Assembly (NCBI GenBank): GCA_029856155.1
Contig: JAHQWL010000023.1
Coordinates: 64,001 to 128,000, forward strand
Direction: 5' to 3'
Length of the DNA: 64,000 nucleotides
Origin: Promethearchaeia archaeon
Lineage (GTDB): Archaea; Asgardarchaeota; Lokiarchaeia; Sigyniarchaeales; SOKP01
The notes beneath the pieces were generated by a model. It did no database searches and was not told where the DNA came from. It worked only from the letters and a program-made list of their open reading frames with translations. The position numbers and the translations under genes were made by a program. Every line of letters begins with the position of its first letter. Position 1 is the stretch's first letter. This document shows positions 1 through 64,000 of the stretch, piece after piece.

Positions 1-195
1 TATAATAAAATTTTTGCTCATTATTTTAAATCCAAATAATATAGAATTGAATGAGATCTTTTAGAAAATAATAGTAAAAGATTGACAAAAGGAGTGCCTC
101 CTAAATATTCTATAAAAAAAGTAATAGAAAATACAATAATTTTTTACCCTTTCATTCTAATTTTCTTCTATCATAATTTCTTTTAAAGCTTAAAG

Positions 196-1605
196 ATGGA
201 AGATGTAAAATTTAAAGAAATAAGAAAATCACATAAAGGTATCACTAAGCTTTCTTATGAAGTTACTCAGATTTTAGGAAATGATCCGAATAGATCTCCT
301 TTATACGCTTTATTATATGCGATAAAAAAGGAAGAAAATACTAAAGAAAAAATTTATGGCTATTTTAAATATTTCTATGTTAATGAATTTGCTAATATTA
401 GATTAAAACAACCTGAATTAGATAATTTATTGTTAGAAGGAATCAATAAAACTTTAATTCAAAAAAAAAACAATACTTATTCTTTAACCGAAGAAGGAAA
501 TGATGTTTTAACTAAATGTAAAAAAGTTAATTTAATCACAAATAAAGCGTTAAGCTTCTTTTTTAGTGAAAAAATTGTTTTAATTTTCTCTTTAGTTTGC
601 TTAATTTTTATGAGTTCGTTTAAAATAATTGTTGGATTGAACGCAGGCAGTGATGCGTTATTTAACGAGGGTATTGAGAATTTTACAGATATAATAAAGA
701 TATTTATAATTACTTTAAGTATTAAATTGGGGAAAGATAGGCTAGGGGCAATCGCAATCATTATTTTAATGTTGATAACAGGGATAAATTTGATAATATC
801 TTCTGTTTTTTCATTTTTTCAAACTCATACTATAACACCATCCTATTTCTCGTTTATATTAATGTTTATCTCGATTTTACTAAACTTAATGCTGTTAGTT
901 CTAAAAAATTTCGTTGGAAAATTACAGGCCAATTTTGCATTACTCTCTGATGCTAAGGATAATGTAAACAATATTAGATTATCATTAGGAGTCATAGTTG
1001 GATTAATTTTTGCATTATTTGGGATTTATTGGATAGATTCTATTTTCGGTATAGTAATTGCTAGTTTAATTATACTTGATGGCGTAGAGACTCTCTTGGC
1101 ATTAATCAGATCTGGTGATGATATTGATATTGACAGCTTTAAATTAAGTTTAGATAAAGCTTTTGAATTTAAAATAGCCCATTGGATATTAGTTGTTATT
1201 CAAGAAGAAAATCTGTCCGAACAACAACTAAATGAAAATTTTATGGAAGCTATCGAAAAAGGTTATGAAATTTTTGGCGTTTGGGCGATATTTGGACTTT
1301 CAAATATTGAAAAGTTTAATATTCATAAGATTTTAAGCCTCATGAAAAACAAAGGTTTGATAATTATACAAGATGATATTTGTTATCTCACAGATAAGGG
1401 TAAAAAACAATATTATAATGCTCTTTCCCAGGAAATAGATAGAGTCTCAAGAAATAAGAAAAAATTTAAGAATTGGAGACCTCCGAGTAGATTTTCCAAA
1501 GTAGTCTGGCTTTTATTTGGAATTTTTGTTCCTATTTTATTAACATTACTGATAATATATGTTGGACCAAATATTTACAATTTTATTATCAATTTAATAG
1601 AATAA
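196..1605 (+). CDS. Cation diffusion facilitator (CDF)-like membrane protein flanked by winged-helix-like segments
   Basis: Central hydrophobic helices with CDF-like GSDALFNEGIENFTD and ALLSDAKDN motifs; wing-like YSLTEEG and CYLTDKG motifs before and after the membrane domain. Confidence 0.65.
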   Translation: MEDVKFKEIRKSHKGITKLSYEVTQILGNDPNRSPLYALLYAIKKEENTKEKIYGYFKYFYVNEFANIRLKQPELDNLLLEGINKTLIQKKNNTYSLTEEGNDVLTKCKKVNLITNKALSFFFSEKIVLIFSLVCLIFMSSFKIIVGLNAGSDALFNEGIENFTDIIKIFIITLSIKLGKDRLGAIAIIILMLITGINLIISSVFSFFQTHTITPSYFSFILMFISILLNLMLLVLKNFVGKLQANFALLSDAKDNVNNIRLSLGVIVGLIFALFGIYWIDSIFGIVIASLIILDGVETLLALIRSGDDIDIDSFKLSLDKAFEFKIAHWILVVIQEENLSEQQLNENFMEAIEKGYEIFGVWAIFGLSNIEKFNIHKILSLMKNKGLIIIQDDICYLTDKGKKQYYNALSQEIDRVSRNKKKFKNWRPPSRFSKVVWLLFGIFVPILLTLLIIYVGPNIYNFIINLIE

Positions 1606-1621
1606 AAAAGAGTATCTTTTC

Positions 1622-2212
1622 ATGCTAAAAAATAAAGATGTTTCAAAAGTAAGGGAATTCGCTATTGATCATTCTGAAAAAGATGATATTCATGGTTTTT
1701 TACATGTTGGGCGCGTCCTAAATTTATGTCTGCAATTAGGTAAACAATTAAATGCTAATTTAATGATACTTGAAATTGCAGCATTACTGCATGATATTGG
1801 TAGAAAAATTAAACATAAAAAGACGTATAGTAAGAATCATGCTGAAGTATCAGCCGACATGGCTTTTGAATTCTTAGACTCTTGTGATTTTAAACTCTCT
1901 CAAGAAGACTTTGATAATATAATTCACTGTATTAGATCCCATTCATTCTCAAATAATACAAATCCTCAGACCATTGAAGCCAAAATATTATCTGACGCTG
2001 ATAAATTAGATGCTCTTGGTGCGATAGGATTATACAGGACTATAGGATTTACAGTCAAAAATAAGGGTAATATCGATGATATTATAAAACATTTGGAAGA
2101 AAAGATTATCAAATTAAAAGATAAGCTATTTCTCGATATTTCAAAAGAGATTGCTGAGAAACGGCAGAAAATAATATTAGATTTCTATAAAGAAATTAAA
2201 TTTGAAATATAA
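1622..2212 (+). CDS. HD-domain metal-dependent phosphohydrolase
   Basis: HGFLHVGRV, AALLHDIG, SHSFS and ILSDADKLDALGAIG motifs. Confidence 0.9.
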   Translation: MLKNKDVSKVREFAIDHSEKDDIHGFLHVGRVLNLCLQLGKQLNANLMILEIAALLHDIGRKIKHKKTYSKNHAEVSADMAFEFLDSCDFKLSQEDFDNIIHCIRSHSFSNNTNPQTIEAKILSDADKLDALGAIGLYRTIGFTVKNKGNIDDIIKHLEEKIIKLKDKLFLDISKEIAEKRQKIILDFYKEIKFEI

Positions 2213-2306
2213 GTTTTTAATCACAATTAATGATGGATTCTTTCAGCATTTAGAATATTATTGATAATTATGGAAATTCTCATACATTTCGAAAATCAAA
2301 TGGATT

Positions 2307-2933
2307 TTATTTCTTGTCAGAATCAGAAATTACCATATATTCAACGATAATATTTATTAGATTTTCAATGATCTCAGGAAATTTATCTCTACCAATATAT
2401 TCTATCGTCTCATCATCTAAACCAATTGTAAATATAGATTTCAATATACCTGCTAAAATTTCGGGATCTTTATTTATAATCAATCCTTCTTTTTGCCACA
2501 TTTTTATAAATTTCGGAATATATTCATAAGTTTGGAGCTTTTGTTCTAATTTAGGATTATTATGGAGTTTCCTAATAAGATATTCTCTTGTATTTTTATC
2601 GGCGATTTGTTGTATAATTGGATTTTCGTTGGGGGCTTGAATATGAAAGTATAAAAAATCTTTAAAGGTTCCCCTAGGATCTTTCTTCATTTTTTTTAAT
2701 AACTGACTTACCTTTTTTATCATCTTTTGTTCTGCTTGAGTGAGAACATCCAGAAATAATTCTTCTTTTGAATTATAGAAGGAATAAAAAGAACCTTTTG
2801 CAATACCTACAGCATTAGTTATGTCTTCAACATTTGTTTTCTTTAACCCATAAATTCCAAAAAAATCAGCACCCTTTTCAATTAGGTTATTTTTAATAAT
2901 CTTTTTTTCCTCAGTGGTAAAACCTTTAGGCAT
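2307..2933 (-). CDS. TetR/AcrR family transcriptional regulator
   Basis: N-terminal GLKKTNVEDITNAVGIAKGSFYSFYNSKEELF HTH signature. Confidence 0.92.
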   Translation of the reverse strand: MPKGFTTEEKKIIKNNLIEKGADFFGIYGLKKTNVEDITNAVGIAKGSFYSFYNSKEELFLDVLTQAEQKMIKKVSQLLKKMKKDPRGTFKDFLYFHIQAPNENPIIQQIADKNTREYLIRKLHNNPKLEQKLQTYEYIPKFIKMWQKEGLIINKDPEILAGILKSIFTIGLDDETIEYIGRDKFPEIIENLINIIVEYMVISDSDKK

Positions 2934-2970
2934 TATAATAATAATAAGGACTTTTTAATTTAAAGATTTA

Positions 2971-3017
2971 TGACTAAATGACCAAGTGACTTACTGACCC
3001 AAACGTTTATATAGTCA
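2971..3017. promoter_or_regulatory. Candidate TetR operator array in the divergent tetR/SDR intergenic region
   Basis: TGAC at 2971, 2979, 2987 and 2995 (exact 8-bp period), then TTTATATA and an inverted GTCA. Confidence 0.5.
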
Positions 3018-3061
3018 TATTAATTATAAAATCATAAACATAAAAAATTGGTGTTTATCAA

Positions 3062-4348
3062 ATGTTTATTGAAAAATTAGGTTTATCCAAAAATATACTT
3101 ATAAATAAAGTTGCGATCATTACTGGTGCAGGGAGAGGTATTGGTAAAGAACTCGCAAGAGCTCTAGCTTGGTTAGGAGCAAACGTTATCATTGCCGAAA
3201 TAAATGAATATGGAAAAGACGTAGAAAATTTAATTTGTTCTGAAGGAGGAACTGCTCTTTTCGTGAAAACAGATGTTTCTAAAGAAGAAGATATTAAAAA
3301 ATTAGAGAAAGCAGTTATTGGGAGATTTGGGAAAGTAGATATCTTAATTAATAATGCCTATAGAACATCAACAGGTACTATAGATGAAATATCGATAGAA
3401 GACTGGGATAAGATATATAATGTTAATATCCGTGGGGCTATTTGTGCCATTAAAACATTTTTACCTTATATGATTAAACAAAATGATGGTGTTATAAATA
3501 CTGTAACCTCTGCAGAAGGATGGCCATATATGGCACCCTATTTTGCAACTAAAACAGCATTGGCATCAATAGGAAAATCACTTGCAGCAGAATTAGATGA
3601 TACCAATATTTCAGTCTTCGTGTTTGGTCCTGGAATGATTGATACACCAGGATTACAAGAATATAGCCGTATTTTAGCACCAAAATATGGTATGACTGAG
3701 GAAGAATTCAAAAGTCAAGGAGTTAACCCTGGATATGATGGATTAATGCCAGCAGATCATTGTGCCGCAGGATGGGCATACAATATTGTCTATGCAAAGG
3801 AATATCACGGGCAAATAACTGAGCCATTTTCCCCTCTATTAAAACTAGGATTTATTTGCGCAAAAAAGACACAAAGCTTAGTTAAAGAGAAAAAAATACA
3901 AAGTGAAACTGAATTGAAAATCTTTATTTCAGAGATTAATGAAAATTCCCAAAATGTGCGTGCACTTATAGAAAAACTTTATCAAGAGACAAATGACTTG
4001 GGTTTATTAGCGAAAATGTGGATGAATCACACTTTTGCGAAAAGATGCGGAATGAAAATAGAAAAATGTGTTGAAACTATGACCGAACTTGATAATGAGA
4101 TTCAAAAAATACCTAATGATATATACATTCAAAAAGAACATAATTCCATTTCTATCATAAAGAAATTACCTTGGTTTATTCAAGTTTTGGAGAAGCTTGC
4201 GGATCACTTTCATAAATGTATAGATGATGCAAAAGGGTGGATTAAAGATCCTGATGAATTAGAAATTGCGCTTAAAACTTTAAATAATAGAGAAAAAAGT
4301 GTACTTAATTTAATTTCTAACCTTAATCAAGTAGAAACTTTAATATAA
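3062..4348 (+). CDS. Short-chain dehydrogenase/reductase with C-terminal helical extension
   Basis: ITGAGRGIG Rossmann motif, DILINNA, YFATK catalytic motif, PGMIDT. Confidence 0.9.
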   Translation: MFIEKLGLSKNILINKVAIITGAGRGIGKELARALAWLGANVIIAEINEYGKDVENLICSEGGTALFVKTDVSKEEDIKKLEKAVIGRFGKVDILINNAYRTSTGTIDEISIEDWDKIYNVNIRGAICAIKTFLPYMIKQNDGVINTVTSAEGWPYMAPYFATKTALASIGKSLAAELDDTNISVFVFGPGMIDTPGLQEYSRILAPKYGMTEEEFKSQGVNPGYDGLMPADHCAAGWAYNIVYAKEYHGQITEPFSPLLKLGFICAKKTQSLVKEKKIQSETELKIFISEINENSQNVRALIEKLYQETNDLGLLAKMWMNHTFAKRCGMKIEKCVETMTELDNEIQKIPNDIYIQKEHNSISIIKKLPWFIQVLEKLADHFHKCIDDAKGWIKDPDELEIALKTLNNREKSVLNLISNLNQVETLI

Positions 4349-4387
4349 AAGACATTAATTTTTTTATTTTTTATTTAAATCTCAATT

Positions 4388-4569
4388 CTATAGGATTCAT
4401 AATAAAAAATAAAGGAAATCTTAATGATGTTGTCAAACGTTTAAGAGAAAAATTAATTAAATTGAAAGATATGTTATTGTTTGATATTTCAAGAAAGAAA
4501 GCTAGAAAGAGGCACAAAATTATACTATACTTTTATAAACAAATAAAACTTGAAGCAGATTTAGATTAA
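4388..4569 (+). pseudogene. Orphan diverged copy of the 3' end of the HD gene (2040-2212)
   Basis: Translates IGFIIKNKGNLNDVVKRLREKLIKLKDMLLFDIS..., colinear with IGFTVKNKGNIDDIIKHLEEKIIKLKDKLFLDIS...; no 5' part. Confidence 0.85.
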
Positions 4570-4701
4570 AAAAGGAATTAAAAATTAATCTTATTTTTTA
4601 AAAAAAATAATTTTTTTAATTATTAATTGCTATTTTTATCAAAGTATGAAAAAATTATAAAATAATATTAACATCGAATTGAAAGTTCAGTAAAAATAGA
4701 A

Positions 4702-6675
4702 ATGACTCATTTTAAAACTTATCCTTTTACTGCTATTGTAGGACAAGATCTTATGAAGCTTGCACTTATTCTAAACGCAATAAATCCAAAAATTGGTGGG
4801 CTCTTAATAAAAGGGACAAAAGGAACTGCAAAATCGACCACTGTAAGAGCTTTGGCAGATCTACTTCCTGAAATAAATATTATTAAAGATTGTCCATTTA
4901 ATTGTAACCCACACGATCTAAAAGAATCATGTCATGAATGTCAACATAAAATAATCGACAGAAAGTTGAAGAATAATGATATAGAATTTCGCAAAATGCG
5001 TGTTATTAATTTGCCTATAAATGCTACTGAGGATAGAGTAGTAGGGACGATTAACATTAAAAAGGCATTAGAACAGGGATTGAAAGCTTTAGAACCAGGG
5101 ATATTGGCAGAAGCAAATAGAAATATACTCTATATAGATGAAGTGAACCTACTTGCTGATAATGTAGCAGATGTATTATTGGATAGTGCAGCAATGGGAA
5201 TTAATATTATTGAACGAGAAGGTATTAGTATTCATCACCCTTCTAATTTTATCTTGGTGGGAACGATGAATCCTGAGGAAGGAAATTTGAGACCTCAGCT
5301 TTTGGATCGATTTGGATTAAGTGTAGAGGCAAAACCTATTTTAGATATCAATGAACGAGTTAAAATTATAAAATACGTTGAAGATTATCATATTGATCCT
5401 CATAAATTTCACGATAAGTTTGAAACTGAACAAAAATTATTAAGAGAGAAGATTGTTAAGGCTCGTGAAATTCTTAATAAAGTTAAAATTTCAGATGAAC
5501 AACTAGAAAACATTGCAAAATTATCTATTAAACTGGAAATTGATAGTCACCGCGCAGATATTGCTATAAATATAACAGCAAAAACTATTGCTGCTTTTCA
5601 TGGAAGAACAAACGTTTTAGATGAAGATATAAAAATAGCAGCAAGATTGGCATTAGCACATCGTTTAAGAAAACTTCCATTTGAAGAACAAAAAATAGAT
5701 GAAGATGATATCGAAAAGATGTTTGAAGAACAAGATAAGGAAGAAGCACAGAAACTGAATATAAATAATTCAGAACATCGAAATAATAAAGAAATTATAA
5801 ATCTAAAAGAGGAAATTTTCGGCATAGATACTAAGATATCTACAGATGGAATATTAGAAAAAAAAAGAATTGTAAAAGATATGAACACTTCTGGTCAAAG
5901 AATACTACACCCTACTCGTGATAAGAAGGGGAAATATATTGGTGGTCAAAAACCCAAAGATTTTAATTTTAGATCATCTTCGGATATTGCTGTTCTTGAA
6001 ACTATTAACAACGCCGCTTTAGAACCTGAAAATAGAAATGCTTTTAAAAATGGAGCAAAATTAGAGATTAAAAATGAACATATTCATATTAAGAAAAGAA
6101 TTGGAAAATCAAGCCATCTATTTGTTTTCTGTGTTGACACTTCGGGATCGATGGGAGCAAATGACAGAATGATAGCCGTTAAAGGAGTAATATTTTCTAT
6201 CCTTCAATCTAATTATGTATATCGCGATAAAGTCTCATTAGTTGTTTTTCGTGGAGAAGATGCAGAAGTTATTTTACCTCCCACTCGAAGTATTGATTTA
6301 GCATATAAATTGTTAAAGGAAATACCTACAGGAGGTACAACACCACTAATTAAAGGTTTAGTAAAAGCATTAGATATTGCTCTTGAAGAGAAAAGAAAGA
6401 AAACAGGATATATACCCTTGATCATTCTCATTTCTGATGCTAGAGGAAATGTATTTTATAAGGATGCTATAGACGATTTATTAAAAACTGGTAAAGAAAT
6501 TTCTAAAAATCTGATTGATATGATTATTATTGATACAGAAGGCTCGGATGTCAAATTAGAAATCAATAAAAAATTATCTGAATCAACAAATGCGAAATAT
6601 TATCATATTGATACCATGAATAAAGAAAAGGTGAATAAAATTCTGGGAATGGAAGGATTATTTGAAAATATCTAA
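4702..6675 (+). CDS. Magnesium/cobalt chelatase AAA+ subunit with C-terminal vWA domain (ChlI/ChlD-type)
   Basis: [18 protein letters not shown] Walker [25 protein letters not shown]; vWA DTSGSM and TGGTTPL. Confidence 0.92.
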
Positions 6676-6684
6676 TAGTGAATA

Positions 6685-9600
6685 TTGACTATGAATCAAA
6701 ATATAGATTACACGAGAGATACACCTAAAATAACATTAATTACAGCTTCTGTTTTTTTGAAATGGTTAACTGAAGGGATTCAAGAGATCTATAATCAATT
6801 TGGAAAGGTATTCGATTTTAAAATCTATTTTCTTAATGATTTGGACTCAGGAAAAATATCAAAAGAGGAAGTTAAAGAAGCTATTTATCAATCTAAAGTT
6901 ATGCTAATTGATATCCGAGGAAATTCTCCAACAGTTGAACTTTTGGTAAAATCTTATGAAGAAATGGAAAAAAATCAACCAGAATTATTTGATACCAAAG
7001 AAATAATCGCATTAGTAGGAGGAAATAGCGAAATAAGAGGTTTAACAAAAATGGGGGCCTTTCAAGCCCGAAAGATACCTTCTCCTCAAAATAGAGAGTA
7101 TAGTATCGATGAAATACCAGATTTAACGAAAGCAGTAAGATTTGGACAAAGAATGACTGAGTTTTTGAAATTTTTAGGAAAAGTGTTCCCTTTTAAATTA
7201 CTCAGACATGCGCGCTATTGGGTCATAATGATGGATTACTGGGTACATGGATTAGGAGGAATCGCTGAGAATCATAAAAACATGCTCCTGTTTCTTTTAA
7301 AGCACTATTTAGGATATAAGAATTTTAAGGTTCCCAAACCAAAAAAGATTCCCTCTTTTGGTATTTATGATCCTCAATTGAATGAATATTTTAATAATAC
7401 TGAAGATTATTTTAGAAAAAAGCCAATAGACCATAATAAACAAACTATAGGAATATTTTTTTATGGAGGATTATACTTTGAACAATCTTTACCTATAGTA
7501 AAATAATTTATGAAAAATTTCTCAGAATTTAATATTCTTCCTGTTTTTTCTGATGTTTTAACAAATGTAGAAGCTTATCAAAAATTATTTTTTAAAGGTG
7601 GAGTAAAATTAATAAGCGCTGTTATTAATCTTCAATATTTTCAGTTAAATGGGGGTCCTTTTGGTGGAGATACCTATATAACAAGGGATTTATTTAAAAA
7701 ATTAGATATCCCACAATTTAATCCAATTATACAATATGATATGCCTTTTGAGGAATATACTAAATCAAATGAAGGAATTAACCCCATTAACCAAGTGATT
7801 GCAATTGTAATGCCCGAATTAGATGGAAGAATAGAAATGATTACTGTTGGCAGTCTTAAAAATTTAGGATATTCTGATGATTTAAAATCCAATATTTTAG
7901 AAGTACAACCAATAATTGAAAATGTTAAATTCTATGCTCAAAGGGTTAAAAAATGGTTATATTTGAGAATAAAAGAAAATTCCGAGAAAAAACTAGCAAT
8001 TATTATTTACAACTATCCTCCTGGAGAAGATAAAATAGGTAATGCTGCATATTTAGATGTGTCTGAGTCAATCAAGAATTTAATAGAAAAATTGATTAAA
8101 GAAGGATACAATACAGAAAAAATTCCTGAAAACAAGAATTTAATGGATTTGTTTATTGATTTTGGTGCTGTAAATACACCAAAATATATGAATATCCAAA
8201 AATATAAAGGACATAAAGTCTCTGTACAAACCTATATTAAATTTTTTAAAAATCTTCCTTCACATCTCCAAGATGAAATTATTGAATATTGGGGACCTCC
8301 ACCAGGTAAGATTATGGTAGACAATTCACATCTCAAATTACCCATTATTCAATTTGGTAATATATATATTTGTCTACAACCCTCCAGAAGTAAAGTATCT
8401 GGAGATCCTAATGAATATCATAATAAGAATTTACCCCCTCATCATCAATATTTCGCTTTTTATCGTTATTTAGAAAATATTTTAAATATAGATGCCATAA
8501 TTCATTTTGGAACTCATGGGACTGCAGAATTTCTTCCAGGCAAGGAATGTGCTGGTTGGATTTATGATTTTAATTTAAACTTAATTAGTAGTATACCAAA
8601 TATTTACTATTATCATATTACAAATACTAGTGAATCAGCTATCGCTAAAAGAAGAAGTAATGCGATTATTATTAATCATGCTGGACCTTCATTCAAAAAC
8701 GCGGGATTGTATCAAGAATTTGCTCAGTTAGAGTTATTAATATCTGAATATCAAAATACAAACCTTTCTTTTAGCCTTAAAAACCAAAAGAACAATAGAA
8801 TCGATGATCTCGAAAAAGAAATTAAATATTTAGCAAAAAATATGAATATTGATTACGAACATATAGCAGAATTGGAAGATAAATTATATAGATATAAAGC
8901 TTCTGTAATTCCCATGGGGCTTCATACATTAGGAAAATCTTATTCTTCTCAACAAAAATTTGATCTAATTCGAATGATTTTATTACACTCAACTGAAAAA
9001 CCGGATTATGTCGAAGAATTTCTTTCTTATTTTAAGAACAAAGAAAAAATTGATGTAAAAAAGGTTAAAAAATACTTAAACACTTTTTTTGAGAGTAATG
9101 CAAATCAATTGTCTTTTGAAGATATAAATCAAAGGTTAGTATCTGAATATAGTATAAGTGAAGAAATAAATCAATTAACAATAAAATGGATATTGTCTTT
9201 AAAAAACAGAATTGAAAATTCTCTTGAATTAGACAATATCATCCATGCTCTGGAAGGAGGATATATTGAGCCAGGATTAGGAGGGGATCCAATCCGTTCT
9301 CCTCATATTTATCCAACTGGAAAAAATTCATATGGTTTTGATCCACGACTAATACCTAATTCTACTGCAATAAAACGAGGAAATGAAATAGCAGAAAAAT
9401 TAATTCAAAATTACAAAACTAATAATAATGAGTGGCCCGAAACTGTTAGTGTAGTACTTTGGGCTTTTGAAACTATGAAAACTGGGGGAGAAACTATTGG
9501 GCAAATTTTTAACTATTTAGGAGTTAAATCCATTAAAAATAAATCCATTTGGACCACTGAATTAGAAATCATACCTTTAGAAGAAATGAATCATCCGAGA

Positions 9601-10488
9601 ATCAATGTGATTATTACAATTTGTGGTATCTTTCGAGATACATTTCCTTATCATCTAGAATTAATTAATAAAGCAATTGAATTAGTAGCAGAGCTAAATG
9701 AAGATGTTGAAAATAATTATGTGAAAAAATCGATGTTTACATTGAAACAGAAAGGAGTAGAGAATGTCGAAGCACGTGTATTTGGTCCACCTCCAGGAAA
9801 ATATAATACAAATTTAACAGAGATAATAGCAGCTGGAAAGTGGGATGATGAGACAGAATTGGCAGAAGATTACCTTAAAAATATGAGTTTTGCATATATG
9901 AAGAACCAAAAAGTAAGACAATTAGAAAAGAATTTTAGATTAAATATTAATGAAATTAAATTAATGAGTCAAATAAGAGATTCGAGTGAATATCAAATAA
10001 CAGACTTAGATCACTACTATGAGTTTACTGGAGGATTAGCTCGTACATACAAACAAATTAATGGAAAATACGCAAATGTTTATATAGCAGATTCTTCTAG
10101 TAAAGAAATTAAAATAAATACTTTAAGGGAAAGCATTAAAGAAGGCGCAATAACGCGTTCTTTGAATCCTAAATGGATTAATGGTTTATTAAAGCATAAG
10201 TATCATGGCGGTCAAAAAATAGCTGAAAGAGTAGAAAACTTTCTTGGCTTATCTGCTACAACTCATGAAGTAGATAACTGGATTTGGGATAAAGCATATA
10301 ATCAATATATAGAAAACGAAGAATTGAGAGAAGGTTTAAAGGATAATAACAGGTTTGCAATGATGGACATAATAAAAAATATGCTTCAAGCTAATAACAG
10401 AGGTTATTGGAGTGCTAATGAGGAACAAATAAATAATTTGAAAAAAATTTATCTTGAAATAGAAAATTGGGTTGAATTAAAGTACTAA
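6685..10488 (+). pseudogene. cobN: Cobaltochelatase CobN/ChlH-family large subunit interrupted by one in-frame TAA at 7504-7506
   Basis: ORFs 6685-7506 and 7510-10488 share a frame; motifs PELDG, YNYPPG, HFGTHGTAEFLPGK, PTGKN, ICGIFRD, DLDHYYEF, NPKWINGL. May be a sequencing error or a split gene. Confidence 0.8.
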
Positions 10489-10507
10489 TTTATCTAAATT
10501 ATTGATA

Positions 10508-11419
10508 TTATACTAAATGATGAAATTCTTCAGCATTAATAATGACTTCTTTTAAAATTTGAAAGTTTTTATCCTCTCCATGAATTAAAAATATCTTATT
10601 TTTGATTGGAATTGCTGCTTCTTTTCCGATTAAAACCCATTCTTCTTTAGTTAAATTTCTAACTATTGAACCTTCTTTAAATTTAATATAAACTAATGCT
10701 CCTAAAAAACCATTAAATTTAGTTTCTTCAAGTTTCACATCTTCAAAGTCGGGAATTTCATTATTTTTACCTTCATTTTTAATCTCATATTCAGTCTTAC
10801 TCAATAGCAAGTTCAAATTAGCTTGAATTAAATTATTATCATTCTCTATATTTCTTTTATGATTATACTCGAAAATGATGAGACCACATTCCTGTGTAAA
10901 TGTTCCTTTATGACCTATCAGTTCATAATCATATACTATTCGACCTAAAGATTCTGAATGTTCGATAACTTCTGATTTAACTTTCCACCTCTTTGAAATA
11001 AGAGGTTCTATGTATTTTTGAGAACCAGGATGAATAGTATCAATCGTTAACTCTTTTTTTTCTTGATATAGTTTATCTAGAGTATCGCCAATATACAACC
11101 TCTTTTGTTTTAGTTTCTCAATCTTTACTTCCAAATTATCTACTATTTCATTAAAAATTTCCAATGGGGGTTTAGCTATAAATTTCATCCTTCGAGGTTG
11201 TTTCCTTATTTCTAAAATCTCAATCCAACCTTTATCACTTAGTTTTTCTAATATTCCATATAATGTTGTACGTGCAATTTGAAGATTATATTTTAATCTT
11301 CCTACCATATCACCATTATGCCCTCTTTCAACTAGTGCTAAATAGACTGTAGCTTCGTCAGCAGTTAAACCAAAATCTTGTAAATCTTGAATATATATTT
11401 CTTTTTCCTTATCTTTCAT
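10508..11419 (-). CDS. TrmB-type HTH transcriptional regulator with uncharacterised C-terminal domain; paralogue of the C-terminal two-thirds of 17913-19163
   Basis: LQDFGLTADEATVYLALV...IARTTLYGILEKLSDKGWI...FIAKPP; shares CGLIIFEYN and IPDxEDxKxExTK with the 17913 protein. Confidence 0.85.
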   Translation of the reverse strand: MKDKEKEIYIQDLQDFGLTADEATVYLALVERGHNGDMVGRLKYNLQIARTTLYGILEKLSDKGWIEILEIRKQPRRMKFIAKPPLEIFNEIVDNLEVKIEKLKQKRLYIGDTLDKLYQEKKELTIDTIHPGSQKYIEPLISKRWKVKSEVIEHSESLGRIVYDYELIGHKGTFTQECGLIIFEYNHKRNIENDNNLIQANLNLLLSKTEYEIKNEGKNNEIPDFEDVKLEETKFNGFLGALVYIKFKEGSIVRNLTKEEWVLIGKEAAIPIKNKIFLIHGEDKNFQILKEVIINAEEFHHLV

Positions 11420-11461
11420 ACTTTTTCATAAATTATATAATAATTAATTAACCTTTTTTAT

Positions 11462-11493
11462 TATATAAATATGTTGTCGAGATAGGACGACAA
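11462..11493 (-). promoter_or_regulatory. TATA box (TTTATATA on - strand) with adjacent TTGTCG-N8-CGACAA palindrome
   Basis: tatataaa at 11462-11469; TTGTC at 11474 and GACAA at 11489; lies between divergent regulator and methyltransferase genes. Confidence 0.65.
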
Positions 11494-11557
11494 TAAGAAT
11501 TTATTTAAATAGAATTCTTATTTTTGTTTATTTAGATAATTTAAAAATTGAAATGAG

Positions 11558-12259
11558 ATGATAATTGTGAGTAAAAGTAAAAAAATATGTGAAAGAATCC
11601 CTGAAGGTGAAGCAATATTAGATCAGATTGACTTCACAACAGAAGAATATAGTGAAGCATGCAGAAAAATGGAAGGAGAATATCGGCGTTTGATAAATTT
11701 TATATTTAAAAAACTTGATATTAAAGAAAATTCAAAAATTTTAGAGATCGGGCCAGGACCAGGATGGATTGGAATTATGATGGCAAAACAAGATCCTTCA
11801 CTGACAATAATTGGAATTGAACTTTCTAAAGATATGATGCGTGTAGCTAATAAAAACATAAGAAAGGAAGGTATTGATGATCGAATTTCTTATATTCACG
11901 GAAATGCTGAAAATATGTATCAATTTTTAGATAACACATTCGATGTTGTTTTTGGAAATGGTACCCTTCATCATTGGGAAAATCCAGTGAAAATTATTAA
12001 CGAAATTTTTAGAGTTCTTAAACCAAATGGAATTTTTTGTATTTCTGATGGTCGTCGAGACATAAGATTAGGAGCAAAAGTAATTTTTCATACAATGAAA
12101 TGGTTTATCCCTAAATTTATGAGAATTGGTTGGAAAACTTCGATAAATGCGGGATACACACCTGAAGAATTAACAGAAATATTAGATCAATCAGATCTAA
12201 AAGGAAAATATGAGTTAAAAACTGATCTTTTTGATCTATTAGTTTATAATAAAACTTAA
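11558..12259 (+). CDS. Class I SAM-dependent methyltransferase (UbiE-like)
   Basis: ILEIGPGPG motif I, FDVV, LHHW, RVLKPNG. Confidence 0.9.
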   Translation: MIIVSKSKKICERIPEGEAILDQIDFTTEEYSEACRKMEGEYRRLINFIFKKLDIKENSKILEIGPGPGWIGIMMAKQDPSLTIIGIELSKDMMRVANKNIRKEGIDDRISYIHGNAENMYQFLDNTFDVVFGNGTLHHWENPVKIINEIFRVLKPNGIFCISDGRRDIRLGAKVIFHTMKWFIPKFMRIGWKTSINAGYTPEELTEILDQSDLKGKYELKTDLFDLLVYNKT

Positions 12260-12279
12260 TTTAAAAAAGGGCAGAACAA

Positions 12280-12747
12280 ATGCCGCAAATTGTAAAGGGA
12301 GGTAAGCACTTATTTGGATGGTCAAGAGTAGGAAATCAAGGTAAAATTAACATTCCTCCCGAAGCTTTTAATGAGTATAATTTAAAACTGGAGAAATACG
12401 CAATCTTATTTTCAGGTAGTAAAACTTCAGGTGGATTTGGATTAAGTTCTGTGAGGATTTTAGAAAATTCTATCATGAAAGAACTAATAGATAAAAACTC
12501 TTCACTAGCTAATTATAGGATACCTGAGGGAGAGTTTATTGAATTTAAAAATAAAAAGTACTGTTGGGTAGCAATCCAAAAAGATAGTAGTATAAATCTA
12601 CCAGAAAAAACTTTACACGCTTTTGGAATTAATAAAAATGATGATTTGCTTTCTGGAAGGGGTAGCCATTTAGCTATCGGATTTATCGCAAAAGGACCAA
12701 TCTTTAAAGAAGCAAAAAAACATCCTGAAATAAAGGTCTTTGAATAA
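12280..12747 (+). CDS. Hypothetical protein, probable tandem AbrB/SpoVT-like fold
   Basis: FGWSRVGNQGKINIPPEA and second SINLPEKTLHAFGI repeat resemble swapped-hairpin motifs. Confidence 0.55.
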   Translation: MPQIVKGGKHLFGWSRVGNQGKINIPPEAFNEYNLKLEKYAILFSGSKTSGGFGLSSVRILENSIMKELIDKNSSLANYRIPEGEFIEFKNKKYCWVAIQKDSSINLPEKTLHAFGINKNDDLLSGRGSHLAIGFIAKGPIFKEAKKHPEIKVFE

Positions 12748-12821
12748 TAGTTGAAAAATTATCATTTAATTAAAAATTTCATCATTTAAAAATAAAAAAA
12801 ACTTAAGTTTTGATTTTTAGT

Positions 12822-13646
12822 CTATCCCCGAAATCTTTTTTGCAGAGTCTTTCCATGTAGAAAGAATGACAGGAATAAAAAAATAAATCCAAACAGCAAT
12901 AAAATTGTAAAATCGAATAATAATCCACAAGTACCAAATGAACTATTTCCTCCTAATCCTGTATTAATTATATCAATAAAATAAGTTAATGGAGATATAA
13001 CAGCTAGTGGAGTCGAACTTATTGGCATAAAAAGAGGACTGATAAATATTAATGGAAATTTAATTAGAAATGTTAAAATCATTGTATTTGCTGGTATATC
13101 GGTTGGAGGTACTGATAATATCAAACTAAAACTCGAAAAAGAAAAAGCTGCTACAATTATACCGATAATGACAATTAATAAATCTATGGAAACTTGGATG
13201 GATAAGAAGATTATCCCTAATACAAGAGGAACCAAAGAAAATAATACTCCAAAAATCGAAGAACCCCAAACACTGCCTAATAAGACAGTTTTGATTGAGA
13301 TGGGACATGTTATTAATCTTTCAAGAGTTTGTTGTCTCGTTTCCCATGGAAATACAACAGGTCCGATGGATGTAGATGTTAAAAATAAAACCATGGCCAT
13401 TAATCCAGAAATCATATAAATTGGCTCAATATTTCGCCCAATTGTAAAAGCAAAAAAAAGGATGACTGGAAATAATATTCCTTGAATTACGACTGGACCT
13501 TTATTATAATAAATTCTGAAATCTTTCTTCGCAATAGCAAAAGATCTTCTTATTTGAGTAATTATTTTTTTAATTTTAGATTGTTCTAATATAAAAGCTT
13601 TTTCGTTAATCTTATCCACCTCCCTCAATAATTTTGAGAAAAGCAT
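12822..13646 (-). CDS. ABC-2 type exporter permease
   Basis: AIAKKDFR, WETRQQTLERLITCPI, ISPLTYFID; about six TM segments; true start probably downstream of 13646. Confidence 0.88.
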   Translation of the reverse strand: MLFSKLLREVDKINEKAFILEQSKIKKIITQIRRSFAIAKKDFRIYYNKGPVVIQGILFPVILFFAFTIGRNIEPIYMISGLMAMVLFLTSTSIGPVVFPWETRQQTLERLITCPISIKTVLLGSVWGSSIFGVLFSLVPLVLGIIFLSIQVSIDLLIVIIGIIVAAFSFSSFSLILSVPPTDIPANTMILTFLIKFPLIFISPLFMPISSTPLAVISPLTYFIDIINTGLGGNSSFGTCGLLFDFTILLLFGFIFLFLSFFLHGKTLQKRFRG

Positions 13647-14604
13647 CTTCTAAAGTTGGCTGGTGAGTATTTAATTGAGTTATTTTTAGGTTATTCAATT
13701 TAGCATGGTTAACTATTTCATGTAATGCATCGTTCACATCTTCCACAATAATATGATAACCATCTTTTATTTCTTGCACTTCTTTAACGGTCATTAGATT
13801 TTTAATCCCTTTTATTTGTTGTGCATTCTCGTAATAACAATCAATTGCGAGATAGTCTTGAGTTAATTTTTTTAAATTATCGGGGGTATCCAACCTAATA
13901 ATGTGTCCATTATTAATTATGGCTATTCTATCACAGAGCTCATTAGCAACACCCATATCATGTGTCGTTAAAAATATAGTCATTCCTCTTTTGTTATAAT
14001 CTTTGATTAATTGTTTGATTACACGAGCAGATTGAATATCTAATCCACTTACAGGCTCATCTAGAAATAATAATTTTGGTTTATTCATTAACGCCATACA
14101 TAATAATAATCTTTGTTTCATTCCTTTGGAATACTTTTTTGCTTTGAAATGACGCTTTTCAAACAGTTCAAACTTCTTAAGTAAAATTTCGGCACGATTT
14201 AGATTTTCCTTTTTATGAATTCCATATAACTCTCCAATGAATGTTAAATTTTGAAGGGCAGTGAGATCCATATATACATTTGCCATCTCGGGAACATTAC
14301 CGATTATTTGTTTTATTGGTATTGGATGGTTCCATATATCTTCTCCAAATATCTTAATTCTTCCTTTAGTAGGTTTTAATACGCCTGTTAACGATCTAAT
14401 AGTAGTGGTTTTCCCTGCCCCATTTGGCCCTAAAAAACCAAAAATTTCTCTTTCTTTTACTACAAAACTAATATTGTCTATAGCCTGAACAGTTTTATCT
14501 TTACTCTTTTGAATTTCCTTACTCTTTCTACTTTTTTTTCCTTGTTTAGCTATTTTAAAATATTTTGATAAGTTATTTACTGTTATTGCATTCATAATTA
14601 TCAC
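13612..14604 (-). CDS. ABC exporter ATP-binding protein (DrrA-like)
   Basis: GPNGAGKTT, YSKGMKQR, LFLDEP, TTH, C-terminal PTLEDAF. Confidence 0.93.
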   Translation of the reverse strand: MIIMNAITVNNLSKYFKIAKQGKKSRKSKEIQKSKDKTVQAIDNISFVVKEREIFGFLGPNGAGKTTTIRSLTGVLKPTKGRIKIFGEDIWNHPIPIKQIIGNVPEMANVYMDLTALQNLTFIGELYGIHKKENLNRAEILLKKFELFEKRHFKAKKYSKGMKQRLLLCMALMNKPKLLFLDEPVSGLDIQSARVIKQLIKDYNKRGMTIFLTTHDMGVANELCDRIAIINNGHIIRLDTPDNLKKLTQDYLAIDCYYENAQQIKGIKNLMTVKEVQEIKDGYHIIVEDVNDALHEIVNHAKLNNLKITQLNTHQPTLEDAFLKIIEGGG

Positions 14605-14646
14605 CTTTAGAAATAAAATGAAAAATAATTAAGAGATTAATTAGAG

Positions 14647-14802
14647 CTACTCATCCTTATCTAAAAGCTCTATATGTTTGAACAACTCTGAAAGTGATTG
14701 ATCACCATGATACTTAATAACCTGATTTATAGAACAACCGTTTGGATGATTCTTCTTAATTTCTGGATGTGAACAATCACACTCTTGTTCTTTTATTTTC
14801 AC
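14647..14802 (-). CDS. Small Cys/His-containing protein (51 aa), absent from the ORF track
   Basis: GGTGA SD just before GTG; MKIKEQECDCSHPEIKKNHPNGCSINQVIKYHGDQSLSELFKHIELLDKDE; co-oriented with and directly upstream of the ABC genes. Confidence 0.6.
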   Translation of the reverse strand: MKIKEQECDCSHPEIKKNHPNGCSINQVIKYHGDQSLSELFKHIELLDKDE

Positions 14803-14950
14803 TTTTCACCATTTATTGCTTTATTATACTAGGTTTAATAATTCAATTTAAAATTTATTTAGTTAAATATTGAATTTAACCAATCAAAATTTTTATTTAA
14901 ATATTTCTTATTTTATATTATAGTCATAAAGATTAGAAAATTAAGATGTT

Positions 14951-15301
14951 ATGAAAGAAATTGAACTCTCTGAAATAGAAGATTACGTACGTCCATTACA
15001 CTGTGGAATTCGATGGAAAATAATTGAATATTTAAGAGATGATCCAAAATCTTCTGATGAGATCTTTAATCATTTAAATGAGTTAAGAGAAAAAGTAGCA
15101 GAGGAAATGAAGTATTGTAAAGGAGAATGCAATCATGTTATAAAAAAAAAGTTGAAAAAACCTACATTATATTATCATTTGAGAGAATTAGAATCAGTTG
15201 GAATCATTTTAATGGAAGAATACAAACCTAGCGAACAAAAAAGAGCTCCAGAAAAAGTTTGGAACTTGATTATGGAGAAATTAATCATAAATTTAAAATA
15301 A
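14951..15301 (+). CDS. ArsR-like winged-helix regulator
   Basis: LHCGIRWKIIEYL...KPTLYYHLRELESVGII; CxxxC insertion. Confidence 0.75.
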   Translation: MKEIELSEIEDYVRPLHCGIRWKIIEYLRDDPKSSDEIFNHLNELREKVAEEMKYCKGECNHVIKKKLKKPTLYYHLRELESVGIILMEEYKPSEQKRAPEKVWNLIMEKLIINLK

Positions 15302-15443
15302 ATGTCTGCTTTTTCATCAATTCTGAAGAATACTAACCGCAATAGAATCATTCTTTAATCTATTTTGTAGTATATTCGATAATTATATACTAATAGAATT
15401 CAAAATTATGATTTATTTTCTTTTCATCAATACATTTAAATAG

Positions 15444-15504
15444 TATGATTCGTATGATCATATTAATATGATCATACTTATATGATCATATCAATATGAA
15501 TCTT
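15444..15504. promoter_or_regulatory. Array of TATGATCATA palindromes (candidate AbrB-type operator)
   Basis: Perfect copies at 15453, 15467 and 15481 (14-bp period); partial copies at 15444 and 15495; just downstream of TTTAAATA. Confidence 0.7.
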
Positions 15505-15509
15505 AAAAG

Positions 15510-15968
15510 GTGATTAAAATAACTGAATTTCCTGATAAAAAAGGCAAATATTTTTTTGGCTCAGTAAAGGTTGGGGAACGCGGTCAAATTGTTATTCCTC
15601 TTAAAGCTAGAGAAGTTTTTGGAATTGAAGCTAAAGATAATGTATATATTTTTGGTGAATTAAATAAGGGTTTAGGTTTAACTAAAAATGTGGAAATTGT
15701 TAGTAAAGAGTTAAAAAAACACGAATACTATTTTGGTGCTGCTAAAGTTGGTGAAAGGGGTCAGATTGTTATTCCCCAGGAAGCTCGAGAGATCTTTAAA
15801 ATAAACTCTGGAGATCTTATTCTTGTATTTGGAGATATTAAAAAAGGGCTTGGCTTTACTAAAGCAACTAAATTAAAAAATTTTGCTATCAAGCTGTTTC
15901 AAGCATTTGGAGATGGTTTTGAGGATATTCAGGATAATAATAAAGGTGATTTAAATGAAGAAGAATAA
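15510..15968 (+). CDS. Tandem AbrB/MazE/SpoVT DNA-binding domain protein
   Basis: Two copies of KVGERGQIVIPxxARE. Confidence 0.9.
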   Translation: MIKITEFPDKKGKYFFGSVKVGERGQIVIPLKAREVFGIEAKDNVYIFGELNKGLGLTKNVEIVSKELKKHEYYFGAAKVGERGQIVIPQEAREIFKINSGDLILVFGDIKKGLGFTKATKLKNFAIKLFQAFGDGFEDIQDNNKGDLNEEE

Positions 15969-16488
15969 AAAACAATCAAATATAGATTTTAGGTTTATGT
16001 CATTTTTCTTTAAAATTCGTGATAGATTTCACCCGCCTATAGCAAAAATTATAAAGGCTAATATTAAGCAAGGAGAAATTGTTTTAGATTATGGGTGCGG
16101 TTCAGGAAGTTATACAATAGCTGCTGTTGAGATAGTAGAACCAAATGGGAAGATTATTGCTGCAGATATTCATCCATTAGCATTGGAAAAAGTTAGAAAA
16201 AAAGCTGAAAAAAAAGGTTGTACTAATATTGAAACCATTCAAACAGATTGCGCTACTGGATTAGATAATGAATATATTGATAAAGTAATTTGTTTTGATG
16301 TATTTCATGACATCCCTCATAAAAATGATATATTAAAAGAATTTCATCGAGTTTTAAAATCAAAATCAATACTTTCTTTTGATGATCATCATATGAATGA
16401 AGATGAGATAATAGATTCCATCACTTCCAAAGGGCTCTTTAAATTGGCTGAAAAGAAGGATCAACAATATAACTTTATTAAAATCTAG
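15955..16488 (+). CDS. Class I SAM-dependent methyltransferase
   Basis: VLDYGCGSG, AADI, EFHRVLK. Confidence 0.9.
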   Translation: MKKNKKQSNIDFRFMSFFFKIRDRFHPPIAKIIKANIKQGEIVLDYGCGSGSYTIAAVEIVEPNGKIIAADIHPLALEKVRKKAEKKGCTNIETIQTDCATGLDNEYIDKVICFDVFHDIPHKNDILKEFHRVLKSKSILSFDDHHMNEDEIIDSITSKGLFKLAEKKDQQYNFIKI

Positions 16489-17271
16489 GTGGAAACAAGG
16501 ATGGAAGATAAACCTAAATATGGATGGTATGTGAAGGATCTAATTATTGGATTCACTATCATAGGATTAATAGGATTATCTGCTTTTATTTACGGATTTT
16601 TAATAGACGGTATAGCGCAAATAATTCTAATAATTTCAGGAGTAGCTGTTGTTTTGGTATTTTTATGGCCAGGTATCGGAATGATAGTATTGAATCTATT
16701 TTTATTGCGAAAAATACCAAAAATAGATTTAATTGCTAGAATGAAAGCATTAGATAAAATAAGTAATCCACAGATTTTAGATGTTGGATGTGGAACTGGA
16801 AGAACAGCAATTAAGATTGCTAAGGCATTAAAAAATGGAGGACATTTATTTGGAATTGATATTTATTCGAAAATGGCAATTTCAGGAAATAGTTTAGATA
16901 CCGTACAAAATAATGCTATAGTTGAAAAAGTAGAAGAAAGAACTACGTTTAAAAATGGTTCTGCTATAGACATCCCTTTTGAAAACAATAGTTTCGATAT
17001 CGTTATTGTTTCTTCAGTACTCCATGAAGTACATGATCAAAACGGTCAAGATAAAGCAATGAAAGAGCTTTATCGAGTTTTAAAACCGGGTGGATATCTT
17101 TACTTGAGTGAATGGAACCGAACATCATGGCAATTAATAGCATTTAGTGGCTTGTGTTGCTTTGTTTTTAAGCATAAAGATTACTGGGAGAAATTACTCA
17201 AAGAAAATAAATTTAAGAATATAATATATGAGAACATCACAGGCTTTGGAATTTTTACCGCAAGAAAATAA
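16489..17271 (+). CDS. Membrane-anchored class I SAM-dependent methyltransferase
   Basis: Two N-terminal TM helices; ILDVGCGTG, PFENNSFD, RVLKPGG. Confidence 0.9.
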   Translation: METRMEDKPKYGWYVKDLIIGFTIIGLIGLSAFIYGFLIDGIAQIILIISGVAVVLVFLWPGIGMIVLNLFLLRKIPKIDLIARMKALDKISNPQILDVGCGTGRTAIKIAKALKNGGHLFGIDIYSKMAISGNSLDTVQNNAIVEKVEERTTFKNGSAIDIPFENNSFDIVIVSSVLHEVHDQNGQDKAMKELYRVLKPGGYLYLSEWNRTSWQLIAFSGLCCFVFKHKDYWEKLLKENKFKNIIYENITGFGIFTARK

Positions 17272-17279
17272 ATTTTTTT

Positions 17280-17822
17280 TTATTCTATTTTTTTATATTT
17301 AAAAATAATACCTTCTTCAATCCAACTCCAATGTAACATTGGTCGTCTAAATTCTCCTTCAAATTCAAAACTAGATTTTTTTATCTGTTCTTGGACTTTA
17401 TTTAATTCAATTCCATAAGAACCTATATGAGTAGCATGATAAGATAAAAATCCGGATTTATCTTTTAAAACTCGATGTATTTCATTTAATAATTTGATTC
17501 TATCGTCTTTATCGAGTAAATGATACACATCATACATTAACACAACGTCTATAAAATTGTTCTTCAATGGAATCGATATTTTTTTCGAAGTCTTTATGAT
17601 TTCGATATTCTTAATATTTTGAGACTTAATTTCAATAGATAATTCCTCTAAATGATCTTCATCGTAATCAAGAGCATAAATTTTACCAGTATTTCCTATA
17701 ATTCGCGAAGCAATTATTGAATATACTCCTGTTCCACATCCAAAATCTAAGATTTTTTGTCCACTTTTAATTCCAAATTCTCTAAGTATACTTTCTCCCT
17801 TTGAATTTAACCATTCTTCCAT
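17280..17822 (-). CDS. Class I SAM-dependent methyltransferase
   Basis: ILDFGCGTG, YALD, EIHRVLK. Confidence 0.9.
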   Translation of the reverse strand: MEEWLNSKGESILREFGIKSGQKILDFGCGTGVYSIIASRIIGNTGKIYALDYDEDHLEELSIEIKSQNIKNIEIIKTSKKISIPLKNNFIDVVLMYDVYHLLDKDDRIKLLNEIHRVLKDKSGFLSYHATHIGSYGIELNKVQEQIKKSSFEFEGEFRRPMLHWSWIEEGIIFKYKKIE

Positions 17823-17912
17823 GTTTATTTCTAATCTTTATTATTTATTAAAATAAAGGATATGAAAAATTTCTATAAAAAGAAAGAATTGTGAAAAATA
17901 TAAAAATAACCT

Positions 17913-19163
17913 TTAAAGTTTTAAGATAATACTCAATAATATTGGAAATTGTTCTTCAGAACCCCAAACGACATAGATTTTATTTTGAATAGGAACAGCT
18001 ACATGCCTAGCCGCCACAATCCAATCCAACCCAACATTATTTCCAGTCTCGGTTTCTTCTTTAAATTTAAAATACATTGTCATTCCTAAATAATCTTGAA
18101 TTTTTGTATCCTCAATTTTAATATCTTCTAGATCTGGAATCGTAAATTCTTTAATATCAAGATCAGGTTGTATCGGTTCTCTCATTTTTTCTGAAGAAAG
18201 CTGTAATGCTGCTCTGATGATAACTTCTTCCTTTATTTTTTTATTATATTCAAAAATAATGAGACCACAATCCTTTTCTTTTCCTACTATTCCAAGGGAG
18301 TTAAAGTCAAATGATTTTTCGCTATATAATTGAAAATCTTTCTTTATTTCTGAGATATCTATCCATCCATTCTCAAGAGTTTCACCCATTATATATCGAA
18401 AACTCTTTAAAATCTTTAATTCCTCTTCTTTTTGTTGAATTCTTTCATCAAATATGCTTGTTAAGGGTCTTGCTACAAAATATTGTGCACTTTTTGGCAA
18501 TAATGGCAATTTAATTATCCATTCTTTACTAATTAAGCGATCAATAATACGATATATAGTTGTTCTTTTAATAGATAAATCTTCATCTAACTCACCTACT
18601 TTTGCCCCTTCATTCCCCTTTCTTAGCAATGTTAAATATACTTTTGCTTCTTCAATACTCAATCCAAATTTAAGTAATCCAAGTTCTTGCAAATTATTAG
18701 TATCATCAAGAAGTATTCTTGGAGTAGCCCATTTTAATTCTTCTACTTTTCCTAATTGGGTATCTAAATCCATATATGGCTTTTTTGTACTTAATTCACT
18801 TAAAGTTCGAGATGCTTCCATCATTCCAAGTCGCATCAATCCATCAGGAGCAATCTTACAAATAATTTTCCTCTCATCGTCTTTAAACCCTAAAATTCCT
18901 CCTTTTTTAATAGGATCTATCCCTACCAATCTTTCAGGAGTACACTGAATTATTAAATATTTTATATCTGAAATTGTAAGAGAAGTATGTTTCATTGATT
19001 TCCAAACTGAATTAATTTCATTAATATCACCACTAATATTCCAATTCTTTGTTGAATATTCTATTTCGTTTTCTCCTTTAATTATTGCTGCTGATATTGT
19101 TTTCGATTCAGACTTTATTAAATTCTTTAGAGCATGCTTTACTTTTTCCATATGTAGAATCAT
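17913..19163 (-). CDS. Profilin-like domain fused to TrmB-type HTH and uncharacterised C-terminal domain
   Basis: aa ~5-135 match the lokiarchaeal profilin pattern as I recall it (SAAII...YSTKNWNIS...W...KYLIIQCTPERLV...GGILGFKDDERKIICKIAPDG...MEASRTLSELSTKKPY); aa ~160-250 FGLSIEEAKVYLTLL...IKRTTIYRIIDRLISKEWI...FVARP is TrmB-like. Confidence 0.8.
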   Translation of the reverse strand: MILHMEKVKHALKNLIKSESKTISAAIIKGENEIEYSTKNWNISGDINEINSVWKSMKHTSLTISDIKYLIIQCTPERLVGIDPIKKGGILGFKDDERKIICKIAPDGLMRLGMMEASRTLSELSTKKPYMDLDTQLGKVEELKWATPRILLDDTNNLQELGLLKFGLSIEEAKVYLTLLRKGNEGAKVGELDEDLSIKRTTIYRIIDRLISKEWIIKLPLLPKSAQYFVARPLTSIFDERIQQKEEELKILKSFRYIMGETLENGWIDISEIKKDFQLYSEKSFDFNSLGIVGKEKDCGLIIFEYNKKIKEEVIIRAALQLSSEKMREPIQPDLDIKEFTIPDLEDIKIEDTKIQDYLGMTMYFKFKEETETGNNVGLDWIVAARHVAVPIQNKIYVVWGSEEQFPILLSIILKL

Positions 19164-19199
19164 TATCTCTTTTTATGTATATTAAAAAAAAAATAAAAA

Positions 19200-19403
19200 T
19201 TATTTTTCTCCAAATTTCTTTTTTATTTCATCTAATACTTTATCATAATAGCTTTTTTCTTTAGATTCTTGAATTTTTGTGAAATATTCCGGCATGATTA
19301 GTCTCTTAGATTCATTTTTTATCTCCTCATCTGTCCAAATTATCCCATCATCCAATATGATACAAGGTATACCATCCAAAAGTTTTATTCGTATCATTTT
19401 CAT
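19200..19403 (-). CDS. Small hypothetical protein (about 67 aa) between actin and the profilin-TrmB gene
   Basis: Track ORF 19200-19493 overlaps the actin 3' end; ATG at 19403 avoids the overlap (MKMIRIKLLDGIPCIILDDGIIW...YYDKVLDEIKKKFGEK). Confidence 0.65.
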   Translation of the reverse strand: MKMIRIKLLDGIPCIILDDGIIWTDEEIKNESKRLIMPEYFTKIQESKEKSYYDKVLDEIKKKFGEK

Positions 19404-19432
19404 CACTTTTAAATATTTTTTGTTGAAACTGT

Positions 19433-20578
19433 TTAAAAGCATCGATGGATAACTTGGGGTCCCATCTCCTTGTATTCTCTTCGAGTAATCCACATTCTAT
19501 GAAATGTTTTTAAGGAACTTAAGATAGATCCTCCTATCCACACAGAATACATTCTTTCTGGAGGAGCGATTATCTTTACATCTATAGATTCAGCAACCTG
19601 TTCTTTTATTTCTCGAGTTAAACGCTCTTTAATTCCGGGAAACATTGTAGAACCGCCTGAAAGGACAATATTACTATAAAGATCTCTGCGTAAATCTACA
19701 TCACATTCAGATATTGCTCCTACCACTTCATCATCTAGAGGAGCTAATTCTTTACCAATCACAGAAGGATTAAATAAGCATTCTGGAGCCAAGAATCTTT
19801 CAATCCCTATTGTGATAGTTTCACCATCAGGAAGCATGAAATTCTTTGCCATACCAGCTACCTTATTTGAAAGTAAAATCTCTTTTTCAGGATCAATAGC
19901 AACATAGCAAAGCTTTTCTTTTATTTCTCTTACAATCTCTTTCTCAGCTGATGTATAAAAGGAATATCCATTTTGACGTAACAATCTCTGTAAATATGTT
20001 GTAACATCCCTTCCAGCAAGATCAATTCTCTGGATTGCATGACTTAAAGCAAATCCTTCAAATATTGGTACTATATGAGCTACTCCATCACCAATATCGA
20101 TTACACATCCTGTTGTTCGACCAGAAGCGTAAAGTGATAATACTGCTTGAGTTGCTATATAAAGCGCCGGAACATTAAATGTTTCGAACATTATTTCTGC
20201 TAGTTTTTCTCGATTTGATCGAGGATTCAATGGAGCTTCAGTTAATAATATTGGGTACTCAGATGGATCAATTCTTAAATCAGTATAAAATGTATAATGC
20301 CAAATTCTTTCCATTGCTGGCCAATCTTCCACAACTCCATGCTCAATAGGAAATTGTAAATTCATTATTCCTTTTAATTCCATCGCTTCTTCACCAATAT
20401 ACCATTCTCGACTATAATCCTTTACATCGGGCATTATGTTTCCATATTTTGGTTTACCAATCACAGTAGGAAACACTGAACGTGGCTGATCTTCTCCTCC
20501 AAATCCATTTTTTGATATTCCGGTCCCATTATCTATAACAATAGCTCTATTATTTCTAAAATCCCCGTTGACTGAAAT
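19433..20578 (-). CDS. Actin (Lokiactin-like), 381 aa with proposed ATT start
   Basis: Frame upstream of the track start encodes AIVIDNGTGISKNGFGGEDQPRSV; also FPIEHG, LLTEAPLNP, QAVLSLYASGRTTG, DIGDG, IKEKLCYVA, LPDG, NIVLSGGSTMFPG, APPER, WIGGSIL, C-terminal HRCF. Confidence 0.97.
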   Translation of the reverse strand: MSVNGDFRNNRAIVIDNGTGISKNGFGGEDQPRSVFPTVIGKPKYGNIMPDVKDYSREWYIGEEAMELKGIMNLQFPIEHGVVEDWPAMERIWHYTFYTDLRIDPSEYPILLTEAPLNPRSNREKLAEIMFETFNVPALYIATQAVLSLYASGRTTGCVIDIGDGVAHIVPIFEGFALSHAIQRIDLAGRDVTTYLQRLLRQNGYSFYTSAEKEIVREIKEKLCYVAIDPEKEILLSNKVAGMAKNFMLPDGETITIGIERFLAPECLFNPSVIGKELAPLDDEVVGAISECDVDLRRDLYSNIVLSGGSTMFPGIKERLTREIKEQVAESIDVKIIAPPERMYSVWIGGSILSSLKTFHRMWITRREYKEMGPQVIHRCF

Positions 20579-20767
20579 TTTAAAACCACCTCTTTTTTTG
20601 ATTATAAGAACTGAATTTTATTAAAGGAATCAATAATTAAATAGATAGTAGACTATTTTTCTTGGAAGATATTCCCAGAAATGATCTAATGTTGATTATC
20701 CATAGAATTCATATTTGATTCCTAAATTTAATAAAACTTTTTCTTGTTGTAATGATATTTTAACTAG

Positions 20768-20801
20768 TATATAAACTTTGTCACATCATCGTGACAAAGT
20801 T
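20768..20801 (-). promoter_or_regulatory. Actin-operon TATA box with abutting perfect 11-bp inverted repeat
   Basis: AACTTTGTCAC-atcatc-GTGACAAAGTT at 20774-20801; tatataaa (TTTATATA on -) at 20768-20775. Confidence 0.75.
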
Positions 20802-20912
20802 GTGCCATTAATATAACAATTTAAAAAAAAATATTTGAAAATTAGTATTATTTGAATTGACGGCTCTATATACCTTATAATGTTTATAGGAATAATTAAA
20901 TTTAAATAAAAA

Positions 20913-21977
20913 CTATTTTTTTAGCAGATTTATCAACTTTTTTACTATTAGGTCCCCCATTTCTCTTGTTGTTAGTGTCTTAAAAGTTTTATTCTCAATA
21001 TCTATGGTTCTTCCTTCGTTAAGAGCCTCTTCCACAGATTTTTCAATTAAATTTCCAATTTCTGGAGAATTAAATGATTCCTGCATCATTAATTTTACAC
21101 TTAAAATAGTACCTATTGGATTTGCAATATTTTTACCAGCAATATCAGGAGCCGAACCATGTATAGGTTCATACATAGACACATTTCCTGGATTTATATT
21201 TCCACTAGCGGCCATTCCTAAACTACCAATAAGAAAGGCGCCTTCATCACTAGTAATATCACCGAACATATTGCCTGTAACTACAGTTTCGTAAGAATAG
21301 GGAGCACGAATTAGCCATTGACAAAAAGCATCGATATAGACATCCTCTTTCTCGATATCAGGATAATCATTTCCAATTCTATGAAAGATCGAGCGCCAAA
21401 ATTGACTTGCTTTTATAACATTTGCTTTATCTACAGATGTTATTTTCTTATGGCCATTTTTCTTCGCAAATTCATAAGCATATCGTATAATTCGTTCACA
21501 CCCCTTTTTAGTATAACGCATTACACTTTCTGCAATATCTTCTGATATTTCTCCTATTCCTTTATATATTCCTTCTGTATTTTCTCTAATAATGGTGAAA
21601 TCAATACCTTTTCCTATAAATTCTTCTTTAAGTGGGCATCTATCACGTATATGATCATATAACTTAATTGGTCTTATATTTACATATAGATCTAAATCCT
21701 GTCTTATCTTTAAGATTGCAGATTCAACAACTCCGGGGGGTAAATCAGGAAGTCCAATAGCACCAAATAATAGAGAATCAGAATTTTTAATAATCTCAAA
21801 TGTCTTCTTAGGAAGACTTTCACCACATTTTTTCCATACATTCCCTCCCGCGGGGGCATTTTTAAATTCAAAATCAAAATCAGTATACTCAGAAATTGTC
21901 TTTAGAATCTTTATCCCTTCTTCTACTACTTCTAATCCACATCCATCACCATGAGTGATGGCTATTTTTTTTACCAT
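20913..21977 (-). CDS. leuB: 3-isopropylmalate dehydrogenase
   Basis: GDGCGLEV, IRENTEG, VDKANV, NMFGDITSD, YEPIHGSAPDIAGKNIANP; operon context. Confidence 0.9.
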   Translation of the reverse strand: MVKKIAITHGDGCGLEVVEEGIKILKTISEYTDFDFEFKNAPAGGNVWKKCGESLPKKTFEIIKNSDSLLFGAIGLPDLPPGVVESAILKIRQDLDLYVNIRPIKLYDHIRDRCPLKEEFIGKGIDFTIIRENTEGIYKGIGEISEDIAESVMRYTKKGCERIIRYAYEFAKKNGHKKITSVDKANVIKASQFWRSIFHRIGNDYPDIEKEDVYIDAFCQWLIRAPYSYETVVTGNMFGDITSDEGAFLIGSLGMAASGNINPGNVSMYEPIHGSAPDIAGKNIANPIGTILSVKLMMQESFNSPEIGNLIEKSVEEALNEGRTIDIENKTFKTLTTREMGDLIVKKLINLLKK

Positions 21978-22495
21978 TATGATTCCTCTTCTGAATTAGC
22001 AATTTGTTCTTTGGCAAAATTTACGAGCCCTTGAAGTTTAATTATTTTCTGTAAAAAGGCTGGAAACTCACTAAAAGAATAAGATTGGTTAGAAGTTATA
22101 TTTCTTATTGATCCTTTTCCAAAATCAATATCTAACAGATCTCCACTATTAAAAGCATTAGTATCAGGAAACTGAAGAATTGGAAGTCCGATATTAATTG
22201 CATTTCTGAAAAATATTCGTGCAAAACTGGGAGCTATAATTAATTCTATTCCCGAAGCTTTTAATGCGATTGGAGCTTGTTCTCGGCTAGATCCACAACC
22301 GAAATTTGAACCTGAGACGAGAATCGTTGCTTGAAGATCATTTTTATTCTGATGAAACTCAGGATCTAAATCTTCCATACAATGTTTTGCTAAAAATTGA
22401 GGATCTGTATCTACTAAGTATCGAGCAGGAATTATAAAATCGGTATTAATATTTTCTTGAGGATATTTAATTACTTTTCCTTTTATTTTTTTCAC
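21977..22495 (-). CDS. leuD: 3-isopropylmalate dehydratase small subunit
   Basis: [38 protein letters not shown]. Confidence 0.92.
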
Positions 22496-22512
22496 CTTTT
22501 AAATTGAATTTT

Positions 22513-23787
22513 TTATATACTTTCTGGAGATGTAATAAAACCTTTTAAAGCAGAAGATGCAGCAATTACAGGGTTTGATAAATAAACTTCACTTTCCTTA
22601 TGCCCCATCCTTCCCATAAAATTTCTATTTGTCGTTGATATCGCTCTTTCACCAGGAGCAAGGATTCCCATATGTCCTCCTAAACATGGACCACAAGTGG
22701 GTGGAGATACAATCGCTCCCGCTTTAAGAAAAATTTCGATTAATCCTTCTTTAAGAGCATGAAATTGAATATTAGGAGTGCCTGGAATGATAATACATCT
22801 CACACTAGGGTGGATCTTGTTATTTTTCATTATTTTTGCCGCTATCCGTAAATCCTCCAATCGTCCGTTAGTGCAAGAACCAATTACAGCTTGATCAATT
22901 TCAAGATGTAAATTATGTACTTCAGATATAGGTTTTGTATTGCTTGGTGAGTGCGGAAGAGCTATTTGAGGTTCAATTTTAGAACAATCGATCTCAATGC
23001 TGTTATGATAATTCGCATTATGATCATTTTCATAAGTTTTATATTTCGAAATTCCTACATTTTTAAGATATTGTTTTGTAATTTTATCTGGAAAAATGAA
23101 CCCTGTTTTTGCCCCTGCTTCGATAGCCATATTACACATAGTAAAACGGTTTGCCATAGATAAGTTATCAATAATTTCTCCTGTAAACTCCATAACTTTA
23201 TACGTTGCCCCATCAACACCAATTTGACCAATTGTATATAAAATTAAATCTTTTCCTGAAACCCATTTATTCAACTGACCTGAATATATGAATCTTGTGG
23301 TTTTAGGTACTTGAAGCCAACATTTTCCGAGAACCATAGTCACACCTAAATCAGTTGAGCCAACACCAGTAGAGAACGCTCCTAATGCACCATATGTACA
23401 AGTATGAGAATCAGCACCAATAATTAATTCACTCGGAGATACTAGACCTTGTTCAGGAATAAGACAATGTTCAATTCCTACTTTTCCTACCTCAAAATAG
23501 TGTTGAATATGATACTTATTTGCAAAATCTCTCAAAATTTTACACTGTATTGCCGAAGCAATATCTTTATTTGGTGTAAAATGATCTGGTGTCAATATTA
23601 TCTTACTCGGATCAAAAACACTTCTTTCAGTTCCTTCAATAATTTTTTCGAAAACTTCTATAGCTTTTGGTGCAGTTATATCATTACCCAAACATTTATC
23701 AATATTTACTAAAACAAAATCTCCAGCAGAAAGATCCTTTTGATCGCAATGATCTCTTAAGATTTTTTCACTAATTGTTAAAACCAT
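22513..23787 (-). CDS. leuC: 3-isopropylmalate dehydratase large subunit
   Basis: GADSHTCTYGA, IGSCTNGR, CGPCLGG, STTNRNF. Confidence 0.92.
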   Translation of the reverse strand: MVLTISEKILRDHCDQKDLSAGDFVLVNIDKCLGNDITAPKAIEVFEKIIEGTERSVFDPSKIILTPDHFTPNKDIASAIQCKILRDFANKYHIQHYFEVGKVGIEHCLIPEQGLVSPSELIIGADSHTCTYGALGAFSTGVGSTDLGVTMVLGKCWLQVPKTTRFIYSGQLNKWVSGKDLILYTIGQIGVDGATYKVMEFTGEIIDNLSMANRFTMCNMAIEAGAKTGFIFPDKITKQYLKNVGISKYKTYENDHNANYHNSIEIDCSKIEPQIALPHSPSNTKPISEVHNLHLEIDQAVIGSCTNGRLEDLRIAAKIMKNNKIHPSVRCIIIPGTPNIQFHALKEGLIEIFLKAGAIVSPPTCGPCLGGHMGILAPGERAISTTNRNFMGRMGHKESEVYLSNPVIAASSALKGFITSPESI

Positions 23788-23821
23788 AATTCTTAAAATC
23801 TCTATTTTTTATTGAAATTAA

Positions 23822-25444
23822 TTATTTTAATGATAGGCTTTTTTTCTTAACAATTAGATTTAGTCCTTTTATCAGAGATAAAACAGAACACAGAACAATA
23901 TCTTCATGAATCGCACTAGCTTTAACTACCATATTACTTTCAACATCCATGATTTCAATGGTAACATGCCCTAATGCTTCAGTTCCACCAGTAATAGCAT
24001 CAATTTGAAAATTTAAAAGTACAATCTTACTCATCGGTTTAAAGCATTTAACAATTGCTTTACAAGAAGCATCTACAGGACCTACTCCCGTTGCAGATGC
24101 TACTTTTTTTATTATATCTCCATTATTTTTGATATTTAATCGAACTGTTGATGTAGGTGTAACAGATCCAGTTAAAACAGTTAACTCCTCAAGCGTAACA
24201 TATTGTTCTTCTTTTGGTATTTCACCCAAAACATCTTTTACAATGGCTAAAAAATCCTCTTCAGAAACTTCATGCCCTTTATCACCAAGACTCTTTACAT
24301 GTTCCATTATTTTCGTAAATTGTTCTTCATTAGGTTTAATTCCTAAGTCATTAATTTTAGCCCTAAGAGCATGACCACCTGTATGTTTTCCAAGTTTTAT
24401 TGATTGCTTGATAATTGCTTCCACATTGTCAGTACGGTGAATTCCTATTAATTCTGGTGTAATGGGTTCATAAGTTCGTGCATGTTGAATCATCGCATGA
24501 GCATGAATACCTGCTTCATGAGCAAATGCATTCTGACCTATAAGGGGTTGTAATCGTCCAATTCTAACTTTTCCACCACAATAACTTTCTACTAATTTAG
24601 CTGTAGGAAATATTTTTGATGTTATAATATTCATAGGTATTTGGTATAAAGCATAAAGAGACATACATGTTTCTTCAAAAGATGCATTTCCTGCTCGTTC
24701 ACCCAAGCCCAAAATTGTTGTTTGAGCTTCAGAAGCACCATTTTCGAACCCAGCAATAGTATTTGCAACAGCAAGACCAAAATCATTATGACAATGGACT
24801 GCAATACGAATATTATTAGGTAAAGTTTCATAATTCTTCCGTATAATATATCCAAAAGCTACTGGAGAGATAGTACCTACTGTGTCAGGTATATTAATTC
24901 GTGTGGCTCCACTTTCAACGGCAGTTAGGTTAGCTTTAATTAAAAAGTCTAGATCTGATCTAGTTGCATCCTCAGCTGAAAATAATACTGTAGAATAATG
25001 CTCTTTAGCATAAGAGACGGTTTCTCTTATTCTTTCTATGACTTCATCTTTAGTTAATTGAAGTTTTTCTCTCATATGCAGTTCTGAAGTGGCACAAAAT
25101 AGATGTATACTATCCATATCTGCCTCTATAACTCTATCTATATCAGGTTTCGCTGTTCTAGCTAAACCCATCACTTCAGAATCTAAACCCATTTTTGCAA
25201 TATCTCTACAAGCTTCAAAATCACCCTGAGATGTTATAGGAAAACCCGCTTCTATAATATCGATTCCCAACTCATTAAGAGCTTGAGCAATAGATAGCTT
25301 TTCTTTATGAGTAAAACTTATACCTGGAGTTTGTTCCCCATCACGGAGCGTTGTATCAAAAAAATATGCTCTATCAGGGAGGATAAGTGCTCCTCTAATT
25401 TTTTCCATCATTTCGGAAACAGCAATATCGTTTTTACTTACCAT
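23822..25444 (-). CDS. leuA: 2-isopropylmalate synthase (LeuA/CimA family)
   Basis: DTTLRDGEQ, HCHNDFG, GERAGN, AFAHEAGIH, allosteric-domain GVGPVDA. Confidence 0.88.
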   Translation of the reverse strand: MVSKNDIAVSEMMEKIRGALILPDRAYFFDTTLRDGEQTPGISFTHKEKLSIAQALNELGIDIIEAGFPITSQGDFEACRDIAKMGLDSEVMGLARTAKPDIDRVIEADMDSIHLFCATSELHMREKLQLTKDEVIERIRETVSYAKEHYSTVLFSAEDATRSDLDFLIKANLTAVESGATRINIPDTVGTISPVAFGYIIRKNYETLPNNIRIAVHCHNDFGLAVANTIAGFENGASEAQTTILGLGERAGNASFEETCMSLYALYQIPMNIITSKIFPTAKLVESYCGGKVRIGRLQPLIGQNAFAHEAGIHAHAMIQHARTYEPITPELIGIHRTDNVEAIIKQSIKLGKHTGGHALRAKINDLGIKPNEEQFTKIMEHVKSLGDKGHEVSEEDFLAIVKDVLGEIPKEEQYVTLEELTVLTGSVTPTSTVRLNIKNNGDIIKKVASATGVGPVDASCKAIVKCFKPMSKIVLLNFQIDAITGGTEALGHVTIEIMDVESNMVVKASAIHEDIVLCSVLSLIKGLNLIVKKKSLSLK

Positions 25445-25531
25445 GTTTTTAACCTTTTATAATTTTATTTAAAATATATAGCCCTTATACTTCCAAGAAG
25501 AAAAATACGCTCTAGAAAGGAATAGGGCGCT

Positions 25532-25633
25532 CTATAATAATAAGAGTAATAACAAACTCATTAATTCTAAAGGAAATAAAATCCTCAAACTTATTTTATA
25601 ATTAGAAATAAGCAGACTCTGAGTAAATTTCAT
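25532..25633 (-). CDS. Putative leu operon leader peptide (33 aa, ends in seven Leu)
   Basis: MKFTQSLLISNYKISLRILFPLELMSLLLLLLL*; terminal codons TTG TTA TTA CTC TTA TTA TTA TAG; 87 nt upstream of leuA on the same strand. Confidence 0.75.
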   Translation of the reverse strand: MKFTQSLLISNYKISLRILFPLELMSLLLLLLL

Positions 25634-25909
25634 TTTTTCTAATCCTATTAGAATTTATGATTATAAAAATTAATTGATTATAACCTTATAAATTTTTTTC
25701 TTACTCCGTTTACAGTCTTTGTAGAAGAAGTTTGAAATTCTTTTGAAAAAATTCTTACTATTAGAGAATTGCCAAAAATCCAAGTTTAGATCCAGAGATT
25801 GATGTTGAAATTCAAAAATTATTAAATGAATTTTCAAATAAAGACTCAAATCAAATAAATGAAAAGAATAAGGAATGATAAAAAATAGAGAGAACGTTTT
25901 TAAATCAAT

Positions 25910-26323
25910 TTATAATGAAATTAACGATGAGATTTGTTTGTACTGATCTTCTGAGACTTTATCTTTTACTACTTCAAAAAGTTCTAGAAGCACATTGTCA
26001 GGAGCTCCTGCCATCACATACCTTAATGGACCGAAACTTTTTATTTCTTTTCTAAATTGAAAGCCCTTTTTTTTCATGTGTGCTACAAGTGCTTCCAAAT
26101 TGTCAGTTTCAATCCCTAAATGATGAATCGCTCCACGCTCTTGGTCCTTAGGTGGTTGATCATAAAAATTAATTTTTGAGGTTCCAATTGTTATCATTAC
26201 ATTTCTAGCTCCTGCCATTTTTAAATCAAATAAAACTTTTGCATCAAACATATCTTTATAAAATTTAATGCTTTCATCAAGATTCGAAGCAAAGAGATGG
26301 GCATGATGGAGGGAAGTTTTCAT
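25910..26323 (-). CDS. VOC/glyoxalase/bleomycin-resistance family protein
   Basis: LHHAHL...SIKFYKDMF...IHHLGI...APDNVLLELF. Confidence 0.88.
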   Translation of the reverse strand: MKTSLHHAHLFASNLDESIKFYKDMFDAKVLFDLKMAGARNVMITIGTSKINFYDQPPKDQERGAIHHLGIETDNLEALVAHMKKKGFQFRKEIKSFGPLRYVMAGAPDNVLLELFEVVKDKVSEDQYKQISSLISL

Positions 26324-26378
26324 AATTTCACCTTTTCAAAATATATTGTATGAATATGTGAAATATTTATAGATCTTT

Positions 26379-27413
26379 TTAGAATCTTTTCATTTTCTTT
26401 GGATAAGATTGAAAAGGAGTACGCGGCTCTTCTGAAATCCATTCCACGTTTTTGTTTATATAGGTAAGTGATCTTAATAAGTCAAATGTTAACCAACGTG
26501 TAGCTTGTGGATGTGCTATATAATCCCATAATCCAAATTCTCCCTGCTCCGATTTTACAAATTCGATAAATTCAAAAACTCTATCATCATCTTGAGTCGC
26601 ACCTATTCTCCAACAAAGATTTAAGATATGAGCTATATCAAATTTAGCCATAAAGGTTATTTGTCCAATAGATTTTTCCAATCCAAGAAGACGTGCTATC
26701 GTGAAACCAAGATTACTTCTTAATTTAAGATTAGTTCCAAGAATTAGATCCAGAGCTCGTTTAGCTTCATTACTACTTTTTCGTTTAGGGTGATAAGCAA
26801 GGCAGCTAAGAACTGCTGTTGTATTAGATCGACAACCCCACCTAGAATGAGCAAGACGGCGATATCCAGCAATCCCTCCATAATTGCCTGCAGATAAACC
26901 AACAGGCCACGTACCATCCTCCAAACGCTGATCCATTAACCAATCAAATCCTCCCTCCGCCCTTTCATCAGTTGAATACCCACACATCACCAATCCTAAA
27001 AGCGGAATAGCAGTTTGAATGGGCATCATCTGATACCCAATCTCTTCATCAGTAAGCTGTTTCTTACCCGGCATTGGCCAAGACCCATCTTTCTGTTGTT
27101 TTGAAAAAATATAATTTGCAGCTTTTTGAACAACACCATGAGAAGAATTAAATCCGAAATAACCCAGTCTCTGCAATGCCATTGATGTTAATTGAATATT
27201 ATCATAAGATGTTAAACGGTTTATACCAAAAGAATCCCATGATCCATTAAATTTTTGGAGCGTGAATAATTCTCTAGCAAACAGATCTGATTCTCTCATT
27301 TGAGATAATTCTTTTACTTCATCTTCATCCTCAGGCAAATTTAACAATTCGGTTAAAACTAAATAGCGTAAACAGGGTGATGGATCAGTTAATAAAAGTG
27401 GAATCCAAGTCAT
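26379..27413 (-). CDS. Prenyltransferase/squalene-cyclase repeat (alpha-alpha barrel) protein
   Basis: Repeated QKFNGSW, QQKDGSW, QRLEDGTW, QGEFGLW motifs. Confidence 0.7.
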   Translation of the reverse strand: MTWIPLLLTDPSPCLRYLVLTELLNLPEDEDEVKELSQMRESDLFARELFTLQKFNGSWDSFGINRLTSYDNIQLTSMALQRLGYFGFNSSHGVVQKAANYIFSKQQKDGSWPMPGKKQLTDEEIGYQMMPIQTAIPLLGLVMCGYSTDERAEGGFDWLMDQRLEDGTWPVGLSAGNYGGIAGYRRLAHSRWGCRSNTTAVLSCLAYHPKRKSSNEAKRALDLILGTNLKLRSNLGFTIARLLGLEKSIGQITFMAKFDIAHILNLCWRIGATQDDDRVFEFIEFVKSEQGEFGLWDYIAHPQATRWLTFDLLRSLTYINKNVEWISEEPRTPFQSYPKKMKRF

Positions 27414-27414
27414 C

Positions 27415-30400
27415 TCATAATCCTCCTTCTAACACATTTTTTATATATGGAGCAGTGGGGGTGTTCATTTTTGCTAATTCTTCCGGAGGACCTTTAGCAA
27501 TGATACGCCCTCCTTCTGGTCCTGCTCCTGGTCCTAATTCTATAAGCCAATCACAGGAAGCTAATACGTGTGGATGGTGCTCAATAACAATTACAGTATT
27601 ACCATTATCAACTAATAAATGTAATGTATCAATTAAATTAGACACATCTTCTAAATGCTGTCCAATAGTAGGTTCATCCAAAATATAAAGTGTTTTTCTA
27701 TTTGTTTTTTTGGATAGTTCCTTTACGATTTTAAGTCTTTGAGCTTCCCCTCCAGAAAGGGTGCGAGCAGGTTGGTTCAATTGTAAATATCCTAATCCTA
27801 CTTTTTTAGCATAAAGTAGTTTTAAAGCAATAGTTTCATATTCTTTAAATATTTCATGTGCTTCCTCAATTGTTAAATTTTTCACATCAGGCAAGGAAAC
27901 TCCACTGAAATGTACTTGCCAAGCTTCAGCTTGATAACCCGATCCTTTACAAGTTTCGCAAGTTTCAATGATGTCAGGGAGAAATTTCATATCTAATTTG
28001 ATATAACCTCGTCCCTTACAGACGGAACATCTTTTTTTTAATTTTTTTTCATCTAATCCTAAAATTCTTGCATCTTCACTCTCAGCAAATAGTTTAATTA
28101 TTGAAGGTTCTAATCCTAGAAATTTAAGAGGACTTCCAATTTTAGCCTTAGTTTGATCTATTAAAACCGTTTGAGATAATGTACCTTCAATCTTTTTATA
28201 TTTCCCTGGATCAATAGGTTCTCGAGATACTGAAGTTGTATGCTTTATAGGTACTAAGGCTCTTCCCAATGTATCAATTAATAAAGTACTTTTTCCTGAA
28301 CCTGAAACCCCACATAATCCTATTAATAAATTATGAGGAATCTCTACTAATTCACCTTTTAGATTATTTTCCTCTGCTCCAAAAATCTTTAGCCATTTCT
28401 TTGGTATTCGAGAATTTCTTGATAATTTAAATTTCTTTTTTCCACATAACCAGTCTCCTGTAATAGTATTAGATTTAATTATTTCTTCTAAAGTTCCTTT
28501 AGCTACGATCTCACCACCATTGACTCCTGCTCCTGGCCCCATATCAATAATATAATTGGCGAATTCCATAAATAGAGGATCATGTTCTATTGTTATAATT
28601 GTATTGCCTTTATCACGTAATTCCATTAGAACTTTTAATAATGCCATCAGTTCTGAAGGATGTAAACCCCTTGAGGGTTCATCAAGTAGAACAGTTAAGG
28701 ATGTTAAATCACTCCCTAATAATCCAGCTAATCGTACTCTCTGAGCTTCTCCAGCAGAAAGGCTCTCAGCAACACGATTTAAATTAATGTATCCTAGTCC
28801 CGTTTTGATTAGAAATTCTAAACGAGTTAAAATGATCTTAAAACTATTTTTCACAAATTCTGGTATATTATCTTCACCATTTCCATTTTTAAGAATTTCA
28901 AAGAGTTCCTTCAACGATATCTCGCACATCTGAGGAATATTATATCCATAAAGTGAGATAGCTAAATATTGAGGGCGTAATTTCATTCCATGACATTCAT
29001 CACATATCTCCTTATCTGTATATGTGCCTCCTACATCCCAATCTCTTAACCAGTGCTCATAAAAGCCTTGGAATTTATCTAATCTACTATATACATGTCC
29101 TTTTTTGTTTTCATATTCTATATCTAAAGGTTCTTTATCTCCAAATAGAAAAGCATTTTTTGCTACTTCTGACATATCATTCCAAGTTGTTGAGAAGGGA
29201 TCAAAACCATAACGAGTTGCGAGAGCTTGAACTATATAATAACCGTGATTATACGGCTTACACAAATATCCTTTTGGAAAAAATCCTGGAGAATACATTG
29301 CGCCATTACATAATGGTTTTTCAGGATGAATTATTAACTTATTTGGATTAGGAACTTGTGATGATCCTACTCCGTGGCACTTAAGACATGCTGCAGAGTA
29401 ATTTGTTGATATAAAATGCCTTGGATTAGCGAAAGGAATCGAAATATTGCACTCCATACAATACCATTTTTCCTCTCTTTCCATCCATTGATTACATTTA
29501 GGGCAACGAATTTTCCCCATATATGAAAAAATATTCGCTAAATGAAGTAAAATATCAGTAACTCTTCCTATAGTATTTCGAAGATTAAAATACCAGCCTT
29601 GTATTATTTTTTCTGGAATTATTAATGCCGTAATGCCTAAACCTCTAATATTTTCTACTAAAGCTTCAGTACTTTCTTTTGTGCTTTGTCTTTCATACAT
29701 TGACAAGGTTTCTAAATATCTTCGTCTTGCTTCTGTCTCAAGCGTATCCATAATCAGACTGGATTTACCTGATCCAGAAACTCCCGTAATTACAGTTAAT
29801 TTCTTTTTTGGTATCTCAACATTTACATTCTTTAAATTATGAATATGAGCGTTGTGAATGACAATTTTTTCTGAAATTTCGCTTTTCTGTTTTTCCTTTT
29901 CAATTAAAGGGTTAATATTTTCTTCTATTTTCAAAGCTTGAGCTGTAAGAGATTCCTCTACGTCTATAAACTCACTTAAAGGCCCTTGATAAATTATTTC
30001 TCCCCCTTTCGGCCCTGAACCTTGACCGAGGTCTATAATCCAATCAGCAGCTCTAATTATATCAATATTGTGTTCCACAATTACAATAGTGGCTCCAGAA
30101 TGAATTAATCTCTCTAAAATAGTTAATAAACCTGTTAAATCTTGAGAGTGTAACCCTGTTGAAGGCTCATCAAGAATAATCAATTGATCTTTTAAAGTTT
30201 TCCTTCCAAGGTATTTTGATAACTTAATTCGTTGAGCCTCACCCCCAGATAATGTTGGAGATGGTTGACCTAAAGAAAGATATCCCAAACCGATATCATT
30301 AAGAGCTTTTAACATTTGCTTTGCAGAATTAGTATCTGCAACAGACATTCTCTTTTCTTTATCAAAAATCTTTACAACATCTGAAATTGGTATATCATAT

Positions 30401-32286
30401 AATTCTGCAATAGAATATTCATTATCTTCAAATTTTACTTTTTCAGCTAGAATCTCTTCTGAAAATCTCTGACCATTACAGTCTGGACAGGTGATCCAAT
30501 TAGAGGGTAAATACTTCATCTTAATTTCAAGAGCACCCATCCCGTTACATGTTGGACATTGACCTTCTGGAGTATTGAATGAAAAATATGTAGCTTTAAA
30601 TTTAGTAGCTTTGGCATAGAGTTTTCTAATAACATCGGCAATATTGGTATAAGTAGCTGGATTTGATCTAGGATTTTTCCCAATAGGTCCTTGATCTACC
30701 ATTATGGGGTTCACTTTTAGACCATTAATTCTATTACAACCGATAGGTTCTTTTTGTTTTAATGAAGCAAACAAAACATCTTCTACTAATGTACTTTTTC
30801 CAGAGCCAGACACACCCGTGATAACTGTTAGACGGTTTAGGGGAATTTTAACATCAATATTTTTCAAATTATGTTTGTACGCTTTCTCTATTGTTAAAAA
30901 CAATTGAGGTTTAACTCTATGTTTGGGAATTTTTACCCGTTCTCTCAAGCTAAAAAACTTACCCGTGGGCGTTTCTGATTTCCATAACTCTGCAGGAGTA
31001 CCGGTAAATATTACCTCACCTCCTTCTCTTCCAGCACCCGGACCAATATCAATAACATTATCTGCATACATAGCAGCTTGCCGATCATGCTCAATATATA
31101 TTATTGGACCAGCAAGGTTCTGAAATAAGGGCAATAATCGTGCAACGTCAGCTGGATGCTGTCCAATTGTCGGTTCATCAAGGATATGAGTAATATCTTC
31201 TAATTCACTTAACAATGCAATGGCTAGTCGAACTCTTTGAGATTCTCCTCTAGATAATGTTGGTGAAACTCGATCTAATTCTAAATATTCTAACCCTACA
31301 GAATTTAATGCTATTAAACGTCTCTTAATTTCTTGTAATAGTCTAATTGTAATCGAAAATTCTTCTTTAGAGAAATAAGTGACTAGTTCCCCCACTGATT
31401 TTGTTAATATCTCGGGAAATAACATCCCCTCCCACGTAACATTAGATGCGAGTGGGTGATATCCAGTTTCATTACATTGTATACACCCTCTTCCCTTACA
31501 ATGGGGACAATTTTTCTTAAAATGTGTTGGTTCAAGCTCTCCAAACCAAGTGCCACATTCAACACATGCAGGAACTCGAGAAATAAGAGAATTCACTGAC
31601 TTTCCTTTAATTATTAACGAATTTGCCCCTAATGAAGAGATAGTTTTAACTATATCTCGGATCTCATTAATATTGGTGCTTGTGGTCACCTGACCTATTT
31701 GAATTTGAATATCATGAGGTTTTCTGGGATTTAAATTTGAAATTACGGGTTTTCCGTCCACCAAAATTGCTTCAAGGCTGAATTTCTTTTTTAAAAGCCC
31801 AATTAAGGTTTGATGACTCCCTTTTAATTTTCTTACTAAAAGAGCCGAAATTTTTATTGTCTCAATATTTCTTAATCCATCAATTTTTGCGATTATCTCA
31901 TCTTCTCTTAAAACAGACAATTTAGAACGGCATACAGAACATGTTCTATCGCCAAATCTAGCGTATAGTATTTTTAATAGAGGAATGAGACCTATTGCAG
32001 ATGCTAAGATGGAATTGGGATTTCGGTTAAGAACATTCTGACCAAGTGCTATTGTAGGTCCTAAACCAGTAATTGACTTTACATTCGCAGGGTTCAGTTT
32101 CATCTCTTCTTTATTGACTGAAAATGCTTCTAAAAATCTGCGGCGAGCTTCTTTATATAATGTATCGAAAATTAATGAGGTTTTTCCCGATCCAGAAACA
32201 CCTGTTACTACAGTAAGCCCATCCTTGATATTAACATCAATATCTTTTAGGTTATTTTCTTGTGCGCCTCGAATTTTAATTTCCAT
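27415..32286 (-). CDS. Tandem-duplicated UvrA-like ABC ATPase (four nucleotide-binding domains)
   Basis: Four GVSGSGK Walker A, four LSxGExQR signatures, four LDEP motifs, multiple CxxC zinc modules. Confidence 0.9.
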   Translation of the reverse strand: MEIKIRGAQENNLKDIDVNIKDGLTVVTGVSGSGKTSLIFDTLYKEARRRFLEAFSVNKEEMKLNPANVKSITGLGPTIALGQNVLNRNPNSILASAIGLIPLLKILYARFGDRTCSVCRSKLSVLREDEIIAKIDGLRNIETIKISALLVRKLKGSHQTLIGLLKKKFSLEAILVDGKPVISNLNPRKPHDIQIQIGQVTTSTNINEIRDIVKTISSLGANSLIIKGKSVNSLISRVPACVECGTWFGELEPTHFKKNCPHCKGRGCIQCNETGYHPLASNVTWEGMLFPEILTKSVGELVTYFSKEEFSITIRLLQEIKRRLIALNSVGLEYLELDRVSPTLSRGESQRVRLAIALLSELEDITHILDEPTIGQHPADVARLLPLFQNLAGPIIYIEHDRQAAMYADNVIDIGPGAGREGGEVIFTGTPAELWKSETPTGKFFSLRERVKIPKHRVKPQLFLTIEKAYKHNLKNIDVKIPLNRLTVITGVSGSGKSTLVEDVLFASLKQKEPIGCNRINGLKVNPIMVDQGPIGKNPRSNPATYTNIADVIRKLYAKATKFKATYFSFNTPEGQCPTCNGMGALEIKMKYLPSNWITCPDCNGQRFSEEILAEKVKFEDNEYSIAELYDIPISDVVKIFDKEKRMSVADTNSAKQMLKALNDIGLGYLSLGQPSPTLSGGEAQRIKLSKYLGRKTLKDQLIILDEPSTGLHSQDLTGLLTILERLIHSGATIVIVEHNIDIIRAADWIIDLGQGSGPKGGEIIYQGPLSEFIDVEESLTAQALKIEENINPLIEKEKQKSEISEKIVIHNAHIHNLKNVNVEIPKKKLTVITGVSGSGKSSLIMDTLETEARRRYLETLSMYERQSTKESTEALVENIRGLGITALIIPEKIIQGWYFNLRNTIGRVTDILLHLANIFSYMGKIRCPKCNQWMEREEKWYCMECNISIPFANPRHFISTNYSAACLKCHGVGSSQVPNPNKLIIHPEKPLCNGAMYSPGFFPKGYLCKPYNHGYYIVQALATRYGFDPFSTTWNDMSEVAKNAFLFGDKEPLDIEYENKKGHVYSRLDKFQGFYEHWLRDWDVGGTYTDKEICDECHGMKLRPQYLAISLYGYNIPQMCEISLKELFEILKNGNGEDNIPEFVKNSFKIILTRLEFLIKTGLGYINLNRVAESLSAGEAQRVRLAGLLGSDLTSLTVLLDEPSRGLHPSELMALLKVLMELRDKGNTIITIEHDPLFMEFANYIIDMGPGAGVNGGEIVAKGTLEEIIKSNTITGDWLCGKKKFKLSRNSRIPKKWLKIFGAEENNLKGELVEIPHNLLIGLCGVSGSGKSTLLIDTLGRALVPIKHTTSVSREPIDPGKYKKIEGTLSQTVLIDQTKAKIGSPLKFLGLEPSIIKLFAESEDARILGLDEKKLKKRCSVCKGRGYIKLDMKFLPDIIETCETCKGSGYQAEAWQVHFSGVSLPDVKNLTIEEAHEIFKEYETIALKLLYAKKVGLGYLQLNQPARTLSGGEAQRLKIVKELSKKTNRKTLYILDEPTIGQHLEDVSNLIDTLHLLVDNGNTVIVIEHHPHVLASCDWLIELGPGAGPEGGRIIAKGPPEELAKMNTPTAPYIKNVLEGGL

Positions 32287-32303
32287 GGTTATTAAAGAAT
32301 TTT

Positions 32304-34811
32304 TTAATTAAGATAGGGACCTGTTCTGGACTTTTTATTCATTTTAATTTGATATGGAGTGCCCTCTGCGATGATTTCTCCTCCTTTTGGACCTCCTTCA
32401 GGTCCTAACTCGATTACATAATCACAATACGAGAGAATTTCTGGATCATGCTCAATTATAAGCACAGTATTTCCTTCTTGAACTAATTTTTCAAGTAAAT
32501 CTATTAGTTTAATTGCATCATAAAAAGATAATCCAACAGTAGGTTCATCTAAAATATAGAGGGATGAACCCTTTCTGATTTTCCCTAATTCTTTTGCTAA
32601 TTTTACTCGCTGTGCTTCTCCTCCACTCAGTGTAGGAGCTGGTTGTCCAAGCTCAATATAGCCCATTCCAATATCATCCAATATCTTCAGCACTCTTGAA
32701 ATGCTTTCCTGCGATTTAAATAAATCTGCAGCCTCGGTGACAGTCATTTCGAGTACATCTGATATAGATTTTCCTTTATATTGAATTTCTAAGATCTCTG
32801 GTCTATATCTTAGTCCCTTGCACTCCTTACATGGAATTTCAAAGCTAGTAAGGAAAGAGACTTGAAGATCTTGAACTCCCTGACCTTTACAAGCAGGACA
32901 ACGACCACGATCAGAATTATAAGAAAAATGTCCAGCGGTATACTCTCGCTTTTTAGCCTCACCTGTCTTTGCAAATAAGTTACGAATCTTATCCCATATT
33001 CCTATAAAGGAACAAGGGGTTGAAGTACGAACACGTGAGATGGGTTTTTGATTAACAACAACGACTCCATCAATCTTTTCCCATCCTTCTACTTGTCCAG
33101 AATACTCTAACAGATCTCCCCCGTTTTCCTCCTCCTCTTCACCATTTTCTCCCATTTTTTGTTTTTGATTTTTTGCCCCTCTTTTAAAGTAAGGTTTTAA
33201 TAAGGGAACTAAAGTATCTAAAATAAGAGAGCTTTTTCCAGAACCAGATACACCAGCAATACCCACCATCAAACCCAAAGGAAATTTAACGGTCACATCT
33301 TTCAAATTATTTGTAGTAGCATTCTTGAGTATTAGATATTTTATGTCACCACCAGTTTCTCTATTAACACTAGAATCTTTGTCTGGTAATGAAATATTTC
33401 CTGCAAGAAACTGTCCTGTATATGATTCCTTAATCTCTTTAATGCCTTCAAGTGATCCTTGATATACAATATTACCTCCATCAACACCTGCACCTGGTCC
33501 TATATCAATTATTTCATCTGCCATATCTATAAAATGCTTATCATGTTCGACAACAATAACAGTATTACCTAAATCTTTTAATTGTTGTAAAATATGAACT
33601 AATGAATCTTTCTCTTGCTCGTGCAAACTCATGCTGGGTTCATCTAAGATATAAACCAATGAATCCAATCCTCCATCTAGATGAGTCATTAGTGAAAGCC
33701 TTTGTAATTCTCCTCCGCTTAGTGTAGGTAAGGAACGATGTAAATGTAAATAAGATAATCCAACGTTTATCATTCGGTTTAAGCCCTGTTTGACATTATC
33801 TAGCATTGATCTCCCCTGTGGACTTTGAATATCTTTATCGGTTAATTTTTCAAAGAATTGTTTCACTTGATCAATTGTCATTGTGGCAAGTTCTCCTATA
33901 TGTCTATCTGCAATTTTAACATCTCTTGACTCTTCATTTATGCGAAATCCATGACATTCTTCACACTTTTTCTTTGACATATACTCCTTAGTGATTTTAT
34001 TCTTTCTATATGCACTCTTACCTTCCGTCATCGCGCGTTCCATATGGGGGATAATCCCTTCAAACACTCTTTCTAATTCCCCTTGAAATGTTTTGGACTC
34101 CCACCAAAACTTGAACTTCTTACCTTTACTCCCATAAATGTATAAATCTTTAATTTCTTGTGGTAAATCCTTGTAAGGAGTCTTAATATCAAAATTAAAG
34201 AAATTTGGAAGTTGTTCCACGAACCTAATTTGGTCTGCAAAGCATCCTGAACCCGCTTTAGTAATCTGTATTAAATTCCTATTATAATCTTGAACAATCA
34301 TTTCTTCTATAAAGTGCATTTCATATCCTCGACCCTTACATGCTAAACACATCCCAGAAGGCTCATTAAAGGAGAAATGTTTAATTTGCTTACGCTCGAC
34401 AATCATCCCACATGAATCACATTCTAAAGATGATTGATTTACTGGTTCTTTACAAATTGGGCAGATAAGGATACCCTCTGTTGCGTATAACATCCGGATT
34501 AAACCATAAATACCTGTTTTTGTACCCACTGTTGATCTAGGGTTAAATACTCTTGTAGTCCTTTGCTCAACAGCAACGGTTGGACTTAATCCTTCAATCA
34601 TATTAAAGGGTTTTTCATCTTCAAACTTGGGTGGGAAGCCAATAGATTGAAGATATCGGTTCATCCCTTCGTCAAATATAATATCAAAAGCTAAACTAGA
34701 CTTTCCTGAACCAGATACACCCGTAATAAGGATCATCTTACCCTTAGGAATGTCGACATCTATATCCTTTAAATTATGTATTCTTGCTCCTCTTACTTTT
34801 ATAACATTCAT
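32304..34811 (-). CDS. UvrA-like (class II / DrrC-like) ABC ATPase
   Basis: GARIHNLK, two GVSGSGKSSL, LSGGE, CPACKGQG; short N-terminal half suggests no UvrB-binding insertion. Confidence 0.88.
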   Translation of the reverse strand: MNVIKVRGARIHNLKDIDVDIPKGKMILITGVSGSGKSSLAFDIIFDEGMNRYLQSIGFPPKFEDEKPFNMIEGLSPTVAVEQRTTRVFNPRSTVGTKTGIYGLIRMLYATEGILICPICKEPVNQSSLECDSCGMIVERKQIKHFSFNEPSGMCLACKGRGYEMHFIEEMIVQDYNRNLIQITKAGSGCFADQIRFVEQLPNFFNFDIKTPYKDLPQEIKDLYIYGSKGKKFKFWWESKTFQGELERVFEGIIPHMERAMTEGKSAYRKNKITKEYMSKKKCEECHGFRINEESRDVKIADRHIGELATMTIDQVKQFFEKLTDKDIQSPQGRSMLDNVKQGLNRMINVGLSYLHLHRSLPTLSGGELQRLSLMTHLDGGLDSLVYILDEPSMSLHEQEKDSLVHILQQLKDLGNTVIVVEHDKHFIDMADEIIDIGPGAGVDGGNIVYQGSLEGIKEIKESYTGQFLAGNISLPDKDSSVNRETGGDIKYLILKNATTNNLKDVTVKFPLGLMVGIAGVSGSGKSSLILDTLVPLLKPYFKRGAKNQKQKMGENGEEEEENGGDLLEYSGQVEGWEKIDGVVVVNQKPISRVRTSTPCSFIGIWDKIRNLFAKTGEAKKREYTAGHFSYNSDRGRCPACKGQGVQDLQVSFLTSFEIPCKECKGLRYRPEILEIQYKGKSISDVLEMTVTEAADLFKSQESISRVLKILDDIGMGYIELGQPAPTLSGGEAQRVKLAKELGKIRKGSSLYILDEPTVGLSFYDAIKLIDLLEKLVQEGNTVLIIEHDPEILSYCDYVIELGPEGGPKGGEIIAEGTPYQIKMNKKSRTGPYLN

Positions 34812-34823
34812 TTTATTACTCCT

Positions 34824-35495
34824 TTATATCTTGGTTTTTATTTTTTGTAAAATATAATAAGCACAATCACTTTCATTAGGATTGGCTTTTACCCATCTAA
34901 TTTCAGCTTCAATGGCTTCAATATTTTTGAATAGATGAGGATCTTTTTTTTCTTTACGAATCTCCTTTATTTTATTATCCAATGGTTCATAATATTCCGT
35001 CCACCAGCAACCCTCAGGCCAGTTCAATTGTTTGATCAGATTGAATCCATACTTGGTTATCAAATCCCGATTTTTATCCATAGTTTTGATAGCCTGTCCA
35101 AGCACTAAATACCCTCCAACCTTTAGGATTCGATGGCATGCTTCGAAGCTTTTCTTAAAACCAATTATCTGCACCACGCCCGCCTCCCAAACTATATCAA
35201 AGTAGTTTTCTGGAAAATCATTTTTTAAAAGGTCCATTCTTTTAGTAAGGATTCTACTTGTAAGGTTTCTTGCCTTTATTTTTTTGTTTAATCGATCTAA
35301 AAGCACTTGGTCAATATCTATAGCAATGATATCACCATTGGACAATTTCGCAAACTCGATGGTAAGAAGACCAGATCCACAACCTAAATCAAGTATTTTC
35401 GGTTTTTCCATCTCTGGAAGCAATTCAAACGCCTCCTTCATGTATTTAAGGAATTTTTCCCTTAACCGTTCAGTATATAGTTCCTTATATGACAT
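34824..35495 (-). CDS. Class I SAM-dependent methyltransferase
   Basis: ILDLGCGSG, FDIVW, ILKVGG. Confidence 0.9.
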   Translation of the reverse strand: MSYKELYTERLREKFLKYMKEAFELLPEMEKPKILDLGCGSGLLTIEFAKLSNGDIIAIDIDQVLLDRLNKKIKARNLTSRILTKRMDLLKNDFPENYFDIVWEAGVVQIIGFKKSFEACHRILKVGGYLVLGQAIKTMDKNRDLITKYGFNLIKQLNWPEGCWWTEYYEPLDNKIKEIRKEKKDPHLFKNIEAIEAEIRWVKANPNESDCAYYILQKIKTKI

Positions 35496-35503
35496 TTTTT
35501 TTC

Positions 35504-35935
35504 TTAATTTTTTATATTTGGATTAATTCTATTTCCACAATCAAAACATTCAGCATCATGAACACAAATCTCACCTCCACATTCGGGGCAAGTATAGAGT
35601 TTTTGTTGCTCATGAAGCCACTTCTCGGCTCCGATTTCTTGAACTCTCTTTAAATTATTAATTATGTTCACGGAATATCTATCTTGATATTGAGAATCAA
35701 TTTTTTGTAGCTTTTGACACGGAAATTTATCACATTCATAACAAAAATCTATTTCTTTTTTCAATAAGGCTGGACAATCCCTTCTAATAAATGCACATTT
35801 CTTAAATCTGATTCTGCAACCATCACAACCTTGTTTATACCCTCTCTTCTCCAATTGATCCTTCTTCTTAAGAAGAAATGCACGGCAAGCACCGCAATAT
35901 ATACCACAAGGCGCAGCTAAATTATTATTTACCAT
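35504..35935 (-). CDS. DUF3795-like Cys-rich protein with C-terminal zinc ribbon
   Basis: APCGIYCGAC, CDGC, FCYECDKFPC, CPECGG; start moved to ATG 35935 to avoid overlap. Confidence 0.75.
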   Translation of the reverse strand: MVNNNLAAPCGIYCGACRAFLLKKKDQLEKRGYKQGCDGCRIRFKKCAFIRRDCPALLKKEIDFCYECDKFPCQKLQKIDSQYQDRYSVNIINNLKRVQEIGAEKWLHEQQKLYTCPECGGEICVHDAECFDCGNRINPNIKN

Positions 35936-35946
35936 TTTATCACGAT

Positions 35947-37083
35947 CTAATTTTTTATTTTTGATAGTCTTGTAAATAAATCTTCTTCTTTTGAGAGGAT
36001 TTGTAATGCGATATTGTGTAGCTCCCCAAAATCTACATGGTTTATACAATCATCTTTATATTTATCTGCAGCATTCTTCAACCTTTCTGCGATCAGGGTC
36101 CAATTCTTAGCGGATTCCCCAATTATCGGAATACACTCCCCAAGAATCTTGAATTCATTGATTTTCCATGCTCTGGTACCCTCTTTAAGCTCAGGATGTG
36201 TTAATAATTCCTCTAAAAATGATTTATAAAGCTTTCTGAAAGATGCTCCTCCTGTACCCCATGTTTCAATATATCCATAAGTAAGCTCAAACATTAGGCT
36301 TGCTAAGGAAATTTCATTACCTTTAGAGTTTGTTATGCTTTTATTTAATTTATCTTCCCATGTGAGGATAGAATTAGCAAATCCCTTTAATCCTTGGATG
36401 CCGTTATAATTCATCGAGGGTCGTAGCATATTATTAACGACTCGTTGAATCGCTAATCTAACTCCCCCAGTTAAAGGTGGGTGCTTACCATCGGGGCGAG
36501 GAGTCATAGAGAACTGAGTATTACTTGGATGTAAAAATTTAGGTCCATATGTAGAGCTTCTTGCTGTCTTCAATATATCAATTGGGACTTTTTGAAATCC
36601 CTCAAATTCGGTATCTCCTATAAATGCTAGTCCTTTCTCCTCATCATATCCAGCTAATGTTATTGCATGCCCACCAAAATGAGCTTCGTCAAGTCTTTCA
36701 TCGAAACCTTCATAAGGCATATATGCAATATCTACTTTTAAAATAAGAGGTATATTTTGAGTTAGCATCCTTTTTGATTCTTCCCAAGCTTTATCTGCAC
36801 TTGTGAATGATTGTTTTCTGAATGTAATGCCTAACAAACGACACGCCAGACTATTAGGCTCAATGGTGCCTTGCTTTCCTCCCAAGAAGAAAGGGATATC
36901 AGAATCTGGTATAAATGAAATTTGACCTGCTGTATCAAAATAACCGAAACCCATGGTACCATCCAGACCGAATGCCATAGCCTCAGACATTGGAAATCCA
37001 TAATACTCGAAAAGATCTCTCATTGAAGAAGACTCGCAGTGATATCCGTTTCTATGTACGAAATTCTTAACAATATGTTTCAT
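35947..37083 (-). CDS. BtrH N-terminal / DUF4872-like papain-fold peptidase
   Basis: GYHCESSSMRDL catalytic-Cys motif, SEAMAFGL, HFGGHAITLAGYD, GTGGASFRKLY. Confidence 0.78.
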   Translation of the reverse strand: MKHIVKNFVHRNGYHCESSSMRDLFEYYGFPMSEAMAFGLDGTMGFGYFDTAGQISFIPDSDIPFFLGGKQGTIEPNSLACRLLGITFRKQSFTSADKAWEESKRMLTQNIPLILKVDIAYMPYEGFDERLDEAHFGGHAITLAGYDEEKGLAFIGDTEFEGFQKVPIDILKTARSSTYGPKFLHPSNTQFSMTPRPDGKHPPLTGGVRLAIQRVVNNMLRPSMNYNGIQGLKGFANSILTWEDKLNKSITNSKGNEISLASLMFELTYGYIETWGTGGASFRKLYKSFLEELLTHPELKEGTRAWKINEFKILGECIPIIGESAKNWTLIAERLKNAADKYKDDCINHVDFGELHNIALQILSKEEDLFTRLSKIKN

Positions 37084-37709
37084 TTTTCCTCTACTTCGTT
37101 TGCTTCATAATCATTAGGATTGATTTGACCTCTAACTTTTGTGATTTCGTCTAAAACCAATTTGAAAAATTCCTCATCAGTTTTAAGAATTTTAATAGGG
37201 TGTATAAAGAGTCCTGTTACGTTAATTGGCATTTTTGAAAAATTTGATAGGATTTCATCCAACATAATTTTTAATTCCTTTCTATGTTTCTTTATAATTT
37301 CTAAAGAATGGTTAAATACTTCAATTTGCTCTTCGGGACTTAGAATTGGAAACATTGAAAAAGCAACATAGAAGTCTTCATCATTTTTTCCTGTATAATT
37401 ATATAACACCTCATAAACTTTAGTCCTCAAGACTTCATATCCATAATTCTTGATCTTATAGATTTTTCGAGTCCTACCATCTATTTCTTCTTCATAACTT
37501 TCTACTAATTCATCATTTTCAAGCCTTTCTAAAGTTCTATAAATTGTTGAAAATGAAAAATCAACTCCTATGTTCGTCCAATCCCGCATTCCTCTCTCTT
37601 CAATCCTTTTATTGATATCATACGCATGGCAACCACCTTCATGCATTTTCTCGTTAATTAAGCCCAATAAGACAAAAGCTCGATGTTTTAAGGTATAATC
37701 TTCAGTCAA
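37080..37709 (-). CDS. PadR family transcriptional regulator
   Basis: LLGLI...HAYDINK...STIYRTLERLE...RKIYKIKNYG. Confidence 0.88.
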   Translation of the reverse strand: MTEDYTLKHRAFVLLGLINEKMHEGGCHAYDINKRIEERGMRDWTNIGVDFSFSTIYRTLERLENDELVESYEEEIDGRTRKIYKIKNYGYEVLRTKVYEVLYNYTGKNDEDFYVAFSMFPILSPEEQIEVFNHSLEIIKKHRKELKIMLDEILSNFSKMPINVTGLFIHPIKILKTDEEFFKLVLDEITKVRGQINPNDYEANEVEEK

Positions 37710-37927
37710 GATTGTTCATTATTATTTGCATTTTTAAATAATTGACAATATTATTTAAATGAAAAATAAGAAAGTTGTATATTTAAATATTTGCAAAAAA
37801 TAAAAAATGACAATATGAATAAAAAATGTGAAAACTTGACATTGAAAGATTAAAAATCCCTACTAAAGATGAATAATCCTTAATTAATTATTATTAATTT
37901 ATCAAAATAATATTAGGTGTTAAATAT

Positions 37928-38260
37928 ATGGATATGAAGGAAATTATAAAAAATTGTCAATTAACTGAGGAAGAAATGCAAGAATATTTACGAGTAACTA
38001 AAAAAATTGACCATAAAGAAGATCATAGACGAGCTTATAGAACTATGATGAATAAGACGAGGAGAAAATTATTAAAATTCATAGGAACAAATATAAAAAC
38101 ATCTGAACAAATAAAGAATACATTTCATGAAGAAGAGGGCCAACTAATATATCATTTATCAATGTTAGAACAATTATTATACATAATGAATACAAAAAGC
38201 GGTTGGAAAGCAACCCCAAGAGGGATAGGTTTTTTGAATAATGCAATTATGGGAGATTAA
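37928..38260 (+). CDS. Small ArsR-like winged-helix protein
   Basis: NKTRRKLLKFI...QLIYHLSMLEQ...WKATPRG. Confidence 0.7.
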   Translation: MDMKEIIKNCQLTEEEMQEYLRVTKKIDHKEDHRRAYRTMMNKTRRKLLKFIGTNIKTSEQIKNTFHEEEGQLIYHLSMLEQLLYIMNTKSGWKATPRGIGFLNNAIMGD

Positions 38261-38301
38261 GACTGTAGCAGAAAAATAAGTTTCCAATTTTTAATTTTTT
38301 C

Positions 38302-38399
38302 AATTTTGGAGTACACTTACCTATTATCATACCTGCCGCTTTACTATCGAGTTTTATCTATGTTCCTATATATAAGAAAACAGGAAATGTAATCTCAAG
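38302..38399 (+). repeat. Orphan 98-bp diverged copy of 40104-40201 (3' part of the downstream hydrolase gene)
   Basis: aattttggagtacacttacctattatcatacc...aatctcaag aligns without gaps to aattttggagtctacttacctattaccatacc...aatctcaag. Confidence 0.9.
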
Positions 38400-38546
38400 A
38401 GAAAAATATAAGAGAAAATTTGTTCTCTTATATTGAGATTTGAAAAGGTAAAAATGATGAAAAATTACTCATAGTAGTTCATTAAATTTATAAAAGGAGA
38501 AATCAAAACAAAATATATACTTTTTAAATTTTAACAAAAACTGAAT

Positions 38547-40259
38547 GTGAAAAACAATATGAGCAGAATTATTACGAAAAAAAGAATAATTTTGATTTTG
38601 GTTTTCCTCTCTGTTTTTATATTGGGAACCGTTTTAATCTTTACAGTCCCTTTAAGTGTTAAAAGCACTTATGGGCTTACAACGCATACTTCAGATGGAG
38701 TAATGATTTATTTTAATGTCTTCGAACCACAAGAAAGTTATTATCAAAAGTATAATGGCAACAATCCTAAAAAAGCTGTTATAATAGGGCATGGGCACAT
38801 GGCAAATAAAGAAATATTGAAAGGGTACGCTATTGAATTGGCTAATGCGGGTTTTGTTGCCGTAGTGTTTGATTTCAGAGGACACGGACAAAGCCTCGGG
38901 GAAATCGATCGAGGGGCGATAATTGATGAGGTTCGGGCTATTAAAGGGTATTTAAATTCTAGAGATGATATCGACATAAATAATCTTGGATATATAGGTT
39001 ATTCTATGGGGGGCTTCCCAGGAAATCAAATTATTTCAGAAGATACCGATTTTAAGTGTTTCATTGGAATTGGAACGGGGCTGCCCACAGAAGATTATCA
39101 CCCTGAATATTCAATAAAAGCCAGTTCTAATCGAAGCTTAAATATCCTCATGATTCAAGCTCGATTTGACGAGGCAGTTACTGTATCAAGACTAAAAGAC
39201 GGTATGGCATTAAGACTCAATATGACTCCTGAGGATATCGATGTAAATAAACTTTATGGAAGCTTTCAAGACGACAACGCTTCAATGATCTTCCTAGACG
39301 ACAACACTAATCATTTATTACTCGCGTGGGATCAAGATTTTATAAGAGAAGCTAGAAATTGGGTGATTAGTACATTTCCAGATGTAAGACAACCCGACGA
39401 GAATTTTTATGTAAATCTTAGGGTAATTATTCTAATAATTCAATTATTTGGCGGTATTGGTTTGTTTTTTTTAATAATTGATCCTCTTTACGAATCAATC
39501 TTGAAAATTAGAAAAGTAAATCGAGAGGAAGAAGCAATTTTAAAAATAGATTTGCCTGATGTGTCAATAACTAATTTAGCATTACGAACAGTTGCATATT
39601 CTTTAATCCTTGGCTTACCTGGAATACTTATTTTTATGCCTTTATACTTCTTTCCTTTATTTACAGCTGGAAATGTTTTAATGCTCTTATGCGGTCAAAT
39701 GTTTGCAATTTTAATTTTACTTTGGAGAATTGGGAAGAAAGCTGACACTTCTTTAAAACACATCTTAATTGGGCCTTTTAAGAGTAGAAAGACTTTCATT
39801 AACCAAATACTATTAGGAGTAATCTTAACAACCATTTTGTATATAATCATCTATTTATCAATAGGACTAAACTATTTTGCTATACTACCATCTCTCACTA
39901 AACTAGTATACATTCCAATTTGCTTTGTGATTTGTTTCTTTGTCTTTCTCATATACAGCTTACTAAACCAAACAGTGCTCCAAAATAAAATCAAGGATGG
40001 CCTTAAAGGACAGATAATATCAGGAATGATTACTTTTGGCGTACAAATTTTGTACATGATATTATTTCTTCTACTTTTTAGCTTTTTATTAGGAAGTTTT
40101 TTTAATTTTGGAGTCTACTTACCTATTACCATACCTACCACTTTATTATCGAGTTTTGTCTATGTTGCTATATATAAGAAAACAGGGAATATAATCTCAA
40201 GTACATTAATAAACAGCTTTATCGTTACAATGATAACCATTACGGTATCAGTTATTTAA
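38547..40259 (+). CDS. Membrane-bound alpha/beta hydrolase
   Basis: N-terminal TM, GHG, FDFRGHGQS, GYSMGG nucleophile elbow, polytopic C-terminal half. Confidence 0.85.
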   Translation: MKNNMSRIITKKRIILILVFLSVFILGTVLIFTVPLSVKSTYGLTTHTSDGVMIYFNVFEPQESYYQKYNGNNPKKAVIIGHGHMANKEILKGYAIELANAGFVAVVFDFRGHGQSLGEIDRGAIIDEVRAIKGYLNSRDDIDINNLGYIGYSMGGFPGNQIISEDTDFKCFIGIGTGLPTEDYHPEYSIKASSNRSLNILMIQARFDEAVTVSRLKDGMALRLNMTPEDIDVNKLYGSFQDDNASMIFLDDNTNHLLLAWDQDFIREARNWVISTFPDVRQPDENFYVNLRVIILIIQLFGGIGLFFLIIDPLYESILKIRKVNREEEAILKIDLPDVSITNLALRTVAYSLILGLPGILIFMPLYFFPLFTAGNVLMLLCGQMFAILILLWRIGKKADTSLKHILIGPFKSRKTFINQILLGVILTTILYIIIYLSIGLNYFAILPSLTKLVYIPICFVICFFVFLIYSLLNQTVLQNKIKDGLKGQIISGMITFGVQILYMILFLLLFSFLLGSFFNFGVYLPITIPTTLLSSFVYVAIYKKTGNIISSTLINSFIVTMITITVSVI

Positions 40260-40290
40260 ATTCCAACTTCTTTTTTTTTTGTAAATATTA

Positions 40291-40701
40291 TTGAGATTAA
40301 TTAAAAATAGAAAATTAATTAAATATATGGAAAAAAAATTAATTTTTATTCGTTTTACCTTCTGGTATGGTGCTATTCTTGATTTTTTGGTTTTCCTGGA
40401 TATGATTATTTCAATAATATTTGAATTTTCAGTTTCACTGAAGAATGTAAGCACAGATGTCTCTTATAATTATCAAACGGGAACGGGAGCATTTTTAATG
40501 TTAGGGTGGACAATTCTACTTATATGGGCTGATCGTAATCCAATCGAGCGGAAAGATGTTCTACTTCTTACAGCAATACCGGTTGTTATTGGTATTACCT
40601 TTATAAATATCCTGTATACTTACTTCTGGTTTCTTTCACTTATTACTCTCTTTATTTTCATAATTGCTTATTTATTAGCAAGATCAATTGATTCAAGGTA
40701 A
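40291..40701 (+). CDS. Hypothetical membrane protein
   Basis: About four hydrophobic segments; likely start ATG 40327. Confidence 0.65.
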   Translation: MRLIKNRKLIKYMEKKLIFIRFTFWYGAILDFLVFLDMIISIIFEFSVSLKNVSTDVSYNYQTGTGAFLMLGWTILLIWADRNPIERKDVLLLTAIPVVIGITFINILYTYFWFLSLITLFIFIIAYLLARSIDSR

Positions 40702-40847
40702 ATTAAGTATATTAATTAGAAAATTGCTTAATGAAATTAGATACAATAAATTTCATCAAATAAGTGTTTAATTAAATTTATATAATAACATCACATATTC
40801 ATTCTTAACATTCAATTTATCTTATAAATTAGAAGGTTGAATTAAAA

Positions 40848-41267
40848 ATGAGCGAAAAAAAAAAAGATTCAAATGAGTTATTAAACTTTTTGATGATAAT
40901 AATTGGACTTATTTTCGTTATTAAAGCAATCATGGAATTCTTAGCCTGGGCGGGTATTTATACACCAAGTTGGGCTGTTACCGATGCAGTACTTTCTGTT
41001 TTTGGGGGGCAAGCTATCATTTCAATGTTATTAGGATTCTGGTGTTTAGTCGCCGGTATTGGATTGTTTAGAGAAGAGGAATATGCATTGGGAATGGGAT
41101 TGGTTGTACTAAGCATAATGGCAGCATCGGGGATTATGACAATGATTGGATGGGTTGGAGGCTCTTTTGATGTAGCATATTGGCCCAATTATTTAATAAT
41201 TGTTGCTACAATCGTCGGTGTCTTAGGATTTTTATGGTTACTTTTTACTTACAAGAGATATGATTAA
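40848..41267 (+). CDS. Hypothetical 4-TM membrane protein
   Basis: Four hydrophobic segments; AGGT SD-like motif upstream. Confidence 0.7.
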   Translation: MSEKKKDSNELLNFLMIIIGLIFVIKAIMEFLAWAGIYTPSWAVTDAVLSVFGGQAIISMLLGFWCLVAGIGLFREEEYALGMGLVVLSIMAASGIMTMIGWVGGSFDVAYWPNYLIIVATIVGVLGFLWLLFTYKRYD

Positions 41268-41494
41268 ACTGACGATTTTTACCAATTTTTAATTATTAAT
41301 TCTTTTTTTTAATATTTCGTATTATTTTTTAAATTTTATCTTAATGAAAAAAAAAAATAAAATGTAATTTTAGTTTTTCATCTAATTTTTAACTTTATCT
41401 CAAAACAATATACAAAACCTTTTCTCAATAAATTAAAATTTCAAATCTCATTTTACATACCATCTTTGGAATAAAATAATGCAAGCTTAGGAAA

Positions 41495-42913
41495 ATGGCT
41501 AAGGGCATAAAAACAAATTCTAAAAAATCATTCAATAGGATATTTTGGCCCCTTTATATTTTAAATGGATTTCAAAGTGTAGCATATGGGGCAATGATTG
41601 TACTTGTGGTTCCCCTTGCTCTAATTATTTGGCCGAATGATCCAGCAGATATTCATGCGTTGGAAATGGGAATACTCTATACAACTTTATCTTGGAGTGG
41701 TTCTTTTGCGGGTCTACTTTTTGGTAGACTTATTGATAAATACTCTCGAAAAAAAATTATCATCATTATTTCTCTGTTCAGAGGAGTTTCAATGTTTTTT
41801 TTAGGATTTGCTGTTTATGGTGGTGAAGATAAGACATGGTGGTATTTTTTTACTTTCATTGCTCTTTTTGGCTTTTTTGCTGGAGGCTCATGGCCTGTTA
41901 TTAATTCATTATCTAATGATGTCGTCCCCCGAGCTTACCGCTCTCGGTTTTTTGGTGTATATCAAATTGTACTTAATACAACAAACATAATAGGTTGGTT
42001 AATAGCTACATTCCTTGTCCAAATTGGTCTTTGGAGGATTTTTTTTTGGGGTATTGGAATATTTATTCTTCTCGGAGGTTTAATTTTTGCACTCCACAAT
42101 GAAGAGCCTAAAAGAGGTGCTCAACAAGAAGAATTATATAATTTACTTCAAGATGATTCTATTGAGTATGATTTTCAGATAGATAAAAAAATGATGCGGA
42201 AAACTATGCTTAGCAGAACTAATATTGTAGCTCTTATTGAAGGAATTTTTACTTGCATTCTTATGAGTAGTCTCAATTTTTTAATTTTAAATTATGTTCA
42301 GAATCCCCCTTATAATTTAGCCCCATTTTCAATAGGAGTTTTTATGGTTTTTTTTGGATTAACAGGCGGATTGGTGGGACAAATATTTCTATCCAGAGTT
42401 AGTGACAAAATAGCTCTAAAAGACCCAGTAAGAAGATTACCAATTATAGTTATTGCTATAATAGGGGGTTTAATTACTTTCGCTCTTTTCTTTTTCTTTC
42501 CCTGGGTTCCATTAAGCCCAGAACAGGGTAAGAATATTGCCTATATTATGACAATACCTACTATGTGGCTGATGGGTGCGTTATTCTTCACCTCGAGAAG
42601 TATCTTTTCACTTTATATTGTGAATCAAAGCCCGGTAATACAACAGATCAACCTACCTGAAGCACAAGGTCAAATAGTTTCTTGGAACCAATTTTTAGAA
42701 CAATTTGGGCGCGGTATTGGCCCCTTATTATGCGGAATTATGTTAGCTTTTACAAGTACAAATTATCAAATAACAGTCTTAATTGTTTGTTTATGTATTC
42801 TGCCCGGAGTAATACTCTGGATTTTAGCAATGAAATGGTTTCCTATGGATAGAGAAAATATAAAAACTATTTTAGCTGATCGCGCAGAGATTCTAAACTC
42901 TAGAAAAAAGTAA
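41495..42913 (+). CDS. MFS transporter
   Basis: FGRLIDKYSRKK motif A, about 12 TM, RSRFFG. Confidence 0.9.
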   Translation: MAKGIKTNSKKSFNRIFWPLYILNGFQSVAYGAMIVLVVPLALIIWPNDPADIHALEMGILYTTLSWSGSFAGLLFGRLIDKYSRKKIIIIISLFRGVSMFFLGFAVYGGEDKTWWYFFTFIALFGFFAGGSWPVINSLSNDVVPRAYRSRFFGVYQIVLNTTNIIGWLIATFLVQIGLWRIFFWGIGIFILLGGLIFALHNEEPKRGAQQEELYNLLQDDSIEYDFQIDKKMMRKTMLSRTNIVALIEGIFTCILMSSLNFLILNYVQNPPYNLAPFSIGVFMVFFGLTGGLVGQIFLSRVSDKIALKDPVRRLPIIVIAIIGGLITFALFFFFPWVPLSPEQGKNIAYIMTIPTMWLMGALFFTSRSIFSLYIVNQSPVIQQINLPEAQGQIVSWNQFLEQFGRGIGPLLCGIMLAFTSTNYQITVLIVCLCILPGVILWILAMKWFPMDRENIKTILADRAEILNSRKK

Positions 42914-43136
42914 CATCTTCATTTTCGGTAAAAGAAGAAAGTTTATCGAGGCTCATACTAGAATTACTTTTATATGATTATATTCAAATATATTGAATTA
43001 GGATATATATATTTCTATAGAGCTTCTAATAAATAATTACCAAAGTCTTAAAAAACTTAAAATCAAATAATTCATAAAATAGAAAAAAATCTATTCAAAA
43101 TCTATTTGAATAGAAAAAAAAGAGCGAAAAAAAATA

Positions 43137-43913
43137 ATGATATCCTTTATTTTACTTGCAATTTTTGGTATTTGGGTATTAGTTAATCGCTTTAGCCAAG
43201 GCGGTAAAGTCGAAGGACATCCACTTGGTATGCCACGAGGAACTATTCGAGGTCTTAGCGCCTTACTACTGGTCGCGTTTCCATTTGGGTACATTTTAAG
43301 TGGTAAAGATATCCCTGGTTTGATAGTAAATGTGATATTTGTTGTTGTTGCATTCTACTTTGAGGCAAGAAGAAGTGAGCACGAAAAAATAAAATGTATT
43401 GTCGAAGAAATGGAAAGACCTGATTTATATATCCAAGATTCAAGAAAGGAGAAAATGCCTTTATACTTACCTAGATATTCTGTTAGATTTCTTTTAGTAT
43501 TAATTTTGATCATAACTCTACTTGCTATTTATTTTGGACGACAGGTTACCTTTGAAGCTACCAACACTATATTTGATCTATTAATAATAATCATATTGTT
43601 TATCATTGGTGCCTCTTTTAGGTCTATTGCAAATTCTAGAGAAAAGAAAAGAATGAAGAATCGAATTGCCAATATGGATGCTTCCCTCTCAGAAGTTGAA
43701 ATTATAGAAAAACTAATATTAGAAGAAATTAACTGGTGGAAACGAAAAGGAAGAAATATTCTCTCAGTTATCATGTTTATAATAGTAGTAATATCATTAA
43801 TTTGTTTTTCTTTTGAATGGGATTTAATAATATTTGACTTACGTGATTACTCTTTGACTCTAGTAGGGTTTTTATTATTACTTATCAACGCATATTATGG
43901 TTTCAGAGATTAA
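43137..43913 (+). CDS. Hypothetical membrane protein with internal repeat
   Basis: PLGMPRGTIR and PLYLPRYSVR each precede TM pairs. Confidence 0.65.
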   Translation: MISFILLAIFGIWVLVNRFSQGGKVEGHPLGMPRGTIRGLSALLLVAFPFGYILSGKDIPGLIVNVIFVVVAFYFEARRSEHEKIKCIVEEMERPDLYIQDSRKEKMPLYLPRYSVRFLLVLILIITLLAIYFGRQVTFEATNTIFDLLIIIILFIIGASFRSIANSREKKRMKNRIANMDASLSEVEIIEKLILEEINWWKRKGRNILSVIMFIIVVISLICFSFEWDLIIFDLRDYSLTLVGFLLLLINAYYGFRD

Positions 43914-43994
43914 CTATCTAATAATAACTTTTATTTTTTCTTATTTTGAGACTTAACATACTTAAAATTCAAGCAAAATAATTTAAGTTTATTA

Positions 43995-44528
43995 ATGGTA
44001 GAAAACTTAGGTATCCAAATGATAACTTTTGAAAAAGATGGCAAAGTTTTTGTTTACAGGGTTGCGGGGGTAGCTATTTATAATAATAAAGTACTTGTAC
44101 ATAGGAGTATCATTGATGATTTCTGGTCATTACCCGGAGGACGATGTGAAATTTTAGAACTTTCTAAAGATGCACTTATAAGAGAGATGAAAGAAGAAAT
44201 TGGTATAGAAATAAAGGTAATTAAGCCTCTTTATTTTGTAGAGAATTTCTTTTATTTTGAGGGTAATGATTTTCATGAAATATCTATTTTTTATCTCATG
44301 GAATTTCCTCCAGATTCCAAACAGGTTTTTGAAAATGATACTTTTTATGGAAGAGAAACTGAGATGGGGTTTGAAAGTGATAAACGCTATGGAAAAGAAC
44401 TTGAACTAATTTTTAAATGGGTTAATCTTAATCAGTTAGAGGAATTGAGATTGTATCCCTTATTTCTACGTAAATCACTGAAAAATATTAAACCATATCC
44501 AGAACATATAATAAATAGAGATGATTAG
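43995..44528 (+). CDS. NUDIX hydrolase
   Basis: WSLPGGRCEILELSKDALIREMKEEIG Nudix box. Confidence 0.92.
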   Translation: MVENLGIQMITFEKDGKVFVYRVAGVAIYNNKVLVHRSIIDDFWSLPGGRCEILELSKDALIREMKEEIGIEIKVIKPLYFVENFFYFEGNDFHEISIFYLMEFPPDSKQVFENDTFYGRETEMGFESDKRYGKELELIFKWVNLNQLEELRLYPLFLRKSLKNIKPYPEHIINRDD

Positions 44529-44603
44529 ATTAAAAAATATTTAACAATAGACTTACATACAATAAATTATTTGTAAATTAAATAATATTAAACTGAATAA
44601 AAT

Positions 44604-45734
44604 ATGGCTACTAAAAGTTTAAGTGAAGATTCTGACATTTATAGAAAATTACAGGAACATCTTGATCAAATGCCAATTGGATTCCCCGCTGTTAAATCGG
44701 GTGCAGATATACGTTTACTAAAACATCTTTTTACGCCCGATGAGGCAAAAATTGCTAGATTTTTAAGATTTGGATGGGATAGAGATTTAGAACCATTAGA
44801 TATTATTTTTGAGCGAGCAAAAGAAACTGGAATCGCCCTTAATGAGTTAGAAATGATCTTAGATAAGATGGTTTCAAATGGCTCAATAATGAGTAAAAAA
44901 GAGGGAGGAAAAAAATATTATGGAAATGCTCTTCTTGCGGTGGGTATGTTCGAATTTCAAGTTAATAACCTTACGAAGGAATTTATTAAAGATTTTGAAG
45001 ATTATTATGTCCAAGGATATTTACCAGAAGCATTTAAGGTGAAAGCTGCTCAAATACGTACGATTCCAGTTGAAAAAAGTATAGAACTCGAACATAATGT
45101 TAGTAATTATGACAATATTACTAAAGTTCTTGAATCATCAGAAGGTCCCTTCGCAATAATGAATTGTGTGTGCAGGCAACTAAAAGATATCTTAGGAGAT
45201 CCATGCAAAGTTACTGATAGAAGAGAAGTTTGTATGGCATCGGGTGTAATTGCTCAATTAACTATTGATCAAGGGAGGGGACGATCGATAACTAAAGAAG
45301 AAGCTTTCGAGATTTTGCAGAAAAACCAAGAAGAAGGACTTGTATTGCAACCAGACAATTCACAAACTTTTTCATTCCTTTGTAGTTGTTGTAGCTGCTG
45401 TTGTGAAAACCTATCGAAATATAAATTATTGCCTAATCCCGCTGACGTAGTAATAGCAAATTTTTATGCAGAAGTGGATTCAGATTTATGCACTGGTTGT
45501 GGGACATGTGTAGAGATATGTCCCATGAAAGCAATAAAGCTTAAAGATGATATTTCTTCAATAAAAAGAAAACGCTGTATAGGATGTGGAAATTGTGCTG
45601 CTAAATGTCCTTCAGAAGCTATTAGGATGCTAAAAAGGGAAAGACAATTTACCCCTTTTCCATCAATGGATGAATTATTTGATAAAATCATGCAAAGAAA
45701 AATCAATTTAAAAGAAAAAAGTATTAAAAGGTGA
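44604..45734 (+). CDS. 4Fe-4S ferredoxin-domain protein (tandem paralogue 1)
   Basis: CVCR, CSCCSCCC, CTGCGTCVEICP, CIGCGNCAAKCP. Confidence 0.88.
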   Translation: MATKSLSEDSDIYRKLQEHLDQMPIGFPAVKSGADIRLLKHLFTPDEAKIARFLRFGWDRDLEPLDIIFERAKETGIALNELEMILDKMVSNGSIMSKKEGGKKYYGNALLAVGMFEFQVNNLTKEFIKDFEDYYVQGYLPEAFKVKAAQIRTIPVEKSIELEHNVSNYDNITKVLESSEGPFAIMNCVCRQLKDILGDPCKVTDRREVCMASGVIAQLTIDQGRGRSITKEEAFEILQKNQEEGLVLQPDNSQTFSFLCSCCSCCCENLSKYKLLPNPADVVIANFYAEVDSDLCTGCGTCVEICPMKAIKLKDDISSIKRKRCIGCGNCAAKCPSEAIRMLKRERQFTPFPSMDELFDKIMQRKINLKEKSIKR

Positions 45735-45744
45735 GTTATAAATA

Positions 45745-46842
45745 TTGACTGAAGATGAGATTTATAGAAAATTGCAGGAACATCTTGATCAAATGCCAAT
45801 TGGATTCCCTCGCGCTGAATCTGGTTCAGATATCCGAGTTCTAAAACACCTTTTTACTCCTGAAGAAGCAAAAATCGCTACATTTTTAAAATTTGGATGG
45901 TATAGAGATATTGAGCCATTAGATCAAATTTATAAACGAATCAAAAATACAGGAATAACTTTAGAAGAATTAGAACAAATTTTAGATAACATGGCAAAAA
46001 AAGGGTCCATCATGTCTAAAAGAGAGGGAAAAAGGAAATTTTACGGCACCGCAGCATTAATTATCGGTATATATGAATTCCAAGTTAATAAACTTACAAA
46101 AGACTTTTTAAATGCCTTAAATGAATATATTGGTGAAATTTGGGGCGCAAAAGCTAACCCTACAAATTATGATCAGATGCGTATTATTCCAGTTGATATT
46201 AATGTTGTACCGGAAAACTTTATCACCCCTTTTGATAATGTAAAAAAAATTATAGAAGAAAGTCAAGGTCCTTTTGTAAAAGTTAATTGTGTCTGCCGTC
46301 AAGATATGGAAATCCAAGGTGATCCATGCAAAATGACTAATCATAAGGATAATTGCCTAGGAATTGGAGATATGGCTCAACAATATATTGATCATGGATG
46401 GGGTATTCAAATTAGTAGGGAAGAAACTCTTGACTTATTACACCAAAATCAAGAAGAGGGTCTGGTTTTTCGACCAAACAATGCTCAAAATATAGACTTT
46501 ATATGTAGTTGTTGCTATTGCTGCGATGGAGGAATAGGGAAATTAGCGAAATTACCTGATCCAGCTAATTATGTAATATCCAATTATTTTGCCGAAGTAG
46601 ATCCTGATTTATGCACTGGATGCGGCACATGTATAGACCGATGCCAGATGAAAGCAATTACCCAAACAGGTGATATCTCCTCAATAGAAAGAAAGAGATG
46701 TATCGGTTGCGGAAATTGTGTTGCTATATGTCCTTCTGAAGCTATAATACTCCAAAAAAAGGAAGAACAGTATATTCCTCTTCCAACTATGGATGATCTT
46801 TATGGCAAAATTCTAGAAGAAAAAACTAAACAAAAAAGTTAA
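45745..46842 (+). CDS. 4Fe-4S ferredoxin-domain protein (tandem paralogue 2)
   Basis: CVCR, CSCCYCC, CTGCGTCIDRCQ, CIGCGNCVAICP; colinear with paralogue 1. Confidence 0.88.
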   Translation: MTEDEIYRKLQEHLDQMPIGFPRAESGSDIRVLKHLFTPEEAKIATFLKFGWYRDIEPLDQIYKRIKNTGITLEELEQILDNMAKKGSIMSKREGKRKFYGTAALIIGIYEFQVNKLTKDFLNALNEYIGEIWGAKANPTNYDQMRIIPVDINVVPENFITPFDNVKKIIEESQGPFVKVNCVCRQDMEIQGDPCKMTNHKDNCLGIGDMAQQYIDHGWGIQISREETLDLLHQNQEEGLVFRPNNAQNIDFICSCCYCCDGGIGKLAKLPDPANYVISNYFAEVDPDLCTGCGTCIDRCQMKAITQTGDISSIERKRCIGCGNCVAICPSEAIILQKKEEQYIPLPTMDDLYGKILEEKTKQKS

Positions 46843-46874
46843 GAAATAAAGAATAAGTAAAGTTTTGGTTGATC

Positions 46875-48191
46875 TTATTCTAACTCTATTTGAAGGTATT
46901 TTTTTTGCAATTCTAACATTTCTTCCAAAATTTTTTTTGCCTGCCAAGTTGTTTCTATAATAGGGTTAGCAAGTAATGCTTGTAATGCAATATCTTTTGA
47001 TTTTGTAAGTATAGCTTCAACTATCAATTCTTGAACTGAAGCTTGTGTCCTTAAAAATGCTAAAAGACCTTTAGGGTATTCACCTAGCATTATACCGTGA
47101 ATCCCTTCTTTATTTATTATTGCTGGACATTCTACAATAAGATCACTGGGTAAATTAGTTATGATCCTATCATTTGGGACGTTCACCGAAGGCTCCTCAT
47201 AGTTAGCATCACATATAATCCCTTCAATAATAGGTATAGCGCTCTCATCATCAGGTTGCACAAATTTTGATCCTTTTCCTTTTTCTATGTGCTTCATCAA
47301 TCTTTTCGAATTCTTATTTAGAACTGCTTCATAGTTTCTAATAAATCTACGTACTGCAGAAATATCCGCTTTTTCCCATGCCCAATGAATATATTCCCCA
47401 TAATGTGAATCTGGTGTATATGGTAAATACCCATATGTTTCTAATATAAAAGAAATTAAATCATATCCATCATCGAGATAAGGACCATACTCTATAGATT
47501 TAAGTATTTTTGGGCCATTTTTCCGGATATCAGGGTATGCATCTTTACCTGTATCTTTATAATTGATATTTAGTATAATACCAAAATGATTAAATCCTCC
47601 TGCTTTAATTTCTAAATTTGAAATTGGTGTGTTAAGAATCTTATTAAGTATTGGGTAGAAATGCTGGAATTCATGACAAAGCCCAACAAATTTTAACGAA
47701 GGATATTTTCTTCTAATTGCTAGACAAATTATACTCATCGGATTAGAATAATTAATAATCAAAGCATTAGGGCAGATATTTCTAATATCTTCACAGATAT
47801 CTAATATTGGTGGTATTACTCTAAGTGAATGAAATAAACCCCCTGGACCGCCATTCTCTCCGGTAATTTGTTTATTACCAAATTGTTGAGGTACTCGATA
47901 ATCCATATCCAATAATTCAAATCTGGGAGGAACTTCAATAGAATTAATTATGAAATTAGCATTCTTTAATGCATCTTCTCGTTTTGTAGTAGATTCTAAA
48001 GTGAAATCTAAATTTTTTTCACATATGGCAGATTGGCATACTCCGTATGCTATATCAAGTTTTTTAGCATTAATATCATGCAAGGAAATTATAGAACCTT
48101 GTAAAATTTCACTATTCAATATAGATCCTACCGTTCCTAATCCAAATTGAAGTGATCCTGCTCCTATTATTACTATTTTCTGTTTTAACAC
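46875..48191 (-). CDS. Family 4 glycoside hydrolase (NAD-dependent alpha-glucosidase/galactosidase)
   Basis: IIGAGS, GENGGPGG, NYSNPM, GLCHE, GFNH, VECP. Confidence 0.9.
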   Translation of the reverse strand: MLKQKIVIIGAGSLQFGLGTVGSILNSEILQGSIISLHDINAKKLDIAYGVCQSAICEKNLDFTLESTTKREDALKNANFIINSIEVPPRFELLDMDYRVPQQFGNKQITGENGGPGGLFHSLRVIPPILDICEDIRNICPNALIINYSNPMSIICLAIRRKYPSLKFVGLCHEFQHFYPILNKILNTPISNLEIKAGGFNHFGIILNINYKDTGKDAYPDIRKNGPKILKSIEYGPYLDDGYDLISFILETYGYLPYTPDSHYGEYIHWAWEKADISAVRRFIRNYEAVLNKNSKRLMKHIEKGKGSKFVQPDDESAIPIIEGIICDANYEEPSVNVPNDRIITNLPSDLIVECPAIINKEGIHGIMLGEYPKGLLAFLRTQASVQELIVEAILTKSKDIALQALLANPIIETTWQAKKILEEMLELQKKYLQIELE

Positions 48192-48210
48192 TTTTTTATC
48201 GCTCTTTTAA

Positions 48211-49236
48211 TTAGAAATTAGTATCTTTTATTTTAAATAAATGGTCAAATTTGAAAAGTCTACATACCTTAGGTACTAATAAGGCAATTGTTAGAAGAAC
48301 AAGAAATGCAATACAACATAGAATTAGCTCTACTAAAAAATTTGGGCCAATATTAATCACTATGAAAGAAAATAATGAATTGCTAAATCCATGATATATA
48401 ATTGGAGCTGTTAGACTATTCGTTTTTTCATAAAGTGCACAACAAATTAACCCAAAAGGAAATGTGTTTATAACTCTCCATATTACATATGGTATATATA
48501 AATTTAACGTAAAATTAATACTGATTAGCCATGGAATATGAAAGATCATAAATCCAAAAGATGTAATAACCGCACTATGCCAAAAAGATTTTCCAGATTT
48601 TCTAAATTTCGTAAAAAAATACCCTCTAAAGAAAAGTTCTTCGCTAATACCAACTGCTATAAGTTGCCATGGAAAAGTGATGAATTGAGTAGTATCAAAT
48701 AATTCCAGACTTGAAAGAATAGTTGAGCCTTCAATAAATATAGGAATTAATATATTAAATACTGTCATTATTGAAATATCGATTAACGCGATTAAACAAC
48801 CAAGAATAATATTTTTTATAAGGTACTCTCTTTTTAATCCATATTCTGTTAACACAATACCCTCAAGAAGTACAATCTGAGTCACTATCAGATATAAAAG
48901 AGGTATTTTTTCAAAAGTTACCCCAAACTTCCAAATCATAAATTGTCTTGGAAACCAAATTATTGCTAAATAAGTTACAAACAATATCCAGGTGTTGTTA
49001 TAACTGATTTTAGAAGATAACTCAACTAAATCCTTTCTAGACTTAATGTATTTTAGCAGAATTACTAAAATTATAAATAAAATCAAGGAATAAACTATTG
49101 GCATTATATAAAATCTAGGATATTCAACAGATCCTTCAATCCATATATTAAAATCCAGTAGTAATATAAAAGCACAGAGTCCAATATAAAGAATAGAAGG
49201 TAAAATTCTAATTAGCTTGTCTCGTGGGAAAACCAT
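48211..49236 (-). CDS. CPBP (CAAX/Abi) intramembrane metalloprotease
   Basis: SEELFFRG, FMIFH, PIIYHGFSN. Confidence 0.88.
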   Translation of the reverse strand: MVFPRDKLIRILPSILYIGLCAFILLLDFNIWIEGSVEYPRFYIMPIVYSLILFIILVILLKYIKSRKDLVELSSKISYNNTWILFVTYLAIIWFPRQFMIWKFGVTFEKIPLLYLIVTQIVLLEGIVLTEYGLKREYLIKNIILGCLIALIDISIMTVFNILIPIFIEGSTILSSLELFDTTQFITFPWQLIAVGISEELFFRGYFFTKFRKSGKSFWHSAVITSFGFMIFHIPWLISINFTLNLYIPYVIWRVINTFPFGLICCALYEKTNSLTAPIIYHGFSNSLFSFIVINIGPNFLVELILCCIAFLVLLTIALLVPKVCRLFKFDHLFKIKDTNF

Positions 49237-49305
49237 TTTATACAGTCTATTATTTTTACTATAATATATTACAAATTTGGGATTTTTGAATATTTATAGT
49301 TATTT

Positions 49306-49674
49306 TTATTGATTTACTTGCATTTCTTTCCGAATAAAATGTCGTAAACTTTTACCTTTTATCCAATACCATTCAAATAACTCTTTAATCCAGTTTATAA
49401 ATACTTCATGATTATCAATTAAACATTGGCTATAATCAATTTCACCATCTTTACTTAAAAAGAGTATCGCTCCTTTATCAGAAACTATCAGTGAGATTTC
49501 AATTTCGTCCAAAATTCGAATATTCTCTAACATCTCTCTAAAAAATATTTTTGGATCTTTAAATAATTTTGACCAGCCATCAGGTATATTATAGGATTTT
49601 AATAGATTTTTGTTTACTAAAGCTCTTATCTTAATTGATTGGGCTCTCATTTTTTTCTCAGCTTCCTTCAACAA
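49306..49674 (-). pseudogene. Probable C-terminal fragment of an archaeal winged-helix regulator
   Basis: LIVSDKGAILFL...DGEIDY...WIKELFEWYW resembles a regulator effector domain; no HTH upstream. Confidence 0.5.
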
Positions 49675-49787
49675 TTTTTCTTTATATTTTTTTGTATTAT
49701 GTCAATTTAGACCCTAATAATAAATTCTGTCAATAAAATAACTCAATTTTAACATTATATTAAAGAAAGGGAGAATTATAATTTATT

Positions 49788-49925
49788 ATGCTGAAAAGAT
49801 GTTTTAATTGCGGAATGATTCGTTCAATAAAAGACTTAGTGTTATTAGAAGATGATAATTACATTTGCTTTTCTTGTTGGAATAATCTTATTAGAGATAA
49901 AAGCAAAAGTATTAAGGAGGAATGA
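49788..49925 (+). CDS. Small zinc-finger protein (45 aa), absent from the ORF track
   Basis: MLKRCFNCGMIRSIKDLVLLEDDNYICFSCWNNLIRDKSKSIKEE; two CxxC; AGGGAG upstream. Confidence 0.7.
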   Translation: MLKRCFNCGMIRSIKDLVLLEDDNYICFSCWNNLIRDKSKSIKEE

Positions 49926-49950
49926 ATCTTCTACAATTACTCATTAAAAT

Positions 49951-50172
49951 TCAGTCATAAGAAATAAGGAATGTGTACTTTTCAAGATTAAACTTTTTTA
50001 TTTTAATTTCGTCTTTTGGTTCCTTTCTGGGAACAAGAGGCATCTTGATTACGATTTTATAGTTATCTAAGTAAAAATTATTATAAAAAACACTCTCGAA
50101 TTTATCCCAATCAATAAACTTTTGTATTGAAATCTGATTATTTTTTATTGTTGGGAGTAATGACATAGCCAT
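49951..50172 (-). CDS. Small hypothetical protein
   Basis: 73-aa ORF with ATG start and no overlap. Confidence 0.45.
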   Translation of the reverse strand: MAMSLLPTIKNNQISIQKFIDWDKFESVFYNNFYLDNYKIVIKMPLVPRKEPKDEIKIKKFNLEKYTFLISYD

Positions 50173-50550
50173 TTTTCTAATTATTACAGATTTTTATTCA
50201 ATTTTAATTTAAGTATAATATATACATTATAAACCATTTAGAATGCTGAAATTGTTCTGAAATAACAAATAAAGGGTTATTTCTGAATGATCGCGTTAAT
50301 TGGTACCATCTATTATATAATAAATTGTATATTTAAATGTTTCTTTAATACTAATTAAAGCAAAATTAATCCCTTAACACTAGCTATGAACTTGTTATTA
50401 ATAAGACTTATATCTCCATTCGATCTTTTAATAAAAATAAATTTTAACTCGGATTTTTCAATATGAATGACAAAATAGTATAAATATGAAAACTTTTTTC
50501 GATAACTTTTTTAAATCTGATTCTATTAAAATTTAAAAGAAATCTAAAAG

Positions 50551-52521
50551 ATGACTATGAGAACCGGTTTTTTTGGAAAAGTTTTATGGGTTGATCTTAC
50601 AGAAGAGAATTTTAAGGAAGAATCATTAACCGAAGAGATTTATCGTCAATATCTTGGAGGATATGGATTAGGTGTAAAATTGATTTATGAAAATATGCCC
50701 GCTGAAATTGATCCATTAAGCGCTGAATCTGTTTTTGGTTTTTTTCCGGGATTATTAACGGGAACTGCAGCACCATTTTCAGGAAGGTATATGGTAGCAG
50801 GGAAATCTCCTTTAACAAGGACTTGGGGGGATTCTAATAGTGGAGGAACATTTGGCCCTGAGATAAAGAAATGTGGATATGATGCAATTATAATTAAAGG
50901 TATTGCAAATACACCTAAATATATTTCGATAATTGAAGATGAAAAGGAAATTTTGGATGCTTCAGAGATTTGGGGTTTAGATATAATCGAAACAGAGTCA
51001 AAAATGAAGAAAAAATATGGTAAATTTATTAAGGTTGCAGGAATTGGACAAGCTGGTGAGAAAATATCCTATATTTCTGGAATTGCTAATGATAAGGGAA
51101 GAATTGCCGCTAGAGCGGGATTAGGGGCTATAATGGGTTCAAAAAAATTAAAAGCACTTGTTTTAAAGGGAAATAAGAAAATTTCACACTATAATCGAGA
51201 AAAGTTTTTAGAATTAGTTAAATTCTATAATGAAAGCGGAACACAAGAGGCACCTAATAAATTAATAAGATCAATCTTAAAAAATGTCCCTCGGTTAGCT
51301 AAAACTATTCGTAGATTTAGAGTAGGGTTTGCGGGACCTCCTAAAATGATAAGAGAAATCTACAAGTCTTTTGGAACTAGTGTTGGAAACACAATTTCTG
51401 CAGAATCAAACGATTCTCCGATTAAAAACTGGAATGGAATTGGGATGTATGATTTTCCATATAAAATATCTAAAAGTTTGTCAGCACTAGAGATTCAAAA
51501 ATACAAGATCAGAGAATATGGATGTTTTAGTTGTCCAGTTCAATGTGGTGGAATTCTAAAAGTTCCAGAAATAAATTTAGACGAAACTTATATTCCAGAA
51601 TATGAAACTTGTTGCTCATTTGGCGCTCTTTTACTTAATCATGATTTACTCTCAATTTTTGAGATAAATGAATTATGCAATAGAGCCGCAATAGATACAA
51701 TATCTACTGGTGCAACTATTGCGTTTGCTATGGAGTGCTTCGAAAATGGAATTTTAACTGAAGAAGATACTGACGGTTTAAAATTAACTTGGGGAAACTC
51801 AAAAGCTATTGTTGAAATGGTAAAAAAGATAATTAATAGGGAAGGAATTGGAGATGTTTTAGCTGATGGAAGTAAGATTGCTGCAGAAAAAATTGGAAAG
51901 CAGTCTGCAAGATATGCTATTACATCTCTAGGTTCAGAAATCGCAATGCATAATCCAAGAGTGTTTCCTTCCTTAGCATTCACATATAATTATGATCCCA
52001 CACCAGGAAGACATACTGCTGCAAGTATTGATTTTGTTGATATCGGCCCTATTAATAAATTTCAAAAGGGTTTTAAACTACCAAAAGGATGGAAAAAGAA
52101 TGAGAAAAAAAAACAAATCGGGCAAATGTTAGTTACCTCTATTCATCAAGTTATAAATAGTGCTGGTTTATGTATGTTTTCAACTTTGTTTGGTTCCTAT
52201 CCACTTATCGATCTGATTAACAATTTTACTGGTTGGGATTTAAATATAGATGAGTTGATAAAAATTGGACTTAGGATTCAAACTCTACGTCAAGCATTCA
52301 CGTTACGTGAAGGGATAGATATTGCGGGTAATAAACTTCCTGGCAGAGTTACTGGTCACCCTCCAGATAAAAGGGGTCCGACAAAAGGTACATCCATTGA
52401 GTATGAAGATTTCTATAAAGGATACTGCAGTGAAATGGGTTGGAATCCTGAGAATGGATATCCATTAAAAGAAACTCTTAAAGACCTTGATTTGGAATTT
52501 GTTATTAAGGATTTATATTGA
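50551..52521 (+). CDS. aor: Tungsten-dependent aldehyde:ferredoxin oxidoreductase family protein
   Basis: KSPLT, DSNSGG, IGQAGE, ARAGLGAIMGSKKLKA, CFSCPVQC, PEYET, DTISTG, GLCMF. Confidence 0.92.
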   Translation: MTMRTGFFGKVLWVDLTEENFKEESLTEEIYRQYLGGYGLGVKLIYENMPAEIDPLSAESVFGFFPGLLTGTAAPFSGRYMVAGKSPLTRTWGDSNSGGTFGPEIKKCGYDAIIIKGIANTPKYISIIEDEKEILDASEIWGLDIIETESKMKKKYGKFIKVAGIGQAGEKISYISGIANDKGRIAARAGLGAIMGSKKLKALVLKGNKKISHYNREKFLELVKFYNESGTQEAPNKLIRSILKNVPRLAKTIRRFRVGFAGPPKMIREIYKSFGTSVGNTISAESNDSPIKNWNGIGMYDFPYKISKSLSALEIQKYKIREYGCFSCPVQCGGILKVPEINLDETYIPEYETCCSFGALLLNHDLLSIFEINELCNRAAIDTISTGATIAFAMECFENGILTEEDTDGLKLTWGNSKAIVEMVKKIINREGIGDVLADGSKIAAEKIGKQSARYAITSLGSEIAMHNPRVFPSLAFTYNYDPTPGRHTAASIDFVDIGPINKFQKGFKLPKGWKKNEKKKQIGQMLVTSIHQVINSAGLCMFSTLFGSYPLIDLINNFTGWDLNIDELIKIGLRIQTLRQAFTLREGIDIAGNKLPGRVTGHPPDKRGPTKGTSIEYEDFYKGYCSEMGWNPENGYPLKETLKDLDLEFVIKDLY

Positions 52522-52593
52522 AGTTATAATTTTTATAATGTATAATTATTTAGAATTAATATTTTAAAAGTAGACAGACTAACAACTTAAAAA

Positions 52594-53064
52594 ATGCATA
52601 ATTCATCCCAAACAGATTTGAAATCCTTCATCCAAAATGAACTTATTAAAAACATTAAGAAAGTAAGAGGGAAACATGCTCCAATTTCTGAGATTGTCAA
52701 TAGTGTTCCTAAAACTTTAATAGTCGAAAAGATTTACGATTTAAGAGAAAATTATAAAAATTTTTTTTTATTTATAGTAAAAAATTATTCTAAAGTACCA
52801 AAATTAAGGTATTTTTTAGCTCTTTCACTGGCATACACTAGTTCTGATTTGTTAGTCCAACTTGCAATGGAATTTGCAGTCAAAAATGACTTGAAATTAA
52901 TTCAATATTCAATCTTTCCAAAAACTCTTAGGATTCAATTATTATTACTAAAAGAAATTGTAGACATTAAAGATTATGCCAATTCGATTGAAAAATTGAA
53001 ATCCTATAGAAAAGAATTTCGTCATAAATTGGGACAAGTAAAGAATTTAGTAGAAAATGAATAA
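52594..53064 (+). CDS. Hypothetical protein
   Basis: 156-aa ORF co-oriented with neighbours. Confidence 0.6.
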   Translation: MHNSSQTDLKSFIQNELIKNIKKVRGKHAPISEIVNSVPKTLIVEKIYDLRENYKNFFLFIVKNYSKVPKLRYFLALSLAYTSSDLLVQLAMEFAVKNDLKLIQYSIFPKTLRIQLLLLKEIVDIKDYANSIEKLKSYRKEFRHKLGQVKNLVENE

Positions 53065-53158
53065 TTTTTAAGCATAAACACAATAATTATATTAATCACC
53101 ATAATAGTTATGATTTTAGATTCCAAATTAGTTTTAAAATAAAATATGGGTTAAAATA

Positions 53159-54628
53159 ATGTCATTTAGAGAAAATACGGTGAAAATTGTAAGTACTCTT
53201 GGTCCAGCTTCGAGTTCAAAAGAGATGCTCGAAAAATTAATTAACACAGGCGTTGATATTTTTAGATTAAATTTCTCACATGGAACTCATGAGGAAAAAA
53301 GAGAATTATTTGGAAGAATTAGAGAAGTAAGTGAATATACTAAACACACGGGAATTTTAGCTGATATTCAAGGACCGAAAATTAGGGTAGGAAAATTTAA
53401 AGAAGATCTAGCTTACAGTTTAGGAATAGGTCAAGAAGTAAATGTCTTTGAAAAAGAAATTGAAGGGGATCAAAAACAATTTTCAATTCCTTTGAAAGGT
53501 TTTCTTAAGTCAATGAGAGTTGGAGATATTTTTTTTGTTAATGATGGAATTATTAAAATTAAAGTCATAAGGAAAGAAGCTGATCACGTTGTTGGAGAGG
53601 TTTTAGCTGGAGGTTTGATTAGTAATAGAAAAGGGGTTAATATCCCTGCTGGAGAATTGTCTCAAAAAGTCCCTACTGAAAAAGATGTTAAGGACCTTGA
53701 ATTCATAGCGAAACTTGATCCTGAATATGTTGCTATCTCATTTGTATCGGGAGGAGATGATGTTTTACATGTCAAACGAATTCTTGAAAATTATGGAAAT
53801 TCCAAAATTAAATTAATTTCAAAAATCGAACGGCCTATAGCATTAACCAATTTTGACCAGATTTTAGACGTAAGTGATGGAATCATGGTTGCCAGAGGAG
53901 ATTTAGGTGTTGAGATCGATCCGGATAAAGTACCTTTATGGCAAAAGGAAATGATATATAAGTGTAATCGAGAAGGCAAACCTGTTATTGTTGCGACCCA
54001 AATGCTTGAATCAATGGTCTCTAATCCCATCCCTACAAGAGCAGAGGCAAATGATGTATATAATGCTGTTATGGATGGAACTGATGCTGTTATGCTCTCA
54101 GCAGAAACAGCAGTTGGGAAATATCCGATTAATGCCGTTCAATATATGAATCAAATTGCAAAAACAGCAACTGAGAACATGCCTAAAAGGATTCCAGATG
54201 AATATGATTCTGATAGATTAACTCACACACAAACTCTAGGACATGCTATATATTCACTAGCCTCAGAAATGGAAGCATTAAATTTTAGAGGTAAAATTTT
54301 AGTGATCACAAGGAGAGGTTATGGCGCAAGAATGATCGCTAAGTATCGACCACCCTTACCCATTATTGCTATAACACCTTATAAAAGAACAGCTAGAGAA
54401 CTAAATTTGGTATGGGCCGTCCAAGCAATGCAAATTGACAGTAGTGATTTCTTCAATATGGATGCTGAAGAAATTATAGAGCAATCTGTTAAAAACGCAG
54501 TTGAAAAGAAAATGTTAGATGAGAATGAACATGTAATTATATTATTGGTTTCAAGAAAATTTGAACGAAGAGGAAATCTCGTGGGGCTCTATTATGTAGG
54601 GGAAATTCTCGAATCTGAATCTAAATAA
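53159..54628 (+). CDS. pyk: Pyruvate kinase
   Basis: TLGPAS, RLNFSHG, DIQGPKIR, SKIE, DGIMVARGDLGVE, ATQMLESM, DAVMLSAETA. Confidence 0.97.
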   Translation: MSFRENTVKIVSTLGPASSSKEMLEKLINTGVDIFRLNFSHGTHEEKRELFGRIREVSEYTKHTGILADIQGPKIRVGKFKEDLAYSLGIGQEVNVFEKEIEGDQKQFSIPLKGFLKSMRVGDIFFVNDGIIKIKVIRKEADHVVGEVLAGGLISNRKGVNIPAGELSQKVPTEKDVKDLEFIAKLDPEYVAISFVSGGDDVLHVKRILENYGNSKIKLISKIERPIALTNFDQILDVSDGIMVARGDLGVEIDPDKVPLWQKEMIYKCNREGKPVIVATQMLESMVSNPIPTRAEANDVYNAVMDGTDAVMLSAETAVGKYPINAVQYMNQIAKTATENMPKRIPDEYDSDRLTHTQTLGHAIYSLASEMEALNFRGKILVITRRGYGARMIAKYRPPLPIIAITPYKRTARELNLVWAVQAMQIDSSDFFNMDAEEIIEQSVKNAVEKKMLDENEHVIILLVSRKFERRGNLVGLYYVGEILESESK

Positions 54629-54796
54629 AAAAATCTTGATACTTTTTTTACAAATTTTTCAATTTGAATAAGAATATTTAGTTTTTCCTCAAATTTATCA
54701 ATAAAATTATAAATCTTAATAAGTCAAAGAATTTTTTTTACATCTAAGAAGTATTAATTTTACTTCTTTAAAGTTAAGGTTTGAGGAAAAAAAAAG

Positions 54797-55227
54797 AGTG
54801 AAGAATGGAAATATGCATCTTAGGTATCAACTCTGGGGAAATGGGCTTGGGTAATAGGAATTGTAAGTGGAATTATTGACATTTTAATAGTTCTTCCTAG
54901 TCTAATGCTCCTTGCATCTTTACCATACGGTATTGGGACGGCTGGTATAGGATATCCTATTTGGTGGATCATAGCTGGAATATTAGTAATATTAATCTCT
55001 TTTGTTATTATAAAGCCTACTTCTCAAGTAAATGTGCCAATAAAGATTGGGATGGTCTCTATAATTGGGTTATACCACTTGGAAGTATTAGATTCCCATG
55101 GATGCTTTTTTGGGGAATAGTTGTAGAAGTGTTAGGATATGGATGGGGGGGATTTGCAATAATAATACCAGCATTGGTCTTAATATTTGCTGGTCCAAAA
55201 CCATATGAATGGAAAGCTATAAAATAG
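54797..55227 (+). pseudogene. Disrupted membrane-protein gene (in-frame TAG at 54821-54823 and a frameshift near 55018)
   Basis: SEEWKYAS*VSTLGKWAWVIG...FVIIKP continues in another frame as YFSSKCANKDWDGLY...AGPKPYEWK; explains track ORFs 54905 and 54961. Confidence 0.7.
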
Positions 55228-55348
55228 TCAATAATCTCTTATTCTATTTTTTTTATTATCAATAAATCTTGAGACTTTTTTTATATTTATATTAACCTAT
55301 TTTTTTGATTCATAATATTTCACAAAATATTTTAAATTTGAAATAAAG

Positions 55349-55777
55349 ATGTACAATTCATATAAAATATATGATAAAAAAATTTATACCGGTATGAGAG
55401 TAGGGGGCTCTCACTATTGGATTTATAATGATGGGAAATGGTTTGAAACTAAAAAAGCCCCTGATAAATGGAATTTTAAATTTGAGAGTTTAAAAACTAG
55501 ATTAACTCCGGCTCCTTTGAATACAGGAGCTAGTATTAATACAAAATTTCATTGGTATATATTAGCAGATCAAATTGCAACAAAAATAGATAGTAATTCA
55601 TACAGAACTTCAATGAAAGGGGTTAAATTTAAGATTGGACATAAAAGACCTTATTGGAAAAGTTTTAGTTATAATTATCCAAATCAAATTTCATACAAAG
55701 AAAGAATTATACAAATTTTAGAAGCAATTCTGATAGACTTAAGAAGTAAAAACAATTTTTATGTAAAAGATTTATAA
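55349..55777 (+). CDS. Hypothetical Trp/Tyr-rich protein
   Basis: 142-aa ORF; YTGMRVGGSHYWIYNDGKW. Confidence 0.65.
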   Translation: MYNSYKIYDKKIYTGMRVGGSHYWIYNDGKWFETKKAPDKWNFKFESLKTRLTPAPLNTGASINTKFHWYILADQIATKIDSNSYRTSMKGVKFKIGHKRPYWKSFSYNYPNQISYKERIIQILEAILIDLRSKNNFYVKDL

Positions 55778-56376
55778 AATCTCATACATATCTTGATAGT
55801 TTAACTAATTTTTCCAGTACTTTGAGCTTTTATATGCTTTCTAATCTTTGAATCTTCTTTATTGAATTGTGTTTGCGTATTGTCTCGATGAATAATAATC
55901 TCCTTTATATCAGCCCTTAAAATTGGGGAATTGTATTTTTCTTTAAAAATTATAAAGTCATTTGAATTTGTTGAATACATTCTTAACTGAAATTCATTAA
56001 CCATTCCTATTCGACTCGCTAAATGTCCTAATATATGATCTGCGAAGATTATTTCACATAAAACTTCCAAATTTTTTTTCATGAAATATCTTCTAGGTAC
56101 ATCTATTTAAAGAAAAAGTATTCAAATATCAATAGTATTGCTTAATTTGTCTTTAAATATCTAATTTTTTGTTCCTCATCGATGTTTGGTTGATATTTCG
56201 TTTTAAAGCAATAACAATGACAACAATAAAATTCAATATAATTACAGTTCCAAATTTTGGTTAAATGTTCGATATCTTTAGAGGACTAATATTTTTAACA
56301 TAACTTTCATAATCCAAGTCCTTTCCACATCTAAAACACTTTCTTACTCTCATATTTTAATAAAATAAAAATTGAT

Positions 56377-56892
56377 TTAAAATTGTTCATAATGAACTAT
56401 TTCATCAATAGGCTTTCTTTCTTTAACTTCACCTTTCGGTTTAATTGGATAACCTAGCGGTGTTAATCCCAATACATTATACTTTTTAGGGATTTTTAAT
56501 ACTTTTTTAACCTCTTCCTCATTAAACCATCCTATCCAACAAGTCGCTAACCCTTCAGCTGTCGCAGCTAAAATTAAATGCTCAAAACAAATTCCAAAGT
56601 CTACACCATAATATTTTTCACCGCTTTTATTTATCCCTGATCCATCTGTGGAAATTATGCCAATAACAAACACAGGAGCTTCAATAAACTTTTCTTCTTG
56701 TCCGATCGCTTTCCAAACAGCTTTAATGTTATCTGGTTTTTGTACTATGATATAATGGACGCCTTGTAAGTTTGCCCATGTTGGTGCTAAACGCGCTGCT
56801 TCTAAAATCCTTTCGATTTTTTCTCTTTCAGGCATTTCTGGTTTATATACTCTATAACTTCTTCTCTTTTTTACTACTTCGTAAAAATCCAT
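56377..56892 (-). CDS. Nitroreductase family protein
   Basis: KRRSYRVY, ARLAPT, LAATAEGLATCWIG, LGYP, ERKP. Confidence 0.93.
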   Translation of the reverse strand: MDFYEVVKKRRSYRVYKPEMPEREKIERILEAARLAPTWANLQGVHYIIVQKPDNIKAVWKAIGQEEKFIEAPVFVIGIISTDGSGINKSGEKYYGVDFGICFEHLILAATAEGLATCWIGWFNEEEVKKVLKIPKKYNVLGLTPLGYPIKPKGEVKERKPIDEIVHYEQF

Positions 56893-57004
56893 ATTGATAC
56901 TCTCTAAATTATATATTATTTCATAATTTTAATGGTAGTAAAATTTTTAATTTTTTCATTATATAATAAAATTCAATTAAAAATTGGTGATTTCTAAGTT
57001 TTAA

Positions 57005-57805
57005 TTAATCATCTATCATTCTTTTATGTCCATTTGGGCATTCCCCATAAGTACAATCATAAAAACCATCATCAAATTCTTCTCTAGCATTATAATGCTC
57101 CCAACAATAAATTTTATCACATTCGGGGCAGTAAGCATCTAATCCTTCAAATGAATGATGCCTTTTCATAAAATTATGGACTCCTAATAAATCCTTTTCT
57201 TGCAAAATTCTAAATAAATTATTTGCGAGATTAATATTCATCGATCTTTCATGTGTAATTCCTCTAAAAACTAACGCTTCACTTTTATCAAATCTTCCAT
57301 ACCCAATCTTAAATTCCACTGCATTCTTACTACACACTGAACATGGTAAATGATACTCTAAATCAGAAACTTTAATAACTCTTTCGGTTGGTTTCAAAAT
57401 TTCTTTTTCATTTAATACTCTCTGAAATACAAACCAAAACGCATCCCAACACTCCTTAAAAGTTTCTTCAGCTTTTTTAATAAGTTTAGATGATTTATCA
57501 TTTTGGAAAATTCTAAGTTGACTAATAATTTTGGACAAAAAATTTCTCGCAACATATAAGAAACCCTTTGAATTCTCAATATTCTTAAATTCTATGTCTT
57601 TAGTTGGTCTTAACATCTCCCACGCAGAAAAAGTATTATAATAAAATTCTTTTACATCTGAAATCCACAAGTTTCTAGTTGAATCATCTAATTCTTTAAG
57701 ATAATTTAAATATTCAATGATATCATCTTTAATATCCTCGAGTTTTTGAATATAATTTCGGATATTCCAAATTTTTTCTTTTAATTTATCATTTTTACCA
57801 TTCAT
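57005..57805 (-). CDS. Hypothetical protein with C-terminal zinc-binding motifs
   Basis: CSVC, YCPECDKIYCWEH, CPNGH. Confidence 0.7.
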   Translation of the reverse strand: MNGKNDKLKEKIWNIRNYIQKLEDIKDDIIEYLNYLKELDDSTRNLWISDVKEFYYNTFSAWEMLRPTKDIEFKNIENSKGFLYVARNFLSKIISQLRIFQNDKSSKLIKKAEETFKECWDAFWFVFQRVLNEKEILKPTERVIKVSDLEYHLPCSVCSKNAVEFKIGYGRFDKSEALVFRGITHERSMNINLANNLFRILQEKDLLGVHNFMKRHHSFEGLDAYCPECDKIYCWEHYNAREEFDDGFYDCTYGECPNGHKRMIDD

Positions 57806-58079
57806 TTCGAATATAATTATGATTGCTTATTAATTTATCAATATCAAATTTAGAAAAAAGAAATTAAGATTTCATAATTGTACCTTAAACTGAAAATCTT
57901 CAGGTTAATTTATAATCTTTATTTTATAAATTAAGAATAAGAGAATCTTATCTAATCTTTTTGTTATTACAAATTCTTTAATAATTTACAATTATAATAG
58001 ATAAATATTTTGTAGTGATTAAAATTATTAGATAATTCTTATTTATCTAAAAACTATTAAAAAAAGGTTTTATTATAAA

Positions 58080-58853
58080 ATGTTAAAAAAAGAATTACTA
58101 CAGATTCTTAATCTTATTGGATTCATTGCCACAGTGATTGTTAATTTTCTGGCAGTTATCTTGCCAATTGGACTTGGTACTACTCAAGAGTTATCTGATG
58201 CGATCCCAAACTTATTCGTTCCAGCGGGAATTACTTTTTCAATTTGGAGTATCATATATATCTTTTTAGGACTATTCTCTATTTATCAAATGAGAGATAT
58301 TTTTAAAAGCAACAAGATTGAAATGAAATACTTAGATAATATCGGATATTTCTTTATTATTGGGAGTTTAGCTAACGTATTATGGATAATTGTATGGCAT
58401 TATAAATTGGTTCCTTTATCTCTAGTTTTTATGATAGTTCTATTAATCTCTTTATTACTTATCTATACTAAACTAAATATCGGAAAATCAAATGCCTCTA
58501 AAATGGAAAAAGTTGCTGTACATATACCATTCAGTATATATCTTGGTTGGATATCTGTTGCAACAATAGCAAATGTCACTGCAGTTTTAGTCGTTCTTGG
58601 AGTGAGCAGTTTTGGATTATTAGCAGAAATCTTAACAATTATGGTAATAATTGTGGCCGTGCTCATAACTTTTGCTATGCTATTATTACGAAACGATTAT
58701 ATTTACAGTTTTGTAATAGTCTGGGCGCTATTAGGGATTTTCATTAAACAAATAACTGATAACTTAACAATAGCAATAACTGCGTTGATCTCAGGTGTTT
58801 TAATCCTTGTCGGAATTGTATATATAATTATTCGAAAGAAAAAATTGCCTTAA
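58080..58853 (+). CDS. TspO-like / tryptophan-rich sensory membrane protein
   Basis: LFVPAGITFSIWSIIY, FSIYLGWISVAT, VWALLGI. Confidence 0.75.
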   Translation: MLKKELLQILNLIGFIATVIVNFLAVILPIGLGTTQELSDAIPNLFVPAGITFSIWSIIYIFLGLFSIYQMRDIFKSNKIEMKYLDNIGYFFIIGSLANVLWIIVWHYKLVPLSLVFMIVLLISLLLIYTKLNIGKSNASKMEKVAVHIPFSIYLGWISVATIANVTAVLVVLGVSSFGLLAEILTIMVIIVAVLITFAMLLLRNDYIYSFVIVWALLGIFIKQITDNLTIAITALISGVLILVGIVYIIIRKKKLP

Positions 58854-59090
58854 AACACATTTTTTTTCTATTTTTTTTTAAAGATAATCAGAAATTAGGA
58901 TTGTTATTATCTCCTTAATTTCATAATTTTCATCAATTAATTTTTATATATTTTACATAATCCATATTATAATGACATCAAAATCTATTTTTTAATAAAA
59001 CCTCTAAAATGTATAGAAAAAATCTTTCTCAAGGCTATAATTTAAAAGTCATAAGCTAAATTTTAAAATGTAAACTCACTAATTACATCA

Positions 59091-59558
59091 ATGAGATCAA
59101 ACAAGTTAATTATAAGAATAATTCAGCACAAAAAGGAAATTTATTATCCTATATTTACTATTTCAATAAGTTATTTTTTAAGTTGGCTTATAACCTTATT
59201 TGTTAGTTTTGCAGATAGTCAAGTGGCTTTGCCTTTTTTCTTTTGGAATATAGCTACTTTAATTTTAATATACTCCCTTGATGTTTATCGTATATCTAAG
59301 AAAAGAGAAGATTCTCTTTCAAAAAAGCTAATATTTTTCTTACTCCTTCTCTCACTGACTATTCATTTCATTGTTGTGCTTAGATTAGTATCGTTGATTT
59401 TTACCACTATTTATTATCTAATTCCTATCGGTATCTATATTCTTGTATCAATTTTAATTTTTTTTGTCCTACGCAAAGAAGTAATAAAATATTATTTGAA
59501 AAAAAATAAACAGATTAAAAATAACTTAAAAACCGCTATTAAAGAACAAAAGATTTAG
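59091..59558 (+). CDS. Hypothetical membrane protein
   Basis: Four hydrophobic segments. Confidence 0.6.
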   Translation: MRSNKLIIRIIQHKKEIYYPIFTISISYFLSWLITLFVSFADSQVALPFFFWNIATLILIYSLDVYRISKKREDSLSKKLIFFLLLLSLTIHFIVVLRLVSLIFTTIYYLIPIGIYILVSILIFFVLRKEVIKYYLKKNKQIKNNLKTAIKEQKI

Positions 59559-59567
59559 AGAGTAATC

Positions 59568-60518
59568 ATGAATTCAAATGAACTGACTTTCAGTAAAGAA
59601 AAGAGAGAGTCATACATTTTAATGTATATTCTTATCATTATCTTCATCACTGCAGTTCTAGTTGCTCTTAGAATTATCTTTTCATTTTTTCAAGAAGAAT
59701 CCCCAGGATTGTTTATTATTGATTTGTTAATGAGAAATAGAGATCTAAATTTTAAAACCAATTACAATCTAATGTATAACGGGATCATTAATTATTACGG
59801 AGATAATCCTTTTATTAGTGAAAAAGCAATATATCTCTATTTTTGGTATTTTATCTTTTACCCGTTTTACATTATACCTATAGAAATTTCTATTTATATC
59901 TGGGATCTTTTAAGGATCATTTCTACGATTTATATTGCAATTAATATCAGCAAGGTAATTAAAAATAGAAGAGACCTACTATTTTTCTTCCTATTTTCTG
60001 GTATTGGATATTTTGCTGACATGTATTTAAATAATACGAATTGGATAATTCAACTCTTCTTATATGAATCATATATTCAATTAGAGAAAAATAATAAGCC
60101 TTTATCAGGATTTTTTTTTACTATTTGTACGTTTAAAATAATCCTGATTATAATTCCGTTTATTTTTATTCTTATAAAGAAAATTAAAGGCAAAGATTTA
60201 ATTTTTTATTTTTTACCTTTTTTGGTAATCTGTATACCTTATATAATTTTTCCAGAGTATTTTTCAATGATGGTTTCTAATTGGTTCCTAAGTATAGAAA
60301 CAACATCTGGATTCTCAATCATAAGTATATTCTTAATATTTTGGCGTGTAATTCAACCCGCGCAATTAATGTTTTTAAGTATTATACTAGTAATTATTAT
60401 TGTAAATATCAAAAATGAGAATGAAAAAACAAGAATTGGTTCTTTAATCTATATATCTGTATCTATTTTATGGGTTTTAATTTGGTTAATATTCTTAGGA
60501 TTTGCTCTTTTCATGTGA
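59568..60518 (+). CDS. GT-C fold (GT87/DUF2029-like) membrane glycosyltransferase candidate
   Basis: RDLNF loop, YLYFWYFIFYPF, LNNTN, GFFFTICTFK pattern; polytopic. Confidence 0.6.
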   Translation: MNSNELTFSKEKRESYILMYILIIIFITAVLVALRIIFSFFQEESPGLFIIDLLMRNRDLNFKTNYNLMYNGIINYYGDNPFISEKAIYLYFWYFIFYPFYIIPIEISIYIWDLLRIISTIYIAINISKVIKNRRDLLFFFLFSGIGYFADMYLNNTNWIIQLFLYESYIQLEKNNKPLSGFFFTICTFKIILIIIPFIFILIKKIKGKDLIFYFLPFLVICIPYIIFPEYFSMMVSNWFLSIETTSGFSIISIFLIFWRVIQPAQLMFLSIILVIIIVNIKNENEKTRIGSLIYISVSILWVLIWLIFLGFALFM

Positions 60519-60523
60519 ATTTA

Positions 60524-60934
60524 TCAGATTTTTTCATGATTTTGAATGATAATCAACACAAACGAAATATATATAAATATCATACATGAGAAACTATATA
60601 CTGGAGTAAAACAGGCAGATCCATAAAACCTTATTAAAAAAATTATATTAAAACCAATTCCAAAAAGCAAGGCTGTTATTATAGGGACTTTAAATTTTCT
60701 ATCAATTATTTTAATTCTTACCACAATTATCCCAGATATAACCATTATTAAAATTTTTATGGGCTCAAACAATGCTAAAAATAAATAAAAACCCATTAAA
60801 ACTAATTGATTTAGAGATATTAATTGTTGTATCCGTAAAATTAGAATAAGATTAATTATAAATGATATTATTGTTATTAAAACAATAAAAATAACTAATC
60901 TGATTAATAAATTATATCTTTTTCTAATATTCAT
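60524..60934 (-). CDS. Hypothetical membrane protein
   Basis: Four hydrophobic segments. Confidence 0.55.
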   Translation of the reverse strand: MNIRKRYNLLIRLVIFIVLITIISFIINLILILRIQQLISLNQLVLMGFYLFLALFEPIKILIMVISGIIVVRIKIIDRKFKVPIITALLFGIGFNIIFLIRFYGSACFTPVYSFSCMIFIYISFVLIIIQNHEKI

Positions 60935-61138
60935 TAAACCATTTTGTTTTAATCTAATTATAATAGATATCCAGATATTTAAAGCCTAAATCTTTACACT
61001 TAGAATAATTATTAATATTATTTGGTTTCAACATAAATATTTTTATATTTAATTGAATTAATAAAGATTGGTTTATCCTTAAATGAAAATAGAATTGAAA
61101 TCCTTATTATTTGAAATAAATAATTGATGTGATTATTA

Positions 61139-61876
61139 ATGTCTGAAGATGAAGTAATTTGCAATAATTGCAGGAAGCTAACTAAAAAAAGTCATAAATA
61201 CTGCATGCATTGCGGTAGTTTATTAACACCATACTCGCCATTTCCATCGCGAGAAACTCAAGAAAGCTTACGCGATCCATTCGATACCACATCTATACCC
61301 TCAGATAAATTAGGTAAATTTCACATAAGTGAACTTAGTACTGGCTATAAAGTATTAGCATTTTTTATTATTGTCGCTGTAGTAGATTTAGTAGCATCAT
61401 TTATATTCGTGTTTGGCTACCATTTACCATTAAATACTTATTTTATGTTATTTGTAGGATTTTTTATTTTATTTATGATAATCGTTGGTTTAATATGGGG
61501 TGTAGCGGCAGGTTCAGATTTTGCTAATGCAGCATTGAAAGGTTGTGCCGCTATATTTGGTATTATCCTCCTCCTAGCAATTATTATACCGATCTATGTT
61601 ATATATGCTTTACCAAGTATTGTTGGGTCATTTTCTTTTTCTTCACCCGCGCTTGAAGAATTAGGGCAACGGATAACAGATGCCATTAGCAATGCGTTAA
61701 ACAATTTTATTGGATCAATATTTCGAGAAATTGGGGATAATATTAAAACTTCTTGGGAAAATGCGTTTGCAGATGTCGAAGTTCCTGGTTTTGAGCCATT
61801 CTTATTTCTTGGCTTATTTATTTCACTTTCTATAATTCTTATATATAAGTACCATTTAACTATTAAAAAAAAATAG
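61139..61876 (+). CDS. Zinc-ribbon membrane protein with C-terminal PGF-type sorting signal
   Basis: CNNC...CMHCG; three TM helices; ends VPGFEPFLFLGLFISLSIILIYKYHLTIKKK (motif, TM helix, basic tail). Confidence 0.8.
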   Translation: MSEDEVICNNCRKLTKKSHKYCMHCGSLLTPYSPFPSRETQESLRDPFDTTSIPSDKLGKFHISELSTGYKVLAFFIIVAVVDLVASFIFVFGYHLPLNTYFMLFVGFFILFMIIVGLIWGVAAGSDFANAALKGCAAIFGIILLLAIIIPIYVIYALPSIVGSFSFSSPALEELGQRITDAISNALNNFIGSIFREIGDNIKTSWENAFADVEVPGFEPFLFLGLFISLSIILIYKYHLTIKKK

Positions 61877-61943
61877 GATTAATTACTAAGATTATTTTTA
61901 TTTCCTTTTTTTTAAATAGCAGTAATTTAAACTGAATTTCAAT

Positions 61944-62621
61944 ATGCTATATGACGAAAAAATGAAAGAAAACCAAAATAAAAAGTTGTACCCTCCTAGA
62001 CCAATACTCCAATTGAATGAAAAAATATACAAATTTTCAAATCTTCAATTTGTTTATTTAATTATTGGTAGTCCATTATTGACTATTTTCATTTATTATT
62101 TTCTAAAACTTAGATTTAATTATTGGATATATGAACTTACATCTATGCAGATATCCTTTTTCCTAAATTCATTTTTTAATCTAAATTCAGAAGTAATTAT
62201 CTATACTGATCACAATATATTTCCTACTATTTTTATACCTAACCACCCTTTTGAGGGAAGCTATGCTATTAGTACAAATTGTATCGCAGCTCATATTTTT
62301 AGCATTATGATTGGAATCATTCTGTTTATACCATCATCAAAAGAATCTTTAAATAAAAGAAATTTTATATGGAGAAAAATAAAAACTTTAATAGTTACGG
62401 TTGTAGGTATTTACATATTAAACATCTTTCGAATTGTATTTCTGCTATTTTTTAATTTTAAAGGAATACCATTTGAATTCATCCATGAGTCCTTATTTTT
62501 CTTATCTGCTGTAATTGGAGCTTTGTTTGTTGTTATCGTTCTTAAAAATTGGTTACCAGAATTGTTTATATCAATCTATTACATATTTTTCTTAATTTCT
62601 CAAAAAAAAAAAAATCAATAA
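61944..62621 (+). CDS. Archaeosortase/exosortase family protein
   Basis: Cys in ISTNCIA, Arg in LNIFRI, His in FIHE within a polytopic protein; adjacent PGF-motif gene. Confidence 0.82.
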   Translation: MLYDEKMKENQNKKLYPPRPILQLNEKIYKFSNLQFVYLIIGSPLLTIFIYYFLKLRFNYWIYELTSMQISFFLNSFFNLNSEVIIYTDHNIFPTIFIPNHPFEGSYAISTNCIAAHIFSIMIGIILFIPSSKESLNKRNFIWRKIKTLIVTVVGIYILNIFRIVFLLFFNFKGIPFEFIHESLFFLSAVIGALFVVIVLKNWLPELFISIYYIFFLISQKKKNQ

Positions 62622-62819
62622 TATGATTCCATTTCAACAGTTTTGAATACTCCTATGTACATTCGTAATTTATAAACTTAAACAAAATAGTCATAATTTG
62701 CTTATTTTTAAAAAAATAGAATCCCCATTTTAACCACTTTAACCATACTTCCAGCTTGGTTTCATTTATTTTTCAAAAACGTAACCTTTAAATAGGCAAA
62801 TTAATATTGTTATATTAAA

Positions 62820-62857
62820 GTATGTAAACTTTTCATTGACAACAAAAGATTACATAC
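62820..62857 (+). promoter_or_regulatory. Inverted repeat upstream of grpE-dnaK
   Basis: GTATGTAAaCTTTT-N10-AAAAGaTTACATAC, about 25 nt downstream of TTTAAATA. Confidence 0.55.
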
Positions 62858-62892
62858 AAAAAAATGGGGTTTAAAACTCAAAAAATTAAAAA

Positions 62893-63621
62893 ATGACGTA
62901 TATGTTTGAAAATGAAATGGGAGATGGGAGAACTATGGCATTTGAAGAATATTTTGATAGATTTATGAATAATCGTGATGTTTCACGTGGTGTATCAAAT
63001 CAGATTTCGATTAAACGAAGTGATTATGAGGTTCTTAAAGCGAAAGCAGAAAAGTATGAAGCGTTAGTGGAAGAACATAAAAAGATTAAGACTCAAAATG
63101 ACCGTTTACTCAAAGAACTTGATGACATGAAAGATGATGGTCGTAAATATAAGGAATTATTGGAAGAGAAGGAAAAATATTTGAATTCACTTTTACGAGT
63201 ACGCGCTGATTTTGAAAATTATAAGAAGCGTTCAGAACAAGAGAACAGTAGATACAAGTCATATGTCATGGATGTAATACTAAAGAAGTTAATAGATCAT
63301 TATGATGATTTAGTGCGAGCTTTGAACTTGCTTAAAACGCTTGAAAACATGGATGGCATTAAGAATGGATTTGAATTGATAATTAAGAATTTTGAAAAGC
63401 TATTAGCGGAGGAGGGAGTGAAACCGATGGATTCAGAAGGTGAGAAATTTGATCCATATAAGCACGAAGCTATAATAATTGAAGAGGGTAGAGATGATCT
63501 CCCAGAAAATACGATATTAGAAGAAATAACTAAAGGTTATTATATAAAAGAAAAGATTTTAAGACCTGCGAAGGTCAAAATCTCAAAAAAATCAAAATTA
63601 AAAAATATAAATGAAAATTAA
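62893..63621 (+). CDS. grpE: Nucleotide exchange factor GrpE
   Basis: LRVRADFENYKKR, GEKFDPYKHEA, KGY...LRPAKV; precedes dnaK. Confidence 0.95.
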   Translation: MTYMFENEMGDGRTMAFEEYFDRFMNNRDVSRGVSNQISIKRSDYEVLKAKAEKYEALVEEHKKIKTQNDRLLKELDDMKDDGRKYKELLEEKEKYLNSLLRVRADFENYKKRSEQENSRYKSYVMDVILKKLIDHYDDLVRALNLLKTLENMDGIKNGFELIIKNFEKLLAEEGVKPMDSEGEKFDPYKHEAIIIEEGRDDLPENTILEEITKGYYIKEKILRPAKVKISKKSKLKNINEN

Positions 63622-63661
63622 AAAAAAAATACAAATAAATATAAAAATGGAGTGATGAAAT

Positions 63662-64000
63662 ATGGGAAAAATAATAGGAATTGATTTAGGAACGTCAAAT
63701 TCAGCAGCAGCAGTATTAATTGGCGGCAAACCAACGATTATTCCAAGTGCTGAGGGTTTAACCTTGGGTGGAAAGGCATTTCCCTCTGTGGTTGCTTTTA
63801 CTAAGGATGGTCAGAGATTAGTTGGAGAACCTGCAAGAAGACAAGCAATCTCAAATCCAGATCGTACAATTACAGCTATTAAAAGGAAGATGGGTACATC
63901 TTACAAGGTAACAATTGATGGAAAAGATTATTCACCACAAGAGATTTCCGCAATGATTCTGAGAAAAATCAAAGAAGATGCCAGTGCTTATTTAGGTGAA
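63662..64000 (+). CDS. dnaK: Chaperone DnaK (5' part, runs off the window)
   Basis: [46 protein letters not shown]; GGAGTGA SD. Confidence 0.97.

Follow-up and report, generated by a model that had tools for sequence, protein, structure and literature searches.

The window analyzed here, a 64,000-nucleotide stretch of a Lokiarchaeia MAG, contains two loci, each with a TrmB-type regulator (A or B) and a palindrome beside a TATA box (site A or B). The features are given below by position; the palindromic sites carry no strand.

10508 to 11419, minus strand: regulator A, 303 aa, with a TrmB-type winged helix (PF01978, E 5.5e-11), a long helix of predicted dimerization function, and a Mog1/PsbP-like C-terminal domain.
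11462 to 11469, minus strand: putative TATA box of regulator A, with a spacing to site A that varies among orthologs.
11474 to 11493: site A (core 11475-11492, TGTCG-N8-CGACA), flanked by a pair of divergent TATA boxes.
11504 to 11511, plus strand: putative TATA box serving the divergent methyltransferase unit; it lies 11 nt from site A, and its BRE is weak.
11558 to 12259, plus strand: class I SAM methyltransferase (by Pfam).
12280 to 12747, plus strand: 155-aa ORF, AbrB-like in appearance, with no Pfam match.
17913 to 19163, minus strand: regulator B, with a profilin domain (approximately residues 1-124), a linker, a TrmB-type winged helix (PF01978, E 1e-10), and a Mog1/PsbP-like domain.
19184 to 19193, minus strand: terminator-like T10 run between the actin unit and regulator B.
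19200 to 19403, minus strand: conserved 67-aa ORF, present in roughly half of the cassettes, with no Pfam match.
19433 to 20578, minus strand: actin-2, a second Lokiactin, with start codon ATT (20578) and SD sequence GAGGTG (20587-20592).
20768 to 20775, minus strand: TATA box of the actin-2 promoter, conserved in orthologs as TTTAWATA.
20778 to 20797: site B (core 20779-20796, TGTCAC-N6-GTGACA), in which the right arm covers the BRE.
20801 to 20818: second site in tandem with site B, weak (TGT-N12-ACA, only 2.8 bits in this genome) and 22 bp farther upstream.

Judged by its sequence, actin-2 is a Lokiactin, i.e., a close relative of the near-universal conserved actin of Asgard archaea (PMC9834061), and neither the housekeeping copy nor an ARP-like homolog. 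It shared 85% identity with the housekeeping Lokiactin of contig C4, from which it differed mainly in the D-loop region, and 27 to 40% identical to the three other actin homologs. The gene is the faster-evolving duplicate (mean pairwise identity of 83%) and was always followed by regulator B. T-runs of at least 7 were present in 22 of the 31 orthologous gaps before regulator B, and no operator was found in these 31 gaps. Because the T10 run lies between actin-2 and regulator B, whose start is probably the ATG at 19151, the earlier proposal that site B heads a unit containing the regulator can be called plausible at most. The actin-2 start was ATT in 12 of 12 close loci and ATG or TTG at that position in other clades; as an in-frame ATT was also present in 13 of the 22 SD-led ORFs of this genome that lack a standard start, the idea of the ATT as a special low-expression device was weakened.

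Both 20-mers of the form TTGTC-N10-GACAA that had been reported in the preliminary description were found, each upstream of a minus-strand TTTATATA (11462-11469 and 20768-20775), by 4 nt in the case of site A and 2 nt in that of site B. The quoted recognition helices (ARTTLYGIL and KRTTIYRII) and the paralogy of the two regulators (34% identity over 285 aa) were likewise confirmed; the arms proved longer than first read and unlike each other, as listed above. The number of such 20-mers expected by chance in the 64-kb window was 0.06, and none of 100 shuffles contained two copies. The genome-wide scan returned 2 perfect copies versus ~1.8 expected, with no enrichment of the N10 spacer over other spacer lengths, so the raw genome count is not above chance. 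What does exceed chance is the placement of the palindromes: TGTC-N10-GACA occurred in 5 of 3076 upstream windows (0.16%, the promoter background), compared to 22 of 22 regulator A promoters and 40 of 42 actin-2 promoters, although these counts are not independent since the genomes are relatives, and the regulator itself served to pick 39 of the 42 B loci. Thus, of the two observations that had been named as jointly speaking against an operator, a background count in the genome was indeed obtained, yet enrichment near homologs was strong. Across orthologs the arms were invariant and the spacer was free and not self-complementary, as expected for the site of a dimeric protein. With a conserved dyad, a free spacer, a fixed distance to a TATA box, and co-occurrence with a regulator gene, the palindromes qualify as putative operators.

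Among the 42 actin-2 promoters, the full site was present in 40 and a half-site at the BRE in all, whereas none of 18 housekeeping Lokiactins, including three extra housekeeping-like copies, had the site; these sequence counts support the suggestion that an actin paralog is a target of this regulator family. In this genome, neither the housekeeping Lokiactin nor any of the three divergent actin homologs or the other profilin fusions was found to have a site. The proximal half-site ended 3 to 6 nt from the TATA box in 42 of 42 loci, with half-sites phased at -3, -14, and -25 and at -21, -32, and -43 from the TATA box, positions that make the actin-2 site an array with 11-bp phasing that overlaps the BRE. 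Its ACAA end also serves as a good BRE (mean match of 3.9/5), so that some of its conservation reflects basal promoter function. When 161 genomes were scanned without selection for site B plus TATA, 27 of them had a single match each, and the controls yielded 0 matches. Known actin-2 promoters accounted for 26 of the 27, and the remaining match preceded an actin-2-like start at the end of a contig. The arms of site B extend to 11 bp in this genome. A sigma-70 promoter scan stayed at the shuffle level and is inapplicable to archaea.

Site A was present upstream of all 22 regulator A orthologs, each with a divergent methyltransferase within ~1 kb. The distance from the site to the methyltransferase TATA box was 11 nt in 20 loci and 12 nt in 2, and the mean BRE match at these promoters was 2.4/5. 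From this fixed distance and poor BRE, and from the position rule for TrmB-family and TFB-RF1 activators (PMC4158304, PMC5937170), the sequence places site A in activator geometry for the divergent methyltransferase, so that the unit formed by this gene and the 155-aa ORF (11558 to 12747) is the likely target activated by regulator A. The distance to regulator A's own TATA box ranged from 1 to 12 nt, or the box was not found, which does not support the earlier view of site A as mainly autorepressive; repression through BRE overlap, proposed for both promoters, is plausible at the actin promoter. The unselected scan for the site A geometry in 161 genomes gave 22 matches, 20 at A promoters and 2 in unrelated coding DNA, versus 1 match in the control.

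Regulators A and B belong to sister clades (support 100/100), and their winged helices scored 42.6 and 41.6 bits, respectively, against PF01978 (cut-off of 25.6), that of B being placed after the profilin domain. The model of B has a long helix at residues 230-254, with a TrmBL2 match at E 9.5e-4. The C-terminal domain had no Pfam match and nothing in Foldseek at E<0.001. For that of A (model pLDDT of 93.5), the best VIA matches formed a Mog1/PsbP-fold cluster with middling Z values of 6-8.8, led by TM1622 (Z 8.8, rmsd 3.9, 116 aligned) and including human Mog1 (Z 7.1); the VIA matches listed did not include the TrmB sugar-binding domain. Within the families listed, these model comparisons point to a fold that differs from the two-subdomain sugar/effector-binding domain of TrmB.

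The profilin N-terminus of regulator B, which makes the locus interesting, had been missed on first reading. It matched the Loki profilins 5zzb and 5yed by phmmer (E 2e-8) and profilin structures by Foldseek (E 2e-8, TM by target of 0.71-0.80), and its Pfam Profilin score of 15.9 bits lies below the cut-off of 25; by sequence and modeled fold, it is an Asgard-type profilin. The profilin-actin complex model scored 0.66 versus 0.24 for the best control, passing a mark that was reached by 58 of 80 solved pairs and 2 of 110 mismatched pairs, although the model may owe this pass to the solved profilin-actin complexes that exist. The runs agreed in at least 91% of contacts, with a partner pLDDT of at least 83, and the predicted interface is the canonical one at the barbed end of actin. 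Conservation of the residues predicted to contact actin was 0.49, lower than the 0.60 of the remaining profilin domain, a value to which the buried core contributes. The idea that actin-2 has co-adapted to the profilin was rejected, as actin-2 and the housekeeping actin differ at 0 of 23 modeled interface positions, which predicts no selectivity between actins. Other profilin fusions in this genome have neither an actin neighbor nor a site, and profilin may thus be a general sensor module here. Profilin-HTH fusions in Asgard archaea are reportedly mentioned in print, in a passage absent from the preprint version.

Taken at the level of sequence, each regulator is accompanied by its own site, whose distance to a TATA box is constant, and the palindromes are probably two cognate operators of sister TrmB-type regulators, with actin-2 under the control of B. 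The regulators would be locally acting winged-helix dimers, each on its own operator. Regulator A would bind one turn of the helix away from the TATA box of the methyltransferase unit, on its upstream side and beside the weak BRE, and activate that unit by aiding TFB binding; some damping of A's own divergent promoter is possible as well. Regulator B would occupy the phased array with its proximal half-site over the BRE, and we think it likely, if less firmly, that it represses actin-2 by blocking TFB. Because B is encoded just downstream of actin-2, any read-through of the T-run would close a feedback loop. As a tentative further step, the most speculative one, the profilin domain may bind monomeric actin from either copy and alter promoter occupancy, so that production of the spare actin would depend on the free-actin pool, i.e., a G-actin-sensing circuit that switches the second Lokiactin through the phased array.

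Alternatively, B may be cognate to site B while taking its signal, a small molecule or partner protein, through the Mog1/PsbP-like domain, with the profilin as a passenger and actin-2 as a stress-induced spare; we judge this possible, a little short of probable. The Mog1/PsbP-like domain is common to all family members, most of which lack the profilin, the neighbors of family members are methyltransferases, ABC exporters, and ArsR regulators, and in B the C-terminal domain is better conserved than the profilin (0.69 versus 0.57). Weighing on the other side, the profilin fusion is confined to the clade beside actin-2 and kept throughout it, and the complex model places actin at the canonical interface. 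This alternative agrees with the actin-sensing proposal as far as the sensing step. Under it, the profilin domain may also bind something other than actin.

Activation of actin-2 by B from the distal sites, with the proximal half-site being mostly BRE, is in our view unlikely. TrmB-family sites upstream of the BRE/TATA usually activate (PMC4158304), a rule that could also be read as activation at site B, and one genus has its best full palindrome farther out, 14 nt from the TATA box; however, the perfect palindrome at most actin-2 loci ends 3-4 nt from it, on bases read by TFB, and the BRE is strong, unlike those of TFB-RF1 targets.

The motif had also been proposed as a single operator of the family, and of this the conserved operator-like site stood while the shared regulon did not. 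The mean scores on own and cross matrices were 20.5 and 11.4 bits for A sites and 23.1 and 12.9 bits for B sites, i.e., ~2-fold higher on the own matrix. The actin site was present in 32 genomes with B only and site A in 13 genomes with A only, where absence of the A ortholog or of actin-2 from a MAG means that it was not found with the query used. Since each sub-motif tracks its own regulator in these genomes, no single shared regulon is indicated. That A and B are interchangeable on both sites and repress both units is accordingly quite improbable, even though the sites share a core and an 18-bp span, the sister proteins have RTT(I/L)Y helices, and the loci lie within 10 kb of each other in 6 of 9 genomes with both; the site A of the window scored only 7.3 bits on the B matrix, and its activator geometry serves the divergent gene. 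Cross-talk is possible, mainly of A on the actin site, which scored 15.6 bits on the A matrix. Within B, the helix variant RTHIY tracked no change of site. In matrix scans of the genome with the window's sites excluded from training, these two sites topped the intergenic ranking, with no third intergenic site and no further targets found in this genome; the sole other candidate for a global regulon, C69:17777, overlaps a start codon and was rejected. RNA hairpins, basal promoter elements, or chance are a negligible explanation for the palindromes, given that, despite the chance-level genome count and the long arms of site B, the sites lie upstream of TATA boxes below varying upstream genes, their arms are invariant rather than covarying, their spacers are unpaired, and other promoters lack them.

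The pair resembles TrmB, TrmBL1, and Tgr of Thermococcales in its domain order, with a PF01978 winged helix at the front of a predicted long helix and a C-terminal domain, in a palindrome near the BRE/TATA whose position sets activation or repression, and in putative autoregulation (PMC4158304). The motifs differ (TGM, TATCAC-N5-GTGATA, versus TGTCAC-N6-GTGACA), and in place of a TGM/TACT-type motif with sugar genes we found TGTC-N10-GACA beside actin and methyltransferase genes. Also unlike TrmB, whose C-terminal domain binds sugar, A and B have a domain resembling Mog1/PsbP, predicted regulons of one or two promoters with actin and methyltransferase as targets, and, in B, a profilin in front. 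TFB-RF1 of Pyrococcus furiosus (PF1088) is similar to the site A system in its palindrome at a fixed distance just upstream of a weak BRE and in its tiny regulon, but its motif is TCTG-N5-CAGA, and TFB recruitment, shown for TFB-RF1, is inferred for A (PMC5937170). The profilin domain of B is like the stand-alone Asgard profilins (5yed/5yee, 5zzb, 5zza, 7pbh) in sequence, fold, and modeled actin barbed-end surface, and unlike them is fused to a DNA-binding regulator, with actin binding predicted from the model. In animals, free actin controls the MRTF-SRF transcription factor, which has actin genes among its targets; the likeness to B, if sensing holds, is one of logic. MRTF-SRF uses RPEL motifs and a MADS box, which are not homologous to profilin and winged helix, and it relies on nuclear shuttling and has hundreds of targets, whereas B is predicted to bind its operator directly and to have one target. 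CdrS reportedly controls ftsZ2 in haloarchaea and is, like B as predicted here, an archaeal transcription factor dedicated to a cytoskeletal paralog, but it is a ribbon-helix-helix protein with a tubulin homolog as its target rather than a winged-helix protein with an actin (PMC7439475). In the literature searched, mostly outside subscription journals, neither an operator nor a regulator dedicated to an actin gene of Asgard archaea came to light. We know of no cytoskeleton-binding domain fused to CdrS.

As the profilin-bearing regulator travels with a second actin gene, actin may help to control an actin gene in a prokaryote. If sensing is true, this would be a cytoskeleton-to-transcription feedback in archaea assembled from a eukaryote-type actin binder and an ordinary archaeal regulator, and a prokaryotic counterpart of MRTF-SRF, unrelated to it by homology, in the archaea closest to eukaryotes. 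The actin-2/B system is limited to one Lokiarchaeia family (~40 of 161 genomes), which makes it an innovation of that lineage rather than a trait ancestral to eukaryotes. The locus supplies a named protein together with an 18-bp site and the promoter it would target, all open to in vitro work without culturing, and in the sister pair a single motif family would be arranged for activation at one promoter and for repression at the other. Related TGTC arrays were present at 32 of 47 outer family members, versus a background of 3.5%.

The two perfect palindromes lie on contig C26 of a 4.1-Mb genome (30% GC), and the loci closest to the window are found in Promethearchaeota (Lokiarchaeia) MAGs. The palindromes, their distances from the TATA boxes, and the two predicted recognition helices agreed with the preliminary description. 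A genome-wide scan for TTGTC-N10-GACAA returned only these two perfect copies; however, chance would give ∼1.8 and there is no enrichment of the N10 spacer, so the palindrome count alone is no proof, and the case made from sequence rests on position and conservation. No further intergenic site of either type was detected in this genome, and thus both regulons appear to be local. The features concerned are as follows.

10508-11419, minus strand: regulator A, a TrmB-type winged-helix protein
11474-11493: site A
17913-19163, minus strand: regulator B, a TrmB-type winged-helix protein
19200-19403, minus strand: conserved 67-aa ORF that separates actin-2 from regulator B; it has a DGIPCI hairpin at the N-terminus and an amphipathic helix at the C-terminus
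19433-20578, minus strand: actin-2, a second Lokiactin
20778-20797: site B, in the actin-2 promoter

Phylogenetic footprinting revealed TGTC-N10-GACA in 22/22 regulator A orthologues (43–100% identity), in each case within a divergent promoter facing a methyltransferase. The site lies 11 nt (20 loci) or 12 nt (2 loci) from the methyltransferase-side TATA box, and its distance to the TATA box of regulator A itself was variable or no such box was found. When the whole class was scanned for this geometry, 20 of the 22 matches lay at regulator A promoters. The BRE match of the methyltransferase promoter is weak (2.4/5 versus 3.9/5 at actin). The activator TFB-RF1 has been shown to use the same arrangement (PMC5937170), which is also described for TrmB proteins that activate (PMC4158304). 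Regulator A would activate the methyltransferase unit and regulator B would occlude TFB at the actin-2 promoter, each presumably binding as a dimer.

All 42 actin-2 promoters, collected from four genera (41 genomes), contained a (G/C)ACA half-site 3 to 6 nt ahead of the TATA box, and 40/42 had a full site within 16 nt when a permissive pattern was used. The commonest form is TGTCAC-N6-GTGACA; its arms are invariant, and its spacer is free and does not pair. Additional half-sites recur in 11-bp steps, making the element a phased array, and the best palindrome of one genus is displaced by one turn. Neither such a site nor a regulator B neighbor was found at 18 housekeeping-type Lokiactins (three extra copies included). 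An unselected scan of 161 genomes detected the site plus TATA box exactly once in each of 27, comprising 26 known actin-2 promoters and one match ahead of a start that resembles actin-2 and lies at a contig end; the controls gave no match. The predicted operator pair is real and well conserved. The site here would work in the way of a TrmB/TGM-type operator but is not a TGM, and we found no paper describing the motif, the actin-2/regulator B cassette, or the fusion.

The proposal of a single family operator was partly right, in that a conserved operator pair exists, but the data point to two cognate sites. With the sites of the window left out of the matrices, site A scored 21.3 bits on the A matrix versus 7.3 on the B matrix, and site B scored 25.6 bits on B versus 15.6 on A, which leaves some room for binding of the actin site by regulator A. 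The actin site was retained in 32 genomes with no regulator A orthologue found, site A was retained in 13 without an actin-2 match, and nine genomes had both loci (within 10 kb in six); these genomes are MAGs and relatives, making absences provisional and counts non-independent. Regulators A and B, which have in common a PF01978 winged helix and one type of C-terminal domain (34% identity), form sister clades (support 100/100) inside a larger family almost confined to one Lokiarchaeia family. Two cognate operators derived from one duplication would be the simplest reading. The proteins should be labeled TrmB-type winged-helix regulators, not sugar-sensing TrmBs. Outer family members (loci L035-L041 and L088-L127; up to seven matches per genome) have divergent promoters with related TGTC arrays that begin 7 to 9 nt from the opposite TATA box; among the products of their partner genes are membrane-anchored methyltransferases and, by eye, a protein with a diaminopimelate epimerase-like start.

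Unlike regulator A, regulator B carries an additional N-terminal domain, whose sequence matched profilins of Loki and Odin (E 2e-8) and whose fold again matched profilins. The modeled complex of this domain with actin-2 scored 0.66 versus 0.24 for the best control (contact agreement at least 91%, partner pLDDT at least 83) and used the canonical barbed-end surface; the mark applied was reached by 58/80 solved pairs and 2/110 mismatched pairs. Because solved profilin–actin complexes exist, the passing score may reflect structures already seen by the predictor. Actin sensing by regulator B is speculative and somewhat less likely than not. The actin side of the interface has 0/23 differences between actin-2 and housekeeping actin, so regulator B would respond to the pool of monomers as a whole. 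Nine differences are family-wide in actin-2, four of them in or beside the D-loop (query positions 41, 45, 48, and 51). Counting against actin sensing, the profilin-side contacts vary across the family. The input might instead come through the shared C-terminal domain, whose confidently predicted fold (pLDDT 93.5) best matched the Mog1/PsbP-fold cluster with middling Z scores (TM1622, 8.8; PknH sensor, 8.1; human Mog1, 7.1). Three more profilin-domain fusions with unrelated C-termini occur in this genome (C2:4522-5850, C34:33450-34109, and C21:21139-21831), two with 41 to 47% identity to the regulator B profilin; the first resembles, by eye, a leucine carboxyl methyltransferase. In this family, profilin may serve as a sensor module that moves between proteins.

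Actin-2 and the 67-aa ORF both lie upstream of regulator B; actin-2 shows 85% identity to the housekeeping Lokiactin encoded on contig C4. A T-run precedes regulator B in 22/31 loci and no separate operator was present ahead of it in the 31 loci examined; regulator B is possibly co-transcribed with actin. The C-terminal helix of the 67-aa ORF gives the impression of a loose resemblance to WH2-type actin-binding helices. The listed GTG start of actin-2 is placed too far downstream: an ATT at 20578, behind a Shine–Dalgarno sequence, opens the conserved N-terminus. This ATT was kept in 12/12 close loci, and in several of them in-frame stops lie a short way upstream of it. Among long Shine–Dalgarno-led ORFs of this genome lacking ATG, GTG, or TTG, 13/22 had an in-frame ATT 4 to 12 nt past that sequence. 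This genome thus seems to use ATT regularly as a start codon, a usage for which a limited literature search found no report, and standard gene callers will truncate genes that begin with it, including actin-2 (start region 20576-20592, minus strand).

The actin-2 leader (20579-20744, minus strand; also loci L006, L007, L050, L056, and L058) falls into two length classes from TATA box to start, ∼55 to 70 nt and ∼165 to 215 nt; the extra ∼130 nt can be aligned between some genomes and is possibly structured or regulatory. One genome (G118) has two complete actin-2/regulator B cassettes (L071 and L062), and tandem or extra near-housekeeping Lokiactin copies in two others (L131 in G103; L132-L133 in G030) lack the operator. 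Elsewhere in the window, 4702-10488 (plus strand) encodes a fused ChlI/ChlD-type AAA+/VWA protein and a CobN-type chelatase, the latter seemingly split by a single stop codon (ORFs 6685-7506 and 7510-10488). An ABC-2 exporter (12822-15301), headed by a 51-aa Cys/His ORF (14647-14802) and divergent from an ArsR-type regulator, belongs to the same methyltransferase-rich island.

Follow-up and report, generated by a model that had tools for sequence, protein, structure and literature searches.

A candidate actin-responsive TrmB-type regulator with a profilin domain, encoded beside an accessory actin gene in Lokiarchaeia-type Asgard archaea

Asgard archaea possess a dynamic, eukaryote-like actin cytoskeleton that is regulated by profilins and gelsolins, and we know of no mechanism for the control of actin gene expression in these organisms. 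The described Asgard profilins (Loki profilin-1 and -2 and those of Odin, Thor, and Heimdall; structures 5YED, 5YEE, 5ZZB, 5ZZA, 7PBH, and 6YRR) are stand-alone proteins of about 120 to 150 amino acids (aa). In animals, actin genes are controlled by G-actin through the MRTF-SRF system. Type II ParMRC systems combine a cis site over the promoter, an actin-fold ATPase, and a DNA-binding adaptor to the barbed-end groove, in that order. In the archaeal TrmB family, TrmBL1 and Tgr bind TATCAC-N5-GTGATA (the TGM motif) close to the BRE and TATA box, binding upstream of the TATA box may bring activation instead of repression, autoregulation is known, and C-terminal effector domains are used (PMC4158304). 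Another archaeal transcription factor that, like the one proposed here, regulates a cytoskeletal gene is CdrS, which acts on ftsZ2 in Haloarchaea (PMC7439475). CdrS is a small ribbon-helix-helix protein that is not known to have a domain for binding the cytoskeletal protein, and its architecture does not imply sensing of a subunit pool. A literature search returned no description of a profilin-regulator fusion and no paper on a transcription factor of any prokaryote that responds to the state of a cytoskeletal protein.

The locus analyzed here lies within a 64,000-nucleotide (nt) stretch of DNA from a Promethearchaeia archaeon (the window). Three codirectional minus-strand genes, with intergenic gaps of 29 nt and 36 nt, encode a Lokiactin-type actin, a small protein (65 to 67 aa), and a profilin-TrmB fusion (412 to 416 aa). 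This layout had been proposed in a sequence-only reading of the window and was borne out at the coordinates that follow:

20586 to 20592, minus strand: Shine-Dalgarno-like GAGGTGG, 7 to 8 nt before the ATT start codon
19433 to 20578, minus strand: accessory Lokiactin-type actin paralog, 381 aa, apparent ATT start (Pfam Actin, E = 2e-118)
19200 to 19403, minus strand: small ORF of 67 aa (65 aa from the second ATG), from the ORF list; cassette specific, no known family
19184 to 19199, minus strand: oligo-T run T5-A-T10, then TATA-like TTTAATATA, at the junction of the small ORF and the fusion gene
17913 to 19163, minus strand: fusion ORF of 416 aa, from the ORF list
18780 to 19163, minus strand: profilin domain, residues 1 to 128 (phmmer, Foldseek, and AlphaFold2 model)
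18705 to 18779, minus strand: linker with the motif PYMD...LGK, residues 129 to 153 (conservation in relatives)
18468 to 18704, minus strand: TrmB-type winged helix-turn-helix (wHTH), residues 154 to 232 (PF01978)
17913 to 18467, minus strand: long helix and conserved C-terminal alpha/beta domain, residues 233 to 416 plus the stop codon

The ORF finder placed the actin start at GTG 20476, and the conserved phosphate-1 loop lies in frame upstream of that codon. Because the stretch between the upstream stop and this loop contains no in-frame ATG, GTG, or TTG, the real start is evidently ATT 20576 to 20578, giving 381 aa, and the GAGGTGG element ahead of it is kept in the loci of genus g1. The best solved match of the cassette actin was the "HC1 actin" chain 9WC4 (E = 3e-177). 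A near-invariant core Lokiactin is encoded elsewhere in the genome, on contig C4; the cassette actin is 85% identical to it, and the cassette actins form a clade apart from the core actins (SH-aLRT, 100). Judged by sequence, then, the cassette gene is an accessory paralog evolving faster than the core Lokiactin. The actin gene noted in the sequence-only reading is present, but it is not that of the cell's main Lokiactin. Signature substitutions of the paralog at positions 46, 47, and 53 fall in the D-loop region, which suggests altered filament contacts.

The domain build noted for the fusion, a profilin-like N terminus followed by a TrmB HTH and a C-terminal domain, was confirmed and extended by a conserved linker. 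Relatives start at the second ATG (19151), giving 412 aa. Residues 6 to 125 matched Asgard profilins in the PDB by phmmer (5ZZB, E = 1e-7; 5YED, E = 1.9e-7; 5ZZA_P, E = 2.6e-6; 7PBH, E = 2e-4), and the AlphaFold2 model of the N-terminal domain (pLDDT of about 85 over residues 1 to 125) aligned by Foldseek with Odin profilin (5ZZA_P) at a TM score of 0.85 and an rmsd of 1.8 Å over 117 columns; eukaryotic profilins also matched the model, with E values of about 1e-5. The fold and the detectable homology are thus those of Asgard profilins, as had been supposed, although the domain is here the N-terminal module of a 412- to 416-aa DNA-binding protein, with the PYMD...LGK linker attached. Identity to the solved Asgard profilins is 25 to 28%, Pfam Profilin (PF00235) gave no match on the fusion at E ≤ 1, weaker fold matches of the domain include Roadblock and CodY (a GAF-wHTH regulator), and in the alignment of relatives this domain varies more than the rest of the protein. 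The profilin fold is itself one of a broad class of sensor-like folds, Roadblock among them.

In the linker, P129, Y130, L137, G138, and K139 vary little or not at all. Folded alone it has low pLDDT, and it continues directly into the first wHTH helix. The same motif occurs in other extended profilins of this genome and in a profilin-LCM fusion, and Loki-type profilin domains are fused not only to the LCM methyltransferase but also to Ras-like GTPases, a long coiled coil, and other HTH proteins.

A model of the neighboring actin with fusion residues 1 to 165 scored 0.75, compared with 0.01 for the best of three controls; 58 of 80 solved complexes and 2 of 110 mismatched pairs attain the same score mark. 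The model runs shared at least 75% of contacts, with a partner pLDDT of at least 77. The modeled interface consists of the canonical profilin site on actin (residues 173 to 179, 293 to 296, and 358 to 381) together with linker residues 129 to 140, which were placed on actin with the lowest expected error in the complex model. As modeled, the profilin domain and linker would contact actin at its barbed face, the surface used in the solved Asgard complexes. The model thus agrees, well above the controls, with the actin contact supposed in the sequence-only reading, but since Loki and Odin profilin-actin complexes have already been solved, this score may reflect the likeness to them. The paralog and the core actin differ at 62 positions, none of them among the 31 modeled interface residues.

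The winged helix scored above the gathering threshold of Pfam TrmB (PF01978; residues 163 to 219, E = 1.1e-10, 41.6 bits against a cutoff of 25.6), in agreement with the first assignment, and its recognition helix, KRTTIYRIIDRL, is nearly invariant among relatives. In the model it is followed by a helix (residues 234 to 259) at the position of the dimerization helix of the TrmB family. The best Foldseek match of the model from the HTH to the end was TrmBL2 (5BPD), with about 300 columns, an E value of 2e-4, and a probability of 0.98 to 0.99; the TM score to 5BPD was low because the domain orientations differ. The fusion therefore shares with TrmB, TrmBL1/Tgr, and TrmBL2 the PF01978 winged helix and the long helix after it, and its HTH-to-end architecture is TrmBL2-like. 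Pfam assigned no family to residues 238 to 416, so no sugar- or effector-binding domain was detected, as in TrmBL2-like members that lack the sugar-binding subdomain; compared with the TrmB family at large, the fusion has an additional N-terminal protein-binding domain, and its putative target is a cytoskeletal gene rather than sugar metabolism. A wide structural search, dominated by the winged helix, gave for the C-terminal domain (submodel residues 134 to 262) only Z scores of about 6 to unrelated alpha/beta proteins. This domain is the best-conserved part after the HTH, with the motifs EKDCGLIIFEY and WGSEEKFP.

The window also encodes a second protein of this type, with the following features:

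10508 to 11419, minus strand: profilin-less TrmB-like paralog, 303 aa, with the same wHTH and C-terminal domain (Pfam TrmB, E = 5.5e-11)
11474 to 11493, no strand assigned: sister operator TTGTC-N10-GACAA beside the TATA box of the paralog promoter

The paralog is 41% identical to the fusion in the HTH and 37% identical in the C-terminal domain (tblastn). TTGTC-N10-GACAA occurs only twice in the genome, once at the promoter of each of these two paralogs, and between the fusion and the profilin-less paralog differences in the recognition helix go along with differences in the inner operator bases. The presence of the sister motif at the paralog's own promoter fits an autoregulating factor family.

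Upstream of the actin gene, the promoter region contains the following elements:

20768 to 20775, minus strand: TATA box TTTATATA, read from the sequence; TTTAAATA in most relatives
20774 to 20801, no strand assigned: operator, a perfect 11-bp inverted repeat with a 6-nt spacer and the core TGTCAC-N6-GTGACA
20813 to 20820, minus strand: ATTGTTAT, which may be an auxiliary third half-site, lying about 22 bp upstream of the left arm

The palindrome that had been noticed beside the TATA box proved perfect over 11 bp and is kept in four genera. Its arms, AACTTTGTCAC-6-GTGACAAAGTT at 20774 to 20784 and 20791 to 20801, are 100% complementary, and the repeat overlaps the TATA box by two bases. Shuffles of the window gave an expectation of 0.00 for the 7+7 core, the 5+5 core GTCAC-N6-GTGAC has a single occurrence in the 4.1-Mb genome, and the genome-wide motif search found no operator at the core Lokiactin promoter. 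Among 27 cassette promoters from four genera, 24 have TGTCAC-N6-GTGACAA adjoining TTTAAATA, and the remaining 3 have GTGACAA half-sites beside the TATA box. Information over the 24 promoters amounted to 1.3 to 2.7 bits per position in the arms and 0.1 to 0.6 in the spacer; because the arms are invariant and the spacer is free, recognition by a protein rather than an RNA hairpin is indicated, and the operator reads as a phylogenetic footprint. The proximal arm occupies the BRE position, and the spacing from the TATA box to the half-site is conserved; the cassette palindrome in this respect resembles the TCAC-N5/6-GTGA operators that the TrmB family has by the BRE and TATA box. The third half-site is TTGTCAC in several relatives and weak in the window, and in the alignment of the 24 promoters a TTGTnAn block carries 0.6 to 1.1 bits per position over a near-zero background. 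Many relatives have extra half-sites or direct repeats, with up to three GTGACAA repeats in some.

Two other explanations of the palindrome were considered and rejected. A terminator of the upstream leuB gene does not account for it, as leuB is already followed by a T9 run ahead of the palindrome and, where relatives have unrelated genes upstream, the palindrome is still found at the actin TATA box. An RNA hairpin is at odds with arms that are invariant without compensatory changes, a free spacer, and a site upstream of the TATA box. Some 190 nt separate the palindrome from the actin start codon, a distance that implies a long leader if the promoter is here.

The reading of the three genes as an operon under one operator was upheld in part: the genes are codirectional and close, but a conserved oligo-T run precedes the regulator gene, so that a single operon is a tentative reading. 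This T7 to T13 run is kept at the same junction in five of six relatives' loci and sits one gene earlier in the sixth. In the window the run may serve as a terminator or attenuator, with the regulator gene read from an internal promoter. Since it parts the actin gene and the small ORF from the regulator gene, the regulator may be transcribed on its own, and this possibility weakens the autoregulatory part of the model. No Rfam family matched positions 17700 to 21000 at E ≤ 1. The small protein has no Pfam match and gave no usable Atlas lead, and its homologs were found only between the actin and fusion genes (22 matches in 21 genomes).

Within one GTDB family (Lokiarchaeia-type Asgard archaea), about 45 of 134 genomes contained the fusion, and none of 266 other Asgard genomes searched did. 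At 42 of 46 fusion loci an actin gene lies directly upstream on the same strand, the other 4 being not resolvable. All six relatives' loci examined (49 to 84% identity, with unrelated flanks) contain the actin gene, usually the small ORF, and then the fusion gene. The linkage of actin and fusion predicted in the sequence-only reading thus held at 6 of 6 relatives' loci and 42 of 46 loci in the family; the cassette was detected in about one third of the genomes of one family and not across Asgard archaea. It is patchy even inside one genus and is therefore dispensable. In five same-genus genomes lacking the fusion, the search recovered the neighboring leuB once and the neighboring methyltransferase not at all, and no insertion boundary of the cassette could be drawn from this empty-site comparison. 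The context is chromosomal, beside leucine biosynthesis genes, and no plasmid or virus genes were seen at this locus or at the six relatives' loci.

The best explanation of these findings is a lineage-specific cassette that joins an accessory actin paralog, a cassette-only small protein, and a one-component TrmB-family factor with a profilin input domain. Whether this factor is actin-monomer responsive and probably autoregulatory, as the sequence comparisons and complex model together suggest, we regard as an evenly balanced question. In such a mechanism, the factor, as a dimer or higher oligomer, would bind TGTCAC-N6-GTGACA at the BRE position of the actin-paralog promoter and would there control TBP and TFB recruitment. 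The profilin domain and PYMD...LGK linker would bind the barbed face of monomeric actin, and the modeled contact surface is identical in the paralog and the core Lokiactin. Because the linker is continuous with the first wHTH helix, actin occupancy could alter DNA binding or the TFB contact. Expression of the paralog, the small protein, and, by read-through, the factor would in this way be tied to the free-actin pool. Both repression and activation are possible, and under the TrmB-family position rule (PMC4158304) the sign of any feedback could go either way. The actin-sensing circuit resembling MRTF-SRF that the sequence-only reading proposed was supported in part, each computable check coming out in its favor. 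The analysis shows which domains are present, that the genes are linked, that the operator is conserved and unique, and that the interface as modeled is canonical; DNA binding at the site, actin binding and sensing, their coupling, the sign of regulation, and the MRTF-SRF analogy are what we infer. With MRTF-SRF the factor would share the logic of a G-actin-binding module coupled to transcriptional control of an actin gene. The likeness is one of function, not homology: the fusion has no RPEL motifs or MADS box by Pfam at E ≤ 1 and no nucleus to shuttle into, its sensor and DNA-binding domain form one polypeptide, and its target is a paralog rather than the main actin. Bearing on actin sensing from the other side are the Pfam Profilin model without a match, the breadth of the class of sensor-like folds to which the profilin fold belongs, and a conserved C-terminal domain that might bring its own small-molecule signal.

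That signal is the core of another reading, which we consider rather unlikely, in which the protein is a transcription factor that responds to a small molecule through the C-terminal domain and in which the profilin domain localizes it on actin structures, acts as a profilin, or offers an oligomerization surface. The conservation of the C-terminal domain and its motifs, its presence in the profilin-less paralog, the use of C-terminal effector domains in the TrmB family (PMC4158304), and the variability of the profilin domain all speak for it. It would need another explanation, however, for an actin-gene linkage that held wherever it was checkable; moreover, the conserved linker that is modeled on actin runs directly into the HTH, and the C-terminal domain has no recognized ligand-binding family or fold. 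A still less probable possibility is that the profilin fold was kept and actin binding lost, leaving a generic sensor or dimerization domain like GAF or Roadblock; the actin neighborhood would then arise because the factor merely regulates the actin gene. The silent Pfam Profilin model, the Roadblock and CodY matches, and the low identity to solved profilins are compatible with such a loss, which is opposed by homology specifically to Asgard profilins, by a canonical modeled interface far above the controls, and by the sharing of PYMD...LGK with the other extended profilins and the profilin-LCM fusion.

The cassette also invites comparison with ParMRC, its order of site, actin, small gene, and DNA-binding protein with a barbed-face domain mirroring parC-parM-parR. 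The palindrome would then be centromere-like and the paralog would form dedicated filaments, with the DNA-bound fusion, ParR- or formin-like at their barbed ends, using its profilin domains to hold these ends or supply them with monomers, moving or anchoring DNA and autoregulating its own promoter. To our knowledge, profilins do not hold filament ends alone, and such a DNA-positioning machine of eukaryote-type parts strikes us as improbable. Its attractions are a palindrome unique in the genome, the extra half-sites or direct repeats of many relatives, the D-loop substitutions at positions 46, 47, and 53, the accessory and patchy character of the cassette, and a best structural match to TrmBL2, a chromatin protein. 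On the other hand, there is one palindrome (plus a weak third half-site) rather than an iteron array, always at the TATA box, and the flanks look chromosomal, with leucine biosynthesis genes alongside. The actin is eukaryote-like and not ParM, and the adaptor combines a wHTH and a profilin domain instead of being a ribbon-helix-helix protein with a C-terminal helix. The profilin-less paralog, furthermore, has a site of the same type at a promoter of its own, where no actin lies close by, so that the DNA module looks like that of an ordinary autoregulating factor.

New here are the accessory-paralog status of the actin, the narrow distribution, the operator footprint, the profilin-less paralog with its sister motif, and the complex model. 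If the actin-responsive reading is true, the cassette may be the first prokaryotic circuit with transcription under the control of cytoskeletal state and would be an independently evolved functional analog of MRTF-SRF in animals. A winged helix with a profilin domain attached, tied to an actin paralog and a conserved operator, would be a compact example of cytoskeleton-to-transcription signaling. The cassette would also show that actin isoforms have diversified in Lokiarchaeia, some of them with dedicated regulators, and that the Loki-type profilin domain serves repeatedly as a portable module for actin targeting in methyltransferase, GTPase, coiled-coil, and HTH proteins. Its parts are small and soluble looking, which makes the key claims testable in vitro without culture of the organism. 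A search for expression evidence returned only metagenomic DNA, obtained from marine sediment, salt marsh, and soil.

The ORF list placed three co-directional minus-strand genes close together, with intergenic gaps of 29 and 36 nt, as the sequence-only reading had described. These genes, the operator and the related regulator are as follows:

17913-19163, minus strand: fusion ORF, 416 aa (ORF list)
19200-19403, minus strand: small ORF, 67 aa (ORF list)
19433..20578, minus strand: actin, start at ATT, 381 aa (ORF list and sequence)
20774-20801, no strand: perfect inverted repeat AACTTTGTCAC-6-GTGACAAAGTT (found in the sequence)
10508-11419, minus strand: paralogous regulator, 303 aa, with the winged helix and C-terminal domain of the fusion and without the profilin domain
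11474-11493, no strand: TTGTC-N10-GACAA site at the TATA box of the 303-aa paralogue

The profilin-like N terminus and TrmB-type helix-turn-helix claimed for the fusion were both confirmed. In the 416-aa protein, the only Pfam match was the TrmB winged helix (residues 163-219, above the gathering score), and a PDB sequence search matched residues 6-125 to solved Loki and Odin profilins (E values of 1e-7 to 3e-6) and to a Thorarchaeota profilin (2e-4). AlphaFold2 modeling, suggested in the same reading, agreed: a model built with 34 homologues (mean pLDDT of 71, and about 85 for the N-terminal domain) gave residues 1-125 a profilin topology, followed by a low-confidence linker (residues 129-165), the winged helix, a long helix, and an alpha/beta C-terminal domain. 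Odin and Loki profilins ranked first in a Foldseek search with this model (TM 0.85, rmsd 1.8 A), and eukaryotic profilins came next. For a separate model of residues 155-416, the best match was the archaeal chromatin protein TrmBL2, over about 300 columns (E value of 2e-4). Since relatives of the fusion use the second ATG as their start, a length of 412 aa is probable here too.

All 149 homologues of the fusion (47-92% identity) were full length, and where annotated they were called HTH proteins only. At six relatives' loci (49-84% identity), whose flanks were mutually unrelated, the order actin, 64-69-aa ORF, fusion gene was found in all six, with the ORF missing from one. A profile of the fusion family was searched against 400 genomes of the phylum, comprising 134 from the window's GTDB family and 266 other Asgard genomes. 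Full-length matches were confined to the family (about 46 loci in 45 of its 134 genomes, four genera); the 266 other genomes yielded zero, and the few profile matches there covered the profilin domain only. A second actin gene lay immediately upstream on the same strand at 42 of the 46 loci; at the other four, which may lie at contig ends, no such gene was among the matches listed. The expected synteny was thus upheld for the linkage of actin and fusion gene, and not for its spread across Asgard genomes. One relative (G240) carried two complete cassettes, on contigs C16 and C47, and another had the small ORF in two tandem copies (G276:C7 296755-297153), so the cassette duplicates besides being lost. 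In addition, five relatives' loci with otherwise different flanks (L001, L002, L005, L007, and L009) encoded an HD-domain protein (about 196 aa) 3-5 kb downstream of the fusion gene, and four of these loci also had a called YdjM-family membrane protein; a further association with the cassette is possible.

The main correction concerned the actin. A core Lokiactin, 85% identical to the window's actin, was found by an actin search in nearly every genome of the family, with a near-identical score throughout; in the window's genome it lies on contig C4, has an ATG start, and has no operator in its promoter. In a quick tree, the core actins (n = 21) and the cassette actins (n = 21) were split by a branch with an SH-aLRT of 100. 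Core actins were almost identical between genera, several exactly so, and the end branches of cassette actins reached 0.14; rooting was unreliable because the outgroup branch was very long. Given the core gene on C4 and this split, the window's gene is, on sequence comparison, an accessory, faster-evolving paralogue: the proposed feedback system does contain an actin, and it is not the main one.

The ORF finder started this actin at GTG 20476, with the phosphate-1 loop in frame upstream, and between the preceding stop and that loop the window sequence had no ATG, GTG, or TTG. A normal 381-aa actin results from ATT 20576-20578, which lies 7-8 nt 3' of GAGGTGG, a strong Shine-Dalgarno-like sequence. 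The homologous codon was ATT throughout the window's genus (11 loci) and at two loci of another genus (the window, L013-L022, L027, and L032) and TTG or ATG at most other relatives' loci; the most divergent cassette actin loci had an ATG start and a different N terminus. Its retention across the genus, with TTG or ATG elsewhere, argues that ATT, though weak, is a start codon that is conserved and really used, and the weakness looks deliberate. In the window and in about one-third of relatives, the stretch separating the operator/TATA box from the actin start was also longer by about 135 nt (20600-20765, minus strand); this added leader contained an 8-codon ATG ORF and gave no match in an Rfam search. 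In relatives without it, the operator was about 60 nt from the start.

The perfect 11-bp inverted repeat reported to abut the TATA box was present at 20774-20801, sharing two bases with the box, TTTATATA. Its 7+7 core had 0.00 expected occurrences in shuffles of the window, and the 5+5 core GTCAC-N6-GTGAC occurred once in the 4.1-Mb genome. Among 27 cassette promoters (the window and 26 others, four genera), 24 had TGTCAC-N6-GTGACAA with TTTAAATA at most 2-3 bases beyond it, and the other 3 had the GTGACAA half-site in rearranged copies beside the TATA box; a third, weaker half-site lay about 22 bp upstream of the operator. Information content was 1.3-2.7 bits per position in the arms and 0.1-0.6 in the spacer. 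Since the arms do not vary, the spacer does, and the position against the TATA box is constant, the palindrome looks like a protein-binding site; these features do not suit an RNA hairpin or a terminator of the upstream gene. It resembles the TATCAC-N5-GTGATA site of TrmBL1 and Tgr (PMC4158304); in the TrmB family, sites upstream of the BRE/TATA are associated with activation and those downstream with repression (PMC4158304). In the window, the operator's proximal arm occupies the BRE position, a placement that could go with either sign.

The profilin-less paralogue bears on what binds there. TTGTC-N10-GACAA occurred exactly twice in the genome, at the paralogue's TATA box and at the actin promoter, a count at background level (0-6 in same-composition controls), although the placement is not. 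Moreover, the recognition helix and the inner operator bases differed together between the fusion and the paralogue. The site and this joint divergence provide good comparative evidence that members of this regulator family bind palindromes of this type at their own promoters. The site at 11474-11493 falls in a divergent intergenic region that the paralogue shares with a methyltransferase gene (11558-12259).

Binding of actin was addressed by one complex prediction, with cassette actin and fusion residues 1-165 both supplied as alignments. It scored 0.75, against 0.01 for the best of three controls; 58 of 80 solved complexes attained this mark, versus 2 of 110 mismatched pairs. Contact agreement between runs was at least 75%, and partner pLDDT was at least 77. 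Modeled contacts fell on actin residues 120, 173-179, 293-296, 358-373, and 378-381, presumably the classical profilin site on subdomains 1 and 3 by our own offset estimate, and on the fusion's sheet residues 60-84 and C-terminal helix 109-122. The lowest-error contacts involved linker residues 129-140; P129, Y130, L137, G138, and K139 were the most conserved residues of the N-terminal half, and two further extended profilin-domain proteins encoded in the genome had the PYMD...LGK motif after this domain. Because Loki and Odin profilin-actin complexes have already been solved, the predictor may in part be reproducing those structures; the result favors binding rather than demonstrating it. The cassette and core actins differed at 62 positions, none of them among the 31 modeled interface residues, and three of the eight paralogue-signature positions were in the D-loop region. 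With the interface identical in both actins, the profilin domain, if it binds actin, should read the total monomer pool, with no preference for the paralogue.

Taken together, the cassette would encode a one-component factor of TrmB type that takes its input through a profilin domain; this factor would bind the palindrome at the accessory actin promoter and be modulated by monomeric actin held on the profilin domain and the linker, the latter leading directly into the DNA-binding domain. We give this reading about an even chance. It is rather improbable that the real signal instead enters through the C-terminal domain, for which Pfam gave no family and the structural search no clear fold. A ParMRC-like DNA-actin adaptor is still less likely. 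Equally slight is the chance that the profilin-fold domain no longer binds actin. A full-text literature search turned up neither a published regulator fused to profilin nor an account of archaeal transcription that responds to actin. The proposed factor would be a one-component regulator from the TrmB family in which the input domain is new and putatively protein-binding, the proposed input being a eukaryote-type cytoskeletal protein. The cassette was found in part of one family only, and its actin is a paralogue rather than the main one; the comparative evidence hangs together unusually well, and each step of actin-modulated control is testable in vitro.

A conserved oligo-T run preceded the regulator gene (T5-A-T10 in the window, T7-T13 in relatives), located after the small ORF, or after actin where that ORF was absent; in one relative it separated actin from the small ORF instead. 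TATA-like and Shine-Dalgarno-like sequences followed it. Since archaeal oligo-T runs can terminate transcription, expression of the regulator may depend on partial read-through, on a promoter of its own, or on both. The small protein, present in about half of the cassettes, matched no known family in Pfam and Atlas searches; its 22 homologues, in 21 genomes, all lay between actin and the fusion gene.

Contig C2 of the window's genome encoded another profilin fusion, 437 aa long (4540-5853, plus strand; L011:1541-2854). It had an N-terminal profilin domain 46% identical to that of the cassette fusion, the linker motif EPYLD...LGK, a leucine carboxyl methyltransferase domain (PF04072, E value of 2e-31), and 367 homologues, with full-length matches down to 42% identity in Promethearchaeota-labelled MAGs. 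The profilin binding site adjoins the C terminus of actin, so actin could be the methylation target of this fusion. The Loki-type profilin family was small (149 clusters among 1.84 billion representatives), and its domain looks like a portable actin-targeting module: among proteins P0269, P0278, P0317, P0352, and P0370, it also occurred C-terminally on Ras/Roc-like GTPases, on a protein of 734 aa that has winged helices of TrmB-like and other kinds, and on a 770-aa coiled-coil protein.

Follow-up and report, generated by a model that had tools for sequence, protein, structure and literature searches.

The 64,000-nucleotide stretch of DNA analysed here (the window; positions 64,001 to 128,000 of contig JAHQWL010000023.1, from a Promethearchaeia archaeon of the order Sigyniarchaeales) encodes a 416-residue regulator (17913-19163, minus strand) in which a profilin domain is joined, in one uninterrupted frame, to a TrmB-type DNA-binding half, and which tentatively may act as a local transcription factor that senses monomeric actin. 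The parts belong to known families (Asgard profilin and TrmB/TrmBL2), and their combination and placement are new to the literature searched, in which neither a fusion of profilin with TrmB nor a regulator next to lokiactin was found described. A first-pass annotation of the same DNA had proposed that profilin serves here as the input module of an archaeal transcription factor, a view that the identities of both halves and the conservation of the fusion support; the strongest context, an adjacent actin gene with a palindrome in its promoter, was missing from it.

A profilin domain at the N-terminus

Profilin is the classic binder of actin monomers. The lokiarchaeal profilin motifs that had been claimed for residues ~5-135 were all found in the frame, namely YSTKNWNIS (residues 36-44), KYLIIQCTPERLV (68-80), GGILGFKDDERKI (88-100), PDG (106-108) and SRTLSELSTK (118-127). 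The domain itself (residues 1-128; 18780..19163, minus strand), which is predicted to sit on the barbed face of actin, was delimited with phmmer, an AlphaFold model, Foldseek and VIA. With residues 1-150 as the phmmer query against PDB sequences, the best matches were 5zzb (LokiProfilin2, 1.9e-8) and 5yed/5yee (LokiProfilin1, 3.6e-8), followed by 5zza (OdinProfilin, 5.8e-7) and 7pbh (5e-5), with nothing notable besides Asgard profilins. The AlphaFold model of the regulator, built from 45 homologues (mean pLDDT 72.7; 77-88 across residues 11-120), has its elements in the order of a profilin, a fold whose N- and C-terminal helices share one face of a beta sheet (H5-17, E22-29, E33-37, H44-56, E61-64, E67-74, E78-82, E89-94, E98-104, H110-123; H, helix; E, strand), including a short helix and three-strand insert (residues 44-82) in place of the central helix of roadblock domains. 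This short helix with three strands is regarded as the actin-binding adaptation of profilin (PMC10933270).

The first-pass annotation had named an unrelated roadblock, GAF or PAS domain as the structural match that would overturn the assignment; profilins came out on top instead. The first Foldseek matches of the model are LokiProfilin1/2 and OdinProfilin (E ~2e-8, probability 1.0), with about 35 eukaryotic profilins behind them, and VIA aligns 124 residues with LokiProfilin2 (Z 16.6, rmsd 2.6), as against 104 with the best roadblock protein, 9jq8 of MK-D1 (Z 12.6). The Pfam Profilin family (PF00235) matches the regulator at 15.1 bits (E 0.026), under the 25-bit gathering threshold, and the canonical profilins of the same genome score 25.1, 16.0 and 18.3 bits; the Pfam model is weak on Asgard profilins generally. 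Residues 1-128 are a true profilin. Because most orthologues are 412 residues long and begin with MEK, the second ATG of the frame (19151) may be the real start of the regulator.

The profilin domain is followed by a conserved tail and linker (residues 129-153; 18705..18779, minus strand), recognized from the conserved pattern P-Y-M..L-G-K....K-W-x-T-P, in which P129, Y130, L137, G138, K139 and W145 vary little or not at all across homologues, and which has low pLDDT in the AlphaFold monomer model. A PY..LG tail is also present in two profilin paralogues (L059 and L060). The same genome encodes a profilin-methyltransferase fusion and two proteins that consist of a profilin plus a helical tail. 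The premise that profilins normally stand alone thus does not always hold in this lineage. Across its fusions to a regulator, a carboxyl methyltransferase and helical tails, the Asgard profilin domain would be a reusable actin-targeting module.

The TrmB-type output half

As had been reported, the profilin runs without a stop into a TrmB-like helix-turn-helix: Pfam family PF01978 matches in frame at residues 163-219 (E 1e-10; 41.6 bits, where the cut-off is 25.6). This match lies in a winged helix-turn-helix with a long helix (residues 154-259; 18387..18704, minus strand), for which VIA gives TrmBL2 (5bpd) as the best structure, with Z 12.5 over residues 154-258 and Z 12.2 for a separately folded model of residues 152-416 (pLDDT 73.7). 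When that separate model was submitted to Foldseek, the eight best matches were all TrmBL2 chains, with about 300 aligned columns and E-values from 1.8e-4. Beyond a variable segment (residues 260-296; 18276..18386, minus strand) with pLDDT below 50 in both models, a C-terminal alpha/beta domain (residues 297-416; 17913..18275, minus strand) is TrmBL2-like by the whole-length Foldseek alignment and is shared with a paralogue that has no profilin. No sugar-binding domain was detected, as no Pfam family other than helix-turn-helix families matches residues 150-416 at E <=1; the best structural match, TrmBL2, is without the sugar-binding effector domain of TrmB and TrmBL1 (PMC4158304). The recognition helix, K-R-T-T/H-I-Y-R-I-I, is nearly invariant among fusion homologues down to 36% overall identity, with Y204 invariant, which argues that DNA binding has been retained. 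A conserved Tyr in this helix and palindromic operators close to BRE/TATA are features of the TrmB family.

Distribution of the fusion

Homologues of the regulator numbered 149, drawn from four independent sources (NCBI, JGI, ENA and Logan assemblies), the full-length ones with ~99% coverage and 47-92% identity; not one of the 149 carries a profilin annotation. A further 49 fusion loci were found in species-representative genomes, down to 36% identity. The concern that the fusion might be an assembly artefact is answered by these full-length homologues from independent assemblies together with the 49 loci, and a mistaken joining of separate genes during assembly or gene calling, which has next to no likelihood, is rejected, the frame being uninterrupted in all of them at 36-92% identity. 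Within a survey of 400 Asgard genomes, the full-length fusion is present in ~44 of the 135 genomes of the GTDB family to which the source belongs (four genera) and in none of the 265 genomes from other families, where the sole match in a long frame (genome G128) is a profilin-methyltransferase fusion instead.

The actin cassette

Wherever the sequence extends far enough upstream of the fusion, the neighbouring gene on that side is an actin gene on the same strand. In the window this is a lokiactin paralogue of 381 residues (19433..20578, minus strand; Pfam Actin E 2e-118), which probably starts at an ATT codon (20578-20576) preceded by a GAGGTGG ribosome-binding site. Another lokiactin, the housekeeping one, is encoded on contig C4 of the genome and is 85% identical to the linked copy; two actin copies are likewise present in other fusion-bearing genomes, and a single copy in ten complete relatives that lack the fusion. 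A quick maximum-likelihood tree, from which redundant loci (L002, L003, L005, L008, L027, L034 and L058) and identical sequences had been removed, gathers the housekeeping copies in one very tight clade (SH-aLRT 99) and gives the linked copies much longer branches; the quick tree has no resolution in the deep branching between linked and housekeeping copies, either of which may be ancestral. The linked actin is a second, faster-evolving lokiactin paralogue, distinct from the housekeeping copy. The majority residue differs between the two types at 37 positions, mostly among residues 10-91, and none of the 37 falls within the face on which profilin is predicted to bind. In the linked and housekeeping actins of this genome, the predicted profilin interface is identical (36 of 36 residues), so that the profilin domain, if it binds actin, could read the whole monomer pool.

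Between actin and regulator lies a gene for a conserved 67-residue protein (19200..19403, minus strand), with an N-terminal strand of the type IKIIDGIPCI and a C-terminal amphipathic helix, for which no Pfam match was found; according to a family alignment, 20 or more of the 45 loci, the most distant among them, have a small protein of ~65 residues at this position. A poly-T tract precedes the regulator gene in most loci and could be a terminator, which leaves co-transcription of actin and regulator uncertain. A scan for promoters and terminators of the bacterial type returned 19 promoter-like sites in comparison with 18.9 expected from shuffled sequences, and is uninformative for an archaeon. 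The methyltransferase gene downstream of the regulator (17280-17822) was considered as a member of the cassette and rejected, being conserved in only ~10 close relatives.

A candidate operator at the actin promoter

Upstream of the linked actin is a perfect palindrome, ACTTTGTCAC-N6-GTGACAAAGT (20775..20800; core TGTCAC-N6-GTGACA at 20779-20796), proposed as an operator, and 3 nt after its core is a predicted TATA box, TTTATATA (20768..20775, minus strand), which would serve as the promoter of that actin gene. In most relatives the box reads TTTAAATA, nearly always 3-4 nt after the core. The actin-promoter site is the sole occurrence of TGTCAC-N6-GTGACA, allowing one mismatch, in the whole 4.1-Mb genome. 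Of 43 non-redundant fusion loci, 28 have the exact palindrome and 40 have it within two mismatches, counts that come from related genomes and therefore overstate statistical independence; among 1112 control windows of 400 nt each, none contains the site with <=1 mismatch and three contain it with two. One clade has TGTCGC..GCGACA, both arms having been altered together as expected for the site of a dimer. No link was found between the recognition helix and this CGC half-site variant, as loci with and without the variant have the same helix.

In all ten complete relatives that lack the fusion, the palindrome is missing from the region upstream of actin, where there are only background matches with 4-5 mismatches. 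Two of these ten (G147 and G161) possess the profilin-less paralogue and yet have no palindrome at actin; thus the palindrome tracks the fusion and not the paralogue. The palindrome also resembles the TrmBL1/Tgr site, TATCAC-N5-GTGATA (PMC4158304), the half-sites (T-G/A-TCAC) being near-identical. From this pattern of co-occurrence among related genomes, the regulator itself quite likely binds the palindrome.

A DNA site in a promoter, followed by a gene for an actin-type ATPase and a gene for a DNA-binding protein, is also the layout of parC-parM-parR, and the cassette might conceivably be an actin-driven device for positioning DNA, put together from parts of the eukaryotic type, with the palindrome as a centromere-like anchor, the extra actin as a filament motor, and the profilin-TrmB dimer as an adaptor that ties the DNA site to the barbed ends of the filaments or to their supply of monomers. 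The uniqueness of the palindrome in the genome and the accessory, fast-evolving and patchily distributed actin, as well as the predicted placement of profilin on its barbed face, would suit such a device. It is nevertheless highly improbable: most loci have a single 18-bp palindrome (a few have two) rather than a repeat array, its position right at the TATA box is that of a normal archaeal operator, the neighbourhood is chromosomal, and the adaptor would be a winged-helix TrmB protein, not a ribbon-helix-helix ParR.

The profilin-less paralogue

The paralogue without profilin, a protein of 303 residues (10508..11419, minus strand) with 34% identity to the regulator over residues 163-414, is present in 22 of the 135 genomes of the family, often 1-5 kb from the fusion. 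Its own promoter contains another palindrome, TTGTCG-N8-CGACAA (11474..11493, identified by sequence), and 19 of 22 loci keep TTGTC-N10-GACAA at ~75 nt before the paralogue, downstream of a ATATTTAAA box in most of them. For TrmBL1/Tgr, a site upstream of the TATA box results in activation and a site downstream of it in repression (PMC4158304); by this rule the position of the paralogue's site suggests self-repression, and the paralogue probably regulates its own gene.

With its similar recognition helix, its related palindrome and its frequent proximity to the fusion, the paralogue is an example of another regulator that might occupy the actin palindrome, in which case the fusion could serve mainly the cytoskeleton, as a dimeric profilin that influences the dynamics of the spare actin and retains its TrmB part as a scaffold for dimerisation. 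This arrangement is improbable, however, given that the fusion's recognition helix hardly varies even at 36% identity, that G147 and G161 have the paralogue with neither the fusion nor the actin palindrome, and that many genomes have the fusion without the paralogue (~44 of 135 as against 22 of 135).

Predicted complex of the profilin domain with actin

Residues 1-160 folded with the neighbouring actin gave an ipSAE of 0.78 (0.77-0.79 in three runs), the best of three controls giving 0.00; 58 of 80 solved complexes attain that mark, as do 2 of 110 mismatched pairs. The complex runs agreed in at least 74% of contacts, with partner pLDDT of at least 78. The predicted footprint on actin (residues 131-135, 173-181, 293-296 and 358-381) coincides with the canonical site for profilins at the barbed face, and that on the regulator comprises the three-strand insert, the C-terminal helix and the conserved tail at residues 129-139, with the invariant Y130 placed against actin residues 369-374 at the lowest expected error. 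Profilin-actin complexes of Loki and Odin have already been solved, and the high score may reflect recall of these structures by the predictor, which would make it a measure of likeness and not of binding. Conservation of the actin-contacting residues, the check that the first-pass annotation had put forward, does not single them out: the mean entropy of residues of the profilin domain in the predicted interface is 1.67 versus 1.67 for the rest of the domain (p = 0.5), with no enrichment, and the only standouts for conservation in the interface are Q73, D95 and the tail.

The lack of preferential conservation of the predicted contacts is one reason to consider that the regulator may be dedicated to the extra actin operon and yet not report on actin through its profilin domain, which would have another partner (a proline-rich protein, a lipid or a small GTPase) or would aid assembly, as roadblock domains do. 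Profilin and roadblock have a core fold in common, and the roadblock Z of 12.6 is not far below 16.6; the same profile also matches domains fused to Ras GTPases, to leucine-rich repeats and to other winged-helix proteins, so that the fold is used in many settings, and the evidence from the operator supports regulation of actin while being silent about the input. Such a regulator is rather unlikely, though more likely than the other rivals, because its profilin resembles in sequence specifically the Asgard profilins that bind actin, it possesses the short helix and three strands of the profilin type at residues 44-82 (PMC10933270), the predicted complex uses the canonical site of actin while every control scores 0.00, and its gene always adjoins actin. 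The profilin domain more probably does bind actin, a judgement made with somewhat less confidence than that on binding of the palindrome.

Proposed mechanism

The reading of the regulator as an actin-monomer-sensing local transcription factor is given a probability of about 0.4, obtained as the product of separate estimates for binding of the palindrome, for binding of actin by the profilin domain, and for coupling of the two, which is quite likely provided that both occur. The regulator would be a one-component transcription factor, its profilin the sensor and its TrmBL2-like winged-helix dimer the output, within a cassette of four parts: operator palindrome, extra lokiactin, 67-residue protein and regulator. 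The dimer would bind TGTCAC-N6-GTGACA right next to the TATA box of the extra actin, a gene that is probably the first in a transcript also containing the regulator's own gene. The profilin domain and its PY..LGK tail would hold monomeric actin by its barbed face, the bound actin would alter the action of the regulator at the promoter, whether DNA-bound or free, and expression of the spare actin would thereby track the unpolymerised actin pool.

The direction of the response could be either of two. By analogy with the TrmBL1/Tgr rule, the actin site, lying ahead of the TATA box, would point to activation, and if the regulator is an activator, actin would most simply sequester or inactivate it, with logic as in MRTF-SRF. 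Alternatively, a dimer bound 3 nt from the TATA box may block TFB and repress the gene, with actin as the co-repressor.

If the proposed mechanism is true, it would be the first prokaryotic feedback from cytoskeleton to gene, exerted through a profilin that reads the actin-monomer pool, and some Lokiarchaeia-like species would keep a second, separately regulated actin. With one operator, one protein and one ligand, the system is compact and clear-cut enough for the question to be put to a direct test, and it could be rebuilt from purified components without culturing the organism.

Comparison with known systems

The stand-alone Asgard profilins (Loki profilin-1 and -2, Odin, Thor and Heimdall; 5yed/5yee, 5zzb, 5zza, 7pbh and 6yrr) have the same fold, homologous sequence and the same predicted footprint on actin as the profilin of the regulator, which differs from them in being the N-terminal module of a 416-residue DNA-binding protein; canonical profilins are also without its conserved tail of ~25 residues, PY..LGK..KW.TP. 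The other half resembles TrmBL2 (5bpd) and TrmBL1/Tgr in its PF01978 winged helix, long helix, C-terminal domain and palindromic candidate operator. It departs from the TrmB family in that its candidate input is a profilin instead of a sugar-binding domain, and its candidate regulon a single promoter instead of a global sugar regulon or chromatin-wide binding.

The type II plasmid partition system ParMRC consists of the parC site, the actin-like ATPase ParM, and ParR, an adaptor and autorepressor, which is a ribbon-helix-helix protein acting on a centromere of multiple repeats. The likeness of the cassette to ParMRC is one of order only (a promoter DNA site, an actin-family gene, and a DNA-binding protein that may bind the filament protein), whereas the cassette is located in the chromosome, with one palindrome in place of a repeat array and an actin of the eukaryotic kind, and would employ a winged-helix adaptor with a profilin domain.

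In the MRTF-A (MAL)/SRF pathway, RPEL motifs bind G-actin and control the transcription of actin and cytoskeletal genes. What the regulator may share with this pathway is the proposed logic only, by which expression of an actin gene would track the unpolymerised pool, a functional analogy without homology; the RPEL family is not among the Pfam matches of the regulator at E <=1. In contrast to MRTF-SRF, the sensor and the DNA-binding domain are here in one polypeptide, and there is no nucleus for shuttling. The cassette, if it works as proposed, would thus be a functional parallel to MRTF-SRF reached with different parts.

The linked actin

Lokiactins linked to the regulator are separated from the housekeeping lokiactins at 37 positions, the majority of which fall within actin residues 10-91 (window ~20306-20551), a segment that covers subdomains 1-2 with the D-loop region. 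All 37 lie outside the predicted profilin face of actin. Because the separating positions cluster in this way and spare that face, the sequence comparison suggests that the linked actin differs in its filament contacts and not in profilin binding.

The gene also appears to have an unusual start codon, ATT (window 20576-20578). ATG, GTG and TTG are all absent from its frame ahead of the phosphate-binding loop, and a GAGGTGG ribosome-binding site lies 7-8 nt ahead of the ATT. At the start position in 48 related loci (loci considered, L001-L053), ATT is present in 23 of the 48, and ATG or TTG in nine more. A weak start codon maintained in many species hints that the linked actin is under translational control. 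The leader (window 20579-20767) occurs in two length classes: the distance from the cassette palindrome to the actin start is ~200-220 nt in the window and in many other loci, but only ~85 nt in the closest relatives (L009-L013). A leader of the longer class seems long for an archaeal gene.

Between the linked actin and the regulator gene is a gene for a 67-aa protein (window 19200-19403), which matched nothing in a Pfam search. Its family is represented in 20 or more of the 45 cassettes; other cassettes have lost it, and there the gap between actin and regulator is narrowed to 35-80 nt. Directly 5' of the regulator gene, most cassettes have 7-15 T in a row, located in the window at 19164-19199 and at the same spot in most loci. 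One possibility is that this T run acts as an archaeal oligo-T terminator and reduces read-through from the actin gene; another is that it belongs to a separate promoter.

Profilin domains in other architectures

A profile of the regulator's profilin head, searched against 1.84 billion representatives, matched only 176 clusters, many of them multidomain. A C-terminal profilin-like domain follows a small GTPase of the Ras type in P0154, P0164, P0205 and P0209, leucine-rich repeats in P0208, P0222, P0262 and P0267, and several winged helices in P0225, P0248 and P0268; some of the weaker matches to the profile may be roadblock-type domains. Some orthologues of the regulator, among them P0048 and P0067 (462-474 aa), have an insertion of ~50 residues, rich in charged residues, within the profilin domain directly after its second helix.

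The window's own genome encodes two proteins of ~210-220 aa (contig C34, L060:1480-2112; contig C21, L061:1153-1815), in each of which a low-complexity linker joins the profilin domain to a conserved helical module at the C-terminus. In a genome scan, 120 of 134 genomes of the family matched, most of them solely by a partial hit over the profilin region in a frame of ~200-240 aa like those of the two helical-module proteins.

The same genome also encodes a fusion of profilin with a leucine carboxyl methyltransferase domain (PF04072, E 2e-31) on contig C2 (~4540-5850; L059:1447-2757), and another family has such a fusion as well (L118:1950-3212). The profilin domain of the fusion is 46% identical to the head of the regulator, and the PY..LGK tail is common to both. 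Since profilin binds actin at a place adjoining the actin C-terminus, we speculate that this fusion could be an enzyme directed at actin.

A profilin-less paralogue

The window contains a TrmB-type paralogue of the regulator without a profilin head (10508-11419), with a palindrome of its own in its promoter (11474-11493). This palindrome, TTGTC-N10-GACAA, is conserved in the paralogue's promoter at 19 of 22 loci (L096-L117), mostly immediately downstream of an ATATTTAAA box, a position that is classic for self-repression.

Follow-up and report, generated by a model that had tools for sequence, protein, structure and literature searches.

The leu operon and its leader ORF

The window analysed here (64,000 nucleotides; contig C26) belongs to a 4.1-Mb MAG with 30% G+C, whose relatives are MAGs of the Promethearchaeota (Asgard archaea). 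Of the 23 public sequencing runs listed for this DNA, all are metagenomes from sediment, marsh or soil, and none is an RNA run. The minus strand carries, in this order, a leader ORF, a hairpin of 48 nt and the genes leuA-leuC-leuD-leuB. The first of these, leuA (23822..25444), encodes a 2-isopropylmalate synthase of 540 aa (NCBIfam model NF002085, 560 bits, above the cut-off). It is followed by leuC (22513..23787), encoding the large subunit of 3-isopropylmalate dehydratase (TIGR02083, 650 bits, above the cut-off), leuD (21977..22495), encoding the small subunit of the dehydratase (TIGR02087, above the cut-off; TIGR02084, 204 bits), and leuB (20913..21977), encoding 3-isopropylmalate dehydrogenase, whose match to TIGR00169 (329 bits) lies just below the cut-off of this NCBIfam model. 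Just 3' of the operon, on the same strand, there is a gene for an actin-like protein of 347 aa (19433-20476), with weak matches to the syringactin, BeeR, crenactin and MamK models.

The leader ORF (P0001; 25532..25633, minus strand) starts with ATG and comprises 33 codons and a TAG stop. A preliminary description of this DNA had reported 13 leucine codons in it, seven of them consecutive and placed directly before the stop, and this was confirmed on the minus strand (25633..25532). The final seven codons (TTG TTA TTA CTC TTA TTA TTA; 25535..25555) are predicted to lie in a single-stranded linker between two RNA helices, termed P1 and P2. The internal ATG at 25561, pointed out in the same description as a second possible start, is present in the source genome, but the closest relatives carry TTG at this place, so that it is not a conserved start codon.

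Runs of at least seven leucines are rare: the six-frame translation of the whole 4.1-Mb genome contains just 8, of which 2 adjoin a stop codon, one of them being the leader. The leader also took rank 1 when the whole genome was scanned for short ORFs that contain amino-acid runs and lie 5' of long ORFs, and the remaining run-bearing short ORFs lie 5' of unrelated genes. The analogous leaders that had been envisaged for other operons were not encountered in the source genome, where nothing comparable precedes the four ilvB-like genes, ilvC, the two ilvD genes or a second HMGL-like gene. An Rfam search (cmscan) of positions 25300-26000, with E-values of up to 10, gave five chance-level matches of the snoRNA type, and neither Leu_leader (RF00512) nor any other leader family.

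Conservation of the leader in Promethearchaeota

Orthologues of leuA were gathered from 81 of the 161 genomes of the class and their upstream DNA was retrieved, which provided 78 loci with usable upstream sequence. The Leu-run leader occurs in the same frame and position at 67 of these, in members of at least 15 promethearchaeotal genera that belong to two families, and the proposal made in the preliminary description, which depended on such in-frame conservation, therefore survives. At 66 of the 78 loci a short ORF with a terminal Leu run is located 82-99 nt before the leuA start, and one more locus carries a degenerate run. Six seemingly longer gaps between leader and leuA are probably due to mis-called leuA starts; one of these loci has a GTG start at the usual distance. 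The leader is carried by every operon-bearing genus of family f1 and by most of family f2, and is missing from the five other families of the class, which have a higher G+C content. Among the carriers is locus L084 of the single-contig genome G078 (6.0 Mb). LeuA identity among the carriers falls to about 60%. Judged by this comparison of sequences, the presence of a Leu-run leader before leuA is not a matter of chance.

A recent import of the operon from bacteria was considered and rejected: the nearest LeuA relatives outside the class are those of other archaea (42-47% identity).

Several loci show peculiarities of their own. Two leuA loci of family f5 (L087 and L088) have a stable hairpin (z of -3 to -4) about 90-110 nt before leuA, and no Leu-run ORF by the criterion used. 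At locus L085 (genome G077), which has no leader, a unit of about 30 nt is repeated in tandem at least five times directly 5' of leuA, beside a masked N stretch. At locus L009 (genome G039) three Leu runs occur in a longer, leader-like ORF, which lies about 360-440 nt upstream of the called leuA start and adjoins an assembly gap and a duplicated 5' end of leuA; this layout probably reflects faulty assembly around a true leader.

Two conserved helices flank the leucine run

The preliminary description had also noted a stem directly after the leader stop. This hairpin, P2, is present in the predicted minimum free energy (MFE) structure at 25528..25481 (48 nt, minus strand), starting 3 nt past the stop, and is conserved with compensatory changes. 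It has a G+C-rich base, a pyrimidine-rich 5' arm and a purine-rich 3' arm, with a U-rich tract in its apical part. When a 60-nt window was slid along 57 loci, only the segment from +0 to +60 past the stop was structured (mean z -3.85, with 84% of the loci below -2), the other windows being near zero. The geometry of P2 is kept across the relatives, where it begins 0-6 nt after the stop and is 53±4 nt long, and the sequences of its arms differ between clades. In a sub-family of 18 sequences 9 of the 13 pairs showed compensatory changes, a value reached in 0 of 500 shuffles, and the arms paired more strongly with their cognate partners (-19.5 kcal/mol) than with non-cognate ones (-11.9 kcal/mol). 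Orthologous loci that lack the leader mostly lack the hairpin as well. A covariance model built from the P2 sub-family recovered mainly this sub-family itself and reverse-strand matches, and the resulting alignment (A4) was not used.

The second helix, P1, is absent from the preliminary description and was found by an all-against-all pairing test of segments. Its 5' strand, as predicted with RNAduplex and MFE folding, lies in the 5'UTR (25636..25661, with the core at 25655..25643) and includes the SD-like AGGA of the leader (25646..25643). The 3' strand, obtained by the same means, lies within the ORF, in the codons for F-P-L-E-L (25557..25582, core at 25574..25563), and ends about 23 nt before the stop. 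Across the relatives P1 spans positions -32 to -3 of the leader AUG, including the SD-like AGG. The distance from the end of its 3' strand to the stop codon has a median of 22 nt, and the unpaired stretch between the two helices, in which the Leu run lies, has a median length of 26 nt (IQR 22-33).

The duplex energy between the 35 nt preceding the leader ATG and the segment of the ORF before the run was -13.4 kcal/mol for cognate and -9.0 kcal/mol for non-cognate combinations (p = 2e-9, a value that overstates significance, as do the other p-values, because related genomes are not independent). The pair counts in alignment A5 exceeded those of all 500 shuffles and of all slid controls, and the MFE folds of many clades show P1 with differing sequences. 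By these measures of sequence change P1 does covary. RNAalifold gave no consensus on plain MAFFT alignments of the whole region or of the 5'UTR plus ORF, in which the arms are out of register; for this reason P2 was tested on the sub-family alignment and P1 with a hand-derived column structure on a plain alignment. Since P1 hides the SD of the leader, the latter may be translated rarely.

Promoter and Shine-Dalgarno signals

A candidate promoter of the leader-leuACDB unit was recognized by its motifs at 25684..25700 (minus strand), where an A-rich, BRE-like stretch is accompanied by the TATA-like box TTTATAAGG (25692..25684), located 51-59 nt before the leader ATG. TATA-like 7-8-mers fall into two bins, at -60 to -53 from this ATG, with 36 matches among 53 distinct relatives. 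No TATA-like word at a fixed position was found in the relatives in the spacer preceding leuA, and such words are few there. It is thus probable, as far as these conserved motifs indicate, that one transcript begins about 30 nt before the leader ATG, from the BRE/TATA-like box.

The spacer between P2 and leuA (25445..25480, minus strand) is A-rich and predicted to be unstructured; over 57 loci it is 37.7±2.4 nt long and contains 54% A. It carries an SD-like AGGT (25455..25452). The relatives show an AGG consensus at -12 to -10 of leuA, with G at -11 and at -10 in 72-74% of the loci. In the source genome SD-like words are common before operon-internal genes (with a peak at -17 to -10) and rare before first genes. 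As these words mark operon-internal genes, the SD of leuA fits a transcript that starts upstream. An internal promoter giving a leaderless leuA mRNA from within the spacer is disfavoured, because TATA-like words are few and unfixed there, while the AGG at -12 to -10 is fixed.

The weakness of SD-like words before the first cistrons of the source genome suggests that many of them are leaderless. Upstream of the leu locus, a T6 tract (25875-25880, minus strand) follows a VOC-family gene (26323..25910), the last gene of the preceding operon, about 180 nt before the TATA-like box of the leader. Such a tract fits a separate leader-leuACDB transcription unit.

Selection on the leucine codons

Leucine is the commonest residue type in this genome and TTA accounts for half of all leucine codons, so that Leu-rich frames are easier to obtain at 30% G+C. 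The preliminary description had argued for selection on leucine rather than a plain repeat, and the variation observed among the relatives bears this out. Leucine makes up 88-97% of the residues in the last four codons and 45-78% in the eight preceding ones. Where the codon is not TTA, it is a leucine synonym in 19 of 21 cases at position -4 and in 14 of 15 at position -3. Of the 9 codons that differ from TTA by one base, just 2 also encode leucine. The variation of the run is almost wholly Leu-synonymous, including T/C changes at the first position, and all three kinds of stop codon terminate the leaders. Taken together, the conservation in frame, the synonymous variation and the use of all three stops argue for selection on the encoded amino acid.

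The same data bear on the possibility that the ORF is not translated at all and belongs to a structured 5'UTR or a small RNA, the Leu run being a U/A-rich linker between helices. P1 does sequester the SD and start region of the leader, and TTA repeats form easily in an A+T-rich genome. A linker of this kind would not explain why the run varies almost entirely among leucine codons, nor why about 60 diverged sequences, whose composition leads one to expect about 9% stop triplets (our own estimate), keep an open frame of about 35 codons that begins at an ATG equipped with an SD-like AGG and closes right behind the run. The linkage to leuA, moreover, extends across two families and to the G+C-rich Altiarchaeota described below. 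We regard an untranslated element as very improbable.

Even less credible is the view that the ORF has no sensory role and specifies a small hydrophobic protein active in its own right, which would be co-expressed with leuA. The conserved N-terminus (M-K-x-L-Q) and internal S-L-G/E-L motif of the leader peptides could be taken to point to such a protein, but the internal motif is encoded where the 3' strand of P1 lies, so that RNA pairing accounts for its conservation. Elsewhere the peptide diverges freely, only its leucine content being kept, and its length ranges from 26 to 42 codons.

Search for a terminator and competing helices

The preliminary description proposed attenuation-like control. 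In a classical transcription attenuator the hairpin and U-tract would form a terminator and a stalled ribosome would block its formation. Some features of the locus agree with this: the hairpin encloses a run of five U in the source genome, its base can be reached by a ribosome that occupies the final Leu codon or the stop codon, and P1 would confine sensing to the first ribosome, in the manner of a trp leader. Termination at the enclosed U-tract did not hold up, for several reasons. Runs of at least five T are present within the hairpin at 28% of the loci and within the spacer at 5%; between the leader stop and the leuA ATG they occur at 32% of the loci, as against 45% of ordinary upstream regions and 52% of the 60-nt segments past ordinary stops. 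A scan for terminators of the bacterial type left P2 unflagged. At ordinary gene ends of the source genome oligo-T is enriched within 20 nt of the stop, and hairpins give no signal. For archaeal RNA polymerase, no terminators of the hairpin type are known (PMC8116511).

Nor did the folding of alternative structures reveal an antiterminator. Mutually exclusive helices were not found among 28 segment pairs: a clear advantage of cognate over non-cognate combinations was confined to P2 and to P1, the latter including an inner extension (A1:A2). The alternative pairings U:C, A2:D, B:C, B:E, D:E and D:F did not differ between the two, and no antiterminator pairing covaries. Finally, a ribosome stalled at most of the Leu codons would spare the hairpin, and a terminator at this place would shut down the operon under starvation. 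With no competing helices, no conserved oligo-U and terminators of the genome's own that lack hairpins, the element is not a classical attenuator of the bacterial design, and we give the corresponding mechanism little credence.

Control at the level of leuA translation could take two forms. In one, the free RNA of the Leu run, or P2, lowers the accessibility of the leuA RBS and a stalled ribosome relieves this effect; in the other, ribosomes that finish the leader melt P2 and are handed over its base to the leuA start (by a shunt over a short ORF and stem, or by reinitiation), with P1 gating their entry. Both draw on the position of the stop 0-6 nt before a stable stem, the short spacer of constant length behind it, the purine-rich, SD-like 3' arm of P2 and the lack of a conserved terminator. 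In addition, when a footprint is imposed on the Leu run, the energy predicted for opening the leuA RBS falls by 1.25-1.4 kcal/mol (37 C), while a footprint early in the leader changes nothing. This effect of about 1.3 kcal/mol comes from base composition: pairing between the Leu run and the spacer was no better in cognate than in non-cognate combinations and was weaker than with shuffled spacers, and sequestration of the leuA RBS by the Leu run was rejected on these grounds. Furthermore, among the segment pairs tested no covarying helix involves the leuA RBS, and P2 does not extend into the SD, its end being 38 nt from the ATG. Positive coupling to the completion of the leader would, in turn, raise leuA expression when leucine is plentiful, unless gating by P1 reverses the sign. 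We therefore consider translational control, in its two forms together, unlikely, if worth keeping in view.

A ribosome-position model

The comparative and thermodynamic evidence makes us fairly confident that the leader is part of a ribosome-dependent leucine sensor acting in cis on leuACDB. It appears to be a leader peptide of the attenuator kind, built unlike the bacterial classics, and the best reading of the signal is the supply of leucyl-tRNA, sensed through the position of the ribosome.

A ribosome covers about 15 nt on either side of its P site. The last 7-9 codons, most of them for leucine, are predicted to occupy about 26 nt of unpaired RNA, which is close to the size of one footprint. 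Following this standard footprint geometry, a ribosome awaiting Leu-tRNA early or midway in the run would cover the 3' strand of P1, leaving P1 open, the leader SD exposed and P2 folded. When the ribosome has reached the last Leu codon or the stop, P1 would close behind it and the G+C-rich base of P2 would melt. Ribosome position would in this way toggle two static helices, rather than select one of two competing structures.

The sign of the regulation is assumed from physiology, since neither a conserved terminator nor a sequestered leuA RBS links the position of the ribosome to leuA. If starvation raises expression, folded P2 must be the permissive state, and several simple read-outs, among them translational coupling and a hairpin terminator, would have the wrong sign. 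Termination in archaea occurs at poly(U) or through the action of aCPSF1/FttA on nascent RNA (PMC8116511). We tentatively prefer a read-out in which P2 protects against factor-dependent termination: folded P2 would keep the untranslated gap short and structured, so that transcription runs on into leuA, whereas a terminating ribosome that holds P2 open would bare about 60 nt of RNA to polarity termination or cleavage of the FttA/aCPSF1 type. P1 would confine the reading to the first, co-transcriptional ribosome. To our knowledge, FttA loading has no known sequence signature. A stabilization of the mRNA by stalled ribosomes, as another possible read-out, seems decidedly unlikely.

Comparison with known systems

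A full-text search of a paper library found no report of leader-peptide control or ribosome-mediated attenuation in any archaeon. Among the closest parallels, the enterobacterial leuL (RF00512), trp, his, phe, thr and ilv leaders likewise consist of a short ORF rich in codons for the end product, placed before the first biosynthetic gene, and in the classical attenuators (leuL, trpL) the RNA helices are also within reach of the translating ribosome and a helix can stop further translation of the leader. The Asgard element differs in being archaeal, in having its run at the extreme C-terminus, in relying on two static helices where the classics have three competing ones, and in lacking a hairpin-plus-U terminator and any Rfam match. 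Its sensing half would work like that of bacterial leader-peptide attenuators, but it does not show the structures that define these (competing helices, an intrinsic terminator, agreement with the Rfam models).

Leu-rich attenuator peptides have also been described for the ilv-leu operon of Staphylococcus aureus (PMC5794164) and for the ilvBNC and leuA leaders of Corynebacterium (PMC1262725, PMC11857589). These Gram-positive leaders resemble the Asgard one in that a Leu-rich peptide precedes branched-chain amino-acid genes. They differ in using a bacterial terminator and antiterminator, neither of which was found in the Asgard element, and the ilv genes of the source genome have no leaders.

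Three further systems resemble the element in part. In the tna operon of E. coli, free tryptophan is sensed through the nascent TnaC peptide and Rho is blocked. In common with what is proposed for the Asgard leader, access of a termination factor to the RNA adjoining the stop depends on a ribosome held where the leader ORF ends, with no switch between competing helices. The Asgard geometry (a stop 0-6 nt before P2, then a naked spacer of 38 nt) is compatible with gating of this type. The Asgard signal would differ in being the supply of Leu-tRNA, the factor, if any, would be FttA/aCPSF1, and in the model that we prefer it is the finishing ribosome, not a stalled one, that permits termination.

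In translational attenuation of the ermC/cat type, stalling of a ribosome within the leader ORF disrupts a helix in which an SD is concealed, and the opening of P1 would be a similar event. The SD hidden in the Asgard element is that of the leader itself, whereas it is that of the downstream gene in the ermC-type systems, of which the ErmCL leader is an example (PMC5499644), and the leuA RBS lies in the unstructured spacer.

The 35S leader of cauliflower mosaic virus supports a ribosome shunt dependent on a short ORF and a stem, which is a mechanism of eukaryotic scanning. The likeness is one of layout only: a short ORF ends a few nucleotides before the base of a stable stem, which is followed by an unstructured landing region. 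Apart from the dependence of the viral mechanism on eukaryotic scanning, a shunt alone would give the opposite sign of regulation.

Leaders in Altiarchaeota and wider implications

Leaders of a related design were found outside the Promethearchaeota. At the leuA loci L174, L177, L182 and L183 of Altiarchaeota/Altiarchaeales, ORFs of 30-38 codons are located about 120-220 nt before the LeuA match. Each contains a run of 5-7 leucines. Between the run and the stop lie three or four further codons (R-L-R-A/E or R-Q-R-A), and a G+C-rich hairpin extends over the end of the ORF, including its stop. The genomes concerned have 48-54% G+C, and the occurrence of leaders at about 53% G+C indicates that the design is not an artefact of A+T-richness. 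Altiarchaeota look like an independent second lineage of leuA leaders.

It is, in our judgement, probable that the Asgard archaea and, independently, Altiarchaeota gauge leucyl-tRNA by means of a leader ribosome that toggles two non-competing helices, one hiding the leader's own SD and the other abutting the stop. Ribosome-mediated attenuation is a textbook bacterial mechanism, which needs coupled transcription and translation. The polymerase and termination factors of archaea are of the eukaryotic type. If the proposed model is true, it would represent a kind of archaeal attenuation working without hairpin terminators and reporting through transcription-translation coupling (polarity of the FttA type) or through the hand-over of ribosomes across a short ORF and stem. 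As the element has neither a terminator nor competing helices, working it out could reveal a new kind of read-out. Its presence in about 65 Asgard genomes, with two covarying helices and a fixed geometry, makes it a natural test object for signalling by ribosome position in archaea. It would also mean that leucine synthesis in these sediment archaea is under their own control, a point relevant to the supposition that they rely on partners to supply amino acids.

A run of a different amino acid was observed at locus L095 (genome G000, contig C82, minus strand), where an 18-codon ORF with five consecutive Trp codons lies about 119 nt 5' of an ORF (4400-4891, minus strand) whose product of 163 aa belongs to no Pfam family; the Trp run may be a simple TGG repeat or something else.
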